This document shows, piece after piece, positions 1-64,000 of a DNA stretch of 64,000 nt (positions are counted from its first letter, which is position 1; each line of letters begins with the position of its first letter). Location: the NCBI RefSeq assembly GCF_036588685.1, contig NC_086382.1, positions 32,736,001 to 32,800,000 of the forward strand. The letters run 5' to 3'. Made by a program: the position numbers and the translations under genes. The DNA comes from Mytilus trossulus (lineage: Eukaryota). The notes beneath the pieces were generated by a model. That model worked only from the letters and a program-made list of their open reading frames with translations, was not told where the DNA came from and made no database searches.

Positions 1-335
1 CTGGTTAGAGGTATAGGGGGAGGGTTGAGATCTCACAAACATGTTTAACCCCGCCGCATTTTTGCGCCTGTCCCAAGTCAGGAGCCTCTGGCCTTTGTTA
101 GTCTTGTATTATTTAAATTTTAGTTTCTTGTGTACAATTTGGAAATTAGTATGGCGTTCATTATCACTGAACTAGTATATATTTGTTTAGGGGCCAGCTG
201 AAGGACGCCTCCGGGTGCGGGAATTTCTCGCTACATTGAAGACCTGTTGGTGACCTTCTGCTGTTGTGTTTTTTTTTTTATTTTGGTCGGGTTGTTGTCT
301 CTTTGACACATTCCCCATTTCCATTCTCAATTTTA
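1..335 (+). repeat. Naiad pseudo-LTR (upstream copy, truncated by window start)
   Basis: Near-identical to 4020-4354; ends in ...ccattctcaatttta. Confidence 0.92.
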
Positions 336-701
336 TTTTTTACAGAGTTTGTCTTTAGTGCCGTGTGGAGGCAGTAGAGTGCCTCCCCGTGCTTCAGGTT
401 TATGCTCTTATAATATACTAGATTATGGAGTGTGTGTCCGAGCGAGAACTGCTCTAGTTCATTACTTTAGGAATGTTTATCAAAAAGTAGTATTTCAATA
501 TTCAGCCCCATTCTACTAATTGGTCAGCCATCAGTCATACCCTGATATACACTATCTTTTTCGGGTAATTAATACTGATAGCGTTCGACATTTTCAGCTA
601 ACAAATTTATCACTTTTACTTAACTTAATTATTGTATGCTGGTTCATATTCTGGACGCCAATCTTTGCTCCTTTATTATGTAATTCACTAACAAAACAAT
701 T

Positions 702-3700
702 ATGAAACTAAGAAACGGAAAAATACTAAATACTAAACTTGTTCAAAGGGTATCTACACGTCTCAATTTTCAAAATCGGTTATCTAAAAATACTACCATC
801 GCTAACATTTTTAACAATAAAAATCGTGGTTACCCTTCTATCGATAAGTGTCATGCCAAAAAATGACTTACATGTCCCCGTCTTTCCACCAACAATACGG
901 TAAGGTCCACGTTTAATGGTCGCACATTTTCTTTAAATTTTGAAACTGATATTACTTGAAAAACAAACAGTATTATTTATTTACTCACATGAAACAAACC
1001 GGGATGTGGTATTCAGTACGTAGGAGAAACTGGAAGATATTTATCAAAACGCACTCAAGAACATCTGTATCGTTTTAAAAGACCTAATAAATTCAAAAGT
1101 ATCATTTACCAACACCTTAAGAAGCACAACCATCCTTTTAAATATTAAGCAGTTCAACCTTTAGAAGTAGTAAATAAGCAGCCTGGTGAATCGCATTCAA
1201 AGTTTGTACGATCACGGAAAATAATTGAATTAAATTGGATTAAAAAATTACAGACAGTTTACCCTCTCGGTCTAAATGATAATATCATGGGAACTGGTAA
1301 TATATCTAGAACCAATTCCGTTAACATTTTGGATATTGTTTCTAAAACTGTTCGTAAAAACCGTTCTCACGGTTGTAGAACAAATCGCAATCAAAGAAAA
1401 TTTCGGGCCAATCATACCAATATTTCGGACTTAATTTCTATTTCAAAAAACAACGGCAGACATTATCTGTTAACAAAACTCTGTTCGTTACCGGTTAATA
1501 AGTTAAATAAAATTTTGGAGGATTGCAACACAATTTCATATAGCAGTCCTAAGTATGAAATTGTTCAAATTATTATGGCATATTGTTATTCTAAATTATT
1601 TCCCAAAATTGATCGCCCTGAAGATCATAAAAAACATTTTATTAAAATTAAGTATGTCAATAAAGGCTTTGATTTTGTAAATATTGCCGGTATATTTAAC
1701 GACCATTCTGTTAAAGAACAAATTCCTGGATATTTTGACAATACTGAGCTACCTCTTATTTGTTATATTTACAAGAAATCTACCCGGAAATTTGTGTTTA
1801 ATTATAGTCAATTGTGTAAAGATGTTAATATCAGTGAAAATACACCTACTTCATGTAATTGCAGTAATTCCGAATATATTTATGGACCCATTTCCCATGT
1901 TATAACAGGAGATCTTAACATCGTTCAAGACCGAGAGTTAAAATCATTTCTCAGTAAAGGACCTAAATATCGTCCCCCGTCAATTATTAATTGGAATGAG
2001 TGTCGTAATATCATCCACGACTCACTCCATACTTACTGTATGAAATGGATAAAACGGGAAAAAGCTGACAAAAAATCTTTGGACTCTTTTTTTAATTCAG
2101 TAATGAAGATAGTTGATATACGTATTCAACATTTTAAAGAACATTTTACTATTAACAATAACCACAATAAACCTATTTCTCGTATCAAACATAAACTAAA
2201 AGAACTAGCCAAGGAATTTGTTTTTGTCCCGGCCGATAAAGCTGCTAATAATATTATTATTGTTTGACGTAAATTTTACATCGAGGTTCTGAAAAAGGAA
2301 ATCACCAATTCACCAACATTCCAACTGACTCCATTTTCAGAAAACGAAATCTGTAACAAACATAAACTTTTAGCCACCGCTTTACAAGCAGAGCCAAATA
2401 CAATGAAAGTTCCAATTATGTATTGGCTTCCGAAGCTACACAAAACCCCTTACAAATATAGATTTATTTCGTCTTCAAGCCATTGTTCAACTACTAAATT
2501 GTCTATTATTCTTACCAGCACACTTGGTACAATTAAAAACCTTATAATAAATTGTTCAAATAAGGCCTTCGAAAATAGTGGAATAAATTACTTTTGGAGT
2601 GTCAAGAACTCGTTGGAAGTACTTGATAAATTGCATGCTTATATTGGTGATTTTGAATCTGTTCAAAGTTTTGATTTTTCTACCCTGTATACCACATTGC
2701 CTCACATTCTCATTAAGAAAAAATTCACACACCTAATTAAATGGGCATTCAAAAAATCAGAATGTGAATATATATGTTCAAACTCTTTTAGGTCATTTTT
2801 TAGTAGCAATAAACAAAAAAACTATGTTAATTGGACATGCTTTGATACTATATATGCCCTTGAATTTTTACTAGATAACATTTTTGTTCGCTTTGGGGAT
2901 TCCGTATATCGTCAGATTATCGGAATTCCAATGGGGACTAACTGTGCACCACTTATTGCGGACCTCTTTTTGTATTGTTACGAGTTACAATTTATGACAA
3001 AAATAAGCAAAGACCCATCAAAACAACATCTGATAAACAAATTTAATAATACTTTTAGATATTTGGATGATATTTTGGCTCTCAATAATGACGACTTTAG
3101 TATGTGTATTAATGAAATTTATCCTGGTGAACTCACTTTAAATAAAGCTAATACTAACAATGACCACTGCCCTTTCCTCGATCTTGATATCTATATCACT
3201 AACGGAAAGCTGAATACTAAAATTTATGATAAAAGGGATGATTTTTCATTTCCTATCGTTAATTATCCGTTTTTAGATGGTGACGTTCCCTTGTCACCAT
3301 CTTACGGTGTTTATATATCTCAACTTGTACGATTCGCTCGTGTATGTAACAATGTTTTAGATTTTAACGAGAGAAATTTATGTATTACTGAAAAATTATT
3401 ACCCAGGGTTTTCGATATCACAAACTAGTCAAAACATTTACTAAATTTTATCATCGGTATAAAGACATCATTCGTAAATATAGCTCAACATGCAGACTTT
3501 TTATACGTTCAGGTATTTCACATCCAATTTTTTATGGAAATATTCTTTATAAAGCACAAAGGTGTCAGTATTCACCTCATAAACTTACAAAACCTTTGAA
3601 TAGACTTATTAAGAAGGGATATAATTACGATACTGTTGTCAAGTCATTAAAGATTGCATATTTTGGCGTTAATATTGAGTCACTGATAAGGTCTTTGCGT

Positions 3701-3709
3701 CGGAACTAA
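702..3709 (+). pseudogene. Naiad EN-RT polyprotein ORF (~1000 codons), predicted selenoprotein; disrupted in this copy
   Basis: ATG 702, ORF 1287-2267 and ORF 2403-3428 are all in the same frame. In-frame TGAs at 864, 957, 990 and 2265 fall at Cys-motif positions. Disruptions are a TAA at 1146-1148 and an inferred 1-bp deletion near 3402, after which the frame continues QGFRYHKLVKTF...SLRRN to TAA 3707-3709. The C-terminus matches the second copy's ORF at 40702-40920. Confidence 0.88.
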
Positions 3710-3760
3710 ACACATTTATTCTAAAAACAGTTGTTGGCATGACACGGGTTATGTTCTTCT

Positions 3761-3828
3761 CATATATGTTATGATGGTATGATACTAAACCCCTTACGGG
3801 AAGGATTGTGCCTGATGTTCATATGATG
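3761..3828 (+). promoter_or_regulatory. SECIS element (type II-like) in the Naiad 3' UTR
   Basis: AUGAU (3771-3775) and UGAU (3813-3816) form the non-Watson-Crick core. Helix II is GGUAUGAU/AUUGUGCC. Unpaired AAA at 3787-3789 starts after an 11-nt spacer from the core. Apical mini-stem CCC/GGG. Helix I is CAUAUAUG/CAUAUG(A)UG. Confidence 0.85.
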
Positions 3829-4019
3829 AAATCATAATCTTTCAGTCAGTTTAATTGAAGTCTGGAGCTGGCATGTCAGTTAACTGCTAGTAGTCTGTTG
3901 TTATTTATGTATTATTGTCATTTTGTTTATTTTCTTTGGTTACATCTTCTGACATCAGACTCGGACTTCTCTTGAACTGAATTTTAATGTGCGTATTGTT
4001 ATGCTTTTACTTTTCTACA

Positions 4020-4354
4020 CTGGTTAGAGGTATAGGGGGAGGGTTGAGATCTCACAAACATGTTTAACCCCGCCGCATTTTTGCGCCTGTCCCAAGTCAG
4101 GAGCCTCTGGCCTTTGTTAGTCTTGTATTATTAAAATTTTAGTTTCTTGTGTACAATTTGGAAATTAGTATGGCGTTCATTATCACTGAACTAGTATATA
4201 TTTGTTTAGGGGCCAGCTGAAGGACGCCTCCGGGTGCGGGAATTTCTCGCTACATTGAAGACCTGTTGGTGACCTTCTGCTGTTGTGTTTTTTTTTTTAT
4301 TTTGGTCGGGTTGTTGTCTCTTTGACACATTCCCCATTTCCATTCTCAATTTTA
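4020..4354 (+). repeat. Naiad pseudo-LTR / 3' end (downstream copy)
   Basis: Near-identical to 1-335 and to the reverse complement of 40064-40390. Confidence 0.92.
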
Positions 4355-5045
4355 CTATTATAAACAAAGAAAATATAATAATGTTACAAAATAATTAGGT
4401 ACCAGCGTTTGCTATTGAGTATTTAGATTCCATTTAAAATTAGTTTGAAGTTAAGTGAAATAAGGGATACGCCTTTCATTAGGAAAATGTGTATTATCAT
4501 AATTAACTATGTCCAAAAGTGCCTGTTTAAAATAGATTTTAACACGCCAAGAAGTTTACCTTACAATAAATATATATTTAAATTCTAGAAATACAATGTT
4601 CAGATCCGTGCCAAAGTTGCTTTTCATAAATTGTTTGTTAAAAAAAAAAACCAAACCGGGTGATATATATAGACGAAACCGGGTGATTGTTTAGTAACAA
4701 CATTGACGAAACCGGTTTATTTTGATTTGACATAACCCTTTTCTTTCGTTCCATACACAGAGATACAATTAATGAGATGCTCATAATAACTTAATTTGCA
4801 ATCTCCGTGTCAATATCTATCTTCCCGTACCTTTCTTTCCGTACAATGTGAACAATTTAACGAGAAATTAAACAATTTCGAGGCAAGTTTCACTCAATTC
4901 GTCTTTTTGACATGCATTTTGACTTATTTCTCCGTTAATAGAGAACGGTTGTAGAAAATATTGCATCTCCCAATAGAAAATAGTTGTATATGTATATATA
5001 TTCTTCGATATCATAAAAAGAATAAAAAAATAAGGAGAAACCTAC

Positions 5046-5096
5046 CTTTCTTTTGTCTATTGGTGTTCCGTCATTGTGCCGGATGTTAGATAGCAT
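5046..5096 (-). other. Possible short first coding exon of an unidentified neighbouring gene (MLSNIRHNDGTPIDKRK|GTAGGT)
   Basis: ATG, 17 open codons, then a good 5' splice site, in a locally GC-richer patch. No homology recognised and no partner exon found. Confidence 0.2.
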
Positions 5097-5719
5097 CGAG
5101 TCCGAGCAAATTTTGCCGGTGTGGTTTAGACACAGTGTTAAGATGTGACGGTATTTGAAATGATATTAGTTATTTAAACCATCCGGCTTTATAAAGTAAT
5201 TATGCTCCAAAATGTTTTAATTCTGATCATGGAATTCTTGCCAACAAAACTGAGTAAATTTATTTTCTATCGTACTGATATTTGTTTTAACTACAACTTT
5301 AACTACAAACAATTAATACACTTCACTTCGTTCAAAAGAAAGCAAACAATGATACAACTATGGAGGTTAAACAACATCAACGTCTGGCTGTATCTTATTT
5401 AATGCGTTGCAAAGTAAATTCATTCTCAACGAATTTTCAAACGTCCAAATCGGAATAGCAAAATGTTATAATAAAACAGCATTCTGCATAAAAAAAAACT
5501 TGCTTTATGATTGTTCAAACTTTATCATATACATAGTACACAAAAATATCATAAAAGCGTCAACTTTGTCTTTCTTTTATTTTTTTTTTGTATCCCAGTG
5601 ACAAGGAGAATTACACTGTTTAACAAAATACAACGGAGTTATTCAACTTTTTTCGACGAATATCACTTTTATCTATCAAATAAAACTGACGAGCTATGGA
5701 ATAAAGCACATTTAATTTT

Positions 5720-6230
5720 CATCTCCTCTCAATCACTCACTCATACTCAGTCGCTCACACCGTCACACCTTCCCACTCACACCCGCTCCTTCACTTACAC
5801 AGTCGCTCACACCGGCTCACCTTCTCACTCGCACCCTGTCACTAAAACAGTCGCTCACACCGACTCACATTCTCACTCTACACCCTGTCATTCAAACAGT
5901 CGCTCATACACCATCGCACTCTCACTCACACCCTGTCACTCACTCGCTCACACACTCTCTCCTCACTCTCACTCACACCATATCGCACTCTCACTCTCTC
6001 TCTCTCTTTCTCTCTCTCTCTCGCTCACTCACATGCACCCTCTCGCTCACTCACACCCTTTCACTCTCTCATCCGCTCACACTTCAGTCACTCACAGTTC
6101 AGTCACACACACTCACACACCCTCTCACACCGTCACACCTGCTTACATCTTGTCGCTCACACCTGTTCACCCACTCACTCGCTGGCGCACGCAAACTCAC
6201 TCGCACACACCTTTCACTAGCTCACACGTA
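5720..6230. repeat. Degenerate (TCAC/CA/CT)n low-complexity microsatellite tract
   Basis: Runs of ctcactcacac and (ct)n. These explain the His/Ser/Thr-rich ORF 5511-6293. Confidence 0.9.
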
Positions 6231-8723
6231 CTTACAATATATCCTCTCCCTCGCGAAAATTCATCCGTCATCCTTCCCAGTGAATTATATTAACTTTCAC
6301 GGTTACACAGTCCGTGTGTCATACAAGACAATTCAAATGGCTGTAGCAGTACATTGGTTCAACTTTTTCAGGGCTGTGCTTGTCACAGTCCATCAGGTTG
6401 AACTCGTCTCTGTCTACGTTTGCCATTATCTGGGAAGGTTCGGCACCCATACCTTCAGTTAGACTTCATTAGGTATGAGTACAATATGTTATGAAAACAA
6501 GTTTTCATTTTATTGCATTATAAATTACATTGAGATGCGGTTTTCCAACATTTTATGTTTTGCAATTATATTTGTTATGAAGAACCAACTTTATATTTTT
6601 CCAGTTGCATTGGATTTGTTTAATATTTTTATTCCTTTGATTATTAAGTTATTTATAAAATTACTCATATTTGTTTATCCTTAAAAAAATATTTAACGCG
6701 ATGAAATAATGGGTGCTAACTGTGTTGATCCTGTATATTTCGTATGTATGAACTCATATAAATTCAGTTCACTTGTAATCCGTGAAGTGTCAAAATATTA
6801 ATTGTGATTGAAAAATAACGATTTTTTATACTGAATTAAAGGAGATTATTTCAAGAAAAAATAGACGGAAAATACGTTCTCAAATGAAAGTGACTAGGAT
6901 GCCGAATTTGAATATTCCAATAACTCACCAATAAGCTAGAAAGTATTAACGGTCAAAAAAGTATCATAAATCAAAAACGATTTGTTTTTTTTACCATGTT
7001 TTTTTTTTTATCCAACTACCATTCAAATTTTACTCCCTATAGATATAAGGATTTTAAATAATTAATCGTAAATGAAATAAAATAAACACTTTATAAAAAT
7101 CCAAGGTTATTTACTGGATTAATTCATTATTTAACGCTGACGCAAACATACCAACTATATTTGATAGCCAGGGATGACTAAGTACGTTTCAACATCGGGG
7201 GCTATTTCACCAAACGGACCTAAACAGAAAAAAACAACAAATTCATCTAAGATCAACTCTGTCTTACGGAGTTAGAACCTCTTTTTTTTTTTTTTAAAGA
7301 TTTCTTAAGAGCCAGTCTGTGATAAAACCATGCAAAATGGTCCAAATCCAAAATATTCCAATCAGACTGATATTTTGTATTTTAGATACCTTATATGTAA
7401 TAACTATTTGTGCAAAATATTTTGAAAAAATATTCAGCCATTATTTGTGTATGCCGAACATTCGAAAATTGTCCATTTCTGTACTGACAAATGGCCATTT
7501 TAAGCCTATTTTAGGGTATTTTGACCTGATTTTTTTTTGTTTTATAGAAAAAATTTAGCTTAATGATAACAAATATCTTAACAAACAACTTGAAATGAAA
7601 GGAAATTATGATAATTTAAAAAGTTGTGAGATTTCTCAATACCCCTTCTGACAGGTTGAAATTGCATGGTTTTGAAAAAGTGCCGATTCAGCAAAATTTG
7701 TATATTTTTAAAGGCTTGAATCTTGTAAGATCATGTTTTATTTTCAATAAAATGTAATATTTCATGAAGCTTATATATTAATCTACAAAATGCTAGAAAA
7801 TGGTGCCCTGCAAATGATACCTTATTACGATAAAATAACAATTAAAGATAGCCGTGATGGCCATTTTGCCGATTTTTTTGATTTTTTTATCTGTTTCAAT
7901 AGAAACTTTTCAAAAGTATGTGATAGTCAAAATATAAGAAAAATAATGACTGAACTAATGTTAACTGGTTATATTAATTGAATAAACCAAGTTCAACTAA
8001 GTTTAAATTAGAAAATATTCTTAAGGAGTAAACCCGGGGAGACCGCTTTTTTTGCATTTTTTGCACCTAAACTGAGCATTTTTAAAATATGTTTAAAATA
8101 TTAATCTATTCCAAAGAAAATAACTTTAGTAACTTAAAAATTGGCTGTTTTATTTACAATAATATGCACACTCATCAGGTAATATCACCATGAGTTCTTC
8201 ACAAATTTAGCATTTTATAATAGTCTAGTTTTTAGACGCTTTTTGTCTAAATTCAAAGTGGCCACAATTGAGTTCAGTCTTAAATTTTTAAAACATGTTG
8301 TATTTGATAATGATTCATAAATGTGAAAGCCTTGTACATTCATGTAATCTATTTCCAGAAAAGAGGAAGCTTTAATAGTTTTGTGAATTTCATAGAATTG
8401 TGCCTCTTACCTAGAAAAGGGCTATATTTTCTATATTATGATACAGCTTTAAGCCAAATATAAAGAGACTACTCCTAGAAGATCCTGATAAAACTGCAAC
8501 TGAAATTTTGTGACGCTGACATGAACCAGTTAGTTATCCCTATGTCAATTTTGGGAGAACAGTGGATATAACAGTAATGTTAAGTTTCCTCCTAGAATGT
8601 AATGTCTTGCAATTTGAGGCTTGGGAATAAGACATGTAAAATATAGTTGGCCTATTACTACCAGCTGAGACAAACACAAATATTTCAAATTGCAATAAAA
8701 TGTATGTCATAACCACATGTAAT

Positions 8724-9663
8724 AACCAGATACTCCGCAGGGCCAGCTTTATACGACCGCAGAGATTGAACCCTGAACATTTGGGGCAAGTATGGACAGA
8801 ACATTTAAGCTTGATATAGCTCTGAATTTGGATTGGGATTAAATAGTTGACACAACACAATGAGTGTGGTCTTAGAACTTAAACTTAGAAAATTAAAAAA
8901 AAAAATTTAACATTTATCTATTATGGTCCAATATCCAAAATCTAAATGCATGGTTATATTCAGGATATCAGAGAACCCCAAGAATTCAATTTTTTGATGT
9001 CAGAAATCAAATAATTTTCAATTTTAGACACTTAAGACCTCAATTTGGACCAATTTGATAACCGGTCCCAAATATTAAAACACGAAATACATGGTTAGAT
9101 TCAGCATATTGAAGAACCCCATACATTCAATTTTGTTGAAATCAAACAAAATTTAATTTTGGACCCCGATTTGGACCAACTTGAAAACTGGGCCCATAAT
9201 AAAAAGGGCCTTATAAAAAATCTTAGAACATTTTTAGATTCAGCATATCAAAAAACCCCAAGAATTAAATTTTTGTTAAAATCAAACTAAGTTTAATTTT
9301 GGACCCTTTGAACCTTGATGTAAACCAATTTGAAAACAGGACCAAAAATTAAGAATCTGAATTCACTGTTAGATTTGGCATATCAAAGAAACCCAATAAT
9401 TCATTTTTTATGAAAGCAAACAGTTTAGTTTTGGACCCTTTTTGGCCCCCATTTCTTAACTGTTGGGACCAAAACTCCCAAAATCAATCCAAACCTTTCT
9501 TTAATGGTCATAAACCTTGTATTTAAATTTCATAGATTTCTATTTACTTATACTACAGTTATAGTGCAAAAACCAAATGTCTTTGGATGACGACGGCGAT
9601 GACAACGACAACGTCATACCAATATAGGACCAATTTTTTTCAATTTTTGCGGTTGTATAAAAA
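8724..9663 (+). mobile_element. Non-autonomous Helentron/DINE-1-like (pearl-type) element with internal ~120-bp tandem repeats
   Basis: Subterminal inverted repeat TTTATACGACCGCA / TGCGGTTGTATAAA, a (GAC)n microsatellite near the 3' end, A-rich ends. Related sequence at 11350-11530 and 13590-13705 (reverse). Confidence 0.7.
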
Positions 9664-9716
9664 CAAATATACACAGATAAATGGTTAAACTATTGAGCAG
9701 ACATACAATTACCCTA

Positions 9717-10157
9717 CCACGTCCACTTGTATTTTTGTCCATCGGATGAGTTAAGCCATTTTCAACTGATTTTTATAGTTCGTTTTTATGATTTTCTGTT
9801 ATACCACTGTTCCTGGTTAGGGGGGTTGGATCCCGCTTACATGTTTAACCCCGCCACATTATTTATGTATGTGCCTGTCCCAAGTCAGGAGCCTGTAATT
9901 CAGTGGAAGTCGTTTGTTTATGTGTAACATATTTGTTTTTCGTTATTTTTTTATATACTTAAGGCCGTTAGTTTTCTCATTTGAATTGTTTTACATTGTC
10001 TTATCGGGACCTTTTATAGCTGACTTTGCGGTATGGGCTTTCCTCATTGTTGAAGGCCGTACAGTTACCTATAGTTGTTAATGTCTGTGTCATTTTGGTC
10101 TCTTAATTGAAGACAGTTGTTTCATTGGCAATCATACCACATCATCTTTTTTATATT
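9717..10157 (+). mobile_element. Dispersed non-coding repeat sharing a core and 3' end with the Naiad pseudo-LTR (putative non-autonomous PLE partner)
   Basis: Contains acatgtttaaccccgcc...gtgcctgtcccaagtcaggagcct and ends gttgtttcattggcaatcataccacatc. Other copies at 38772-39365 and 44287-44920 (reverse). Confidence 0.8.
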
Positions 10158-10383
10158 GTCATTAAAATAGTAAGATTTTACTGTTCATAAACATGTAATA
10201 TTATTGTGGTCTACCGTAAAGAAAAACGTGCAAAATGGTCTAAATACAAGTTTTTAGTCATGAATGAACATGATGAAGGTATTAGCAAAAAAGAGTAAAA
10301 GTATGATAGATCTAAACAAAGTTTCACATAATAAAGTCATCAATATTTTTTTTTTAACTAAATATTAAACATTTTTTGATAAA

Positions 10384-10939
10384 AACAAGCATTCTGCAAG
10401 TAAAACATGGCAATACATAGTCCCTAACCCGTTACAAATTCATTGTAATGGAACAAAAATTTGATCTATAATTTGTCATAATGTAAACTACATAAAAATA
10501 TCGAGACAAAATCTTCCAGCAAAACGTAAACACTTGTTGAATCTGACTATCTAAGTGAATTTCCTATGTCCAAAGACGAAAACTCTGCACACAAATATCA
10601 AACTAGAACAAAATTGAATCACTAAATACCAAAGAAAAGAAAAAACATTCAAAATGTCATTTTGTCTTTAAAAAATGATTTATTTCCGTTTGAACAGAAG
10701 TCTTCTAATGAATAAGTATTTCATTAAAAATTTAATTCTAGAGAAAGGGCTTCAACTGAACAAAGAGAAAAGCTTATAAAGCGTGAATAATGAATTTGAC
10801 CTGTAACTTGTCATGATAAATCAAATCAAAATCTACAAGCACAAAAATGTCTGATTTGCCGAACTGACAGATAGACAGACTGATAGACAGGCAGTGCAAA
10901 CCTAAGTCCACTTAGACGTTAGCCGTTAGGGGACTAAAA
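10384..10939 (+). mobile_element. Degenerate Helentron/DINE-1-like element
   Basis: Starts aacaag, has the agtcccta / ggggact subterminal inverted repeat, a (GACA)n microsatellite and a 3' hairpin before an A-run. Confidence 0.55.
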
Positions 10940-11349
10940 TCAAAATCTCAAAGTATCAACAAACACGAAAGAGATGCTCTTTGGAGAGGGAACATTCAAG
11001 ATAATTTTGGAAAAGCTTTCGATTTTTGAAGAAGTAGGCCAGGGTTACCTCAAATGTCTATTATCTTGATTTAATCTGAGATATAAATCAAAAACTTTTA
11101 TATGGCACATTATATATGCAAACATAATTTTTTTTCGTAGATAAAACAAAATGGCCACATTTTTTTTACATACACTATAAAAGACACAACTTTCTAATCA
11201 AGACACTCAATGAGTGATTGGCTCTATAATTGGTTGCATTCCAATCAAAAGTTTCAAAGAGGAAGATTTTTTTAAGTACAAATATGTTCACAACTCTGTT
11301 TCATATAACAAGCTTTTTAAAAGACTGTCATCAATTGAAAGTATGTGAA

Positions 11350-12175
11350 AACCAGGTGCTCCGCAGGGCGCAGCTTTATACAACCGCAGTGGTTGGACGC
11401 TGAACAGTTGGGGCAAATTAAATATGGTCACAATGTTCAAGCTTGATGCTGTCTGAATTTGGATTGTGATTGAATTTTTGGCAAAAAAAAAGGTTTGTGT
11501 TACAAAATAAATGTGGTCAAAGAAATCCCTTAATTTTTTTTAACAAATCCCCCCCGAAACTTATTGAAACCCCCCTTTCAGCAATAACCCTTAAAACAAT
11601 CCCATCCTTTCCTTTTTAGTATAGAACCTTGTAGTACAATTACAGAGAGATCTATATACATGTACTTAAACCCAAGTTATTGTTTGGAAACTAGAAATGA
11701 GCTTCTTTTCGGCCCTTTTTTGGCCCCTTATTCCTACATATTTTGGGCAATTAATCCAAAACTAAATCCAAGCCCCCCCCCCTTTGTTATATGGAGCATT
11801 GTGGTAGTTTGAATGAGATCCATACAATTACACACAAGTTATCGTCTTGAAATAAGAAAAATGCTTGTTTTGGGCCCCTTTTTGGCCCTTTATTCCTAAC
11901 TTTGATTCCATGACCCATTTAAAGGAATCCAAACCTTCAAATTGTGGTTTTAAACATTATGATACAATATCAGAGCAATTGAAATACTTATACACTTGTA
12001 AGTTATTATCCTTAAACTATAAAATGCTTGTTTTGGGCCCCTTTTGGGCCCTTAAATCCTAAACGGTAGAGACCATCATCCCCAAAATCATTCCAAAGCT
12101 TCCTTTTTGTGGTATTGAACCTTCTGAAAAAAATCATAAAGATCTATACACTTAAACTAAAGTTATTGTCCGAAA
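11350..12175 (+). mobile_element. Truncated Helentron/DINE-1-like element with degenerate internal tandem repeats
   Basis: 5' part resembles 8724-8870. Repeated ttttgggcccctttttggccc units. Confidence 0.6.
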
Positions 12176-12994
12176 TATAAGTCTACTTTGATCAGTTTTA
12201 GTTAAAATGTTAAGGTCCAAAAACTATTACAATAGTGCATTTTATAGATATTTGGGGGCATTTTTTACTAACTTCCCGTTACTTGCCAGGCTTAAAATTT
12301 TTACTTGTCTTAGAAATGATATGCACCTTTAAAAAAATCCTAAAAATTTAAAAAAATAAATATGATCTTGAGAGAAAACACCTACTGAGTACATGTACTA
12401 CATGCAAGTTATCTAATACATCTGTTGCACGAATCTCTCTGGCAACCTGCCAAAAGGTAAAAAGTATGTCAAAATGCATTTTTTCTTTTTTTTTTTAATG
12501 TTCTACGCAAAATATAACAAGATAATGCTATATTTAAGAGATATATCAATTATTCAGACCTTTAAAAAGTATCTAAATTTTGGTGATTTTTTGGCATTAA
12601 TTTTTTATAATTCACAAATATGCAAATAAGGCTGTTAAATTGAAAATCGTGTGAATTAACCAAAATTTTTTTTTATCTTAACTCCTAAATACCCAAAGAT
12701 TTTGGAAACATATATAATGTTGCAAAGTTATTACTACCAATTTGGACGAAATTTGAGATTTTGCATGGTTTTATGGCAGACTGGCTCTTAATACAAATTA
12801 GTGGGAATTTGTTGATTAGCTTATATTAATCACGTCAGTTTCGACGGCCTCACTACAATAAGCTGATGATACCATCGGGAACTAACAGTCTTATCCACAG
12901 CGGTATCGCCTTAGTCCTAATACATGAAAATCACTAAATATATTTCGTGCGTCCAAAGCGCAGTGTTTTCTGGATCTACCATCGGGGACGCTCA

Positions 12995-13706
12995 TACCAA
13001 AATCGGGGGTCGTATAATGCATTTGGTTTCCGGACAATTTCTCAATTTCTTTAGTTTAGGTGAAATCATCTCAAGGAAATCTTACAAGAAGGTTCAATAC
13101 CATAAAAGGAAGGTTGGGATTGATTTTTTGGGTTATAGTACCAACAGTTTAGGTATAAGGGACTAAAAAGGGGTCAAAACGGTTTTTTTTTTTAGTTTCT
13201 GGACAATAACTTGTGTAAGTGTATTATGGATCTCTCTGACACTGTACCACACGGTTCCATATCACAAAGGGAAGGCTGTGATTGAGTTTGGGGGTAATTG
13301 CCCGTAACATGCAGGACTCCGGGGCAAAAAAGGGACCAAAACAAGTTTTTTTCTTAGTTTCCGGACACTAACTTGTGTTTAAGTGTATGGATCCCTTTAA
13401 AATTGTACAAAAAGGTTCCATTCTACAAAGGAAAGGCTGGAAATGAGTTTAGAGGTTATTGCTCCAGGGGGGGGGGTCATTGTTTTATTCAGAATTTTTA
13501 AATTTCAGAAATCTTTTAATGCACAGTATTACGAAAAAGATTTTTAAGATCTTTGAAAACATTTATTTTGTTTCAGAAACCTATATAAAAAATCACAATC
13601 CAAATTCAGACAGTATCAAGCTTGAATATTGTGTCCACATTTGCCCCAACGGTTCAGGGTTCGACGTCTGCGGTCGTATCGGGCTGCGCTCAGCGAAGCA
13701 TTTTAT
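12995..13706 (-). mobile_element. Helentron/DINE-1-like element of the same group in reverse orientation
   Basis: 13590-13706 is the reverse complement of the family 5' module. The interior is reverse-similar to 11560-12170. Confidence 0.55.
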
Positions 13707-13867
13707 TTGTTGTTTTTGTTTTTTGTTCATTTTTGATGTCCTATGATGTAATATTTAATTTCCTTTCGAATTGAAGCCAATTATTCTCTTATCCTGAGAC
13801 CAGAGAGCGGACGTATTAAGTGTTTCTGATGAGACCAAAATAAATTGTGCTATTTTCATCAATAGTT

Positions 13868-14023
13868 CAGTGGCGGATCCAGAGGGGGGGGTTCCGGGGG
13901 TGCGCACCCCCCCTTTATTTTTGCCGATCAATGCATTTGTATCGGGACATATGTTTTGCCCCCCCCCCCCCCTTTGCCCTGGGTTAGCACCCCCCCTTTC
14001 GAAAATTCCTGCATCCGCCCATG
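13868..14023. mobile_element. Short GC-rich MITE (CAGTGGCGGATCCAG termini)
   Basis: Terminal inverted repeats cagtggcggatccag / ctgcatccgcccatg. Second copy at 62080-62234. No clear TSD. Confidence 0.75.
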
Positions 14024-15342
14024 CTAAGTTTAAGAAAGTGTTTTGTCCTCTAGATGTCTTACGGGTATTTTCGCCCACACCGAAACCAGTTTGCTGAATT
14101 CACATGGCAAACAATTGAAAATTCCAGAAGCAGATATTACAAGAAAAGTATACTGGACCGACATCATAGACTCAACTGTTACTTCTTACATTTTGTTGTT
14201 GACAGAGTTTCCATTGCAGATCGACAAACATGATTTTTGCTATTTTTGTATTAATCTCATTAAGTCTCTGGTTGCGATTTGTTTCATTTGCAATCATACC
14301 ACATCTTCTTATTTTCATATTGAATACCCATTGACTCTTCTTGTCAGTAATTTTGCGGGCATGAGTCCAATATAACACCCACCATACGAAAATATATTGA
14401 CACGTTACATTTTACGGCAGAAACATAAAAAGTAGAGAAAATAGACTTTAAAGTACAGAATAGAGAAAATAGACTTTTAAAAAGTACAGAATAGAGAAAA
14501 ATGGGTTACTTAAATATTAAGAATAGAGAATAATGGACAAAATAAACAAAGAATAGAGCAAATGGTCGTTAACATTAAAGAATTCAGAAATGGACGCCCC
14601 CATCCAGGCCCACGTTAATTCCGTTGGTCAGACTGGCTATTTTTAAATACCACTCCAAGAGGAAGTTAACGTTTATAGTCTGCTGTCCTATTATTCTCGT
14701 CTAAGTTGGTTATTTTTCTTTGTACCGAACTTTGGAGTTAAAACTAATTGTAACTGATTTGTATAGCTTGTTCTCATGTTGTGCTTTTACACCACTGTCC
14801 CAGTTTAATAAAAAGAGTATTGAGCTCACAAAAATATTATTTGTGTGCATGATGTCCTAAGTCACCTGTAGTTCAGTGGTTGTCGTTTGTTCATGTCTGT
14901 AATATTTAGTTTTCTAAAATTGTTTATTTATAAATTAGGCCGTCATATTTTTGTTGTTTAAATTACTTATTGCTTCAGATTTCTTCATGCCAATGCCACT
15001 TATAGCCTGCATTGTGGTATGATTTTTTCTCATTGTTAAAGGCCATAATCAATTTATTTTAATCCCAGTTTGGTAGTTGTGTCATTGTATAACATATCAC
15101 TTCTCCTTATTTTTATATTAACCGTATCCTATATTGCATACACAGTTCTCCAGTTTGTACCTCCACACAAAAGAAGTATACTCAATAAATCATCATTTAA
15201 TATTCTTTAAAAAGGCATTATCTATACATTATTTTTTTTTAATATCAGATGTTTATATGGAGCATGGTGGGGTTCGTGTTGCTCAGTCTTTCTTTTTCAA
15301 TGTCCTGTTTTGTATACTGTTTTGTTTTTATGTCTTTTTATA

Positions 15343-18300
15343 CAGGAGATCATCCCCGGTTTTAAGTTGTTCATCCTTTTGTTTTGTTTTGTATACTGTT
15401 GTACATCTTTTTGTCTTTTGTCACAGGAGATCATCCCCCGTTTGAGGTGAGGTTCGGGTTTTTCAGTCTTTAATTGTCTTTTTTGTTTTGTAAACTTTTG
15501 TTTGTCTTTTTGTCTTTTGTTACAGGAGATCATCCCCTGTCTAAGGTGAAGTTGAAGTTGTTCAGTCTTTTGTTGTCTGTGTTCTGTTTTGTAAACTTTT
15601 GTTTGTCTTTTTGTCTTTTGGTATAGAAGATCATCCCCTGTCTAAGGTGAGGTTTAAGTTGTTCAGTATTTTGTTGTCTGTGTTCTGTTTTGTGAACTTT
15701 TGTTTGTCTGTTTGTCTTTTGTTATAGGAGATTATCACAGGTTTAAGGTGAGGTTTAAGTTGTTCAGTATTTTGTTGTCTGTGTTCTGTTTTGTAAACTT
15801 TTGTTTGTCTCTTTGTCTTTTGTTATAGAAGATCATCACCGGTTTAAGGTGAAGTTGAAGTTGTTCGGTCTTTTGTTGTCTGTGTTCTGTTTTGTAAACT
15901 GTTGTTTGTCTCTTTGTCTTTTGTTATAGGAGATTATCACAGGTTTAAGGTGAAGTTGAAGTTGTTCAGTATTTTGTTGTCTGTGTTCTGTTTTGTAAAC
16001 TTTTGTTTGTCTTTTTGTCTTTTGTTATAGGAGATCATCACCGGTCTAATGTGAAGTTGAAGTTGTTCGGTCTTTTGTTGTCTGTGTTTTGTTTTGTTAA
16101 CTTTTGTTTGTCTCTTTGTCTTTTGTTATAAAAGATCATCACCGGTTTAAGGTGAAGTTGAAGTTGTTCGGTCTTTTGTTGTCTGTGTTCTGTTTTGTAA
16201 ACTGTTGTTTGTCTCTTTGTCTTTTGTTATAGGAGATCATCACCGGTTTAAGGTGAAGTTGAAGTTGTTCAGTATTTTGTTGTCTGTGTTCTGTTTTGTA
16301 AACTTTTGTTTGTCTTTTTGTCTTTTGTTATAGGAGATCATCACCGGTCTAAGGTGAAGTTGAAGTTGTTCGGTCTTTTGTTGTCTGTGTTCTGTTTTGT
16401 AAACTTTTGTTTGTCTTTTTTTCTTTTGTTACTGGAGATCATCCCCTGTCTAAGGTGAAATTGAAGTTGTTCAGTCTTTTGTTGTCTGTGTTCTGTTTTG
16501 TAAACTTTTGTTTGTCTCTTTGTCTTTTGTTACTGAAGATCATCACCGGTTTAAGGTGAAGTTGAAGTTGTTCAGTCTTTTGTTGTCTGTTTACTGTTTT
16601 GTAAACTTTTGTTTGTCTGTTTGTCTTTTGTTATAGGAGATCATCACCGGTTTAAGGTGAAGTTGAAGTTGTTCAGTCTTTTGTTGTCTGTGTTCTGTTT
16701 TGTAAACTTTTGTTTGTCTTTTTGCCTTTTGTTATAGAAGATTATCACCGGTCTAAGGTGAAGTTGAAGTTGTTCAGTCTTTTGTTGTCTGTTTACTGTT
16801 TTGTAAACTTTTGTTTGTCTCTTTGTCTTTTGTTATAGGAGATCATCACCGGTTTAAGGTGAAGTTGAAGTTGTTCAGTCTTTTGTTGTCTGTGTTCTGT
16901 TTTGTAAACTGTTGTTTGTCTCTTTGTCTTTTGTTATAGGAGATCATCACCGGTTTAAGGTGAAGTTGAAGTTGTTCGGTCTTTTGTTGTCTGTGTTCTG
17001 TTTTGTAAACTGTTGTTTGTCTCTTTGTCTTTTGTTATAGGAGATTATCACAGGTTTAAGGTGAAGTTGAAGTTGTTCAGTATTTTGTTGTCTGTGTTCT
17101 GTTTTGTAAACTTTTGTTTGTCTTTTTGTCTTTTGTTATAGGAGATCATCACCGGTCTAAGGTGAAGTTGAAGTTGTTCGGTCTTTTGTTGTCTGTGTTC
17201 TGTTTTGTTAACTTTTGTTTGTCTCTTTGTCTTTTGTTATAGGAGATCATCACCGGTTTAAGGTGAAGTTGAAGTTGTTCAGTCTTTTGTTGTCTGTGTT
17301 CTGTTTTGTAAACTTTTGTTTGTCTTTTTGCCTTTTGTTATAGAAGATCATCACCGGTTTAAGGTGAAGTTGAAGTTGTTCGGTCTTTTGTTGTCTGTGT
17401 TCTGTTTTGTAAACTGTTGTTTGTCTCTTTGTCTTTTGTTATAGGAGATTATCACAGGTTTAAGGTGAAGTTGAAGTTGTTCAGTATTTTGTTGTCTGTG
17501 TTCTGTTTTGTAAACTTTTGTTTGTCTTTTTGTCTTTTGTTATAGGAGATCATCACCGGTCTAATGTGAAGTTGAAGTTGTTCGGTCTTTTGTTGTCTGT
17601 GTTTTGTTTTGTAAACTTTTGTTTGTCTCTTTGTCTTTTGTTATAGGAGATCATCACCGGTTTAAGGTGAAGTTGAAGTTGTTCGGTCTTTTGTTGTCTG
17701 TGTTCTGTTTTGTAAACTGTTGTTTGTCTCTTTGTCTTTTGTTATAGGAGATCATCACCGGTTTAAGGTGAAGTTGAAGTTGTTCAGTATTTTGTTGTCT
17801 GTGTTCTGTTTTGTAAACTTTTGTTTGTCTTTTTGTCTTTTGTTATAGGAGATCATCACCGGTCTAAGGTGAAGTTGAAGTTGTTCGGTCTTTTGTTGTC
17901 TGTGTATTGTTTTGTAAACTTTTGTTTGTCTGTTTGTCTTTTGTTATAGGAGATCATCACAGGTTTAAGGTGAAGTTGAAGTTGTTCAGTCTTTTGTTGT
18001 CTGTGTTCTGTTTTGTAATCTTTTGTTTGTCTTTTTGTCTTTTGTTACATGAGATCATCACCGGTTTAAGGTGAAGTTGAAGTTGTTCAGTCTTTTGTTG
18101 TCTGTGTTCTGTTTTGTAATCTTTTGTTTGTCTTTTTGTCTTTTGTTACATGAGATCATCACCGGTTTAAGGTGAAGTTGAAGTTGTTCGGTCTTTTGTT
18201 GTCTGTGTTCTGTTTTATAAACTATGTTTGTCTCTTTGTCTTTTGTTATAGAAGATCATCACCGGTCTAAGGTGAAGTTGAAGTTGTTCGGTCTTTTGTT

Positions 18301-18570
18301 GTCTGTGTTTTGTTTTGTTAACTTTTGTTTGTCTCTTTGTCTTTTGTTATAAAAGATCATCACCGGTTTAAGGTGAAGTTGAAGTTGTTCGGTCTTTTGT
18401 TGTCTGTGTTCTGTTTTGTAATCTTTTGTTTGTCTTTTTGTCTTTTGTTACATGAGATCATCACCGGTTTAAGGTGAAGTTGAAGTTGTTCAGTCTTTTG
18501 TTGTCTGTGTTCTGTTTTGTAAACTGTTGTTTCTCTCTTTATCTTTTGTCAAAGTAGTTCATCCCCGGCT
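15343..18570. repeat. Satellite array, 101-bp monomer, about 32 copies
   Basis: The gagatcatcaccgg motif recurs every 101 bp (e.g. 16031, 16132, 16233, 16334). Edge units are more degenerate. The array sits between the 5' (15257) and 3' (to ~18729) parts of a dispersed repeat. Confidence 0.95.
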
Positions 18571-18779
18571 TTAGGTGAGGTTTAGTTTATTCAGTCTTTT
18601 ATTCAGTCTTTTCTGTCTTTGTTTTGTTTTGTATGTTGTTAACTTTTTGATCCTTTTTGCCATGGCGTTGTTAGTTTGTGTTCGACTAATGAGTTTACAC
18701 GCCCCTTTGGTACCTTTCGCCTTTCTTTTAAATTATTGACTTATTAAATATTAAATCAGGTTGATGACCAAAAACAAAT

Positions 18780-19067
18780 ACGTTTTATCATTTATATTTA
18801 TTTGCAGGAATAACTAAAGTTATCTATGTAACACAAATCCTAGAAAGGTCATACAGACAATAATTATACATTTACATGCCAGTGATCGCTGTAAAACTAT
18901 ACGCATGAATTGAATAAATAAATAAAGAAATAATTCAATAAGTTAAAAGCTCAATATACAAGTTCTCCTTAAAACCTTTATTTCACATGTAACTACGAAA
19001 TAGTCTTCTTCGCTTCCTGGCTGAGTCACAGGATAAAGGGTAAATTAAAGTTGTCTCCCGTCCTAGT
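18780..19067 (-). other. Mhc: Terminal exon of Mhc-A: tailpiece [13 protein letters not shown] plus 3' UTR with AATAAA (18797-18802)
   Basis: Polypyrimidine-CAG acceptor at 19068-19080, in frame with the donor at 20540. Conserved in copy B (48402-48443, [13 protein letters not shown]). Confidence 0.8.
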
Positions 19068-22000
19068 CTGGAAAAAAGAAAGAATTAAATTATAAACAAG
19101 AATGTGTCCTCAGTACACGAATGCCCCACTCGCACTTTCATTTTCTATGTTCAGTGGACCGTGACATTGTGATAAAAACTCTAATTTGGCATTAAAATTA
19201 GAAAAATCATATTATAGGGAACATGTGTACTAAGTTTGAAGTTGATTGGACTTCAACTTCATCAAAAACTACCTTGACCAAAAACTTTAACCTGAAGCGG
19301 GACAGACGGACGAACGGTACGACGGACGAACGGACGCACAGACCAGAAAACATAATGCCCCTCTACTATCGTAGGTGGGGCATAAAAAATCACTGACTTG
19401 TTATATGGATATCATTATTTCAATACTAATACACTATATATGAACTAAAAGAGATACAAGTAAGAAAGTAAGACGTCAAACCAACGACACCAAATTAAAA
19501 TTGACATAATTTAACAAAAAAACCATGAAAGTAAAACATTTGTGGACATCAAAATCAGAAGAGCTTAAACAGAACTGCACAAAACTGTCAAATTAACTTT
19601 GCAGTGTTAGATGTTTACTCACTTAAACAAGGGTTTCGTATTTTGTTCTATACTAAAATTGAGAATGGAAATGGGGAATGTCCATGAGTGGCCGTTCATG
19701 TCATTTGCGCGATTATATACGCGTATATAATTTTATACGCGTATATATACTATTACCTACATATAAAATCATATACGCGTATATAATCACGCAAATGACA
19801 TGAACGGCCACTCATATGTATCATAGAGACAACAACCCGACCATAGAACAGACTAAAGCAGAAGGTCACCAACAGGTCTTTAATGCAGCGAGAAACTCCC
19901 GCACCCGAAGGCGTCCTTCAGCTGGCCCCTAAACAAATATATATACTAGTTCAGTGATAATGAACGCCATACTAAACTCCAATTTGTACACAAGAAACTA
20001 AAATTACAAAGAATACAAGAGTAATAAAGACCAGAGGCTCCTGACTTGGGACAGGCGCAAAAATGAGGCGGGGTTAAACATGTTTATGAGACCTAAACCA
20101 TCCCCTATACCCTAGCCAATAAAACCAAGCATGTTAATTTTATAGCTCTGTAATTGGTGAAATAAAGGTTATTGACAATTACTATTTCATAGTTACCTTT
20201 TATCTCCATATGTCACCACTTTGAATGCAGCACATCTTACTTCTGTAAATGAAGAACGGAATGAAACATTTGGATAAAAATAAAATTCACGTCCCGTTTT
20301 ATAAATAAATTCATTTGGAGCCAAACAGTTACACTATAAGTATAAATGCAACTCCAATAATGTCAATAATAGGCATGTTAAAACGTTGTTGTTTCGAGAT
20401 GTTTAACTTAAGCTATTGGTAATACTAGTTTTGTGTTCGTCTCCATGATCGAATGCTTATTGCTTGTTTCCCTATTGGTAACCCTTTAAATTCAAAAATA
20501 TTCAAAAATAAAATATAATTTAACTCATGGTACTACTTACTGATGGGCTCATTCTGCTTATAGATACACTTTTTATTGTTCTAGTGCGGGAAACTGAGCT
20601 ACGGCCCTGGGAAACTGAGCTACGGCTCTTGGAACGTAGTTTTGTCAGGGAAGATTCTGAACTCTCTGCACGTTCTTCTGCATCTTCAACCTCGCTTTGG
20701 GCTTTGCGGTATTTAGACAGATTAATTGCAGCAATTTCTTCCTGAAATTGAAGAGAAAAATTAAAAATTTCAGTATAATCTATTTAAACGGTTCAGATAA
20801 ACGTTGTGGAAATCAACTTGACATGGTGTAAAAATATCATGTATTAATGATGCACTTTATCACCTATGAATGTAATTTAGCAGATCCAACAATTGATACC
20901 AGATGACCATCAATTAGCACTGGTAATGAATATACTAATAGTGCTATGTTAGTAACAATTAAGAAGCCACATGCGTTAATGTAAATACACTAATTAGTTA
21001 CCAGATAATTAATTGATGCCCAATATACTTATTATCTATATCAACAGTACCACGGTATGTGCTATTACTGTGTAACGTGATTATATAAACATTGCCTTTT
21101 GAGGACCACACTATACGGCTATCAATCAGTAATTTTGTGATATCTTAAGATTGTTATCGCACCTTTCCCCTGTACCTAGAGACACTTGTACTTTATTTGT
21201 TTACCTAAGTTTTTTATGTTTTCTTTAAATGAACCCTCATACGCTGGGATTCCAAATAAATGTTTTTTATAATCAAACAATTTAATCTTAAAAGCAAGAA
21301 TGTGTCCCCAGTACACGGATAACCCACTTGCACTATTATTTTCTATGTTCAGTGGACCGTGAAATAGAAATTAGAAAGATCATATCATAGGAAACATGTG
21401 TACTTAATTTCAAGTGGATTAGACTTCAACTTCATCAAAAACAACCTCGACCAAAAACTTTAATCTGAAGCGGGACAGACGGACGAACGGACGGACGAAA
21501 GAACGGACCCACAGACCAGAAAACATAATGTCCCTCTACTATCGTAGGTGGGGCATAAAAATAGTAAAACGTATAAAACAAAAGGTGTAAATTACCCGAG
21601 GTTGACACTCAAAACTCATAAGACGTGGTAAAACTAACAACACCATGGTAAAAAAACGAAAGACAACGAAAAGACAAGCAGAAAACGTATGACTGAACAA
21701 CACGAACTACTACTGAACAACGAGCATGATCATATGTGCTCCGGAAGGGTAAACAGATAAATAACTTACAGCTTCCTCTACTTGACGTTTGTATGTCTTG
21801 ACTTTGCATTGAAGTTTGTCCATCATGTCCTGGAGTCTTTCTTGCATCTTGCGGTCTTCATCACATTGGAAGGCCAATTCCTTCATCCTGCGGTCAGCCT
21901 TGCGCATATTTTTCTGTGTTTCAGCATGGTGACGTTGTTCATTGTCCAATTCACTCTCCAGATCACGGATCTGAGATGGAAATAATCATCATAATAATGT

Positions 22001-25000
22001 ATCCCATTTCAATTTCATTAACTGATTATTTTCAATAGCGGTGTAGTATTACAGTTTATTGTTGTTTAAATACATTAATTCAGAAACATTGAACTTGTTA
22101 TATTTCTTTGTATTATAAAAATTGAAAGAAGAAAAACAATCGTTGAGTTATGTCTGGTTTCAAGTTTCCTAATTTTCTCCTTTGAGTAATTACTATAATG
22201 TGACTTACTCTCTGTTCCAACTTGGCGATGACTTTTCTGCCTCCTTTCACACCACTTGATTCGGATTCGTCGACACGGACATGTAATTCCTTGATGGTAA
22301 TTTCCAAAGATTTCCTGATTTTCTCGACCTGGTGACTGTGTTCCTGTTCAGATCTGAGTTCATCAGCAATTCTTGCGGTATCCATAAGGGCTCTCTTAGC
22401 ACGGTCATCAGCAGCCTTGATCTCGCTTTGAAGTTCATCAAGATCAGCCTGAGTAAGAAAGTATGAACCATATTAAGTAGACGCCTTTTAAATTCAAAAG
22501 TAAATTTAAGACTTCAAGCATAATTGTCTTTATACTAGTAGTAGTTTAATTTAACAAAAAAAAGTTACACTTTAATTTGCTGTTTATTTGAATCATTTTA
22601 TTTTGTACAATATAAATCACTTTTTGCTTTTGAAATAATTGCATTAAAAAGTTATACCAATTCTACATTCCACAAAATCGGACAGGATTTAAAAATACAA
22701 AGCTAGTACTTACAGACATGGCTTGCATATCTCCCTCGACCTTTCTCTTCTGAGCTTGTGCTGAACTGACTTGAGCGGCCAATTCATTGATGCGATCTTG
22801 AGCTTCATAGAGTTCACCTTCAGCAACCTTCCTTGCTCTCTCAGACTGTTCAAGAGCTGATCTGACCTCGTCGATTTCGCTGATAAGGACGTTGCAACGT
22901 CTCTCAGTCAGAACGTAAGATTCACGTGACTCATCACGTACACGTGATTCTGATTCAATCTTGATGTGGAGTTCTTGAATTTGAAGGATATATCTCTTCA
23001 TGTTCTTTTCAACCTCAGCCTTAGCTCTGGTTGCTGTATCAAGTGCCATCTCGAGTTCGTTGATGTCTTGTTCGAGCTTCTTTCTGATCCTGTGGGACTC
23101 GGCTTTGCCCTTAGCCTCTGCCTCTAAACTGATTTGCATGGATTCAAGAGCTCTCTGGTGATTGCGTCTGAAATTAAACAGTTAATATGCATTTTAGATT
23201 TGAAAATCTTCTTCGTTAAGTTTAAAAGCATTTAATTTCGACATTAGGTTTAAAATGATATATCAAGAACATTTCTACTTAGATAACTAGTAATTAAAGT
23301 CTTATCATCATAAATTATTTAAAATAAAACTATTCTTATGACAGAAAATCGATCATTTTTGTAAAATAAGTATTTTTTTTTTTAACATACCGAGTATTTT
23401 CAAATTCTTCCTCTTTCTCTTGGATTCTTCTATCAATGTCATTTCGGACAGTAGAAATTTCCAGTTGAACACGCATGACCTTAGCCTCCTCCTGTTCCAA
23501 AGAGGACTCTGCTTCTTCCAAAGCAGCTTGGAGTTCTTCCTTCTCCATCTCAAGACGTCTCTTTGCCTTTTCGATCTCGTGTGAGCTTCGGCCACCATCG
23601 GTAAGTTGATCAGATACCTCACGGATTTCATCTACAAACATTTAAGTATTACCCATTATAATCGTATATACTTTTGCATATTCAGTGAATTGATTGAAGG
23701 ACCATTCGGGTTCGAAATAAAATGATGAAAAAAAACATTACAAATTGGCTTATATCATTGAACATTTATGTGGAATTTAAATGACTAGTGGTTAAAATTC
23801 AAAATAGATACATGATACAATTACCATCTTTTGAATTCATATAGTTAAAAATAAAACAGATGTGCATTCGTAATGCTTACCAGCAAGATTTTTGTTTTCT
23901 CTTCTCAGAGACTCAATTGTAGTATGGGACTCCTCATACTGAGCTTTAAATCTAAAGAGTTCAGCAGAGTAACTGCGAGCCTCGTTGTGAGCAGTATCAA
24001 CCTCGATCTGGAGTTCTTTAACTTTAACGGTCCATTCTTGGATAGTCCTGTCAAACTGTCTTTGCCTCTTTTCTACAGTACTGGAGCTAACATTTGACTG
24101 TAAAAGAATAATAAGAATACTGAAGTTGACAAAAATGTATCCATACAATGCATTTAATTTTTATCACAATAATAGTCAATTATCGAGGACTAATGTATAT
24201 CGATGTGGTAGGATTGCCAAAGAAACAACAATAGGTCTTCATGCGGCCTTCAACAATAACTTGAACCCATATCCTAATGTAAGCTAAGAAAGACCCCTAA
24301 TGACATAAAACTTTTCAAACATTAAACACTTTTTTTCAAATGTGAAACTCATGCTTATTTTATTATATTTTTTTTATTTGGCTTCTGTTAAATAAATATA
24401 TTAAATATTACAAAATTCTATGCACTAATACTTACACGTTCAACCTCAATAAGGAGGTCGTCAAGTTCTCCTTGCAGTCTGTTTTTAGCCTTCTCCAATC
24501 CACTAGCTTTAGCATTAGCCATCTCAGCTGCCTGTTCAGCCTCTGCCAATCTTGCAGCAAGATTACGTCTAAAAGGACGGACATTTTTAATGAATAATGT
24601 TGGTTAAACAAGGGATAGAATCTTTATATTTTTTTTACCAGGAAATTATTAATTAACAACATACTGTGTTTCTACATGGTGCTTTTAAATGACAAATAAA
24701 ACTAAATACAGAACTGCTTTCATGATTTTTTTTTAAATGTTATTACAATGAATCAAGTTTGCTGTCACTGTGAAACACACTTTAATATAGGGCTATATAA
24801 ATGTAAAATAGAAATAGATCAGAAACATCTATTTAGGCACAACGAATACAACTCAGTGCAGAAAACGCTGTCAAAGATACTAACGCTTAAAAAAACCAAT
24901 TACTTTCCACACCGATCTGTTTCCACACTTTTTACAAAAAAATAAAAATGAAAACTCATTCATTTTCTGAACTAAAAATACATACTTTGCATCTTCTAAC

Positions 25001-28000
25001 TCGTCTGTTTTGTTGGCACCTTCACTCTCGTATTTAGATCTCCATTGTTGTGTTTCGTTCTTTGCTCTCGAGAGTTGACGTTGGAGATCAGTCTTTGCCT
25101 CTTGCTCTTCTTCAAATGCTTCGCGTACTGCATCATTGTCAGCACTCAAGTTTCTAATCTCACTCTGGAATTTCTGGCGTATCTATATGAATAATAAGTT
25201 CTATCATTTACCAGAAAATGTTCAACATGAAATCAATCATTCTTAGGTAACACAAAACAATTTTAGCCGCACGTAGATTAAAATAATGGATTCGGATAAA
25301 GTGTTAAATTGAAAGTAGAAATAGAAAATACTATAAAAGAGGAAAGTTTTGGTAGTAATTCATTGTGATTGATATACTCATCATAGATACCAGGCTTCAA
25401 CTTTTGTACGGCAGACGCATGTTTCTTTTAGAAGCCAAATAGGCAATCTTAAGCATCAATTTGAATGGTGATATCAAACAAAAATTACATATTTTATAAT
25501 TAAAAACGTACCCTTGTTTCATCTTCAAGTGAACGTCTGGTTTCTTCCAGTGTGGCGGTAAGGGAAGTTTTGTCCTTTGTTAAAGTGCCAATAACATGCT
25601 CAGCATCTTCCAGTTGTCGATTGACTTCGGAAACCTCACTCTGAAGTCTGGATTTTTGAGTATTGATTTCAATAATGGTTCTCTGGGTTTCTTCGACTCT
25701 ACTGTTCATTTCAAAGATTTGAGTTTCCATCTGTTTGGAAACCTTGTCTGATACGCCCCTATTTTTCATGGAATGAGAAACTTGACTTTGGAGATCGTCG
25801 AGTTCGCGTTTTAGGTCTTTTTTCTCCTTTTCTAATCTTGATTTCAGTTTGTTCAATTGATCGATCTGGTCAGCCATCTCGTTGGCAGATTCTTGTTGTT
25901 TCTTTCTAAACTGAGCAATTTGAGACTCATTTTGGAGAGTCATTTCCTCCATTTCACGGCGGAGTCTGATCAATTCTTGTTCACGTTTCTTGTTGAGATC
26001 AACCTGAGCCTGAGTAGCACCGCCTTGTTCTTCCAGTTGAGAACTGAGCTCGTCCAATTCCCTAGACAGTTCAGAACGTTGTTTTTCAACCTAAATATAA
26101 GAAATATTGTAAAATAAAATGGCTTGCTCTGATTCATATATAATATATAGATATAAGAAGATGTAGTAAATAGTTTATCTATATATTGACTTCTTTGATG
26201 AAAATTAAAACAACCAGTTTTTAAATAACTTTAAGAGAAATAAGTCTATTCAAATGACTTTTAACTTTAACATGATAACTATTATTATGTTAGATTTGAA
26301 TATTGACATACCTTAGCTCTTGCAGCTCTCTCGGCGTCCAATTCTTCTTCCAATTCCTCAATAATTTGTTGTAAATCCTTAATTTTCCTGTTTTGTTGAG
26401 CATTAACCCCTTCACAGTCCTCGATTCTTGAATTCAAACTGTTGATCTCGGCATCCTTCCTAAAAATTTAAATAATGGAACTTTGATATAAATTTAAAAA
26501 CAGAGCGACATTTAACTTATTTCAAACAGAATGTTTATTCAAAAAAGAACAAAATCCAAACGAGAGGCATACACTAATATACTGATTTTACTGTATGGAT
26601 AACAGGAGCCAATTGTTTGGAAGGCCAACGATGTATAAATTCACGTGAAGTTAGAAAGACTGAAGGCCACCTTCGCCTACGGTCAAGTATTTGGAATAAT
26701 AGTATTATCATCATTGAAATATAGGTTACAATAGATATTATGTACAAACCTCCTGTTGGCCTCTTCCATTTCTCTCTTGACACCTTCAAGTTCGTCTACA
26801 ACTTCTTGTGTTGCCTTCAAGTCCTGTTCAACCTTACGCTTAGATTTCTCAACATCGCCTCTGATTTTCTTTTCTCTCTCTAAGTTATCTTCGAACTCGT
26901 CAAGAGTCTGTTCAAGTTTTGATTTCAGTTTGTTAAGATGATTAACTTTGTCTTCTTCCTTTTGGAGATCTTCTATTGTCTTTTTGTTAACCTCTTCCAA
27001 GTGTTTCTTTTCTTTGTTCATTTTGCCAATTTTTTCATCTTGTTGTGCCATCTCACCTTGGAGAGTCTTGATTTGGCTTTCCTTGTGAGTATTATCTTGT
27101 TCAGCCTATTAAATAAAATCAATATCAAAATCATTATCAGAATCAGAATCAGAGCAATATAGAATTAGTTTCGTAACAGCGTAGACAACTGCAATACTTA
27201 TTTTGGTAAAAATACTGAACAATTTACCTTTAAATTGTTCTTCATCGCTTTACGCTTATTCATTACAGAAATGGTCTTACGTGTACGCTGTTATGAAAAT
27301 GATTCTATATATCAAATGATATTAGTAAAAACAAAAACCATAAGAAATTTTCAGTTAATAAAACTCAACATTTATTGTTCATTTGGTTGATACAGTCGAG
27401 CGTTTTAATTTGTACGATTTAATGGACTTCTTACTTTTTTGAAAATTAGCATTAGAGTTCAGATTTTGTTTGAACATTTCCAGAAATATAAATTATGGTT
27501 ACCTTGGTTAACGATGTTTCGAGATCTTCGATATCTCTCTTCAGCTCGGAATTTTCACCTTCCATTTTCTTCTTCAAACCTTCCAGCTCAGCAGCAGCAT
27601 CTTCCTCATCAAGCAGACGTTCGTCCATCTCTTTCATTTGACCTTCGAATTCAGCCTTCTGTTGGATAAGTTGTTCCACTCTTTGTTCAAGGTCGATGAC
27701 ATTATCTTGCTCAGATTGCAATTGTAAGTACGCTTCATTTTTCTGTTCCAACAATTCAACGTTCTTCATTTCAAGTTCTTTCTTAATCTTTTCAACCTTG
27801 GCTAGATCCTCTGACATTTTGTTCATCTCTTCGAGTTTCTTCTGCATTTCTTCCTCCTCACGGGCAATGTTCAACATAGGTTTAATCTTGGCATACATCT
27901 TCCACCAGGTCCAGTTGCGGAGCAATAACCATTTTCTGATGTTACGCTGGATGACAGACAGACCAACTCTGATATAAAAGAAAGTATGTGTGTTAAGAGT

Positions 28001-31000
28001 TTTGTGAAAAATTTAAAAACAGGTTAGATAGAAAGGTAAGAATGTTTTGGTGATAACATTTAAACACGTTTAAAATGTGTCAATAAAAATCTGAAAATCA
28101 GACAAAAAAATAGTATAGAAGCATAAACATATTTTTGATGACTTTTATTACAATCTTTTTAACTTCAAAATACTAATTATGAAGAAAGAAATAGTTAATA
28201 ATAATGATAAAACAAACATGATATCAGTATGTTCTTTTATTTCAATAATTTCAATGCTATTATACAATTACTAACCTCTGATCCTGAAGTTTCTTGTAGG
28301 CCTTCCTGATCAAAAAGGCTCTGACGTGGGCTTGCATCATGGAAATGATAGCACCTAGACGCTCATCTCGCATGCCTTCTAGGTTTCCAAGAACACCGGC
28401 TTTGAAGAAGACTTTAGTTCCTCCAAGTTTGTATTCTTCTGGATCAAGCTGTAAAGCCAACAGTACTTTTTCTGTGACAACTTTGCCGTCAACAAATCCC
28501 TGTGGAACAGCACTTGCAGCGAGAATTGAGTATCTTTGTTTGAACTCAGCATATATTATTCTACTTGGGAATCCTTTACGGCAGATACGGATTCCTTCGA
28601 GTACACCGTTACATTGAAGCTGGTTCAATACCAAAGCAGCATCAATAAGACCTGGAAACATTTCAAAATACAAGTGTTAGCTTTCCAAAGAAACTCACAA
28701 CGATATATCATTACTCTCTTGGTAATAATCCTAGTTATTATAATATTCCAACACAAAGAATATTTAAGCTTTTTCTGAAAATATTTCAACGTTATTTTAT
28801 GTATCTTGTTGAGCAATTCAATAAATATAAATAGACATGGAATATTTTCTGTATCAGTATTTATAAAATAAACTTTTTTTGACCGATTATGGGACGTAAA
28901 AGCATTAACTGATATGAACGTTTAAGATAATTGACAGATTTTGAATAACTGGTTAAGACACGATTTTCATTGCTTAAACTCTGATGGCTACAAAATCAAT
29001 AACAACGTTAAAATGTTTATTATGTGGTACACACTTACCTGGCTGTTTCAATTCGTTTGGAATGATACATCTGACGAAATGAGGATGGGTGGCGTACAAG
29101 TTCTTCATCAATTTGTTCAAAGATTCCTGTGAAAATGAAATTGATATTGTCAAAAAACTATAATGTTATCATTTCAAACAAGTTGAACATATTTTATCAA
29201 GATATTTTATGTCATGAATTAATGTCTTTAATTCATTTGATGATTTGTAAAATAACATATACAAATAAAAGATCTCCAATGAATATTTGATATTTCAAAA
29301 TGAAGGAGAAATTGGTGCATTGATATGATTTAAAATTAAGGAGCGAATTGAGTACACCGTCCCTATAGACTGACTTACCCTGTGTACGGCGGAGATGGTT
29401 TGGAAAGCAGAGGACTTCTTCTTCTTCTTGGGTCCACCAGCTCCTTCAGCGGGTGTTTCTGCTGCAAAGAGTGTTTGGACTAAGTGCTCCTTTGATTGTG
29501 CCAACAATGCTACTACAGTTTCGTTGATGGGATCCTTATTCTTGTCCAACCATCCCTTAAGGTTGTATGGTACCTTTAATATTGGAGATAAAATATTAAC
29601 TTTATTGCAATATATGCATCAACTGGGAATAGAAAAGAAGACAGACATATTTGTACTCCATAAAATATATCATTAGTTTTGATTTTCTTTTTTTTATATA
29701 AACATGAAAATGGTACGTCGTTTAACGTTCTCATTAAAGGTTTTGCAGCTTCACAGAAATGTTTTGTTACTACTTTTATACTTACAACTCCGGCGTAATG
29801 ATGGAGTTCAAAGTCGCCATTCTTGCCCTTGGATGCCTTTCCTGGTTTTGTGAAGTTGGGTGATTTGCCCATGTGTTGTCCAAACATCATTTCTTTCAAG
29901 GACTTGTCATCAGCCTTAGGGAACATGCACTGTTCCTCAAGGATGGACAAGATACCCATAGGCTTCTCGATAAGATCGATACAGGCTTGCAAGTCCATAC
30001 CAAAGTTGATAAATTCCCACTGGATTCCTTCTTTCTTATACTCCTCCTGCTCCAGTACAAACATGGTGTAGTTGAAGAATTGTTGAAGTCTCTCGTTGGT
30101 GTAGTTAATACATAATTGTTCAAATGTGTTGAACTGCGAAAAAAAATATTCATGAAATAACTGCGTAAATGCAACCGTCTTCTATTTCATTTATTTGATA
30201 ATCAAGATGAAGACTAGAAATAAAAAAAAAAACTTTCTTTTGATATATATTTGTTTTTTTCTAAATTTCATGATGTTGTTAATATATCCCTTACGGTCTA
30301 TGTTACTACATGGACACAATACAAAAAGCACGACATATTTTTCATGAAACCTATTCCATTTTTGTTAAATCAGAAATAATTTGTTGCTTTGAATTTCAAA
30401 TTTCGATTTGAAAAAAAAAGATAATATGATCACCATCACAAAATAATTAAGCACTTACATCAAAGATTTCAAAACCTGCAATGTCCAGTACACCAATATA
30501 GTAGTTTCTTTTAGCTTTAGTATCAAGACTCGTGTTGACTCTCTTCACTAACCAGTTGAACACACGATCATACAAAGATTTGGACATAGCACTGATCGAG
30601 TTGACGACTTGATCTTTGGTACGAGACTGTGATACGACCTCTGTGCCGACCTTGATCTTTGGTTTGACGAGAGATTTAATGAAATCGTTTGAATTAACTC
30701 CTAGCAGGAATGAAACTTTTTCAGCCTCGGTGGTGCCATCAGGTTCAGCTTGTTCTCCTCTCTGTTTGAATTTCATTTCACCCATGTGCAAGATAGCGGC
30801 GGTACACTTGTAACAACTCATCTTCTCCTCGTTTGAGAAGCCCAGAATGTCGAATGCTTCCTGAACAAAAAAAGAATAGAAGTTTAAATGTTTTGAGCCA
30901 TATTTCATTTTAATATAATAGCCTGATCATGCAAAAAATCGGCATGAAGGAAATTGCTTCGAAACATTATCCTATGCTTTATGATGCTTATAAGAACAAT

Positions 31001-34000
31001 TTCTGAGAAATCATTTCAATTTGGAAAATAAAATTGAGAATGGAAATGGCGAATGTGTCATAGAGACAACAACCCGACCAAAGAGTACATAACAGTATTT
31101 ATGGTAAGACATTGAATAAACTTAACGTTTTATGCTAGGATCGTAATTTGCCTGCATTTCAGATCAATAACAGTTGAAGATATATTAACGAAAAAAACTC
31201 TTCATGTACCGAACTTCATATACGTTTTCTATCCAATTTGAAGTATAATATATATCTCATAAAAAGTCTTGAAATTATCCGCGGTAAGAAAGCGCATCGG
31301 TTTCGAGAAGCATTATTTTCAATCGGCAATCCTCGGGTGAATCCGTTACTCTCAGATGAAGGTACGGAATCGGCCGAGTTGTGACGAATGACATTATTTT
31401 TGTACTCACGTCCATAGCCTTCATTTCATCAGTATCATTAATGGAGTCTACTGTAAGAGCACCTTGGTTGATAAATGTATAAAGAGCTGGATCTGGAGTA
31501 ACCAACATCATTTCATGATTGTCTGCCATGGCGGGTGTCAACAGTTGGTAGAACACGTGGTAATTTCTCTCTGCAGATAAACAGAAGGTGACACGGGACT
31601 TCTCCAGCAGATCTTTTAGAAAGAAATAAGTTAGTGTTACAGAATTTGTTAAAGAAACATATTTTGAAATCTGTCTTAAATAGCTTATATCTAATTTATG
31701 TATTCTAATCTTTAGTTAATTTATTATGGAATCATAGCTTGAAATTTTCATTTTTTTTTTATATAACAAAGTATTTCAGAAACAATTAATAACTTACAAG
31801 TTTCAATATCAGCTCCAGCAATTTTACCATCAGGACCAAAGTGAATTCGGATAAACTTTCCCTGTAAAATAGGAGAAAAGAAAAAAAATTCAATAACAAT
31901 TTCAAATCTCGCAAAATTAATTTTAACAAAGTAAAAAGAAAAAAAATCTAGAATCAACTATTAAAATACATTTAATTTTTAGACACAGAATACACTGCAT
32001 TGTTTTTCTTAAAAGGTTGAATATACGTATAACTTGTATTCATAGGCACTATAGTAACAAGTTGAAAAAGGTAAATCATTCAGTATGTTTACCAACAAAA
32101 GTATTGCGGCTGTCCACGCTGTTGTGAAAATGATTCTATAACTTGTATTTGTAGGCACTATACGATTGTAAACGTTCCAACGTCAGAAACAAATAAGTTA
32201 ACACTGCATTTCGAAAATACTTACGAATCTAGATGAATTGTTATTTCTGGTAGTCTTGGCATTACCGTAAGCTTCAAGTACAGGGTTAGCCTGAATAATC
32301 TGATCTTCCAATGAACCCTTCAAATATACAAACACATCTTTTAATATGTATTATGAACACAAATCTCAATTCCAAAATTGAAAGATCAAAACGAAGTAGA
32401 TGCTATATATTATATTGTGTTTTATATCAAATGTTTTAAAGAGGTGAGACTCTAATAAATTATTTGTTGTTGTTTGTTGTAACCGTTGCTAATTAAATTC
32501 CATTTAAAAATTGTCTCATTTTACTGTATTTAATGTTCAACACTTTTAATACATTTACATTTACGACTGACAAATAGTATAAATGACTATTCACCTTCTT
32601 GGAGGCTGCTGCTGATTCCTCATCAGATTTCTTTCCAAGAGAGGCAGCGACCTTGGCGAAGTACATGATAACTTTTTTGGTGTTTTCTGTCTTTCCTGCA
32701 CCGGATTCACCTCTATAAGAGAAAGTGATTTGAATGACATGAAATTGATTGTTTTATTCAGAGCTAGAAATTATTTTATAGGGAAAAAAGGAAAATTAGG
32801 AAAAAATGACGAAGGCCGTTTATGTGCACGAAAAATACCTCATTTAACAAAAAGATTTGAAATCTTCACATTACGGCTTTTTTTCAACTGTTATTTCCTA
32901 TATTTTGTTTGTAATACACCAATGATTTTAAGGGTTCAACCAAATGACAAAAGATACAAACAAATATATTTTTAGAACTTACGTAATCAAACAAGACTGG
33001 TTTTCACGATCTTGCACCATGGACTGGTAAGCATTGTCAGCCACAGAGAACAAATGAGGAGGCATCTCAGTCTTCCTCTTTCCCTTGAATTTAGCAACAA
33101 CGCTGTCTGTGTAGATTGGCAGACGTCGGTAGGGATTGACGGCAATACAGAAAAGTCCAGAGTAAGTCTGCAATTCATAGATAATAAATATTAAATAAAC
33201 AATACTGATAATGGTTAGTGTTGGTTCTGTTCGGATGTCATTATGCAACACAGTTTACTATAGAGCTCTATGGGAAATAAACAGATAACTCCTTTTGTCA
33301 GAAAATACTGTCAAACATACTATCCACACTGATCTGTGTCCACACTTGTTCATAGATAAAAATATACAAGTTTTTTTATTCAAATGATATCTAATCGGTA
33401 TCAAATATTCAAAGGACCATAACGTATGAAAAATAAATTTGCAGAATTTAACATATTTTGTCATTAAAATCAATTTACTGTTAGAAATTAACGTAAAGTG
33501 CAACAGGAAAGAATTTATAACAACAATTTTCTTACCTTCAATGATTAACAAACTTATATAAATTAGTAAGTTTGAATATCTATATCTCTATTTTTTTTGA
33601 AATACAGAAGCTTGACTACGTAAATTAGTGAGTTTGAATATCTGTCTCTACGATTGTAAAGTACAGAAGCTAAATCTACGTAAATAAGTGAATTTGAATA
33701 TCTAGCTCTAACATTGTGAAGTACAGAAGCTTAACTTACGTAAATAAGTGAGTTTGAATATTTAGCTCTGAGATTGTGAAGTACAGAGGCTTAACCTACG
33801 TTGATAAGTGAGTTTGAATTTCGAGGTCTAAGATTGTGAAGTACAGAAGCTTAATTTACGTAAATAGGTGATTTTGAGTATCTATCTCTAAGATTGTGAA
33901 GTACAGAAACTTAACTTACGTAAATAAGTGAGTTTGAATATCTAGCTCTAAGATTATGAAGTACAGAAGCTTCGTTTAAAAATGTCATGTTGGCCATATC

Positions 34001-35751
34001 TTCAATCATTTCATATTTTGGTGGATTCATCTGTTGGAGGTCATCCTTCTTAACTGTTCTGTCCTGTAAAAGAATAAAACATGACTGATTAGTAAAATGA
34101 GGGTCTGGATTGAGTTCTTCTTTCTTTATTCTTTAATTTTTTAGACCATTTTTCGTTATTCTTGATCTTTATTTCTTATTATTTTTTTCTTTATATCTTA
34201 ATACCTATATTTCTTATTATTCTTTCTTACTATCGTAATACCTATATTATTCCTTTATTTGTTGTGGCCTATTTTCCATAGCCCTTTTTACTGCATGTTT
34301 GTCCATTATTCTTTATTCTAACAACACTATTCATATCTTCTATAAAAAGAAGAACCATGTTAGATTGTTGGGTGGATACTTAACGTCCAGTGGCAAATAT
34401 AACATGTATTTTCAAAACGATAATGTTGCGTTTTATTCCAATGTCTAGTATAGATTTATTATAGATTTAAGTTATCGTGCATTTTTGTTTCAATGGGAAA
34501 AATGCTATTTCTGAACATCAAATCTGTTCTAAACAATCAACTTCTTTTTTTGGAGGGTTTTAACTTTTGAAGAAAATGTCAATATAAATGGCTTATAATA
34601 AAACTCATGTATTTGGGTTTCTTTTCAAAATTGAACCTCGTGACGTCAAACAATTGCATTTTATGCCCCATTTATGGGCATTATGTTTTCTGGTCTGTGC
34701 GTCGGTCTGTTCGGTAGTTCGTCCGTTCGTCCCGCTTCAGGTTAAAGTTTTTGGTCGAGGTAGTTTTAGAGGAAGTTGAAATCCAATCAACTTTGAACTT
34801 TGTATACATGTTCCCTATGGTATGATCTTTCTAATTTTAATGCCAAATTAGAGATTTCCCCCCATTTTCACGGTCCACTGAACATAGAAAATGATAGTGC
34901 GGATAGGGCATCAATGTACTGGGGACACATTCTCGTTGAATTTAGAGTCAAACGTAGTGACTTATAAATAAAGGTCATTTTCAATCCAAAAATAGATAGC
35001 ATGCAAATATGAGGTTTTTTTGGTGGTTAATATAAAAAAAGAAGATGTGGTATAATTGCCAATGAGACAACTCTCAACAAGAGAACTTTAGTCTTATAAA
35101 AACTTCAAAATAATGAAGTATACATAGTATTTTCAAAGTTTTTGAAATGAATATTTACTAAAGTAGGTCTAAATTTAGCATCCATACGTTTCATAATTTA
35201 AGACAAATTAAAAAATATATTTAATATGATTATATGACTACGTAGATGGTATACATTTCTTTGGAGCATGTCAGAATTAAATCCAATAACAAAATAAGCA
35301 TGATAAAAATATATAGCCTTTTCAAAGGTATATAACTACTGTTAGTAGAAAATTAATACATTTGTACTTTGTTCTAAATCGGTATATAAAGAAAGATAAA
35401 GTGCACTCTTTTAACTCATTTAATAAGTTCGAAATAATATTGTAGTCTTATCAATCGTGAAAATTGGAAAAAAGATTGCTTAACCTCGCAAGTAGGAGAG
35501 ATCGATTACAAGGAGGGGCTAGTGGGATATATAAGAAAAGAAGACTGTACCTGGTTTGAATCGATACATTTCACTGTAATATCATCTCCTTTTGTGGACT
35601 GAATTTCAGCCTTAACAAATCCTTCTTTGTCGTCGGGAATCCAGCACATTTTCTTGCCATCGAATTCCTTGGTTTGTTGCGCCAATAACTTCTTCCTATC
35701 CACCATTAAGTATGGATAATCAGGATCCTTGGGATCGATTTGAGACGCCAT
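19026..35751 (-). CDS. Mhc: Muscle (striated-type) myosin II heavy chain, copy A, ~1950-1963 aa depending on tailpiece
   Basis: Coding exons, all with GT-AG boundaries and consistent phase: 35551-35751, 33920-34063, 32983-33167, 32595-32712 (GESGAGKT), 32225-32317 (NNNSSRF), 31798-31861, 31410-31612, 30459-30860 (DIAGFE), 29786-30133, 29379-29573, 29039-29126, 28276-28651 ([11 protein letters not shown]), 27503-27968, 26750-27105, 26312-26459, 25512-26090, 24986-25182, 24436-24568, 23881-24097, 23391-23631, 22714-23167, 22209-22448, 21770-21970, 20541-20741 (read-through stop at 20520-20522), and terminal 19026-19067. Closely resembles scallop muscle MHC. Confidence 0.96.
19095..19388 (+). 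mobile_element. Short Helentron/DINE-1-like (pearl/MgE-type) element in the last intron of Mhc-A
   Basis: atgcccc/ggggcat subterminal inverted repeat, (GACG)n tract, 3' hairpin. Absent at the paralogous site in B. Copies at 21293-21561 and 34659-34937. Confidence 0.8.
19654..20120 (-). mobile_element. Solo Naiad pseudo-LTR fragment, interrupted by a foldback MITE
   Basis: Reverse complement of 1-335 with scattered substitutions; insertion at 19683-19816. Confidence 0.88.
19683..19816. mobile_element. Palindromic (foldback) MITE
   Basis: atgagtggccgttcatgtcatttgcgcgattatatacgcgtatat... is mirrored by ...atatacgcgtatataatcacgcaaatgacatgaacggccactcat; arms are ~55 bp. Confidence 0.8.
20197..20242 (-). 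other. Mhc: Putative stop-containing cassette exon of Mhc-A (adds K then TAA)
   Basis: TTTACAG|AAG TAA ... AAAAG|GTAACT. The same block with both splice sites is retained in copy B (48903-48945). Confidence 0.6.
21293..21561 (+). mobile_element. Short Helentron/DINE-1-like element (same family as 19095-19388)
   Basis: Highly similar to 19095-19388 with a small internal deletion; absent from the paralogous intron in B. Confidence 0.82.
27158..27309. mobile_element. MITE with ~29-bp TIRs and TA-rich ends in a Mhc-A intron
   Basis: tatagaattagtttcgtaacagcgtagac versus gtgtacgctgttatgaaaatgattctata. Absent from B intron 55318-55589. Confidence 0.7.
31030..31082 (-). mobile_element. Severely 5'-truncated Naiad 3'-end fragment
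   Basis: taaaattgagaatggaaatggcgaatgtgtcatagagacaacaacccgacca is the reverse complement of the pseudo-LTR terminus. Absent in B. Confidence 0.8.
33545..33975 (-). repeat. 60-bp tandem array (7 units) made of the 3' end of a Mhc-A coding exon plus its 5' splice site
   Basis: Units align exactly in successive 60-nt lines 33541-33960. Single copy in B (61515-61575). Confidence 0.92.
34659..34937 (-). mobile_element. Short Helentron/DINE-1-like element (same family as 19095-19388), reverse orientation
   Basis: Reverse complement of the family, including the (CGTC)n tract and ggggcat inverted repeat. Confidence 0.8.
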
Positions 35752-36198
35752 CTTGATATAGCGAAAATGTTAAGGAGACTTTATTTACTCTGGGCAAGTC
35801 CGTTTAGAATTGCCGACACAGCTCTAGCTCTGCAAAAGAATATCTCAAAATTTGAAGGCTTGATTAGAGGAAAATAGTTATAACAACTCCTAGACTAAGT
35901 GTTAATGGATTGATTATCAGTCCATCAGTCGCTAGAGTTTATCGAAATAATAGTTTTTAGAAGCACCAAGAAAAGCAGTCATTTCAAAATGAAGAATATC
36001 ATTCGTTCATTAGTTGTCTGTTCTAACTCCATGGACAAAAATAAATATTCAAACTTCATATTCCCGTGTTAAGTTTACATTTTACATTTCTTTTCGGTAT
36101 TTAAGACATTGAATCTTGATATACTAAAGCTTAAACGTTTTAGATATATGGTACACATTAAAAAAGGGGAAAGGAATGAAGGGAAACACGCTGTAATA

Positions 36199-36470
36199 CT
36201 TACAAGTCTACAAATCTAAAGCTGTTCAGCCAAGAGTTCCTGGAGTTTTTATACTATACTTACGTTACTCATTAATTCTCTGCTATTTGATTGGCTGGTC
36301 AATTGTCTCTGTCGTTTTTTGGAAAGCGATGATACTAATACCATGGCCAGATTATTCAACAGGGTGCTAATTATCTCCAGATATTGATGCTGGATCTGGC
36401 ACTCAATCACTGATCATATAACTTCCAAATAATAATAATATGCAATCGTGTAATATTATGTACTCGTGCT
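36199..36470 (-). promoter_or_regulatory. Mhc-A core promoter and short non-coding first exon
   Basis: Minus-strand CCAAT (36290-36295), TATAAAAA (36246-36253) and donor GTAAG (36199-36203). The exon-2 acceptor is at 35830. The block is conserved with 63559-63825. Confidence 0.72.
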
Positions 36471-38771
36471 GTCGTATTTTTTAGGATATTATTTGTTATG
36501 AAAGTATTCCATTAAGCTTTGCATAAACCGACCGTGCGAGGGCTGAAAAGCCAGTCAAGGTCGTTAAACACTTCCATATATAAGCTTTGCATAGTTTACA
36601 CGTAATTTGAATAACACAGATTATTGGACACATGGTCTGTAATTATAGGTCGAACTCACTTTACATATTAAAGAAGACGTTATATGATTTTTTTTCAATA
36701 AAGAAACAAAAATAAACATTTTAGCTAGATCAAGATTGCGTCTCAAATCCATCCCAACTTTTTTTGGAGAAAAAAAAAGGAAGACTAAAAAACATTTTCC
36801 TCTCCCCTATTACCTCTGGTTTTACCATACATATAATACTACAACTTGAAAAGTATGAGTTCTTTTTTTGTTGAATCACTAAAATTTTATCGGAGATCGA
36901 TTTTGCAAATCCCCGGATCATATAAGACATGCGTATCAAACATATTTGTGATATCTTTAATTATTTTATTCTTAATTGGAGTTGAAAAAAAAATGAAATC
37001 CCATGCTGGCAGTTTGAGGAAAACCCTCCTAAGAATTAATGTGTCAGGATGATAGGATATGTATTAGTCTTATAGGAAGCGTTTCGTACAATTTTGTCGG
37101 TTTGTTTTGGACAAATAATCCTGCGCTTGTCATCATTACTGATTTTAAATGAGGGGTGCATGACATGTGCGCCAATTTTGAAATAAACACCTTTTTTTCA
37201 ATTGCGCCGAAACAAAGTTTAATGTTATACAAGTGGTGAGACTTTAATAAAATATTGAATCTGAATCTTTGTGCCAATTATTATTTTTTCATTAGCGCAA
37301 ATTTAATTTGACCACATAAGATATGATACATTGTAGACAATTACCGTTAAAACTCACAATTAAACCATGGAAGTAATATTTAAATATTACTTCCATGGTT
37401 AAACTCAGCCCGATGTTATAATAGGCAACAGAAGAAACTTCGCAAAAAGTCAATTATTAACATTAATTAACAAAGGATCACTACCAATAAACTGGACCCC
37501 TGTTGTGTTCACTTATCGCTACACTTCGGTTTGGAAATTTAGATGGAATACGGCGGTTACTGATATGTCAGCTCAAGATTTTAATTAGACTGATTGAAAG
37601 ATTATGTCTTCATATTAAAATCATGGAAGTATTATACTGACTTCCATGTAAAACAAATAACCACAATTCCTCCCAGTAGGTGTTTAGAACCATGCCGTCA
37701 TAAACTTATCCATCTCGAAATCTCACTTCGACCACCCAGTGGTAGGGGAAGGGGCAAATGACAGACGGAAGCGTTATTTTTGTTATTCTATCAATGAATT
37801 GTGTACAACCTGTAAATTGACACAATTTTTTTTTCTTAAGTTGTGCAAGTGAAAATTTAAATAATAAAAACTGGCGCGATTGAAGTGCAGATTGGCATAA
37901 ATGAAAAACACCGGTTAAAATTTAAAATGGTAACTAAAAGCAGAGACATAGTATACATGTCTCTGCAAAACGTTTGGATTTACGATATGAATTACTTTTA
38001 AGATGGGACTATATTTGTAGACAACGAACAGGTTATGAAATACTCATATGGCAATTAAAACTCTTTTTTTAGGTTACATGAATGTTTATTTGTGGATTAT
38101 GTAAATACTTTGAGAAGTCAGAAATATTTATTAATACTGTGCTATTTTATTTGTCCGGTGAAATGTCCCGTTTTTATGATTCATAATTAAGCATAGATCT
38201 ATTTCATCTCTTTCCTTCAATTCCTTTTTTGATAGTTATCGTTAAATTTCTATATTTATTCATTCTTTTACTTGTGTTGCTTCAGTTTACACTCAGGAGT
38301 TTGAAATTCGAGAGAAGCTCTACTGTGATAGTCGAGTTTGGTATATTTTTACCCCGTTATTGATAGGATTTCAAACTCCTGTGGTTTACATTATTTCACT
38401 AATCACAGAATTTTAAATAGATCAGTTCTTGGTTCTATGTTTATGGAAGCATAAACCTTTTTTTACTTTCATTTTAAATGTAGTTAAAAGATGCAACCTT
38501 TGCAGAAGACCAATAGTTCCTTTTTATAATTGATAAAGTAAACGCGGACCGAGAAGAAGACACCCACTGACTTTTCTGTTTGAAACAATATTAAACATAA
38601 ACATAAACAAGAAACGTAATTTAATTATAATAATCGTTCATAGTTTCCTACAGCACTTCATCAATCGCAAGTCATATCATGAATATTATTTATGACGGCT
38701 CATGAATATTATTGAAGGCTGGCCTCATGAATATTAACGCTAACTGTTATCGACGGCTAGCTTCACACTAG

Positions 38772-39365
38772 AAAAAATAAGATGTGGTATAATTGCCAAT
38801 GATACAACTCTCCACAAGAGACCAAATGACACAGAAATTATCATCTACATCCTTCAACAATGAGCAAAGCCCATACCGCAGAGTCGGCCATAAAGAGCCC
38901 CAAAATTCACAAATGTAAAACAATTACAAACGAGAAAACTAACGGCCTAATTATGAACGAAAAACAATTACTAGTATGTAACACATTAACAAACGACAAC
39001 CACTGAATTATGTACAGGCTCCTGACTTGGGACAGGCACATACATACAGAATGTGGTGTTAAACATGTTAGCGGGATCCCAACCCTCCGGCCTCTAACCT
39101 GGGACAGTTGTGTAACCGTACAACATAAGATCGAACTATAAAAATCAGTTGAAAAGCATAACTCATCAGAAGGATACAAATAGAAATACATCCAACAAAA
39201 ACACATTGTACTTGTATATCCCAACAACAAAAAAACACAAAATAAAGATCTAAGGGTACTGGCAACTACTGATAGCTAGTTCACAGCCACTATAACCACT
39301 CATAATAACAAAAAATAAATAAGACATGCATGTAAGACTAAATTATCAATCAGTTCACATCCAAT
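38772..39365 (-). mobile_element. Copy of the Naiad-related non-autonomous repeat, continuing after a nested MITE (to ~39810)
   Basis: Collinear with 44287-44920. Confidence 0.8.
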
Positions 39366-39730
39366 AGACCACTTTCGAGTTCATCCGTCACCGGAAAAAA
39401 CTCGTCAATTATGCGCGCCTTTGTGACGTCATTTACCAGATAGACGGGGTCGCCTGTATCCCTGCACTATTAACGTTCATCAAGCGTCTTAGTGATCGTC
39501 ATTGTGCAGGATAAACTAGAAATAATAGGTGTTTCGTAGGTACTTAATCACAATTCCCTAATGACAGCTGTGCTGATTATCAATTATGAGAATACAATTT
39601 GCCGCATAATTCGTACAATATAGATCTAAGTTTTCCAACCACTCGCTCAACATTGGAACGAAAGTAACGGCGCACCTAAACGCACGAATGATATTTACTA
39701 AAACCAATGCATCGAACTCGAAAGTTGTCT
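39366..39730. mobile_element. MITE with 17-bp TIRs and apparent AT target duplication
   Basis: AT|AGACCACTTTCGAGTTC ... GAACTCGAAAGTTGTCT|AT. The empty site in the homologous copy reads catccaATggatttagtg (44883-44900). Confidence 0.8.
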
Positions 39731-40063
39731 ATGGGTTAAGTGTAAAGCGTCAGAAATAATAAGAGAAAAACACGACCTTGTACAATGCCAAGATACAGGT
39801 ATCGACATGGATCAATGGATGTGTATATGTATAGATCTTTTATGATATTTATTTTGCTTTTACTTTACTGATAACAAACTCCGTTATGTTTTGTTATTAT
39901 AATTTTGACTTTTTTTCCTGTGTACGGACGCTATAAAAAAGGACATATCATGAATAAAAAATTAATTCATGAACTCAAATTCCCTATATCTGTGATATCG
40001 GATTGATAATCTGTTATCTCGATCGGATTGATAATCCGTTATCTCTAACTTGCAATCGGTTAA

Positions 40064-40908
40064 TAAAATTGAGAATGGAAATGGGGAATGTGTCAAAGAG
40101 ACAACAACCCGACCATAGAAAAAAACAACAGCAGAAGGTCACCAACAGGTCTTCAATGTAGCGAGAAATTCCCGCACCCGGAGGCCTCCTTTAGCTGGCC
40201 CCTAAACAAATATATACTAGTTCAGTGATAATGAACGCCATACTAATTTCCAAATTGTACACAAGAAACTAGAATTAAAATAATACAAGACTAACAAAGG
40301 CCAGAGGCTCCTGACTTGGGACAGGCGCAAAAATGCGGCGGGGTTAAACATGTTTGTGAGATCTCAACCCTCCCCCTATACCTCTAGCCAATGTAGAAAA
40401 GTAAACGCATAACAATACGCACATTAAAATTCAGTTCAAGAGAAGTCCGAGTCTGATGTCAGAATATGTAACCAAAGAAAATAAACAAAATGACAATAAT
40501 ACATAAATAACAACAGACTACTAGCAGTTAACTGACATGTCAGCTCCAGACTTCAATTAAACTGACTGAAAGATTATGATTTCATCATATGTACACCAGG
40601 CACAATCCTTCCCGTTAGGGGTTAAGTATCATACCATCATAACATATATGAGAAGAACATAACCCGTGTCATGCCAACAACTGTTTTTTTAATAAATGTG
40701 TTTAGTTCCGATGCAAAGACCCTATAAGTGAATCAATATTAACGCCAAAATATGCAATCTTTAATGACCTGACAACAGTATCGTAACTATATCCCTTCTT
40801 AATAAGTCTATTCAAAGGTTTTGTTAGTTTCTGAGGTGAATACTGACACCTTTGTGCTTTATAAGAATATTTCCATAAAAAATTGGATGTGAAATACCTG
40901 AACGTATA
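40064..40908 (-). mobile_element. Second Naiad copy: ORF C-terminus, 3' UTR and pseudo-LTR
   Basis: Reverse complement of ~3503-4354; encodes ...YKAQRCQYSPQKLTKPLNRLIKKGY...SLHRN*. Confidence 0.93.
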
Positions 40909-42312
40909 GACGTTAAGCACGATATTGCGTCTGAAATGGTAACGTCAAATTTTTACGTTTTACGGCGATTACCGATTATTTGGGATAAGTTTTGTATTTC
41001 GCTTGCAATTTTTGTTTTGCACATCAATATGGATACTTCTTATAATGTTTTGTTGTACTGAATATGCATGGAATATTTCCCTATGAAAGTAATGTAACGT
41101 AAGCAACAAACAACAAAATATATCGTATTTGGGTAATGCATAAGCTATATGAAATGCGAAGATTATACGGTATGATGAGTGTCAATGAGACAAACATGAC
41201 AACTCTCTACCAGAGATCAATTGACATAAAGCGTAATAAAGTGCAATGTGTTCCCATTTAGATGTGAAAAGGAGGAGGTTATGTATATGGCTTTAATATA
41301 AAAAGTTTGTCGGGAATTACAAGTTAAACGGGTCTTGCTTATAAAATGCACTATACTTTCTTTAATAGCGGTACAATTAGATTATGAAATGAAACGATTG
41401 TCAGAAAAAAAAGGTTAATTATAATTCATCTCATATGTTTACAAGCTTTGTATGATGTGGAGAGGTATATAGCCACGCTTAAGGCCCAATTTGTTTTTCA
41501 CTTTCAATTCTATACACATGAATCTTATAGTCAGTTTACGCTTCCCAAATTTGAAAATTTGATAAAGATGATTTGTTATCCTAACTTTTTCACAACTTAA
41601 GAACCTCATCTAAACGAACAAACCCAGTTATCGGATTTTTTTTTAATACTTTGTGGTCTTGTTGATAGTATCTGACTATCAAGAAAATTCTATCTGAGGA
41701 ACTATCATATACAGATGATCCACCATAAATAGCGTACCCCGAATTGACAACGTTGAAAACGTACGAAAATCGTCCAGTGGACAATTGAGTCAAACTTTCA
41801 AGACATTTCATTTCTTTGAAAACGAAGTCGTTTTGACTACGCAAGTTATCAAAAAGTATGTAGCTGTTTTGTAAAGTTAAAGCACAATTACGGAAAAGCA
41901 CTATTTAGAATGCAACTAATCTAAATTTTCAATAAATTACGTCGCAAATGACAATTTATTTGTTAAAAACGGCGTAATTCGACATTGGACATCTTGCAAG
42001 ACATTTGCCAGAAGCCGTTGCATTTTTTTATGTAGTGTGTGTGCTGCAAAAATTCGATTTTGATATGGTCTATGTATGCACTTATGTGAGACGAATTTAC
42101 ACAAACGAAATATTATACAATCTTATATTTTAAAACCTATAAATTTTGAAAACTTAACATCTTCCAAAATCTGACCATAATGAACACTATTTGTTTTTGC
42201 CAAAAAAATAGCATTGGTCGTTACAGGAACGCATATGCAGTAATATTGTTATACTTTATATATAAAGCATATCATTCATTCGAATTTTCGTTTTTTTTTC
42301 GTTTCGAATTTT

Positions 42313-42768
42313 TCCCCAAAGCGAACAAAAATGTTATCTAGTAAAAATTCAAGGGCATATATAGTATCAAAGCATGTCTAATTAACATAGTTTTTTTGTT
42401 TATTGCTACTAAAAAATGACCTAAAAGAGTTTGAACATATATATTCACATTCTGACTTTTTAAATGCCGATTTAATTAGGTGTGTGAATTTTTTCTTTAT
42501 GAGAATGTGAGGCAATGTGGTATACAGGGTAGAATAATCAAAACTTTGAACAGATTCAAAATCACCAATATAAGCATGCAATTTATCAAGTACTTCCAAC
42601 GAGTTCTTGACACTCCAAAAATAATTAATTCCACTATTTTCGAAGGCCTTATTTGAACAATTTATTATCAGGTTTTTAATTGTACCAAGTGTGCTGGTAA
42701 GAAGAATAGACAATTTAGTAGTGGAGCAATGGCTTGAAGACGAAATAAATCTATATTTGTAAGGTGTT
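42313..42768 (-). mobile_element. Naiad RT fragment, collinear with 40064-40908
   Basis: Reverse complement of ~2446-2900, with a TGG->TAG stop at 42370-42372; ORF 42378-42713 matches the RT. Confidence 0.92.
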
Positions 42769-42789
42769 ATCTTATTTAAGGTTCAAAAG

Positions 42790-43440
42790 CCGTAATCTTG
42801 GTTTTACCATCCGTTATCTCGGATTTCAAATCCGTGATCTCCGATTTATAATTCGATATCTCGGATTCTCAATTTGTGATCTTTGTTTAATAATCCACCA
42901 TCTCAGAATCCAATCCGTAATCCCGGATTGATAACTCTTGATCTCGAATAAATATTTTATTATCACGGACTGACAATCCGTGGTCTCGGTTTAACAATCA
43001 GTGATCTCGGATTCATAAACAGTGATTTATAAATCATAATCCGTCATCTCGGATTCATAAACAGTGATTTATAAATCATAATCCGTCATCTCGGATTCCT
43101 AATCAGTCATCTTGAATAACTTATATATGATCTCGGATTGATTATCCTTTATCTCAGATTCCCGATACGTCCTCTCGTCTAAAAAAATCAGTTAACTCGG
43201 ATTCCAGATCCGTTCAATACGATTAAGAATTCGTTTTCTCCTATTCCTAATCAGATATCTTGGAATAACAATCCGTGATCTTGGAGTAATAATCAATTAT
43301 ATCGGATATCAAATCCCTTATTTTGGATTGATTATCCGTTTTCTTTTATTCCCAAAATTTCTTTATCTTGTATTCCTAATCCGTAATCTCATATTGATGA
43401 TTCGTTATCTCAGATTGATTATATGTGATCTATGATTCCA
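42790..43440. repeat. Degenerate ~22-bp minisatellite (gtgatctcggattgataatcc-like)
   Basis: Recurring atctcggatt cores; the same units occur at 39990-40060 on the other side of the Naiad remnant. Confidence 0.85.
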
Positions 43441-44286
43441 ATTAGTAAAGCCGGGGAGATATTATATACGGTGTGTACTCAATGCAAGTATAGTATAAAG
43501 GTATAAAATAAAAAGAATTTTCGAATGATAAGATGTATCCATCCTGAAAATTTAAAATAATCCTTTCACCTATCTTATTTTGACTGCGACGATAGCCACG
43601 GAAAGCAAGACATAGGTGTTGCTTTCCTGGTTGTGGCAAGGGCGGAGGAGGCAGATATTAATTGGATATCACGGATTGTTTGTATGTGTTCTTTATGGAT
43701 TCCGTACCTGTGACCTCTTTTCCTATATTTGTCCTACATTAGGATGGGTTGAGCATATTCCTTATGTGCCTGTCCGAAGTCGGGCACATGTAGTTCAGTG
43801 CTTTATGTCTGTCATATTTGTTCTTCGGAAATTATTTCTTGTAAATAAGGGTTTTTTTTCCGTTGACTTGTGTGAATCTAGACGAACATCCTTTTCGTGT
43901 CAGTACTGTCAAGCAGTAAAAAACAGGATCTCAGGCTAAATAATATTTAAATTGCAGTTGTATAAGCATATGTATATCTTATTCACACGGAAACTATTTG
44001 ATTCTGTACTTTCGGTCATATTTTCAACATTACATACAGTCGAGACACATTTCTGTATGTCAACAGTCAGGAGGCTAGTATTGTGGATTGGTTTTTGTGT
44101 GTTTGAAGTTTGTTTGTTTGTTGTTTTTTTGGGGGGTCGGAGTGGTAATTCTCTATTTCCATGTATGATATATTTATTATCCTTTCAACCAGGATTAAAA
44201 AACAATCCTTAACGAATTTGCTATTTTCATATCTTGTTATATTGTTAAAGATAGTATACGTTCAAGCTCTAGATGCTTTAGATATA

Positions 44287-44920
44287 TATAAAAAAAAAGA
44301 AGATGTGGTATGATTGCCAATGAGACAACTGTCCACAAGAGACCAAAATGTCACAGACATTAACAACTATAGGTCACCGTACGACCTTCAACAATGAGCA
44401 AAGCCTATACCGCACAGTCACGGAGCTATAAAAGTCCCCGATATGACAATGTAAAACAATTCAAACAAGAAAACTAATGGCCTTATCTATATAAAAAAAA
44501 AGAACAATAAACAAATATGTAACACATAAACAAACGACAACCACTGAATTGCAGGCTCCTGACTTGGGACAGGCACATACACAAATAATGTGGCGGGGTT
44601 AAACATGTTAGCGGGATCCCATTCCTCCCGCTTACCTTGGACAGTGGTATAACAGTACAACATAAGAACGAACTATAAAAATCAGTTGAAAAAGGCTTAA
44701 CTCATCAGATGGACAAAAATACAAGTGGACGTGGCCAGGTACTTGTACATCCCGACAACAAAAAGACAATAGGAACAGATCTGAGAGTATTCGCAGTTAT
44801 CTGACAGCTAGTTCAAAGCCACTAACAACTAATACAAAAAATCATGCATCTAAGACTAAACAATCAATCCGTACACATCCAACATCCAATGGATTTAGTG
44901 TAAAGACGTCATAAACAGTC
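44287..44920 (-). mobile_element. Least degraded copy of the Naiad-related non-autonomous repeat
   Basis: Reverse-similar to 9717-10157; contains aggctcctgacttgggacaggc and ggcggggttaaacatgt, shared with the Naiad pseudo-LTR. Confidence 0.82.
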
Positions 44921-45121
44921 AGGTTAATATTATTCCGTATCATATCTTTGTGACGTCAAATACGTTGACCCGGCCTTAATAACTTTGACCCGGACTTATC
45001 AGCGACGTCATAATGTTTGAACCGACGTTAATAACTTTGACCCGAACTTATCAAGTCATCTTTTGAGTGCTGGTGAAACAAAGAAAACACTTCCGAAACA
45101 CACAAATATAGCCCGATAAAT

Positions 45122-45284
45122 CGATTATCAGATTATCAGCATATTGATATTGTAAAATATCAGCTGCTTGACATAATATGAAGGCTTTTTGATCTCGTTC
45201 GCTACGCTCACTCGACAAAAAGCTTCATATTATGTCTCGCAGCTGATATTTTACGATATCATCATGCAGATAACCTGATAATCG
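45122..45284. repeat. Long imperfect palindrome (foldback element)
   Basis: cgattatcag...taaaatatcagctgc..gacataatatgaag.ctttttg is mirrored by caaaaagcttcatattatgtc..gcagctgatatttta...ctgataatcg. Confidence 0.8.
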
Positions 45285-45775
45285 GTACGTATATAGCAAA
45301 TATTAAGTTTGCTTTTATGGTTATTTTTCGTTAGGTTGTTGTCTCGTTGGCGTAACTACCAAATCTCCTTTCGCGTAAATTTATTTGGACAATTGAAGAT
45401 TCCCTATATGTATATTCACTTCCATGAAAAGTATACTGGACCAAAATCGAAGCACCAACAGTTAATTCTCGGATGTAAGAGTTTCTGTTGAAACTCTACA
45501 TACATGAAATGTCCTATTTTTATTTCTACATCATTTGGTCGCTGGTTCAGTCTCATTTTAATCATACCTTTAACCACTTCTTTTTTTTTTTAACATTGTA
45601 CACTTTTTTTATTTTTATTTTCTGTCATTTTTAGGGTTCATGTGTTCCATATAACAACTCCACCCTACGAAAAATCATGATAACACCTAACAGTGTACGA
45701 GGGTCTGGAATAATGGGGTTTACAGAATAGAAAAAGTGTACGAGGGTCTGGAATAATGGGGTTTACAGAATAGAA

Positions 45776-47053
45776 AACTAGAGGCTCTAAAGAGCCTGTG
45801 TCGCTCACCTTGGTATATGTGAATTAAACAAAGGAAGCAGACAGTTCATGACAAAATTGTGTTTAGATGATTGTGATGTGTTTGTACATCTTACTTTACT
45901 GAACATTCTTGCTGCTTACAATTATCTTTATCTATAATGAACTTGTCCGTGTAGTTTCAGTGGAAAATGTTAGTAAAAATTTACAAATTTTATGAAAATT
46001 GTTAAAAATTGATTATATAGGACAATAACTTCTTCGGGGGTCAATTGACCATTTTGGTCATTTTAACTTATTTTTGAGTCTTAAATTGCTGTACATTATT
46101 GCTGTTTACAGTTTATCTCCATCTATAATAATATTCAAGATAATAACCAAAAACAGTAAAATTTCCTTAAAATTACCAATTTAGGGGCAGCAACCCAACA
46201 ATGGGTTGTCTGATTCATCTGAAAATTTCAGGGCAGATAGATCTTGACCTGATAAACAATTTAACCCCATGTCAGATTTGCTCTAAATGCTTTGGTTTTT
46301 GAGTTATAAGCCAAAAACTGCATTTTACCCCTATGTTCTATTTTTAGCCGTAGCGGCCATCTTGGTTGGTTTGCCCGGTCACAAAACACAATTTTTAAAC
46401 TAGATAGCCTAATAATGATTCTGGCTATATTTGGTAAAATTTGGCCCAGTAGTTTCAGAGGAGAAGATTTTTGTAAAAGTTAACTAAGATTTACGAAAAA
46501 TGGTTAAAAATTTACTATAAAGGGCAATAACTCCTAAAGGGGTCAACTGACCATTTTGGTCATGTTGACTTATTTGTAAATCTTACTTTGCTGAACATTA
46601 TTGCTGTTTACAGTTTATCTCCATCTATGATAATATTCAAGATAATAACCAAAAACAGTAAAATTTCCTTAAAATTACCAATTTAGGGGCAGCAACCCAA
46701 CAATGGGTTGTCTGATTCATCTGAAAATTTCAGGGCAGATAGATCTTGACCTGATGAACAATTTAACCCCCATGTCAGATTTGCTCTAAATGCTTTGTTT
46801 TTTGAGTTATAAGCCAAAAATTGCATTTTACCCCTATGTTCTATTTTTAGCCATGGCGGCCATCTTGGTTGGTTGGCCAGGTAAAAAAACACAAATTTTA
46901 AACTAGATACATCAATGATGATTGTGGCCAAGTTTGGTTTAATTTGGCCCAGTAGTTTCAGAGGAGAAGATTTTTGTAAAAGTTAACGCCGGACGACGGA
47001 CGCCATATGATGAGAAAAGCTCACTTGGACCTTCGGGCCCGGTGAGCTAAAAA
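45776..47053 (+). mobile_element. Helentron/DINE-1-like element with two ~500-bp internal tandem repeats
   Basis: gctcacc / ggtgagc subterminal inverted repeat, (GAC)n and 3' hairpin, A-run end. ~46000-46490 is repeated at ~46500-46985. Confidence 0.78.
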
Positions 47054-48401
47054 TGGCAATAATATGTGCAGAATGAAGGGCAAAAATTGACACCAGAATA
47101 GAGAAAATAGACTTTAATGGTTTACTTTTTAAATTGTTATTTGGATGCAGAGTTGTCTCATTGGCACTCACACCACATCTTCCTATATCTATTTAAAATT
47201 ACATAAGAAAAATGATCGAAAAATTAAAGGAAATAAAGAAAAGGACCTCGATATCCATACCCACATTTTTTTCAGGGAGGGAAGCAATATGGATTTTTGT
47301 CCTTGAGGCACTTTTTGTAGACCAGCTTGTGATAACTAGTCAAACTGACTACTTATTACCACTTCTAGGTCGGGTTTCTCGTATTAGTTTGCTGTCCCAT
47401 TATTTTCGAGAAAGCCGGTTTTTTTTACCAATCTTTCGAGTTGAGGCAATTGTAATTGATTTTAACAGTTTGTGCTTATGATTTGCTGATACATCACTGT
47501 TCATGTAAGAGGAGGCTTGAGCGTTCACACACAGTATTTTTGCACATGTCCTAATTAAGTCAGGAGCATGTTTTTTAGTGGTATTTAAGTTGGTTCATGT
47601 GTACCACATTTGTTTTAGTTATATATATATATAAGGCCGTTATTTTTCTCGTTTGAATTTTTACCAATTATTTCACATTTTTTATGTCGGGTTCTTTTAT
47701 GAATAGCCCACTATAAGGTATGGGCTATTCTCATTGTTGAAGGCCGTAGTGCAACCTATACTTACGCATATCCACTTCATTTAAACACTGTTGGATAGTT
47801 GTCTTGTAGGCAATGGTACCAAATTTGTTATTTTTTTCACAATGGAAGTAAAATAAAAATCATCATTCATTTTTCGTTAACTAAAAGTCATTAGTCATAG
47901 ACCAGATGCTTATATATGGAAAACGGGAGATTATCCCCGATTTTTTGTAGGGTTCGTGTTGCTCATTCTTTAATTTTCTATACTGTTGTTTGTCTTTTAG
48001 TTTTTGTGTGGGTTTTTTTTTACTTTGCGTTGATTGATTATTTTCAATTTCTGCGTTTGAATGTCCCTTTGGTATCTTTCATCTCTCTTTTATAATGTTA
48101 ATTCCTTAATTATTCCATCAGGTTTTTTAACCAAAAAAACCCAGAAGACTTCAAGTTTGTTCATTTGTATTTATTTGCAGGACTAACAAAAAATTATCTG
48201 TGTAACACAAATCCTAGAAAGGTCATACAGACAATAATTATACATTTACATGCCAATGTTCGCTGTAAAATTAGACTTATGAAATTGAATAAATAAATAA
48301 ATAAATAATTCAATAAGTTAAAAGTTCAATATACAAGTTTTCAATTATAAAGTTCATTTCACACGTAACTACATAACAGTCTTCTTCGCTCCCTGGCTGT
48401 G

Positions 48402-51400
48402 TCACATGATAAAGGGTAAATTAGAGTTGTCTCCCGTCCTAGTCTGAAAAGAGATAGAAACTATATAAAGCACTGATTTGTAATACAAAAAAACAAGTGT
48501 TCATTTATCATATAATGTTTATTAAAAACTTAGCAATTGTACGGGTGCATGGGTGCCAATCTCAAGCAGGATCTGCTTACCCTTTAGGAGCACATGAAAT
48601 CACCCCAGTTGTTGGTTGTGTTTGTGTTGCTCAGTCTTTGGTTTCTATGGTTTTTTTGTTGTCGTTTAAGCAATTTAGTGTAGCTTGTTTGTCTGCCTGT
48701 ATTCATTATTTTTTTCTTTTTTAGCCATGGCCTCACCAGCTTTTTTTACTCACTAAAACAAGTGTTAATTTAAAAAAAAAAACTTATATTGTTTAATAAT
48801 AACTAAGCATTTGTAGTACTTCTATAATTCTGTTGGCATGTAAACTAGATTGCTTTATAATTTGTCAATAAAGGTCATTGTCTATTAATATTTCATAGGT
48901 ACCTTTAATATCCATATATCATTTTGAATGCAGCACATCTTACTTCTGTAAAAGAAATGTGAAATGTAACTATATAATAAAACAAAAAATATCGACCCCT
49001 TTATAAATCATTTCATGTGGAACCAAACATTATATGTATAAATGCAACGACAATAATGTTAATAAAGTCAAGCTGTTTTTAGATGTTTAACTTTTGCTAT
49101 TATTACAACTTATTTTGTATTCGTTTCCATTATCGAATGCTGATTGCATATTTCCCCATTGGTACAACATATAACCCTTTAAATACAGCAATATTCAAAA
49201 ATATTTTTTTTTAACTAATACTACTACTTACTGATGGGCTCATTCTGCTAATAGATACACTTTTTATTGTTCTAGTACTGGAAACTGAGCTACGGCTCTT
49301 GGAACGAAGTTTTGTCAGGGATGCTTCTGAACTCTCTGCACGTTCTTCTGCATCTTCAACCTCACTTTGGGCTTTGCGGTATTTAGACAGATTAATTGCA
49401 GCAATTTCTTCCTAAAATTGAAAAGAAAAAGTAAAAATTTCAGTCAAAAATCTATTTAATTGTTTCAGATAAACTTTGTGGGAATCAACTAGAAATGACT
49501 TGGTGTAAAAAATGTATGCATAAATGATGCGCTTTATAACCTATGAATCTGACAATTGATCCCAGATGACCATTTATTAGCATTGATAATGAATATACTA
49601 ATTGTGCTATGTTAGTAACAATTAATCAGCCACATGTGTTTATGCACATACACTAATTAGTAACCAGATAATTAATTGATGTCCAATATACTTATTATTA
49701 TTACTACAGTATGTGCTGGTACTGCATAACCTACTTATAAAAACATTGCCGTTTTATAGAGACCTTACTGCAAAATCATCAATCAGTAAGGGAGCAACTA
49801 TTTAACATCAAGAGGAGGGGTATTGATTTTTGTCTAGAGTCAGTACTTTTTTTAACATTTCATTTTTGTTTTCGCTATCAACCAAATTATTTGTATATTA
49901 AGATTCAAAGTTGAGACAAATATACAAAAATGACGTAGAAGAAATCATGTGGACATTATAAATCGCAGTAAATCTGACAAATACAATGACAAAAAACAAA
50001 ACGACAACACAAGCAAGTCCACAAAGCCTTGCATAGAAATCTTATGGGTGATGAACACGAACTACTACTGAACACTAGGGGTGATCGTAAGTGCTCCGGA
50101 AGGGTAAACAGATAAATAACTTACAGCTTCCTCGACTTGACGTTTGTATGTCTTGACTTTGCATTGAAGTTTGTCCATCATGTCCTGGAGTCTTTCTTGC
50201 ATCTTGCGGTCTTCATCACATTGGAATGCCAGTTCTTTCATTCTGCGGTCAGCCTTGCGCATATTTTTCTGTGTTTCAGCATGGCGACGTTGTTCATTGT
50301 CCAATTCACTCTCCAGATCACGGACCTGATAAAGAAATACGCATCATAATAATGTATTCCATGTCAATTTCATTAAATATTTTTTTTAATAGCGGTGTAG
50401 TATAGCATTTCTTTTATTTATCAAATACATTAATTCAGAGAACAATGAACCTGTTAAATTTCTTAAAATTATAAAAATTGAAAGATGAAAAAAACACGTT
50501 GATTTATGTCTGGTATCAAGTTTCCTAATTTCCTCCTTTGAGTTACTATAATTGTGACTTACTCTCTGTTCCAACTTGGCGATGACTTTTCTGCCTCCTT
50601 TAACACCGCTTGATTCTGATTCGTCGACACGGATATGTAATTCCTTGATGGTAATTTCCAAAGATTTCCTGATTTTCTCGACCTGAGAACTGTGTTCCTG
50701 TTCAGATCTGAGTTCATCAGCAATTCTTGCGGTATCCATAAGGGCTCTCTTAGCACGGTCATCAGCAGCCTTGATCTCGCTTTGGAGTTCATCAAGATCA
50801 GCCTGAGTAAGAAAGTATGAACCATATTAAGTATACATTAAGACGCCTTTTAAATTCAAAAGTAAATTTAAGACTTTAACCATTATTGTCTAAGTTTACT
50901 TTAAATATTGAATAACGTTATACTAGTACTTTAATTTGCTTTTGATTTGAATCATTTTATTTCGTAGAATGTAAACCACTTTTGCTTTTGAAATAATTGC
51001 ACATAAAAGTAATACTAATTCTACATTGCAGAAAATCGGGCTTGATCTTGAATTAAAAATACGAAGTACTTACAGACATGGCTTGCATATCTCCCTCGAC
51101 CTTTCTCTTCTGAGCCTGTGATGAACTGACTTGAGCGGCCAATTCATTGATGCGATCTTGTGCTTCATAGAGTTCACCTTCAGCAACCTTCCTTGCTCTC
51201 TCAGACTGTTCAAGAGCTGATCTGACCTCGTCGATTTCGCTGATAAGGACGTTGCAACGTCTCTCAGTCAAAACGTAAGATTCACGTGACTCATCACGTA
51301 CACGAGTTTCTGATTCAATCTTGATGTGGAGTTCTTGAATTTGAAGGATATATCTCTTCATGTTCTTTTCAACCTCAGCCTTAGCTCTGGTTGCTGTATC

Positions 51401-54400
51401 AAGTGCCATCTCGAGTTCGTTGATGTCTTGTTCGAGCTTCTTTCTGATCCTGTGGGACTCAGCTTTGCCCTTAGCCTCTGCCTCTAAACTGATTTGCATT
51501 GATTCAAGAGCTCTCTGGTGATTGCGTCTGAAATTAAACAGTTAATATGCATTGAAGATTTTAAACTTTGTTTAACTCGTTTAAAAGCATTTTAAAAACA
51601 TCAAACTTCGACATTAGGATTATTAATGATAAATGAAAATAAAAAAACTATTCTAATGACAGAAAGTTGACAAAACAGAGCAACAGTTTTGTCAAATAAG
51701 TCATTTTTTTAACATACCGAGTATTTTCAAATTCTTCCTCTTTCTCTTGGATTCTTCTATCAATGTCATTTCGGACAGTAGAAATTTCCAGTTGAACACG
51801 CATGACCTTAGCCTCCTCCTGTTCCAAAGAGGACTCGGCTTCTTCCAAAGCAGCTTGGAGTTCTTCCTTCTCCATCTCAAGACGTCTCTTTGCCTTTTCG
51901 ACCTCGTGGGAGCTTCGGCCACCATCGGTTAGTTGGTCAGATACCTCACGGATCTCATCTACAAACATTAAATTATTACCCATTATAATCTTCTATACTT
52001 TTGCATATTCCCTGAATTTATTGAAGGACCTTTCGAAATCAAATGCTGAAAACAAACATTACAAGTTGGCTTGTATCACTGAACATTTAAGGATAAAATT
52101 AAAATGACTGGTGGTTTAAATTAAAAAAAAGATACATGCTTACTTTAAAGATAGAATTACCATCTTTTAAATCCATATAGTTTAAACAAAATAGATTTGC
52201 ATTCGTATAGCTTACCAGCAAGATTTTTGTTTTCTCTTCTGAGAGACTCAATAGTGTCATGGGACTCTTCATACTGAGCTTTCATTCTAAAGAGTTCAGC
52301 AGAGTAACTGCGTGCCTCGTTATGAGCAGTATCAACCTCGATCTGGAGTTCTTTAACTTTAACGGTCCATTCTTGGATAGTTCTGTCAAACTGTCTTTGC
52401 TTCTTTTCTACAGTACTGGAGCTAACATTTGACTGTAAAAGAACATAAAAATATAAAAGTTGAAAAAATGTATCTAAATATTTTGTTATTTTAGCTATGA
52501 AAGGCTCCGACATGACAAAAAAATTCAAACGTTAAACACGTTTTATTTCGATCTCTTTTTTTCAAACGGGAAAATCATGTTTATTCCATCAGATTTTTAT
52601 ATGGTTTCTGTTAAAATAAAAAGATTACACAAATCTATGCACTAATACTTACACGTTCAACCTCAATAAGGAGATCGTCAAGTTCTCCTTGCAGCCTGTT
52701 TTTAGCCTTCTCCAATCCACTTGCTTTAGCATTAGCCACCTCAGCTGCCTGTTCAGCCTCTGCCAATCTTGCAGCAAGTTTGCGTCTGAAAGGACAGGTA
52801 TTTTAAATGAATAATGTTGGCTAAACATAGGATAGAATCTCTATGGTTTTTTTTAATCAGGAAAATAATAATTAACAACAGACTGTGTTTCTCCTTAGTA
52901 CTTTCAAATGACAAATACAACAAAATACAAGACTGCTTTCATAAAATCAATATAAAATGTTATTTACATTGAATCAAGTTGGCTGTCACTGTGAAACACA
53001 GAAATAGAAATAGATTAGAAACATCTATTGGGGCGCAACAGTACAACTCGGTGGTGAAAACACTGCCAAAATAATACAATTATTATCCACAACGATCTGT
53101 GTCCACACTTTTTATAATACAATTATTATCCACACCGATTTGTGTCCACACTTTTTATAATACAATTATTATCCACACCGATTTTTGTCCACTCTTTTTA
53201 TAACACAATTATTGTCCTCCCCGATCTATGTCCACACTTTTTATAATACAATAAAAATGAAAACTCATTCATCTTCTGAACTAAAAATACATACTTTGCA
53301 TCTTCTAACTCGTCTGTTTTGTTGGCACCTTCACTCTCGTATTTAGATCTCCATTGTTGTGTTTCGTTCTTTGCTCTCGAGAGTTGACGTTGGAGATCAG
53401 TCTTTGCCTCTTGTTCTTCTTCAAATGCTTCGCGTACTGCATCATTGTCAGCACTCAAGTTTCTAATCTCACTCTGGAATTTCTGGCGTATCTGTATAAA
53501 AAAAAAATATTTCATTTACCAGTAAATATTCAATATACAATCGATCATTCTTAGGTAACACAAAACAATTTTAACCGCACGTAGATTAAAATAATGGACT
53601 CCGGCGGTTAAAGTGTCAAATAGAAAGTAGAAAAAAAAAACTACGAAAGAGGCAAGTTTGGTAGCAATTCATTGTGATTAATATACTCATCATAGATACC
53701 CAGCTTTAAATTTTGTACGGCAGACGCCCGTTTCGTTTAGAAGACAAAATGACAATTCATTTGTATGGTTACATCAAACAAAAATTACATATCCTACATG
53801 TTTTATAATTAAAAACTTACCCTTGTTTCATCTTCAAGTGTACGTCTGGTTTCTTCCAGTGTGGAGGTAAGGGAAGTTTTGTCCTTGGTTAAAGTACCAA
53901 TGACATGCTCAGCATCTTCTAGTTGTCGATTGACTTCAGAAACCTCACTCTGAAGTCTGGATTTTTGTGTATTGATTTCAATAATGGTTCTCTGGGTTTC
54001 TTCGACTCTGCTGTTCATTTCAAAGATTTGGCTTTCCATCTGTTTGGATACCTTGTCTGACACGCCCCTATTTTTCATGGAATGAGAAACTTGACTTTGG
54101 AGGTCGTCGAGTTCGCGTTTAAGGTCTTTTTTCTCCTTTTCTAATCTTGATTTCAGTTTGTTCAATTGATCGATCTGGTCAGCCATCTCGTTGGCAGATT
54201 CTTGTTGTTTCTTTCTAAACTGAGCAATTTGAGACTCATTTTGGAGAGTCATTTCCTCCGTTTCACGGCGGAGTCTTATCAATTCTTGTTCACGTTTCTT
54301 GTTGAGATCAACTTGGGCCTGAGTAGCACCGCCTTGTTCTTCCAGTTGAGAACTAAGCTCGTCTAATTCTCTGGACAGTTCAGAACGTTGTTTTTCAACC

Positions 54401-57400
54401 TAAAAATAAGAAATATTGTAAAATATAACGGCTTGCTCTGATTCTTGATATAGTTTATCTGAAAGTTTATAATTATATTGACTTCTTTTTATGAAATGAA
54501 AACAACCAGTTTTGAAATAACTATCAGAGAAATATGACTATTCAAATGACTTATAACTTTAACATGATAACTATTATTATGTTAGAATTTGATTTTGAAA
54601 TACCTTAGCTCTTGCTGCTCTCTCGGCGTCCAATTCTTCCTCCAATTCCTCAATAATTTGTTGTAGATCCTTTATTTTCCTGTTTTGCTGAGCATTAACC
54701 CCTTCACAGTCCTCGATTCTAGAATTCAAACTGTTGATCTCGGCATCCTTCCTAAAATTTTAAATAATGGAAGTTTGATATAAATTTAAAAACAGAGCAA
54801 CATTAAACTTATTTGAAACAGAATGTTTAACCGAAAACCAGCACACACCAGACGAGAGGCATACACTAGTATGCCGATTTTACATTATTGATAGCAGGAG
54901 CCAATTCATTTGAAAGCCAAATATGTATAAATATAGGTAACAAAAGATATAATGTACAAACCTCCTATTGGCCTCTTCCATTTCTCTCTTGACACCTTCA
55001 AGTTCGTCTACGATTTCCTGTGTTGCCTTCAAGTCCTGTTCAACCTTACGCTTGGATTTCTCAACATCGCCTCTGATTTTCTTTTCTCTCTCTAAGTTAT
55101 CTTCGAACTCGTCAAGAGTCTGTTCAAGTTTTGATTTCAGTTTGTTAAGATGATTAACTTTGTCTTCTTCCTTTTGGAGATCTTCTATTGTCTTTTTGTT
55201 AACCTCTTCCAAGTGTTTCTTTTCTTTGTTCATTTTGCCAATTTTTTCATCTTGTTGTGCCATCTCACCTTGGAGAGTCTTGATTTGGCTTTCCTTGTGA
55301 GTATTATCTTGTTCAGCCTATTAAATTAATAAAATCAACATCAACATCATTATCATTATAATATCAGTAAAACGAAAAAAAAATAATTCAGATTATACTA
55401 ACAAAACCTAGTGCCATGCCTTCATACTGCAAAATACGATATTTAATATAACTCAACATTTATAGCTCCGTGTGTTGATATAGTCCAGCATTTTAATTTG
55501 TCAGGTTGTATGGACTTCCCCTTTTTTCAAATTTGCATTGAAGTTCGATACTTTGTTAAAACATTTCCAGAAATATAAATCATGGTTACCTTGGTCAACG
55601 ATGTTTCGAGATCTTCGATATCTCTCTTCAGCTCGGAATTTTCACCTTCCATTTTCTTCTTCAAACCTTCCAGCTCAGCAGCAGCATCTTCCTCATCAAG
55701 CAGACGTTCGTCCATCTCTTTCATTTGACCTTCGAATTCAGCCTTCTGTTGGATAAGTTGTTCTACTCTTTGTTCAAGGTCGATGACATTATCTTGCTCA
55801 GATTGCAATTGTAAGTAAGCTTCATTCTTTTGTTCCAACAATTCAACATTCTTCATTTCAAGTTCTTTCTTGACCTTTTCAACCTTGGCTAGATCCTCTG
55901 CCATTTTGTTCATCTCTTCGAGTTTCTTCTGCATTTCTTCCTCTTCCCGGGCAATGTTCAACATAGGTTTGACCTTGGCATACATCTTCCACCAGGTCCA
56001 GTTGCGGAGCAACAACCATTTTCTGATGTTACGCTGGATGACAGACAGACCAACTCTGATATAAAAGAAAGTATGTGTGTTAAGGGTTTTGTGAATTTTT
56101 TTAAAATAGGTTAGATAGGAAGGTAAGGATGTTTTGGTGATAACATTTAAACACGTTTAAAATGTATCAATAAAAATCTGAAAATCAGACAAAAAAATAG
56201 TATAGAAGCATAAACATATTTTTGATGACTTTTATTACAACCTTTTTAAACTTCAAAATACTAATTACACAAAATATATGAAGAAAGAAATAGTTAATAA
56301 TAATGGTAAAACAAACATTTGATATCAGTATGTTCTTTTATTTCAATGATTTCAATGGTATAATACAATTACTAACCTCTGATCCTGAAGTTTCTTGTAG
56401 GCCTTCCTGATCAAAAAGGCTCTGACGTGGGCTTGCATCATGGAAATGATAGCACCTAGACGCTCATCACGCATGCCTTCTAGGTTTCCAAGAACACCGG
56501 CTTTGAAGAAGACTTTAGTTCCTCCAAGTTTGTATTCTGCTGGATCAAGCTGTAAAGCCAACAGTACTTTTTCTGTGACAACTTTGCCGTCAACAAATCC
56601 CTGTGGAACAGCACTTGCAGCGAGAATTGAGTATCTTTGTTTGAACTCAGCATATATTATTCTACTTGGGAATCCTTTACGGCAGATACGGATTCCTTCG
56701 AGTACACCGTTACATTGAAGCTGGTTCAATACCAAAGCAGCATCAATAAGACCTGGAAACATTTCAAAATACAAGTGTTAGCTTTCCAAAGAAACTCACA
56801 ACGATATATCATTACTCTCTTGGTAATAATCCTAGTTATTATAATATTCCAACACAAAGAATATTTAAGCTTTTTCTGAAAATATTTCAACGTTATTTTA
56901 TGTATCTTGTTAAGCAATTCAATAAATAGGTAGACATGGAATATTTTCTGTATCAGTATTTATAAAATAAACTTTTTTTTGACCGATTATAGGACGTAAA
57001 AGCATTAACTGATATGAACATTTAAGATAATTGACAGATTTGAATAACTGGTTAAGACACGATTTTCATTGCTTAAACTCTGTTGGCTACAAAATCAATA
57101 ACAACGTTAAAAGGTTTATTATGTGGTACACACTTACCTGGCTGTTTCAATTCGTTTGGAATGATACATCTGACGAAATGAGGATGGGTGGCGTACAAGT
57201 TCTTCATCAATTTGTTCAAAGATTCCTGTGAAAATGAAATTAATATTGTCAAAAAACTATAATGTTATCATTTCCAACAAGTTGAACATATTTTATCTAG
57301 ATATTTTATCTCATGAATTAATGTCTTTTATTCTGATGATTTGTAAAATAAAATATACAAATAAAAGATCTCCAATGAATATTTGATATTTCAAAATGAA

Positions 57401-60400
57401 GGAGAAAATTGGTGCATTGATATGATTTAAAATTAAATTAAGGAGCGAATTGAGTACACCGTCCCTAAAGACTGACTTACCCTGTGTACGGCGGAGATGG
57501 TTTGGAAAGCAGAGGACTTCTTCTTCTTCTTGGGTCCACCAGCTCCTTCAGCGGGTGTTTCTGCTGCAAAGAGTGTTTGGACTAAGTGCTCCTTTGATTG
57601 TGCCAACAATGCTACTACAGTTTCGTTGATGGGATCCTTGTTTTTGTCCAACCATCCCTTAAGGTTGTATGGTACCTTTAATATTGGAGATAAAATATTA
57701 ACTTTATTGCAATATATGCATCAACTGAGAATAGAAAAGAAGACAGATATATTTGTACTCCATAAAATATATCATTAGTTTTGATTTTCTTTTTTTATAT
57801 AAACATGTAAATGGTACGTCGTTTAACGTTCTCATTAACGGTTTTGCAGCTTCACAGAAATGTTTTGTTACTACTTATATACTTACAACTCCGGCGTAAT
57901 GATGGAGTTCAAAGTCGCCATTCTTGCCCTTGGATGCCTTTCCTGGTTTTGTGAAGTTGGGTGATTTGCCCATGTGTTGTCCAAACATCATTTCTTTCAA
58001 GGACTTGTCATCAGCCTTAGGGAACATGCACTGTTCCTCAAGGATGGACAAGATACCCATAGGCTTCTCGATAAGATCGATACAGGCTTGCAAGTCCATA
58101 CCAAAGTTGATAAATTCCCACTGGATTCCTTCTTTCTTATACTCCTCCTGCTCCAGTACAAACATGGTGTAGTTGAAGAACTGTTGAAGTCTCTCGTTGG
58201 TGTAGTTAATACATAATTGTTCAAATGTGTTGAACTGCGAAAAAAAAATATTCATGAAATAACTGCGTATATGCAACCGTCTTCTATTTCATTTATTTAA
58301 TAATCAAGATGAAGACTAGAAATAAAAAAAGACCTTTCTTTTGATATATATTTGTTTTTTTCTAAATTTCATGATGTTGTTAAAATATCCCTTACGGTCT
58401 ATGTTACTACATGGACACAATACAAAAAGCACGACATATTTTTCATGAAACCTGTTCCATTTTTGTTCAATTAGAAATAATTTGTTGCTTTGAATTTCAA
58501 ATTTCGATTTGAAAAAAAAGATAATATGATCACCATCACAAAATAATTAAGCACTTACATCAAAGATTTCAAAACCTGCAATGTCCAGTACACCAATATA
58601 GTAGTTTCTTTTAGCTTTAGTATCAAGACTCGTGTTGACTCTCTTCACTAACCAGTTGAACACACGATCATACAAAGATTTAGACATAGCACTGATGGAG
58701 TTGACGACTTGATCTTTGGTACGAGACTGTGATACGACCTCTGTGCCGACCTTGATCTTTGGTTTGACGAGAGATTTAATGAAATCGTTTGAATTAACTC
58801 CTAGCAGGAATGAAACTTTTTCAGCCTCGGTGGTGCCATCAGGTTCAGCTTGTTCTCCTCTCTGTTTGAATTTCATTTCACCCATGTGCAAGATAGCGGC
58901 GGTACACTTGTAACAACTCTTCTTCTCCTCGTTTGAGAAGCCCAGAATGTCGAAAGCTTCCTGAAAATAGAGGTTTAAATGTTTTGAGCCACACATAATT
59001 TTTATATAATTTCCTGATCATGCAAATATCGGCATGGAGGTAATTGCTTCGAAACATTATCCTATGCTATCTGATGCTTATAAGAACAATTTCAAAGAAA
59101 TGATTTTAATTTGTAAAAGTATTTTGGGTAAGACACTGAATAAACTTATGTTCTATGAAAGGACCTCGTAATTGGCCTGTATTTCAGATCAAAAAAAGTT
59201 GAAGATAAATTAACAAAAAAAACTCTTCATTTACCGAACTATATATATACATATAAGTTTTCTATCCAATTTGAATGATTTGTACAGATCTCATAAAAAA
59301 TCTTGGAATTATCAGCGGATAGAACTAAAGCGTATCGGTTTTGAGAAGCATTATTATTTTTGTACTCACGTCCATAGCCTTCATTTCATCGTTATCATTA
59401 ATGGAGTCTACTGTAAGAGCACCTTGGTTGATAAATGTATAAAGTGCTGGATCTGGAGTAACCAACATCATTTCATGATTTTCTGCCATGGCGGGTGTCA
59501 ACAGTTGGTAGAACACGTGGTAGTTTCTTTCGGCAGATAAACAGAAGGTGACACGGGACTTCTCCAGCAGATCTGTTAAAAAGAAATAAGTAAGTGTTAA
59601 AGAAATTTGTTAAAAAAAACTAGTTTAGAATAAGTTTTATCATTTCTTAAGAAATCTGTCTTAAATGGCTTATATCCAATTTATGTTTTCTAAGCCTTAG
59701 TTTATTTATTATGGAATAATAGCTTGAAACTTTCAAATTTGTTTTTACATAAACAAATTATTTCAGAAACAATAAATTACTTACATGTTTCAATATCAGC
59801 TCCAGCAATTTTACCATCAGGACCAAAGTGAATTCGGATAAACTTTCCCTGTAAAATAGAAAAAAATATTTCTTTTCAAACAATGTCAACATTTCACAAA
59901 TCAATTTTAACGAAGACTATAATCAACTATCAAAATATATTTAATTTTCAGACACAGATACACTGCATTGTTTTGGTTAAAAAGATGAATATACGTATAA
60001 CTTGTATTTATAGTTACTAGAGTAATAAGTTAAAGGTAAACCATTCAGTATTATTACCATCAAGAGTATTGCGGTTGTCCACGCTGTTAAGAAATGATTC
60101 TGTTACCTGTATTAATAGGTACTGTACGATTTTTAAAAATTCCAAATTGAGAAATAACAAGTTAACACTACATTTTGAATAAACTTACGAATCTAGATGA
60201 GTTGTTATTTCTGGTAGTCTTGGCATTACCGTAGGCTTCAAGTACAGGGTTAGCCTGAATAATCTGATCTTCTAATGAACCCTTCAAATATGCAAAACCA
60301 TCTTTTAATATACAATGAAAACAAGTCTAATGAACCCTACAAATATACAGTAAACCTATTAATGTATAATGAAAACAGATCACAATTTCAAAATTAAAAG

Positions 60401-63107
60401 TTCAAAACAAAGTAGCTGCTAAGTAAATTCCATTTAAAAATTGTCTCATCTTTCTGTTTTTAATGTTAAACACTTTTAATACATTTACATTGTTTCAAAC
60501 TGACAAATAATAAAAATGATAGTATGTATGACTATTCACCTTCTTTGAGGCTGCTGCTGATTCCTCATCAGATTTTTTTCCTAGAGAGGCAGCGACCTTG
60601 GCGAAGTACATGATAACTTTTTTGGTGTTTTCTGTCTTTCCGGCACCGGATTCACCTCTGAAAGGGAAAGTGTTTTAATGACATGAAATAGATTTTGTTT
60701 TATTCAGAGCTAAAAATCATTTTGTGGGAAGTAGAAAGGAGAATTGAAAAAAATTAAGGGAGGCCATTTATGTACACGAAAATTACCTCATTGAACAAAA
60801 AGATTTGAAATCTTCCCATAAGATCTTTATTTTCAGCTGTACTTTACTATATTGGGTTTGTAATACACCAATGATTTTAAGGGTTTAACCAAATGACAAA
60901 TGGTACCGAAAATATATTTTTAGAACTTACGTAATCAAACAAGACTGGTTTTCACGATCTTGCACCATGGACTGGTAAGCATTGTCAGCCACAGAGAACA
61001 AATGAGGAGGCATCTCAGTCTTCCTCTTTCCCTTGAATTTAGCAACAACGCTGTCTGTGTAGATTGGCAGACGTCGGTAGGGATTGACGGCAATACAGAA
61101 GAGTCCAGAGTAAGTCTGTAAGGCAAAGATAAAATTTCTACATTTAAATTTAAAAACTAGTGTGGACACAGATCAGTGTGGATAGTTTGTTTGACAGTGT
61201 TTTCTGACAAAAAGAGTTCTCTTGGTTATCCCAATAGAGTTCTATGTTGAACTGTTTAGATATGAAAATAAGAAGACGTGGTATGATTGCCAATGAGACA
61301 ACTCATCCAGAGACAAAAGTATATTTTACCTAATTCCAAGGATTCATTTCTTTTATAACAATATTTAAATGACCATTACGTATGAAACAGAAATTTGCAG
61401 ATTTTAAAATATTTTGTCATTGAAATCAAATTAACTGCTAAAAGTTAACGTAAATTGCAACATGAAGACAGAAGGAATTTATAACAACAATTATCTGCCT
61501 TCAATGATTAACAAACTTACGTAAATAAGTGAGTTTGAATATCTAGCTCTAAGATTGTGAAGTACAGAAGCTTCGTTTAAGAATGTCATGTTGGCCATAT
61601 CTTCAATCATTTCATATTTTGGGGGATTCATCTGTTGGAGGTCATCCTTCTTAACTGTTCTGTCCTGTAAAGAAATAAAACATCACAGGTTAGTGAAAAG
61701 AGGGTCTGATTGGGGATCCTTTATTTCTTATTCAGTAGACCATTCTTCTCTATTCTTGATCTGTATTGCTTATTATTCTCAAATTTTTAAATGTTTACCC
61801 TTTATTCTCTTATTTTTTGTGCCATATTTTTCTATATTCTGATTTTTTTTGGTCCTTTTAGCTGAATTTTTTGCAAGGTGGATGCTTTACGTCCAGTGTC
61901 AAATATTACATGTTTCTTCAAAACTATACTATGCTTAAGTGATAGGATCGTGATAATTACCATAATTGCGTCTTATTCCGGAATCTAGTAATAATTTATT
62001 TCCATTTATCGCGTGTTAATTATCTAACATCATTGCGCATTTTATGTTACAGTGTACAAGTACTCCCTTAACATGAAATCAGTGGCGGATCCAGGGGGAG
62101 GGTTCCGAGGGTTGGACCCCCTCCTTTTTTTTGGGACGATCAATGCATTTGAATGGGGACATATAATTGAACCCCCCTCTTTTTTGTCCTGGGTTGGGAC
62201 CCCCCCTTTTTTTAAATGGCTGGATCCGCCCCTGTAAGTATAAACCAAACAATTAAGGATGTTCGCTATTCTTGTTTTTTGTCAATTTGTCAGATATTTG
62301 TCAGATATTTAATCATTTTGTCCATTTAGTGCCAATAGAAAATGAGCTCGCTAACATAGATTTATTGCATATAGTTTTAAAATCAATTTTTGAACATCTT
62401 TGAAAATACTTGTTATTTTTCATGGTTTTTGAGAGAATAATAACATTAACGGTACCAATTTTCCTGCACCCGATGCGCATTTCGACAATACATGTCTCTT
62501 CAGTGATGCTCGTGGCCGAAATGATGGTTATGTTAATTTTATAAAAATCCAGAGAGAATCAATTCCCGCCTAAATTGACTATTGAAGACCTGGTGGTAAC
62601 CTTCTGCTGTTGTCGGTTCTACGATCGGGTTGTTGTCTCTTTGACACATTCCCCATTTCCATTCTCAATTTTATATTTATCCCAAAAAAACAAAGCACGG
62701 AGCTTTCATTTTTCTGGGTTTTTCATATTCATTTCTTTATATCCTATATATCGTTCATTTTTTTATAAGCCTGTAATTTGAAAGAGGAGCGAACATCCTT
62801 AGAGGTTATTAAGCATTAATAAAATTAATCAGCTCTGAAACCGTAGGCTAAAACAACGGTTAAGCACTCGGGGTAAATAAATATATAGGAATAAAAATGA
62901 CTGTACCTGGTTGGAGTCAATACATTTCACTGTAATATCATCTCCTTTTGTGGACTGAATTTCAGCCTTAACAAATCCTTCTTTGTCGTCGGTAATCCAG
63001 AACATTTTCTTGCCATCGAATTCCTTAGTTTGTTGCGCCAATAACTTCTTCCTATCTACCATTAAGTATGGATAATCAGGATCCTTGGGATCGATTTGAG
63101 ACGCCAT
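48402..63107 (-). CDS. Mhc: Muscle (striated-type) myosin II heavy chain, copy B, ~1943-1956 aa depending on tailpiece
   Basis: Coding exons: 62907-63107, 61521-61664, 60931-61115, 60540-60657, 60189-60281, 59785-59848, 59370-59572, 58559-58960, 57887-58234, 57481-57675, 57138-57225, 56377-56752, 55590-56055, 54962-55317, 54604-54751, 53821-54399, 53295-53491, 52653-52785, 52216-52432, 51718-51958, 51074-51527, 50563-50802, 50125-50325, 49232-49411 (read-through stop at 49211-49213), and terminal 48402-48443. All lengths equal copy A except the last core exon (21 nt shorter). Confidence 0.96.
48903..48945 (-). other. Mhc: Putative stop-containing cassette exon of Mhc-B
   Basis: TTTTACAG|AAG TAA ... 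AAAG|GTACCT; paralogous to 20197-20242. Confidence 0.58.
53071..53250. repeat. 43-bp tandem repeat, about 4 units, in a Mhc-B intron
   Basis: ataatacaattattatccacaccgatttgtgtccacacttttt is repeated; a single unit is present in A (~24897-24935). Confidence 0.85.
62080..62234. mobile_element. Short GC-rich MITE (same family as 13868-14023)
   Basis: TIRs cagtggcggatccag / ctggatccgcccctg. Confidence 0.78.
62466..62509 (-). ncRNA. Minimal type I hammerhead ribozyme motif (PLE-type, palindromic stem III)
   Basis: Minus strand reads GCAUCA-CUGAAGA-GACAuguauUGUC-GAAA-UGCGCA-UC^-GGGUGC: complete catalytic core, stem II, palindromic stem III, and stem I with one mismatch. Confidence 0.8.
62580..62674 (+). 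mobile_element. Naiad 3'-end fragment
   Basis: Matches ~235-335, ending ccattctcaatttta. Confidence 0.82.
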
Positions 63108-63558
63108 CTTGATATAGCGAAAATGTAAAGGAGACTTTATATACTCTGGACAAGTCCGTTAAGAATTGCCGACACAGCTCTGCTCTGCAAAAGAATAGCT
63201 CTAAAATGTCAAGGATCAAGGAGAAGGAAAAAGTTAAAAATTAGGGTGTTAAGTGATTGATTCTCTGACTAGCAGTTGAGTTTATTAAGATATAAGGCTT
63301 TTTTGTCAAAAAGGAAGCACCAATGAAAGCATATAACTTCCAATGACTTTTCCGTTATTTCCCGTTCTATAGTACTAATTGAAATCCAATAAAAATAAGA
63401 TATTGTTAAATTTTTAGCCTCCAGTAATTATATTTGTCATTATCGGTTCAGTATTTATCAGAAGAAAAAAAAATCTTGAAAATATTTAAGCTTGATTTTT
63501 TAAAGTATATAGTACACAATCAAAAAGGGGAAAGGAATGAAAGGAAACACGCTGTAAT

Positions 63559-63825
63559 ACTTACAAGTCTACAAGTCTAAAGCTGTCCTGGCAAGGGTTT
63601 CTGGAGTTTTTATACTATATTAATGGACACCGATTAGTTTACTGTAATCTGATTGGCTGATCACTGTCATTGTCGGTTTTTGGAAAGCGATGATACTAAT
63701 ACCATGGCCAGATTATTCAACGGGGTGCTAATTATCTCCAGATATTGATGCTTCTGCTGGCACTCAATCACTGATCATATAACTTCCAAATATTAGTATG
63801 CAATCGTGTATTATTATGTACTCTG
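63559..63825 (-). promoter_or_regulatory. Mhc-B core promoter and short non-coding first exon
   Basis: Minus-strand CCAAT (~63652-63656), TATAAAAA (~63607-63614) and donor GTAAG (~63560-63564). Conserved with the A promoter. Confidence 0.72.
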
Positions 63826-64000
63826 GTTGTTGCAATTTTTGGGGATGTAATTTGTTTTCATGTATTCCACTTCTCAGTAAATTATGGATTTAGATTTTTT
63901 TTTTTTTATTAATTATTGTACACTTTTTATGTATCAAAATAAAATAACTTGAAATAAATTCGTATTTTGCATAAGAAATATATACTACTAAGAAAATATA

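What the first reader, a model, noticed from the sequence alone, without database searches (positions are those of the whole stretch)
702..3828. Retrotransposon that appears to recode UGA as selenocysteine: four in-frame TGAs at cysteine positions plus a canonical SECIS
Seen in sequence: the ORF track splits this element, but ATG 702 to the RT is one frame. The four TGA codons read C-H-A-K-K-[TGA 864]-L-T-C, D-I-T-[TGA 957]-K-T-N-S-I-I-Y-L-L-T-[TGA 990]-N-K-P-G-C-G-I-Q-Y-V-G-E-T and D-K-A-A-N-N-I-I-I-V-[TGA 2265]-R-K-F-Y. Each sits where this kind of PLE normally has Cys: three in the metal-binding region around the GIY-YIG motif and one at the start of the RT region. About 50 nt after the true stop is a SECIS hairpin with the correct core, spacing and apical AA. 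Established: Naiad PLEs encoding multi-Sec selenoproteins have been reported in clams and spiders. Inference: this is such a family in a mussel-like host, so its transposition would depend on host selenium and Sec machinery, and premature termination at UGA could throttle it. This copy is dead (TAA 1146, frameshift ~3402). I cannot tell from the sequence whether this particular family has been described.
Basis: partly seen in the sequence, partly recalled or inferred. Interest (0 to 1): 0.92.

Follow-up and report, generated by a model that had tools for sequence, protein, structure and literature searches.

The report
Selenocysteine-coding Naiad retrotransposon, dead copy
This is a broken copy of a very young, roughly thousand-copy Naiad-type Penelope-like retrotransposon whose endonuclease/reverse-transcriptase gene carries four UGA codons at invariant cysteine positions and its own SECIS hairpin, so it is almost certainly translated as a multi-selenocysteine protein; that kind of element was first described in clams and spiders in 2021, and here it turns up in a new host and as part of a large, old clade.

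Summary
Window 702-3709 is one reading frame with TGA at 864, 957, 990 and 2265. A SECIS lies 51 nt after the TAA stop. The TAA at 1146 and a one-base loss near 3402 are private to this copy.

All four TGAs are fixed in 30/30 genomic copies. Each aligns to a column that is 100% Cys in up to 32 full-length Naiad-like proteins.

A sister family from another source (dS 0.30) keeps all four TGAs, with dN/dS 0.10, including 0.08-0.10 downstream of them. Deeper relatives keep the same sites at dN/dS 0.07-0.12.

A SECIS follows the stop in every relative with enough 3' sequence. Twelve of its 17 base pairs show compensatory changes. The genome has two tRNA-Sec genes.

This is a Naiad Penelope-like element that encodes a selenoprotein, as published for two clams and two spiders (Craig et al. 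2021, PMC8557442).

New here:
- a different, mussel-like host;
- a UGA combination not reported in that paper;
- a second family in the same genome with five UGAs;
- a clade in which Sec and Cys alternate at five fixed cysteine sites (2-6 UGAs per lineage).

Sec insertion itself is inferred, not shown. The scan has flagged other copies of this family elsewhere in this genome.

The parts
1..335 (+). Tail of an upstream, 5'-truncated tandem copy (pseudo-LTR arrangement typical of Penelope-like elements); it continues upstream of the window
   Evidence: 1-335 is 99.7% identical to 4020-4354. In L001 the upstream copy reaches back to at least the equivalent of 3222. Most other copies have the same head-to-tail partial copy, of variable length.
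336..701 (+). 5' leader of the full-length unit
   Evidence: Copies without an upstream partial copy begin at about 316-336. There is an in-frame TAA at 681 before ATG 702.
702..3709 (+). Single EN-RT open reading frame (1002 codons in unbroken copies): N-terminal Cx4UxxC finger, GIY-YIG endonuclease with CCHH, KR-rich linker, CxC, GPKY, DKA, reverse transcriptase
   Evidence: Translation. The copy keeps 64 of 71 columns that are at least 90% conserved in 32 homologues; 3 more are the TGAs. The homologues carry an N-terminal Pfam GIY-YIG domain. 25 of 29 other copies are open over 1002 codons with exactly four TGAs.
864..866 (+). TGA 1 (S1): second Cys of the Cx4CxxC zinc-finger-like motif
   Evidence: Fixed in 30/30 copies. 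The column is Cys in 26/26 homologues. It is also TGA in family B, L051 and L057, and Cys in other lineages.
957..959 (+). TGA 2 (S2): Cys just before the GIY motif
   Evidence: Fixed in 30/30 copies. The column is Cys in 29/29 homologues. It is TGA in 14 of 18 related loci that cover it.
990..992 (+). TGA 3 (S3): first Cys of the CCHH motif, between GIY and YIG
   Evidence: Fixed in 30/30 copies. The column is Cys in 29/29 homologues. It is TGA in 17 of 18 related loci.
1146..1148 (+). TAA, a lesion private to this copy
   Evidence: Present in 1 of 30 copies; the other 29 have a sense codon. The column is a variable hydrophobic residue in homologues.
1854..1862 (+). CxC motif (Cys-Asn-Cys); its first Cys (S4) is TGA in family B and in several diverged lineages but TGT here
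   Evidence: Both Cys are invariant in 32 homologues.
2235..2267 (+). DKA motif followed, eight residues on, by TGA 4 (S5) at 2265-2267
   Evidence: Fixed in 30/30 copies. The column is Cys in 32/32 homologues. It is TGA in 23 of 24 related loci. Proteins P0121, P0122, P0123 and P0127 end exactly here.
3400..3404 (+). Private one-base length change that shifts the frame
   Evidence: Present in 1 of 30 copies. The frames are shown.
3707..3709 (+). TAA, the true stop of the ORF
   Evidence: It is TAA in 29 of 30 copies.
3761..3825 (+). SECIS element (form 2, with apical mini-stem): AUGA 3771-3774, AAA 3787-3789, UGAU 3813-3816
   Evidence: Rfam SECIS_1 at 32.8 bits, E 2e-4. Syntenic SECIS hits occur in 13 related loci. 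12 of 17 pairs are compensatory, 91.7% of cells are paired, and 0/500 shuffles do as well. The family model R1 scores it 67.9 bits.
3826..4354 (+). Rest of the 3' region up to the constant 3' end (...CTCAATTTTA); it holds a weak twister-like core at 4074-4102
   Evidence: The 3' end is the same in all 30 copies and the flanks differ after it. 3826-4019 is 95.9% identical to the sister family, the best-kept non-coding stretch. The twister-P1 match is partial, at 13.3 bits and E 7.

Best explanation
Window 336-4354 is a dead copy of a very young, high-copy Naiad-type Penelope-like retrotransposon, preceded by the tail of a partial tandem copy. The family's single mRNA encodes a 1002-codon GIY-YIG endonuclease / reverse-transcriptase.

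Four cysteines in that protein are written as UGA:
- the second Cys of the Cx4CxxC finger;
- the Cys before GIY;
- the first Cys of CCHH;
- the Cys eight residues after DKA.

A single form-2 SECIS sits in the 3' UTR, 51 nt past the UAA. It recruits the host's selenocysteine machinery (SBP2, eEFSec, tRNA-Sec), so all four UGAs are read as Sec and the full-length protein is made. That protein then copies the RNA into new sites by target-primed reverse transcription.

Shown here: the anatomy, fixation of the UGAs, their Cys homology, purifying selection on the ORF downstream of the UGAs, a covarying SECIS, and host tRNA-Sec genes. Inferred: actual Sec insertion, and any benefit or selenium dependence.
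For: 1. The UGAs are fixed in 30/30 copies and the two lesions are private. 25 of 29 other copies are open over 1002 codons with exactly four TGAs.

2. The four sites are 100% Cys in full-length homologues, and 64 of 71 conserved columns are otherwise kept.

3. A sister family that is absent from this genome (best own-genome match 93%) keeps all four TGAs at dS 0.30 and dN 0.031. The ratio is 0.10 overall, 0.096 between TGA 1 and TGA 4, and 0.080 in the RT after the last TGA. Independent pairs in a second subclade give 0.07-0.12 at dS 0.9 to above 2.

4. The DKA+8 site is TGA in 23/24 related loci, S3 in 17/18 and S2 in 14/18.

5. SECIS_1 hits lie just 3' of the stop in 13 related loci, and in family B. 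The covariation is strong: 12 of 17 pairs are compensatory, and 91.7% of cells are paired against 35-49% when the partner is slid. A model built from ten of these SECIS finds further ones it was not trained on, in L067, L062, L048 and L061.

6. The genome has two tRNA-Sec genes with anticodon TCA, at 79.6 and 77 bits.

7. The best own-genome matches to the closest relative that has Cys at DKA+8 (P0003) are this TGA family itself, so no closer Cys-coded helper is present.

8. The published precedent has the same site logic (PMC8557442).
Against: - There is no direct evidence of Sec insertion or of expression.
- The Rfam SECIS score (32.8) is below the gathering score of 35. The lone hairpin does not fold better than shuffles (z -1.0).
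- Between this family and its sister family, the SECIS is no better conserved (90.8%) than the neighbouring UTR (89-96%).
- One SECIS serving four UGAs up to 2.9 kb away requires processive decoding. Such decoding is known mainly from selenoprotein P.
Confidence: 0.88

Rival explanations
1. The UGA-bearing family is non-autonomous. Translation stops at the first UGA, and copies are made in trans by the protein of a Cys-coded Naiad in the same genome.
For: Penelope-like and LINE-like elements can be mobilised in trans. The genome holds a very large number of related elements (48,240 first-look candidates). Close relatives with Cys at DKA+8 exist elsewhere (P0002, P0003 and P0004).
Against: dN/dS is 0.08-0.10 downstream of the UGAs over dS 0.30, and 0.07-0.12 over dS above 2, with the UGAs retained. 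All four stops are TGA and all fall on invariant Cys columns. The SECIS covaries and co-occurs with the UGAs. The best own-genome matches to the Cys-type relative are this family itself, at 80%.
Confidence: 0.04
2. The UGAs are read through without selenium. A near-cognate tRNA or the Sec machinery inserts Cys, Trp or Arg, and the hairpin is a general read-through or RNA-stability element rather than a true SECIS.
For: The SECIS score is below Rfam's curated threshold. One relative has TGG (Trp) at DKA+8 (P0050). Cys can be inserted at UGA by the Sec machinery when selenium is scarce; this comes from established knowledge and was not tested here.
Against: The AUGA, AAA and GA core nucleotides are invariant across ten diverged lineages while the helices covary. 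That is the SECIS signature, not that of a generic hairpin. The recoded sites are only Cys, as expected for Sec/Cys exchange. The host has tRNA-Sec.
Confidence: 0.06
3. Chance or assembly artefact: a decayed pseudogene whose stops happen to fall on Cys codons.
For: This particular copy is indeed dead.
Against: The same four TGAs occur in 30/30 copies. They also occur in independent metagenome contigs (L043-L047) and in diverged families. The chance of four random stops all hitting invariant Cys columns, about 8 of 1000 columns, is of the order of 1e-9.
Confidence: 0.01

Closest known systems
Naiad_Mmer and Naiad_Scon, the selenoprotein-encoding Naiad PLEs of the clams Mercenaria mercenaria and Sinonovacula constricta (Craig et al. 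2021, PMC8557442)
   Same: Both have an N-terminal GIY-YIG plus a C-terminal RT. Both have UGA at the Cys before GIY-YIG, at the first Cys of CCHH and at DKA+8, and a SECIS just after the stop.
   Different: This family adds a UGA at the second Cys of the Cx4CxxC finger, which was reported only for a spider family. It lacks the RT6(D) UGA of Naiad_Scon. Its SECIS lies 51 nt after the stop, rather than 1-21 nt after it or overlapping it. The host has 14 chromosome-scale contigs, which does not fit either clam; the clam karyotypes come from my own knowledge and were not tested.
Naiad_Sdum and Naiad_Smim, the spider selenoprotein Naiads (same paper)
   Same: They are multi-Sec, with UGA in the CX2-5CxxC finger, before GIY-YIG and at DKA+8. 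Naiad_Sdum also has four UGAs.
   Different: The spiders recode the first Cys of that finger, or the first and second, and not the CCHH Cys. The paper infers an independent origin for them.
Family B of the same genome (L047 type, five UGAs)
   Same: Same architecture, same four UGA sites, its own SECIS, and many near-identical open copies in G000.
   Different: It is only about 58% identical in the linker region. It has a fifth UGA at the first Cys of the CxC motif. Its SECIS lies about 136 nt after the stop.
Selenoprotein P (SelenoP)
   Same: One mRNA with several UGAs decoded processively as Sec; bivalve SelenoP is extremely Sec-rich (cited in PMC8557442).
   Different: It is a host transport protein with two SECIS elements, and its Sec residues are mostly in a C-terminal tail. 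Here there is one SECIS, and the Sec residues are at metal-ligand-like Cys positions of an enzyme.
Ordinary Cys-coded Naiads (for example P0131, P0133, P0140)
   Same: Same domain order and the same motifs: GIY-YIG, CCHH, CxC, GxKF/Y, DKA and RT.
   Different: They have TGT or TGC at all these sites. In the RT tree they lie outside the 26-row clade that holds every UGA lineage.

Membership tests
Naiad clade of Penelope-like elements | GIY-YIG endonuclease positioned N-terminal to the RT | tested here: met
   GIY (IIYLLT) and YIG (QYVGET) lie at 972-1031 and the RT motifs at 2400-3300 of one frame. The catalytic Y, G, R, H, E and N columns are kept. Aligned homologues score Pfam GIY-YIG at their N-termini: P0140 at 32.6 bits and P0131 at 22.7, against a cut-off of 22.6. 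The window's own pieces are too short between TGAs to score.
Naiad clade of Penelope-like elements | CCHH and upstream CX2-5CxxC zinc-finger-like motifs in the EN | tested here: met
   The finger reads C-HAKK-U-LT-C and the CCHH reads U(990)...C(1005)...H...H, with UGA standing for two of the Cys.
Naiad clade of Penelope-like elements | Linker with KR-rich stretch, CxC motif and GxKF/Y motif | tested here: met
   RKNRSHGCRTNRNQRK, SCNCS (1854-1862) and KGPKYR are all present. Both CxC cysteines are invariant in 32 homologues.
Naiad clade of Penelope-like elements | Pseudo-LTR / partial tandem copies and frequent 5' truncation | tested here: met
   The upstream partial copy is joined head-to-tail at 335|336. 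Most of the 30 copies show the same arrangement, and several are 5'-truncated.
Naiad clade of Penelope-like elements | No canonical hammerhead ribozyme | tested here: met
   There is no hammerhead hit in 3400-4400 at E up to 10, and none in the whole window at gathering score. A weak twister-like core is seen instead.
Naiad clade of Penelope-like elements | RT with insertion-in-fingers domain; phylogenetic placement with published Naiads | not tested
The PDB sequence search gave no TERT hit.
Eukaryotic selenoprotein gene | In-frame UGA at a position that is Cys in homologues | tested here: met
   All four sites are 100% Cys in homologues.
Eukaryotic selenoprotein gene | SECIS element in the 3' UTR | tested here: inconclusive
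   The match to SECIS_1 is full length, with the AUGA/AAA/GA core, but scores 32.8 bits against a gathering score of 35. Support comes from syntenic hits in 14 related lineages and from covariation. SECISearch3 was not available.
Eukaryotic selenoprotein gene | Coding constraint continues downstream of the UGA | tested here: met
   dN/dS is 0.096 for 867-2264 and 0.080 for 2268-3401 against the sister family. It is 0.07-0.12 in deeper pairs.
Eukaryotic selenoprotein gene | Host has the Sec decoding machinery | tested here: met
   Two tRNA-Sec (TCA) genes were found by Rfam RF01852 (79.6 and 77 bits) and confirmed by ARAGORN. The protein factors were not searched.
Eukaryotic selenoprotein gene | Selenium actually incorporated at the UGA | not testable with these tools
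   This needs 75Se labelling, mass spectrometry or a reporter assay.

The most novel reading that the evidence does not exclude
Sec-coding Naiads are not rare oddities. They form an old, species-rich clade in which Sec and Cys toggle at five fixed ligand-like cysteines (2-6 UGAs per lineage).

In this mussel-like genome they are by far the largest selenoprotein 'gene family'. They scatter about a thousand functional SECIS elements through the genome on 5'-truncated copies. That would make transposition selenium-gated. It would also provide a ready source of SECIS for new host selenoproteins, as Craig et al. speculated.
Probability: 0.25. Interest if true: 0.8.

Novelty: new member of a known kind. 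Interest (0 to 1): 0.5.

Why it matters
Selenoprotein-encoding transposons were reported only once, as four consensus families. This locus shows that the phenomenon extends to another bivalve lineage at very high and recent copy number.

The comparison it allowed supplies evidence that was still thin:
- strong purifying selection downstream of the UGAs;
- a covariation-supported SECIS;
- one clade that holds every UGA lineage, with Sec/Cys exchange at five defined cysteines.

It also has a practical consequence. Gene and repeat annotators split these elements at every UGA, so such families are systematically mis-annotated in molluscan genomes. In addition, about a thousand dispersed SECIS copies are a plausible raw material for new host selenoproteins.

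Tried and rejected
I therefore could not fetch DNA for the closest relatives with Cys at DKA+8 (P0002, P0003, P0004). Their endonuclease (EN) sites and SECIS status remain unknown.
There is no RNA evidence and no organism label, and read laying was not used.
- Pfam on the window's own pieces gave nothing significant: RVT_1 at E 0.23 and no GIY-YIG, because the EN is cut into 10-51 aa pieces by the TGAs.
- The PDB sequence search of the RT piece gave no relevant hit.
- The paper's supplementary consensus sequences are not held, so there is no direct alignment to Naiad_Mmer or Naiad_Scon.
- A search for the accession prefix of the 99%-identical metagenome contig found no paper.
- Cluster look-ups gave no organism names.
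- Folding the single SECIS sequence is not better than shuffles (z -1.0). This was rejected as a test, and covariation was used instead.
- Short-range conservation of the SECIS against the sister family does not discriminate.
- The excess of synonymous changes among variants shared within the genome (9 S: 8 N, against 26 S: 50 N for singletons) goes in the expected direction, but the numbers are too small to count.
Per-site tallies across copies were used instead.
Full report
**What is in the sequence**

Translating window 702-3710 in one frame gives a continuous endonuclease / reverse-transcriptase protein. It is interrupted only by TGA at 864, 957, 990 and 2265 and by TAA at 1146. Near 3402 the frame shifts by one base and then runs on to TAA 3707-3709. 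ATG 702 follows an in-frame TAA at 681.

Rfam's SECIS_1 model matches 3761-3825 on the + strand over its full length, at 32.8 bits (gathering score 35) and E 2e-4. The AUGA core is at 3771-3774, the apical AAA at 3787-3789 and the 3' UGAU at 3813-3816. The SECIS starts 51 nt after the stop.

**Extent of the element**

The repeat unit is larger than the reported span. Window 1-335 is a 99.7% copy of 4020-4354. Comparison of 30 genomic copies shows a constant 3' end at 4354 (...CTCAATTTTA), after which the flanks differ. It also shows a variable-length, 5'-truncated upstream copy joined head-to-tail at 335|336. This is the pseudo-LTR / partial-tandem layout described for Penelope-like elements.

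The unit is therefore about 336-4354 (4.0 kb): a 366-nt leader, a 1002-codon ORF and a 645-nt 3' region.

**Are the TGAs fixed and the lesions private?**

A DNA search of the window's own genome returned 40 scored matches at 99-100% identity out of 4,043 first-look candidates. I did not build a consensus. I tallied states column by column over 30 copies.
- All four TGAs are present in 30/30 copies.
- The TAA at 1146 and the length change near 3402 occur in this copy alone.
- 25 of the other 29 copies are open over 1002 codons with exactly four TGAs.
- Mean pairwise divergence is 0.35%.
- The 131-nt stop-to-SECIS stretch has 1,057 first-look candidates, with at least 40 perfect matches on one contig.

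This is a very young burst of roughly a thousand copies, and the window copy is a dead member of it.

**Cysteine homology**

An exhaustive HMMER search with the linker piece found full-length (850-1100 aa) relatives. I aligned 32 of them and added the window protein with X at each stop. The four TGA columns are Cys in 26/26, 29/29, 29/29 and 32/32 homologues that cover them. The TAA column is a variable hydrophobic residue.

The window protein matches 64 of 71 columns that are at least 90% conserved. These include the GIY-YIG catalytic Y, G, R, H, E and N and the RT aspartates. Three further columns are the TGAs.

The homologues score Pfam GIY-YIG at their N-termini. The sites are the second Cys of Cx4CxxC (S1), the Cys before GIY (S2), the first Cys of CCHH (S3) and the Cys eight residues after DKA (S5). 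Craig et al. 2021 name S2 and S5 in all four of their families, S3 in the clams and S1 in a spider (PMC8557442).

**Is the ORF translated through the UGAs?**

A scan of metagenome contigs with an alignment of linker pieces gave 30 related loci at 37-99% identity.

Two of them (L044, L045) are a sister family. It is not in this genome, where the best match is 93% and is this family itself. Against that sister family, all four TGAs are kept and no other stop appears. Overall dS is 0.30, dN is 0.031 and dN/dS is 0.10.

| Segment | dN/dS |
|---|---|
| 702-863 | 0.05 |
| 867-2264 | 0.096 |
| 2268-3401 | 0.080 |
| 3404-3706 | 0.36 |

Selection has therefore acted on codons lying behind one, three and four UGAs since the two families split. 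Independent pairs in a second subclade give dN/dS of 0.07-0.12 at dS from 0.9 to above 2, again with shared TGAs.

This argues strongly against the idea that the family is a non-autonomous passenger terminated at the first UGA. In addition, the best own-genome matches to the closest relative with Cys at DKA+8 (P0003) are this TGA family itself.

**A mosaic of Sec and Cys across the clade**

Across the related loci, DKA+8 is TGA in 23 of 24, S3 in 17 of 18 and S2 in 14 of 18. S1 is TGA only in this family, family B, L051 and L057. Several protein-database entries end exactly at DKA+8 (P0121, P0122, P0123, P0127).

A fifth recurrent site (S4) is the first Cys of the CxC motif. It is TGT here but TGA in family B and in at least six other lineages. 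Lineages carry from 2 to 6 UGAs.

Family B (L047 type, 1001 codons, five UGAs) is present in this same genome at 100% identity. Four of the six copies inspected have open reading frames.

In a maximum-likelihood tree of the RT region, every UGA lineage falls in one clade of 26 rows (SH-aLRT 100). Six Cys rows and one Trp row are nested inside that clade. The 23 remaining Cys-coded Naiad-like proteins lie outside it. This was a quick search and the root is not inferred, so gains cannot be told from reversals.

**The SECIS**

SECIS_1 hits of 26-32 bits, all below the gathering score, lie on the coding strand just 3' of the stop in 13 related loci. There is also one 136 nt after the stop in family B. 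In the second subclade the SECIS begins at the stop codon itself, as reported for Naiad_Mmer.

An alignment of ten distinct SECIS sequences has invariant ATGA, AAA and GAT. Twelve of 17 predicted pairs show compensatory double changes, and 91.7% of cells are paired against 35-49% when the partner is slid by 1-3 columns. None of 500 shuffles reaches the observed values.

A covariance model built from these ten finds untrained examples after the stops of L067, L062, L048 and L061. It also finds one in an older relic in the window at 40584-40652 on the minus strand.

Two weaknesses remain. The lone hairpin does not fold better than shuffles (z -1.0). At the short distance to the sister family, the SECIS is no better conserved than the UTR around it.

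**Host side**

The genome has two tRNA-Sec genes with anticodon TCA, found by Rfam at 79.6 and 77 bits and confirmed by ARAGORN. Matches lie on 14 contigs with coordinates up to 50-110 Mb, plus small scaffolds, in a 1.30-Gb assembly.

This fits a 14-chromosome bivalve such as a mytilid mussel, and does not fit either of the two clams in the paper. That is inference from my own knowledge of karyotypes. No tool gave an organism name.

**Verdict**

The locus is a dead copy of a Naiad retrotransposon family that encodes a four-selenocysteine protein and has its own SECIS. The kind is already published. What is new is the host lineage, the S1+S2+S3+S5 combination, a co-resident five-UGA family, and evidence that Sec-coding Naiads form a diverse, long-lived clade under purifying selection.

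Sec insertion itself, expression, and the proposed selenium dependence or throttling of transposition are not shown.

**Earlier notes of this scan**

Earlier notes flagged other copies of the same families elsewhere in this genome, and one follow-up reached the same reading. I tested their five-UGA claim and it holds.

Noticed in passing
window 4074-4102 (and its copy at about 55-83): The element's tail holds a GCC-UGUCCCAAG-UCAGG stretch that gives a weak, partial match to the core of the type-P1 twister ribozyme (13.3 bits, E 7). Earlier notes of this scan report a permuted twister fold in Naiad tails of this genome. I did not establish it here.
   Followed up: partly
window 3826-4019: This is the best-conserved non-coding stretch between this family and its sister family. 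It is 95.9% identical, against 89-91% for the SECIS and pre-SECIS UTR and 81-82% for the leader and the far tail. Its function is unknown.
   Followed up: no
L047 (family B); G000 copies L074-L078: A second Sec-coding Naiad family lives in the same genome. It has five UGAs, the extra one at the first Cys of the CxC motif. Its SECIS is at L047 3620-3677, about 136 nt after the stop. It has many near-identical copies with open frames.
   Followed up: yes
L051, L052, L062 (metagenome contigs): There are extra in-frame TGAs beyond the five recurrent sites: L051 at aa 637 of its open frame (KIT-U-HRLPTMYW) and L052 at aa 854. L062 ends ...R-U-stop, with a TGA directly before the TAG and a SECIS 10 nt later. 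They may be copy-specific mutations or further Sec sites.
   Followed up: no
window 40061-42768, minus strand: This is an older, rearranged relic of the same family (96-97% identical fragments of the RT and tail). It still has a recognisable SECIS at 40584-40652 (54.5 bits with model R1). Weaker SECIS-like hits lie at 44852-44922 (22.5 bits) and 37648-37713 (17.1 bits), both on the minus strand, with no adjacent RT remains of this family.
   Followed up: partly
G000 contig C10, about 63.84-63.86 Mb and 64.46-64.49 Mb (L081): There are long tandem arrays with an 891-900-bp period whose units match the tRNA-Sec model just below threshold (45.9 bits). In the sampled unit ARAGORN calls a tRNA-Cys (GCA) and, 891 bp upstream, a tRNA-Ser (GCT). 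These look like amplified tRNA gene arrays.
   Followed up: no
P0050 (protein database): One relative inside the UGA clade has Trp (presumably TGG) at DKA+8, where the others have Sec or Cys. It may be a decayed copy.
   Followed up: no
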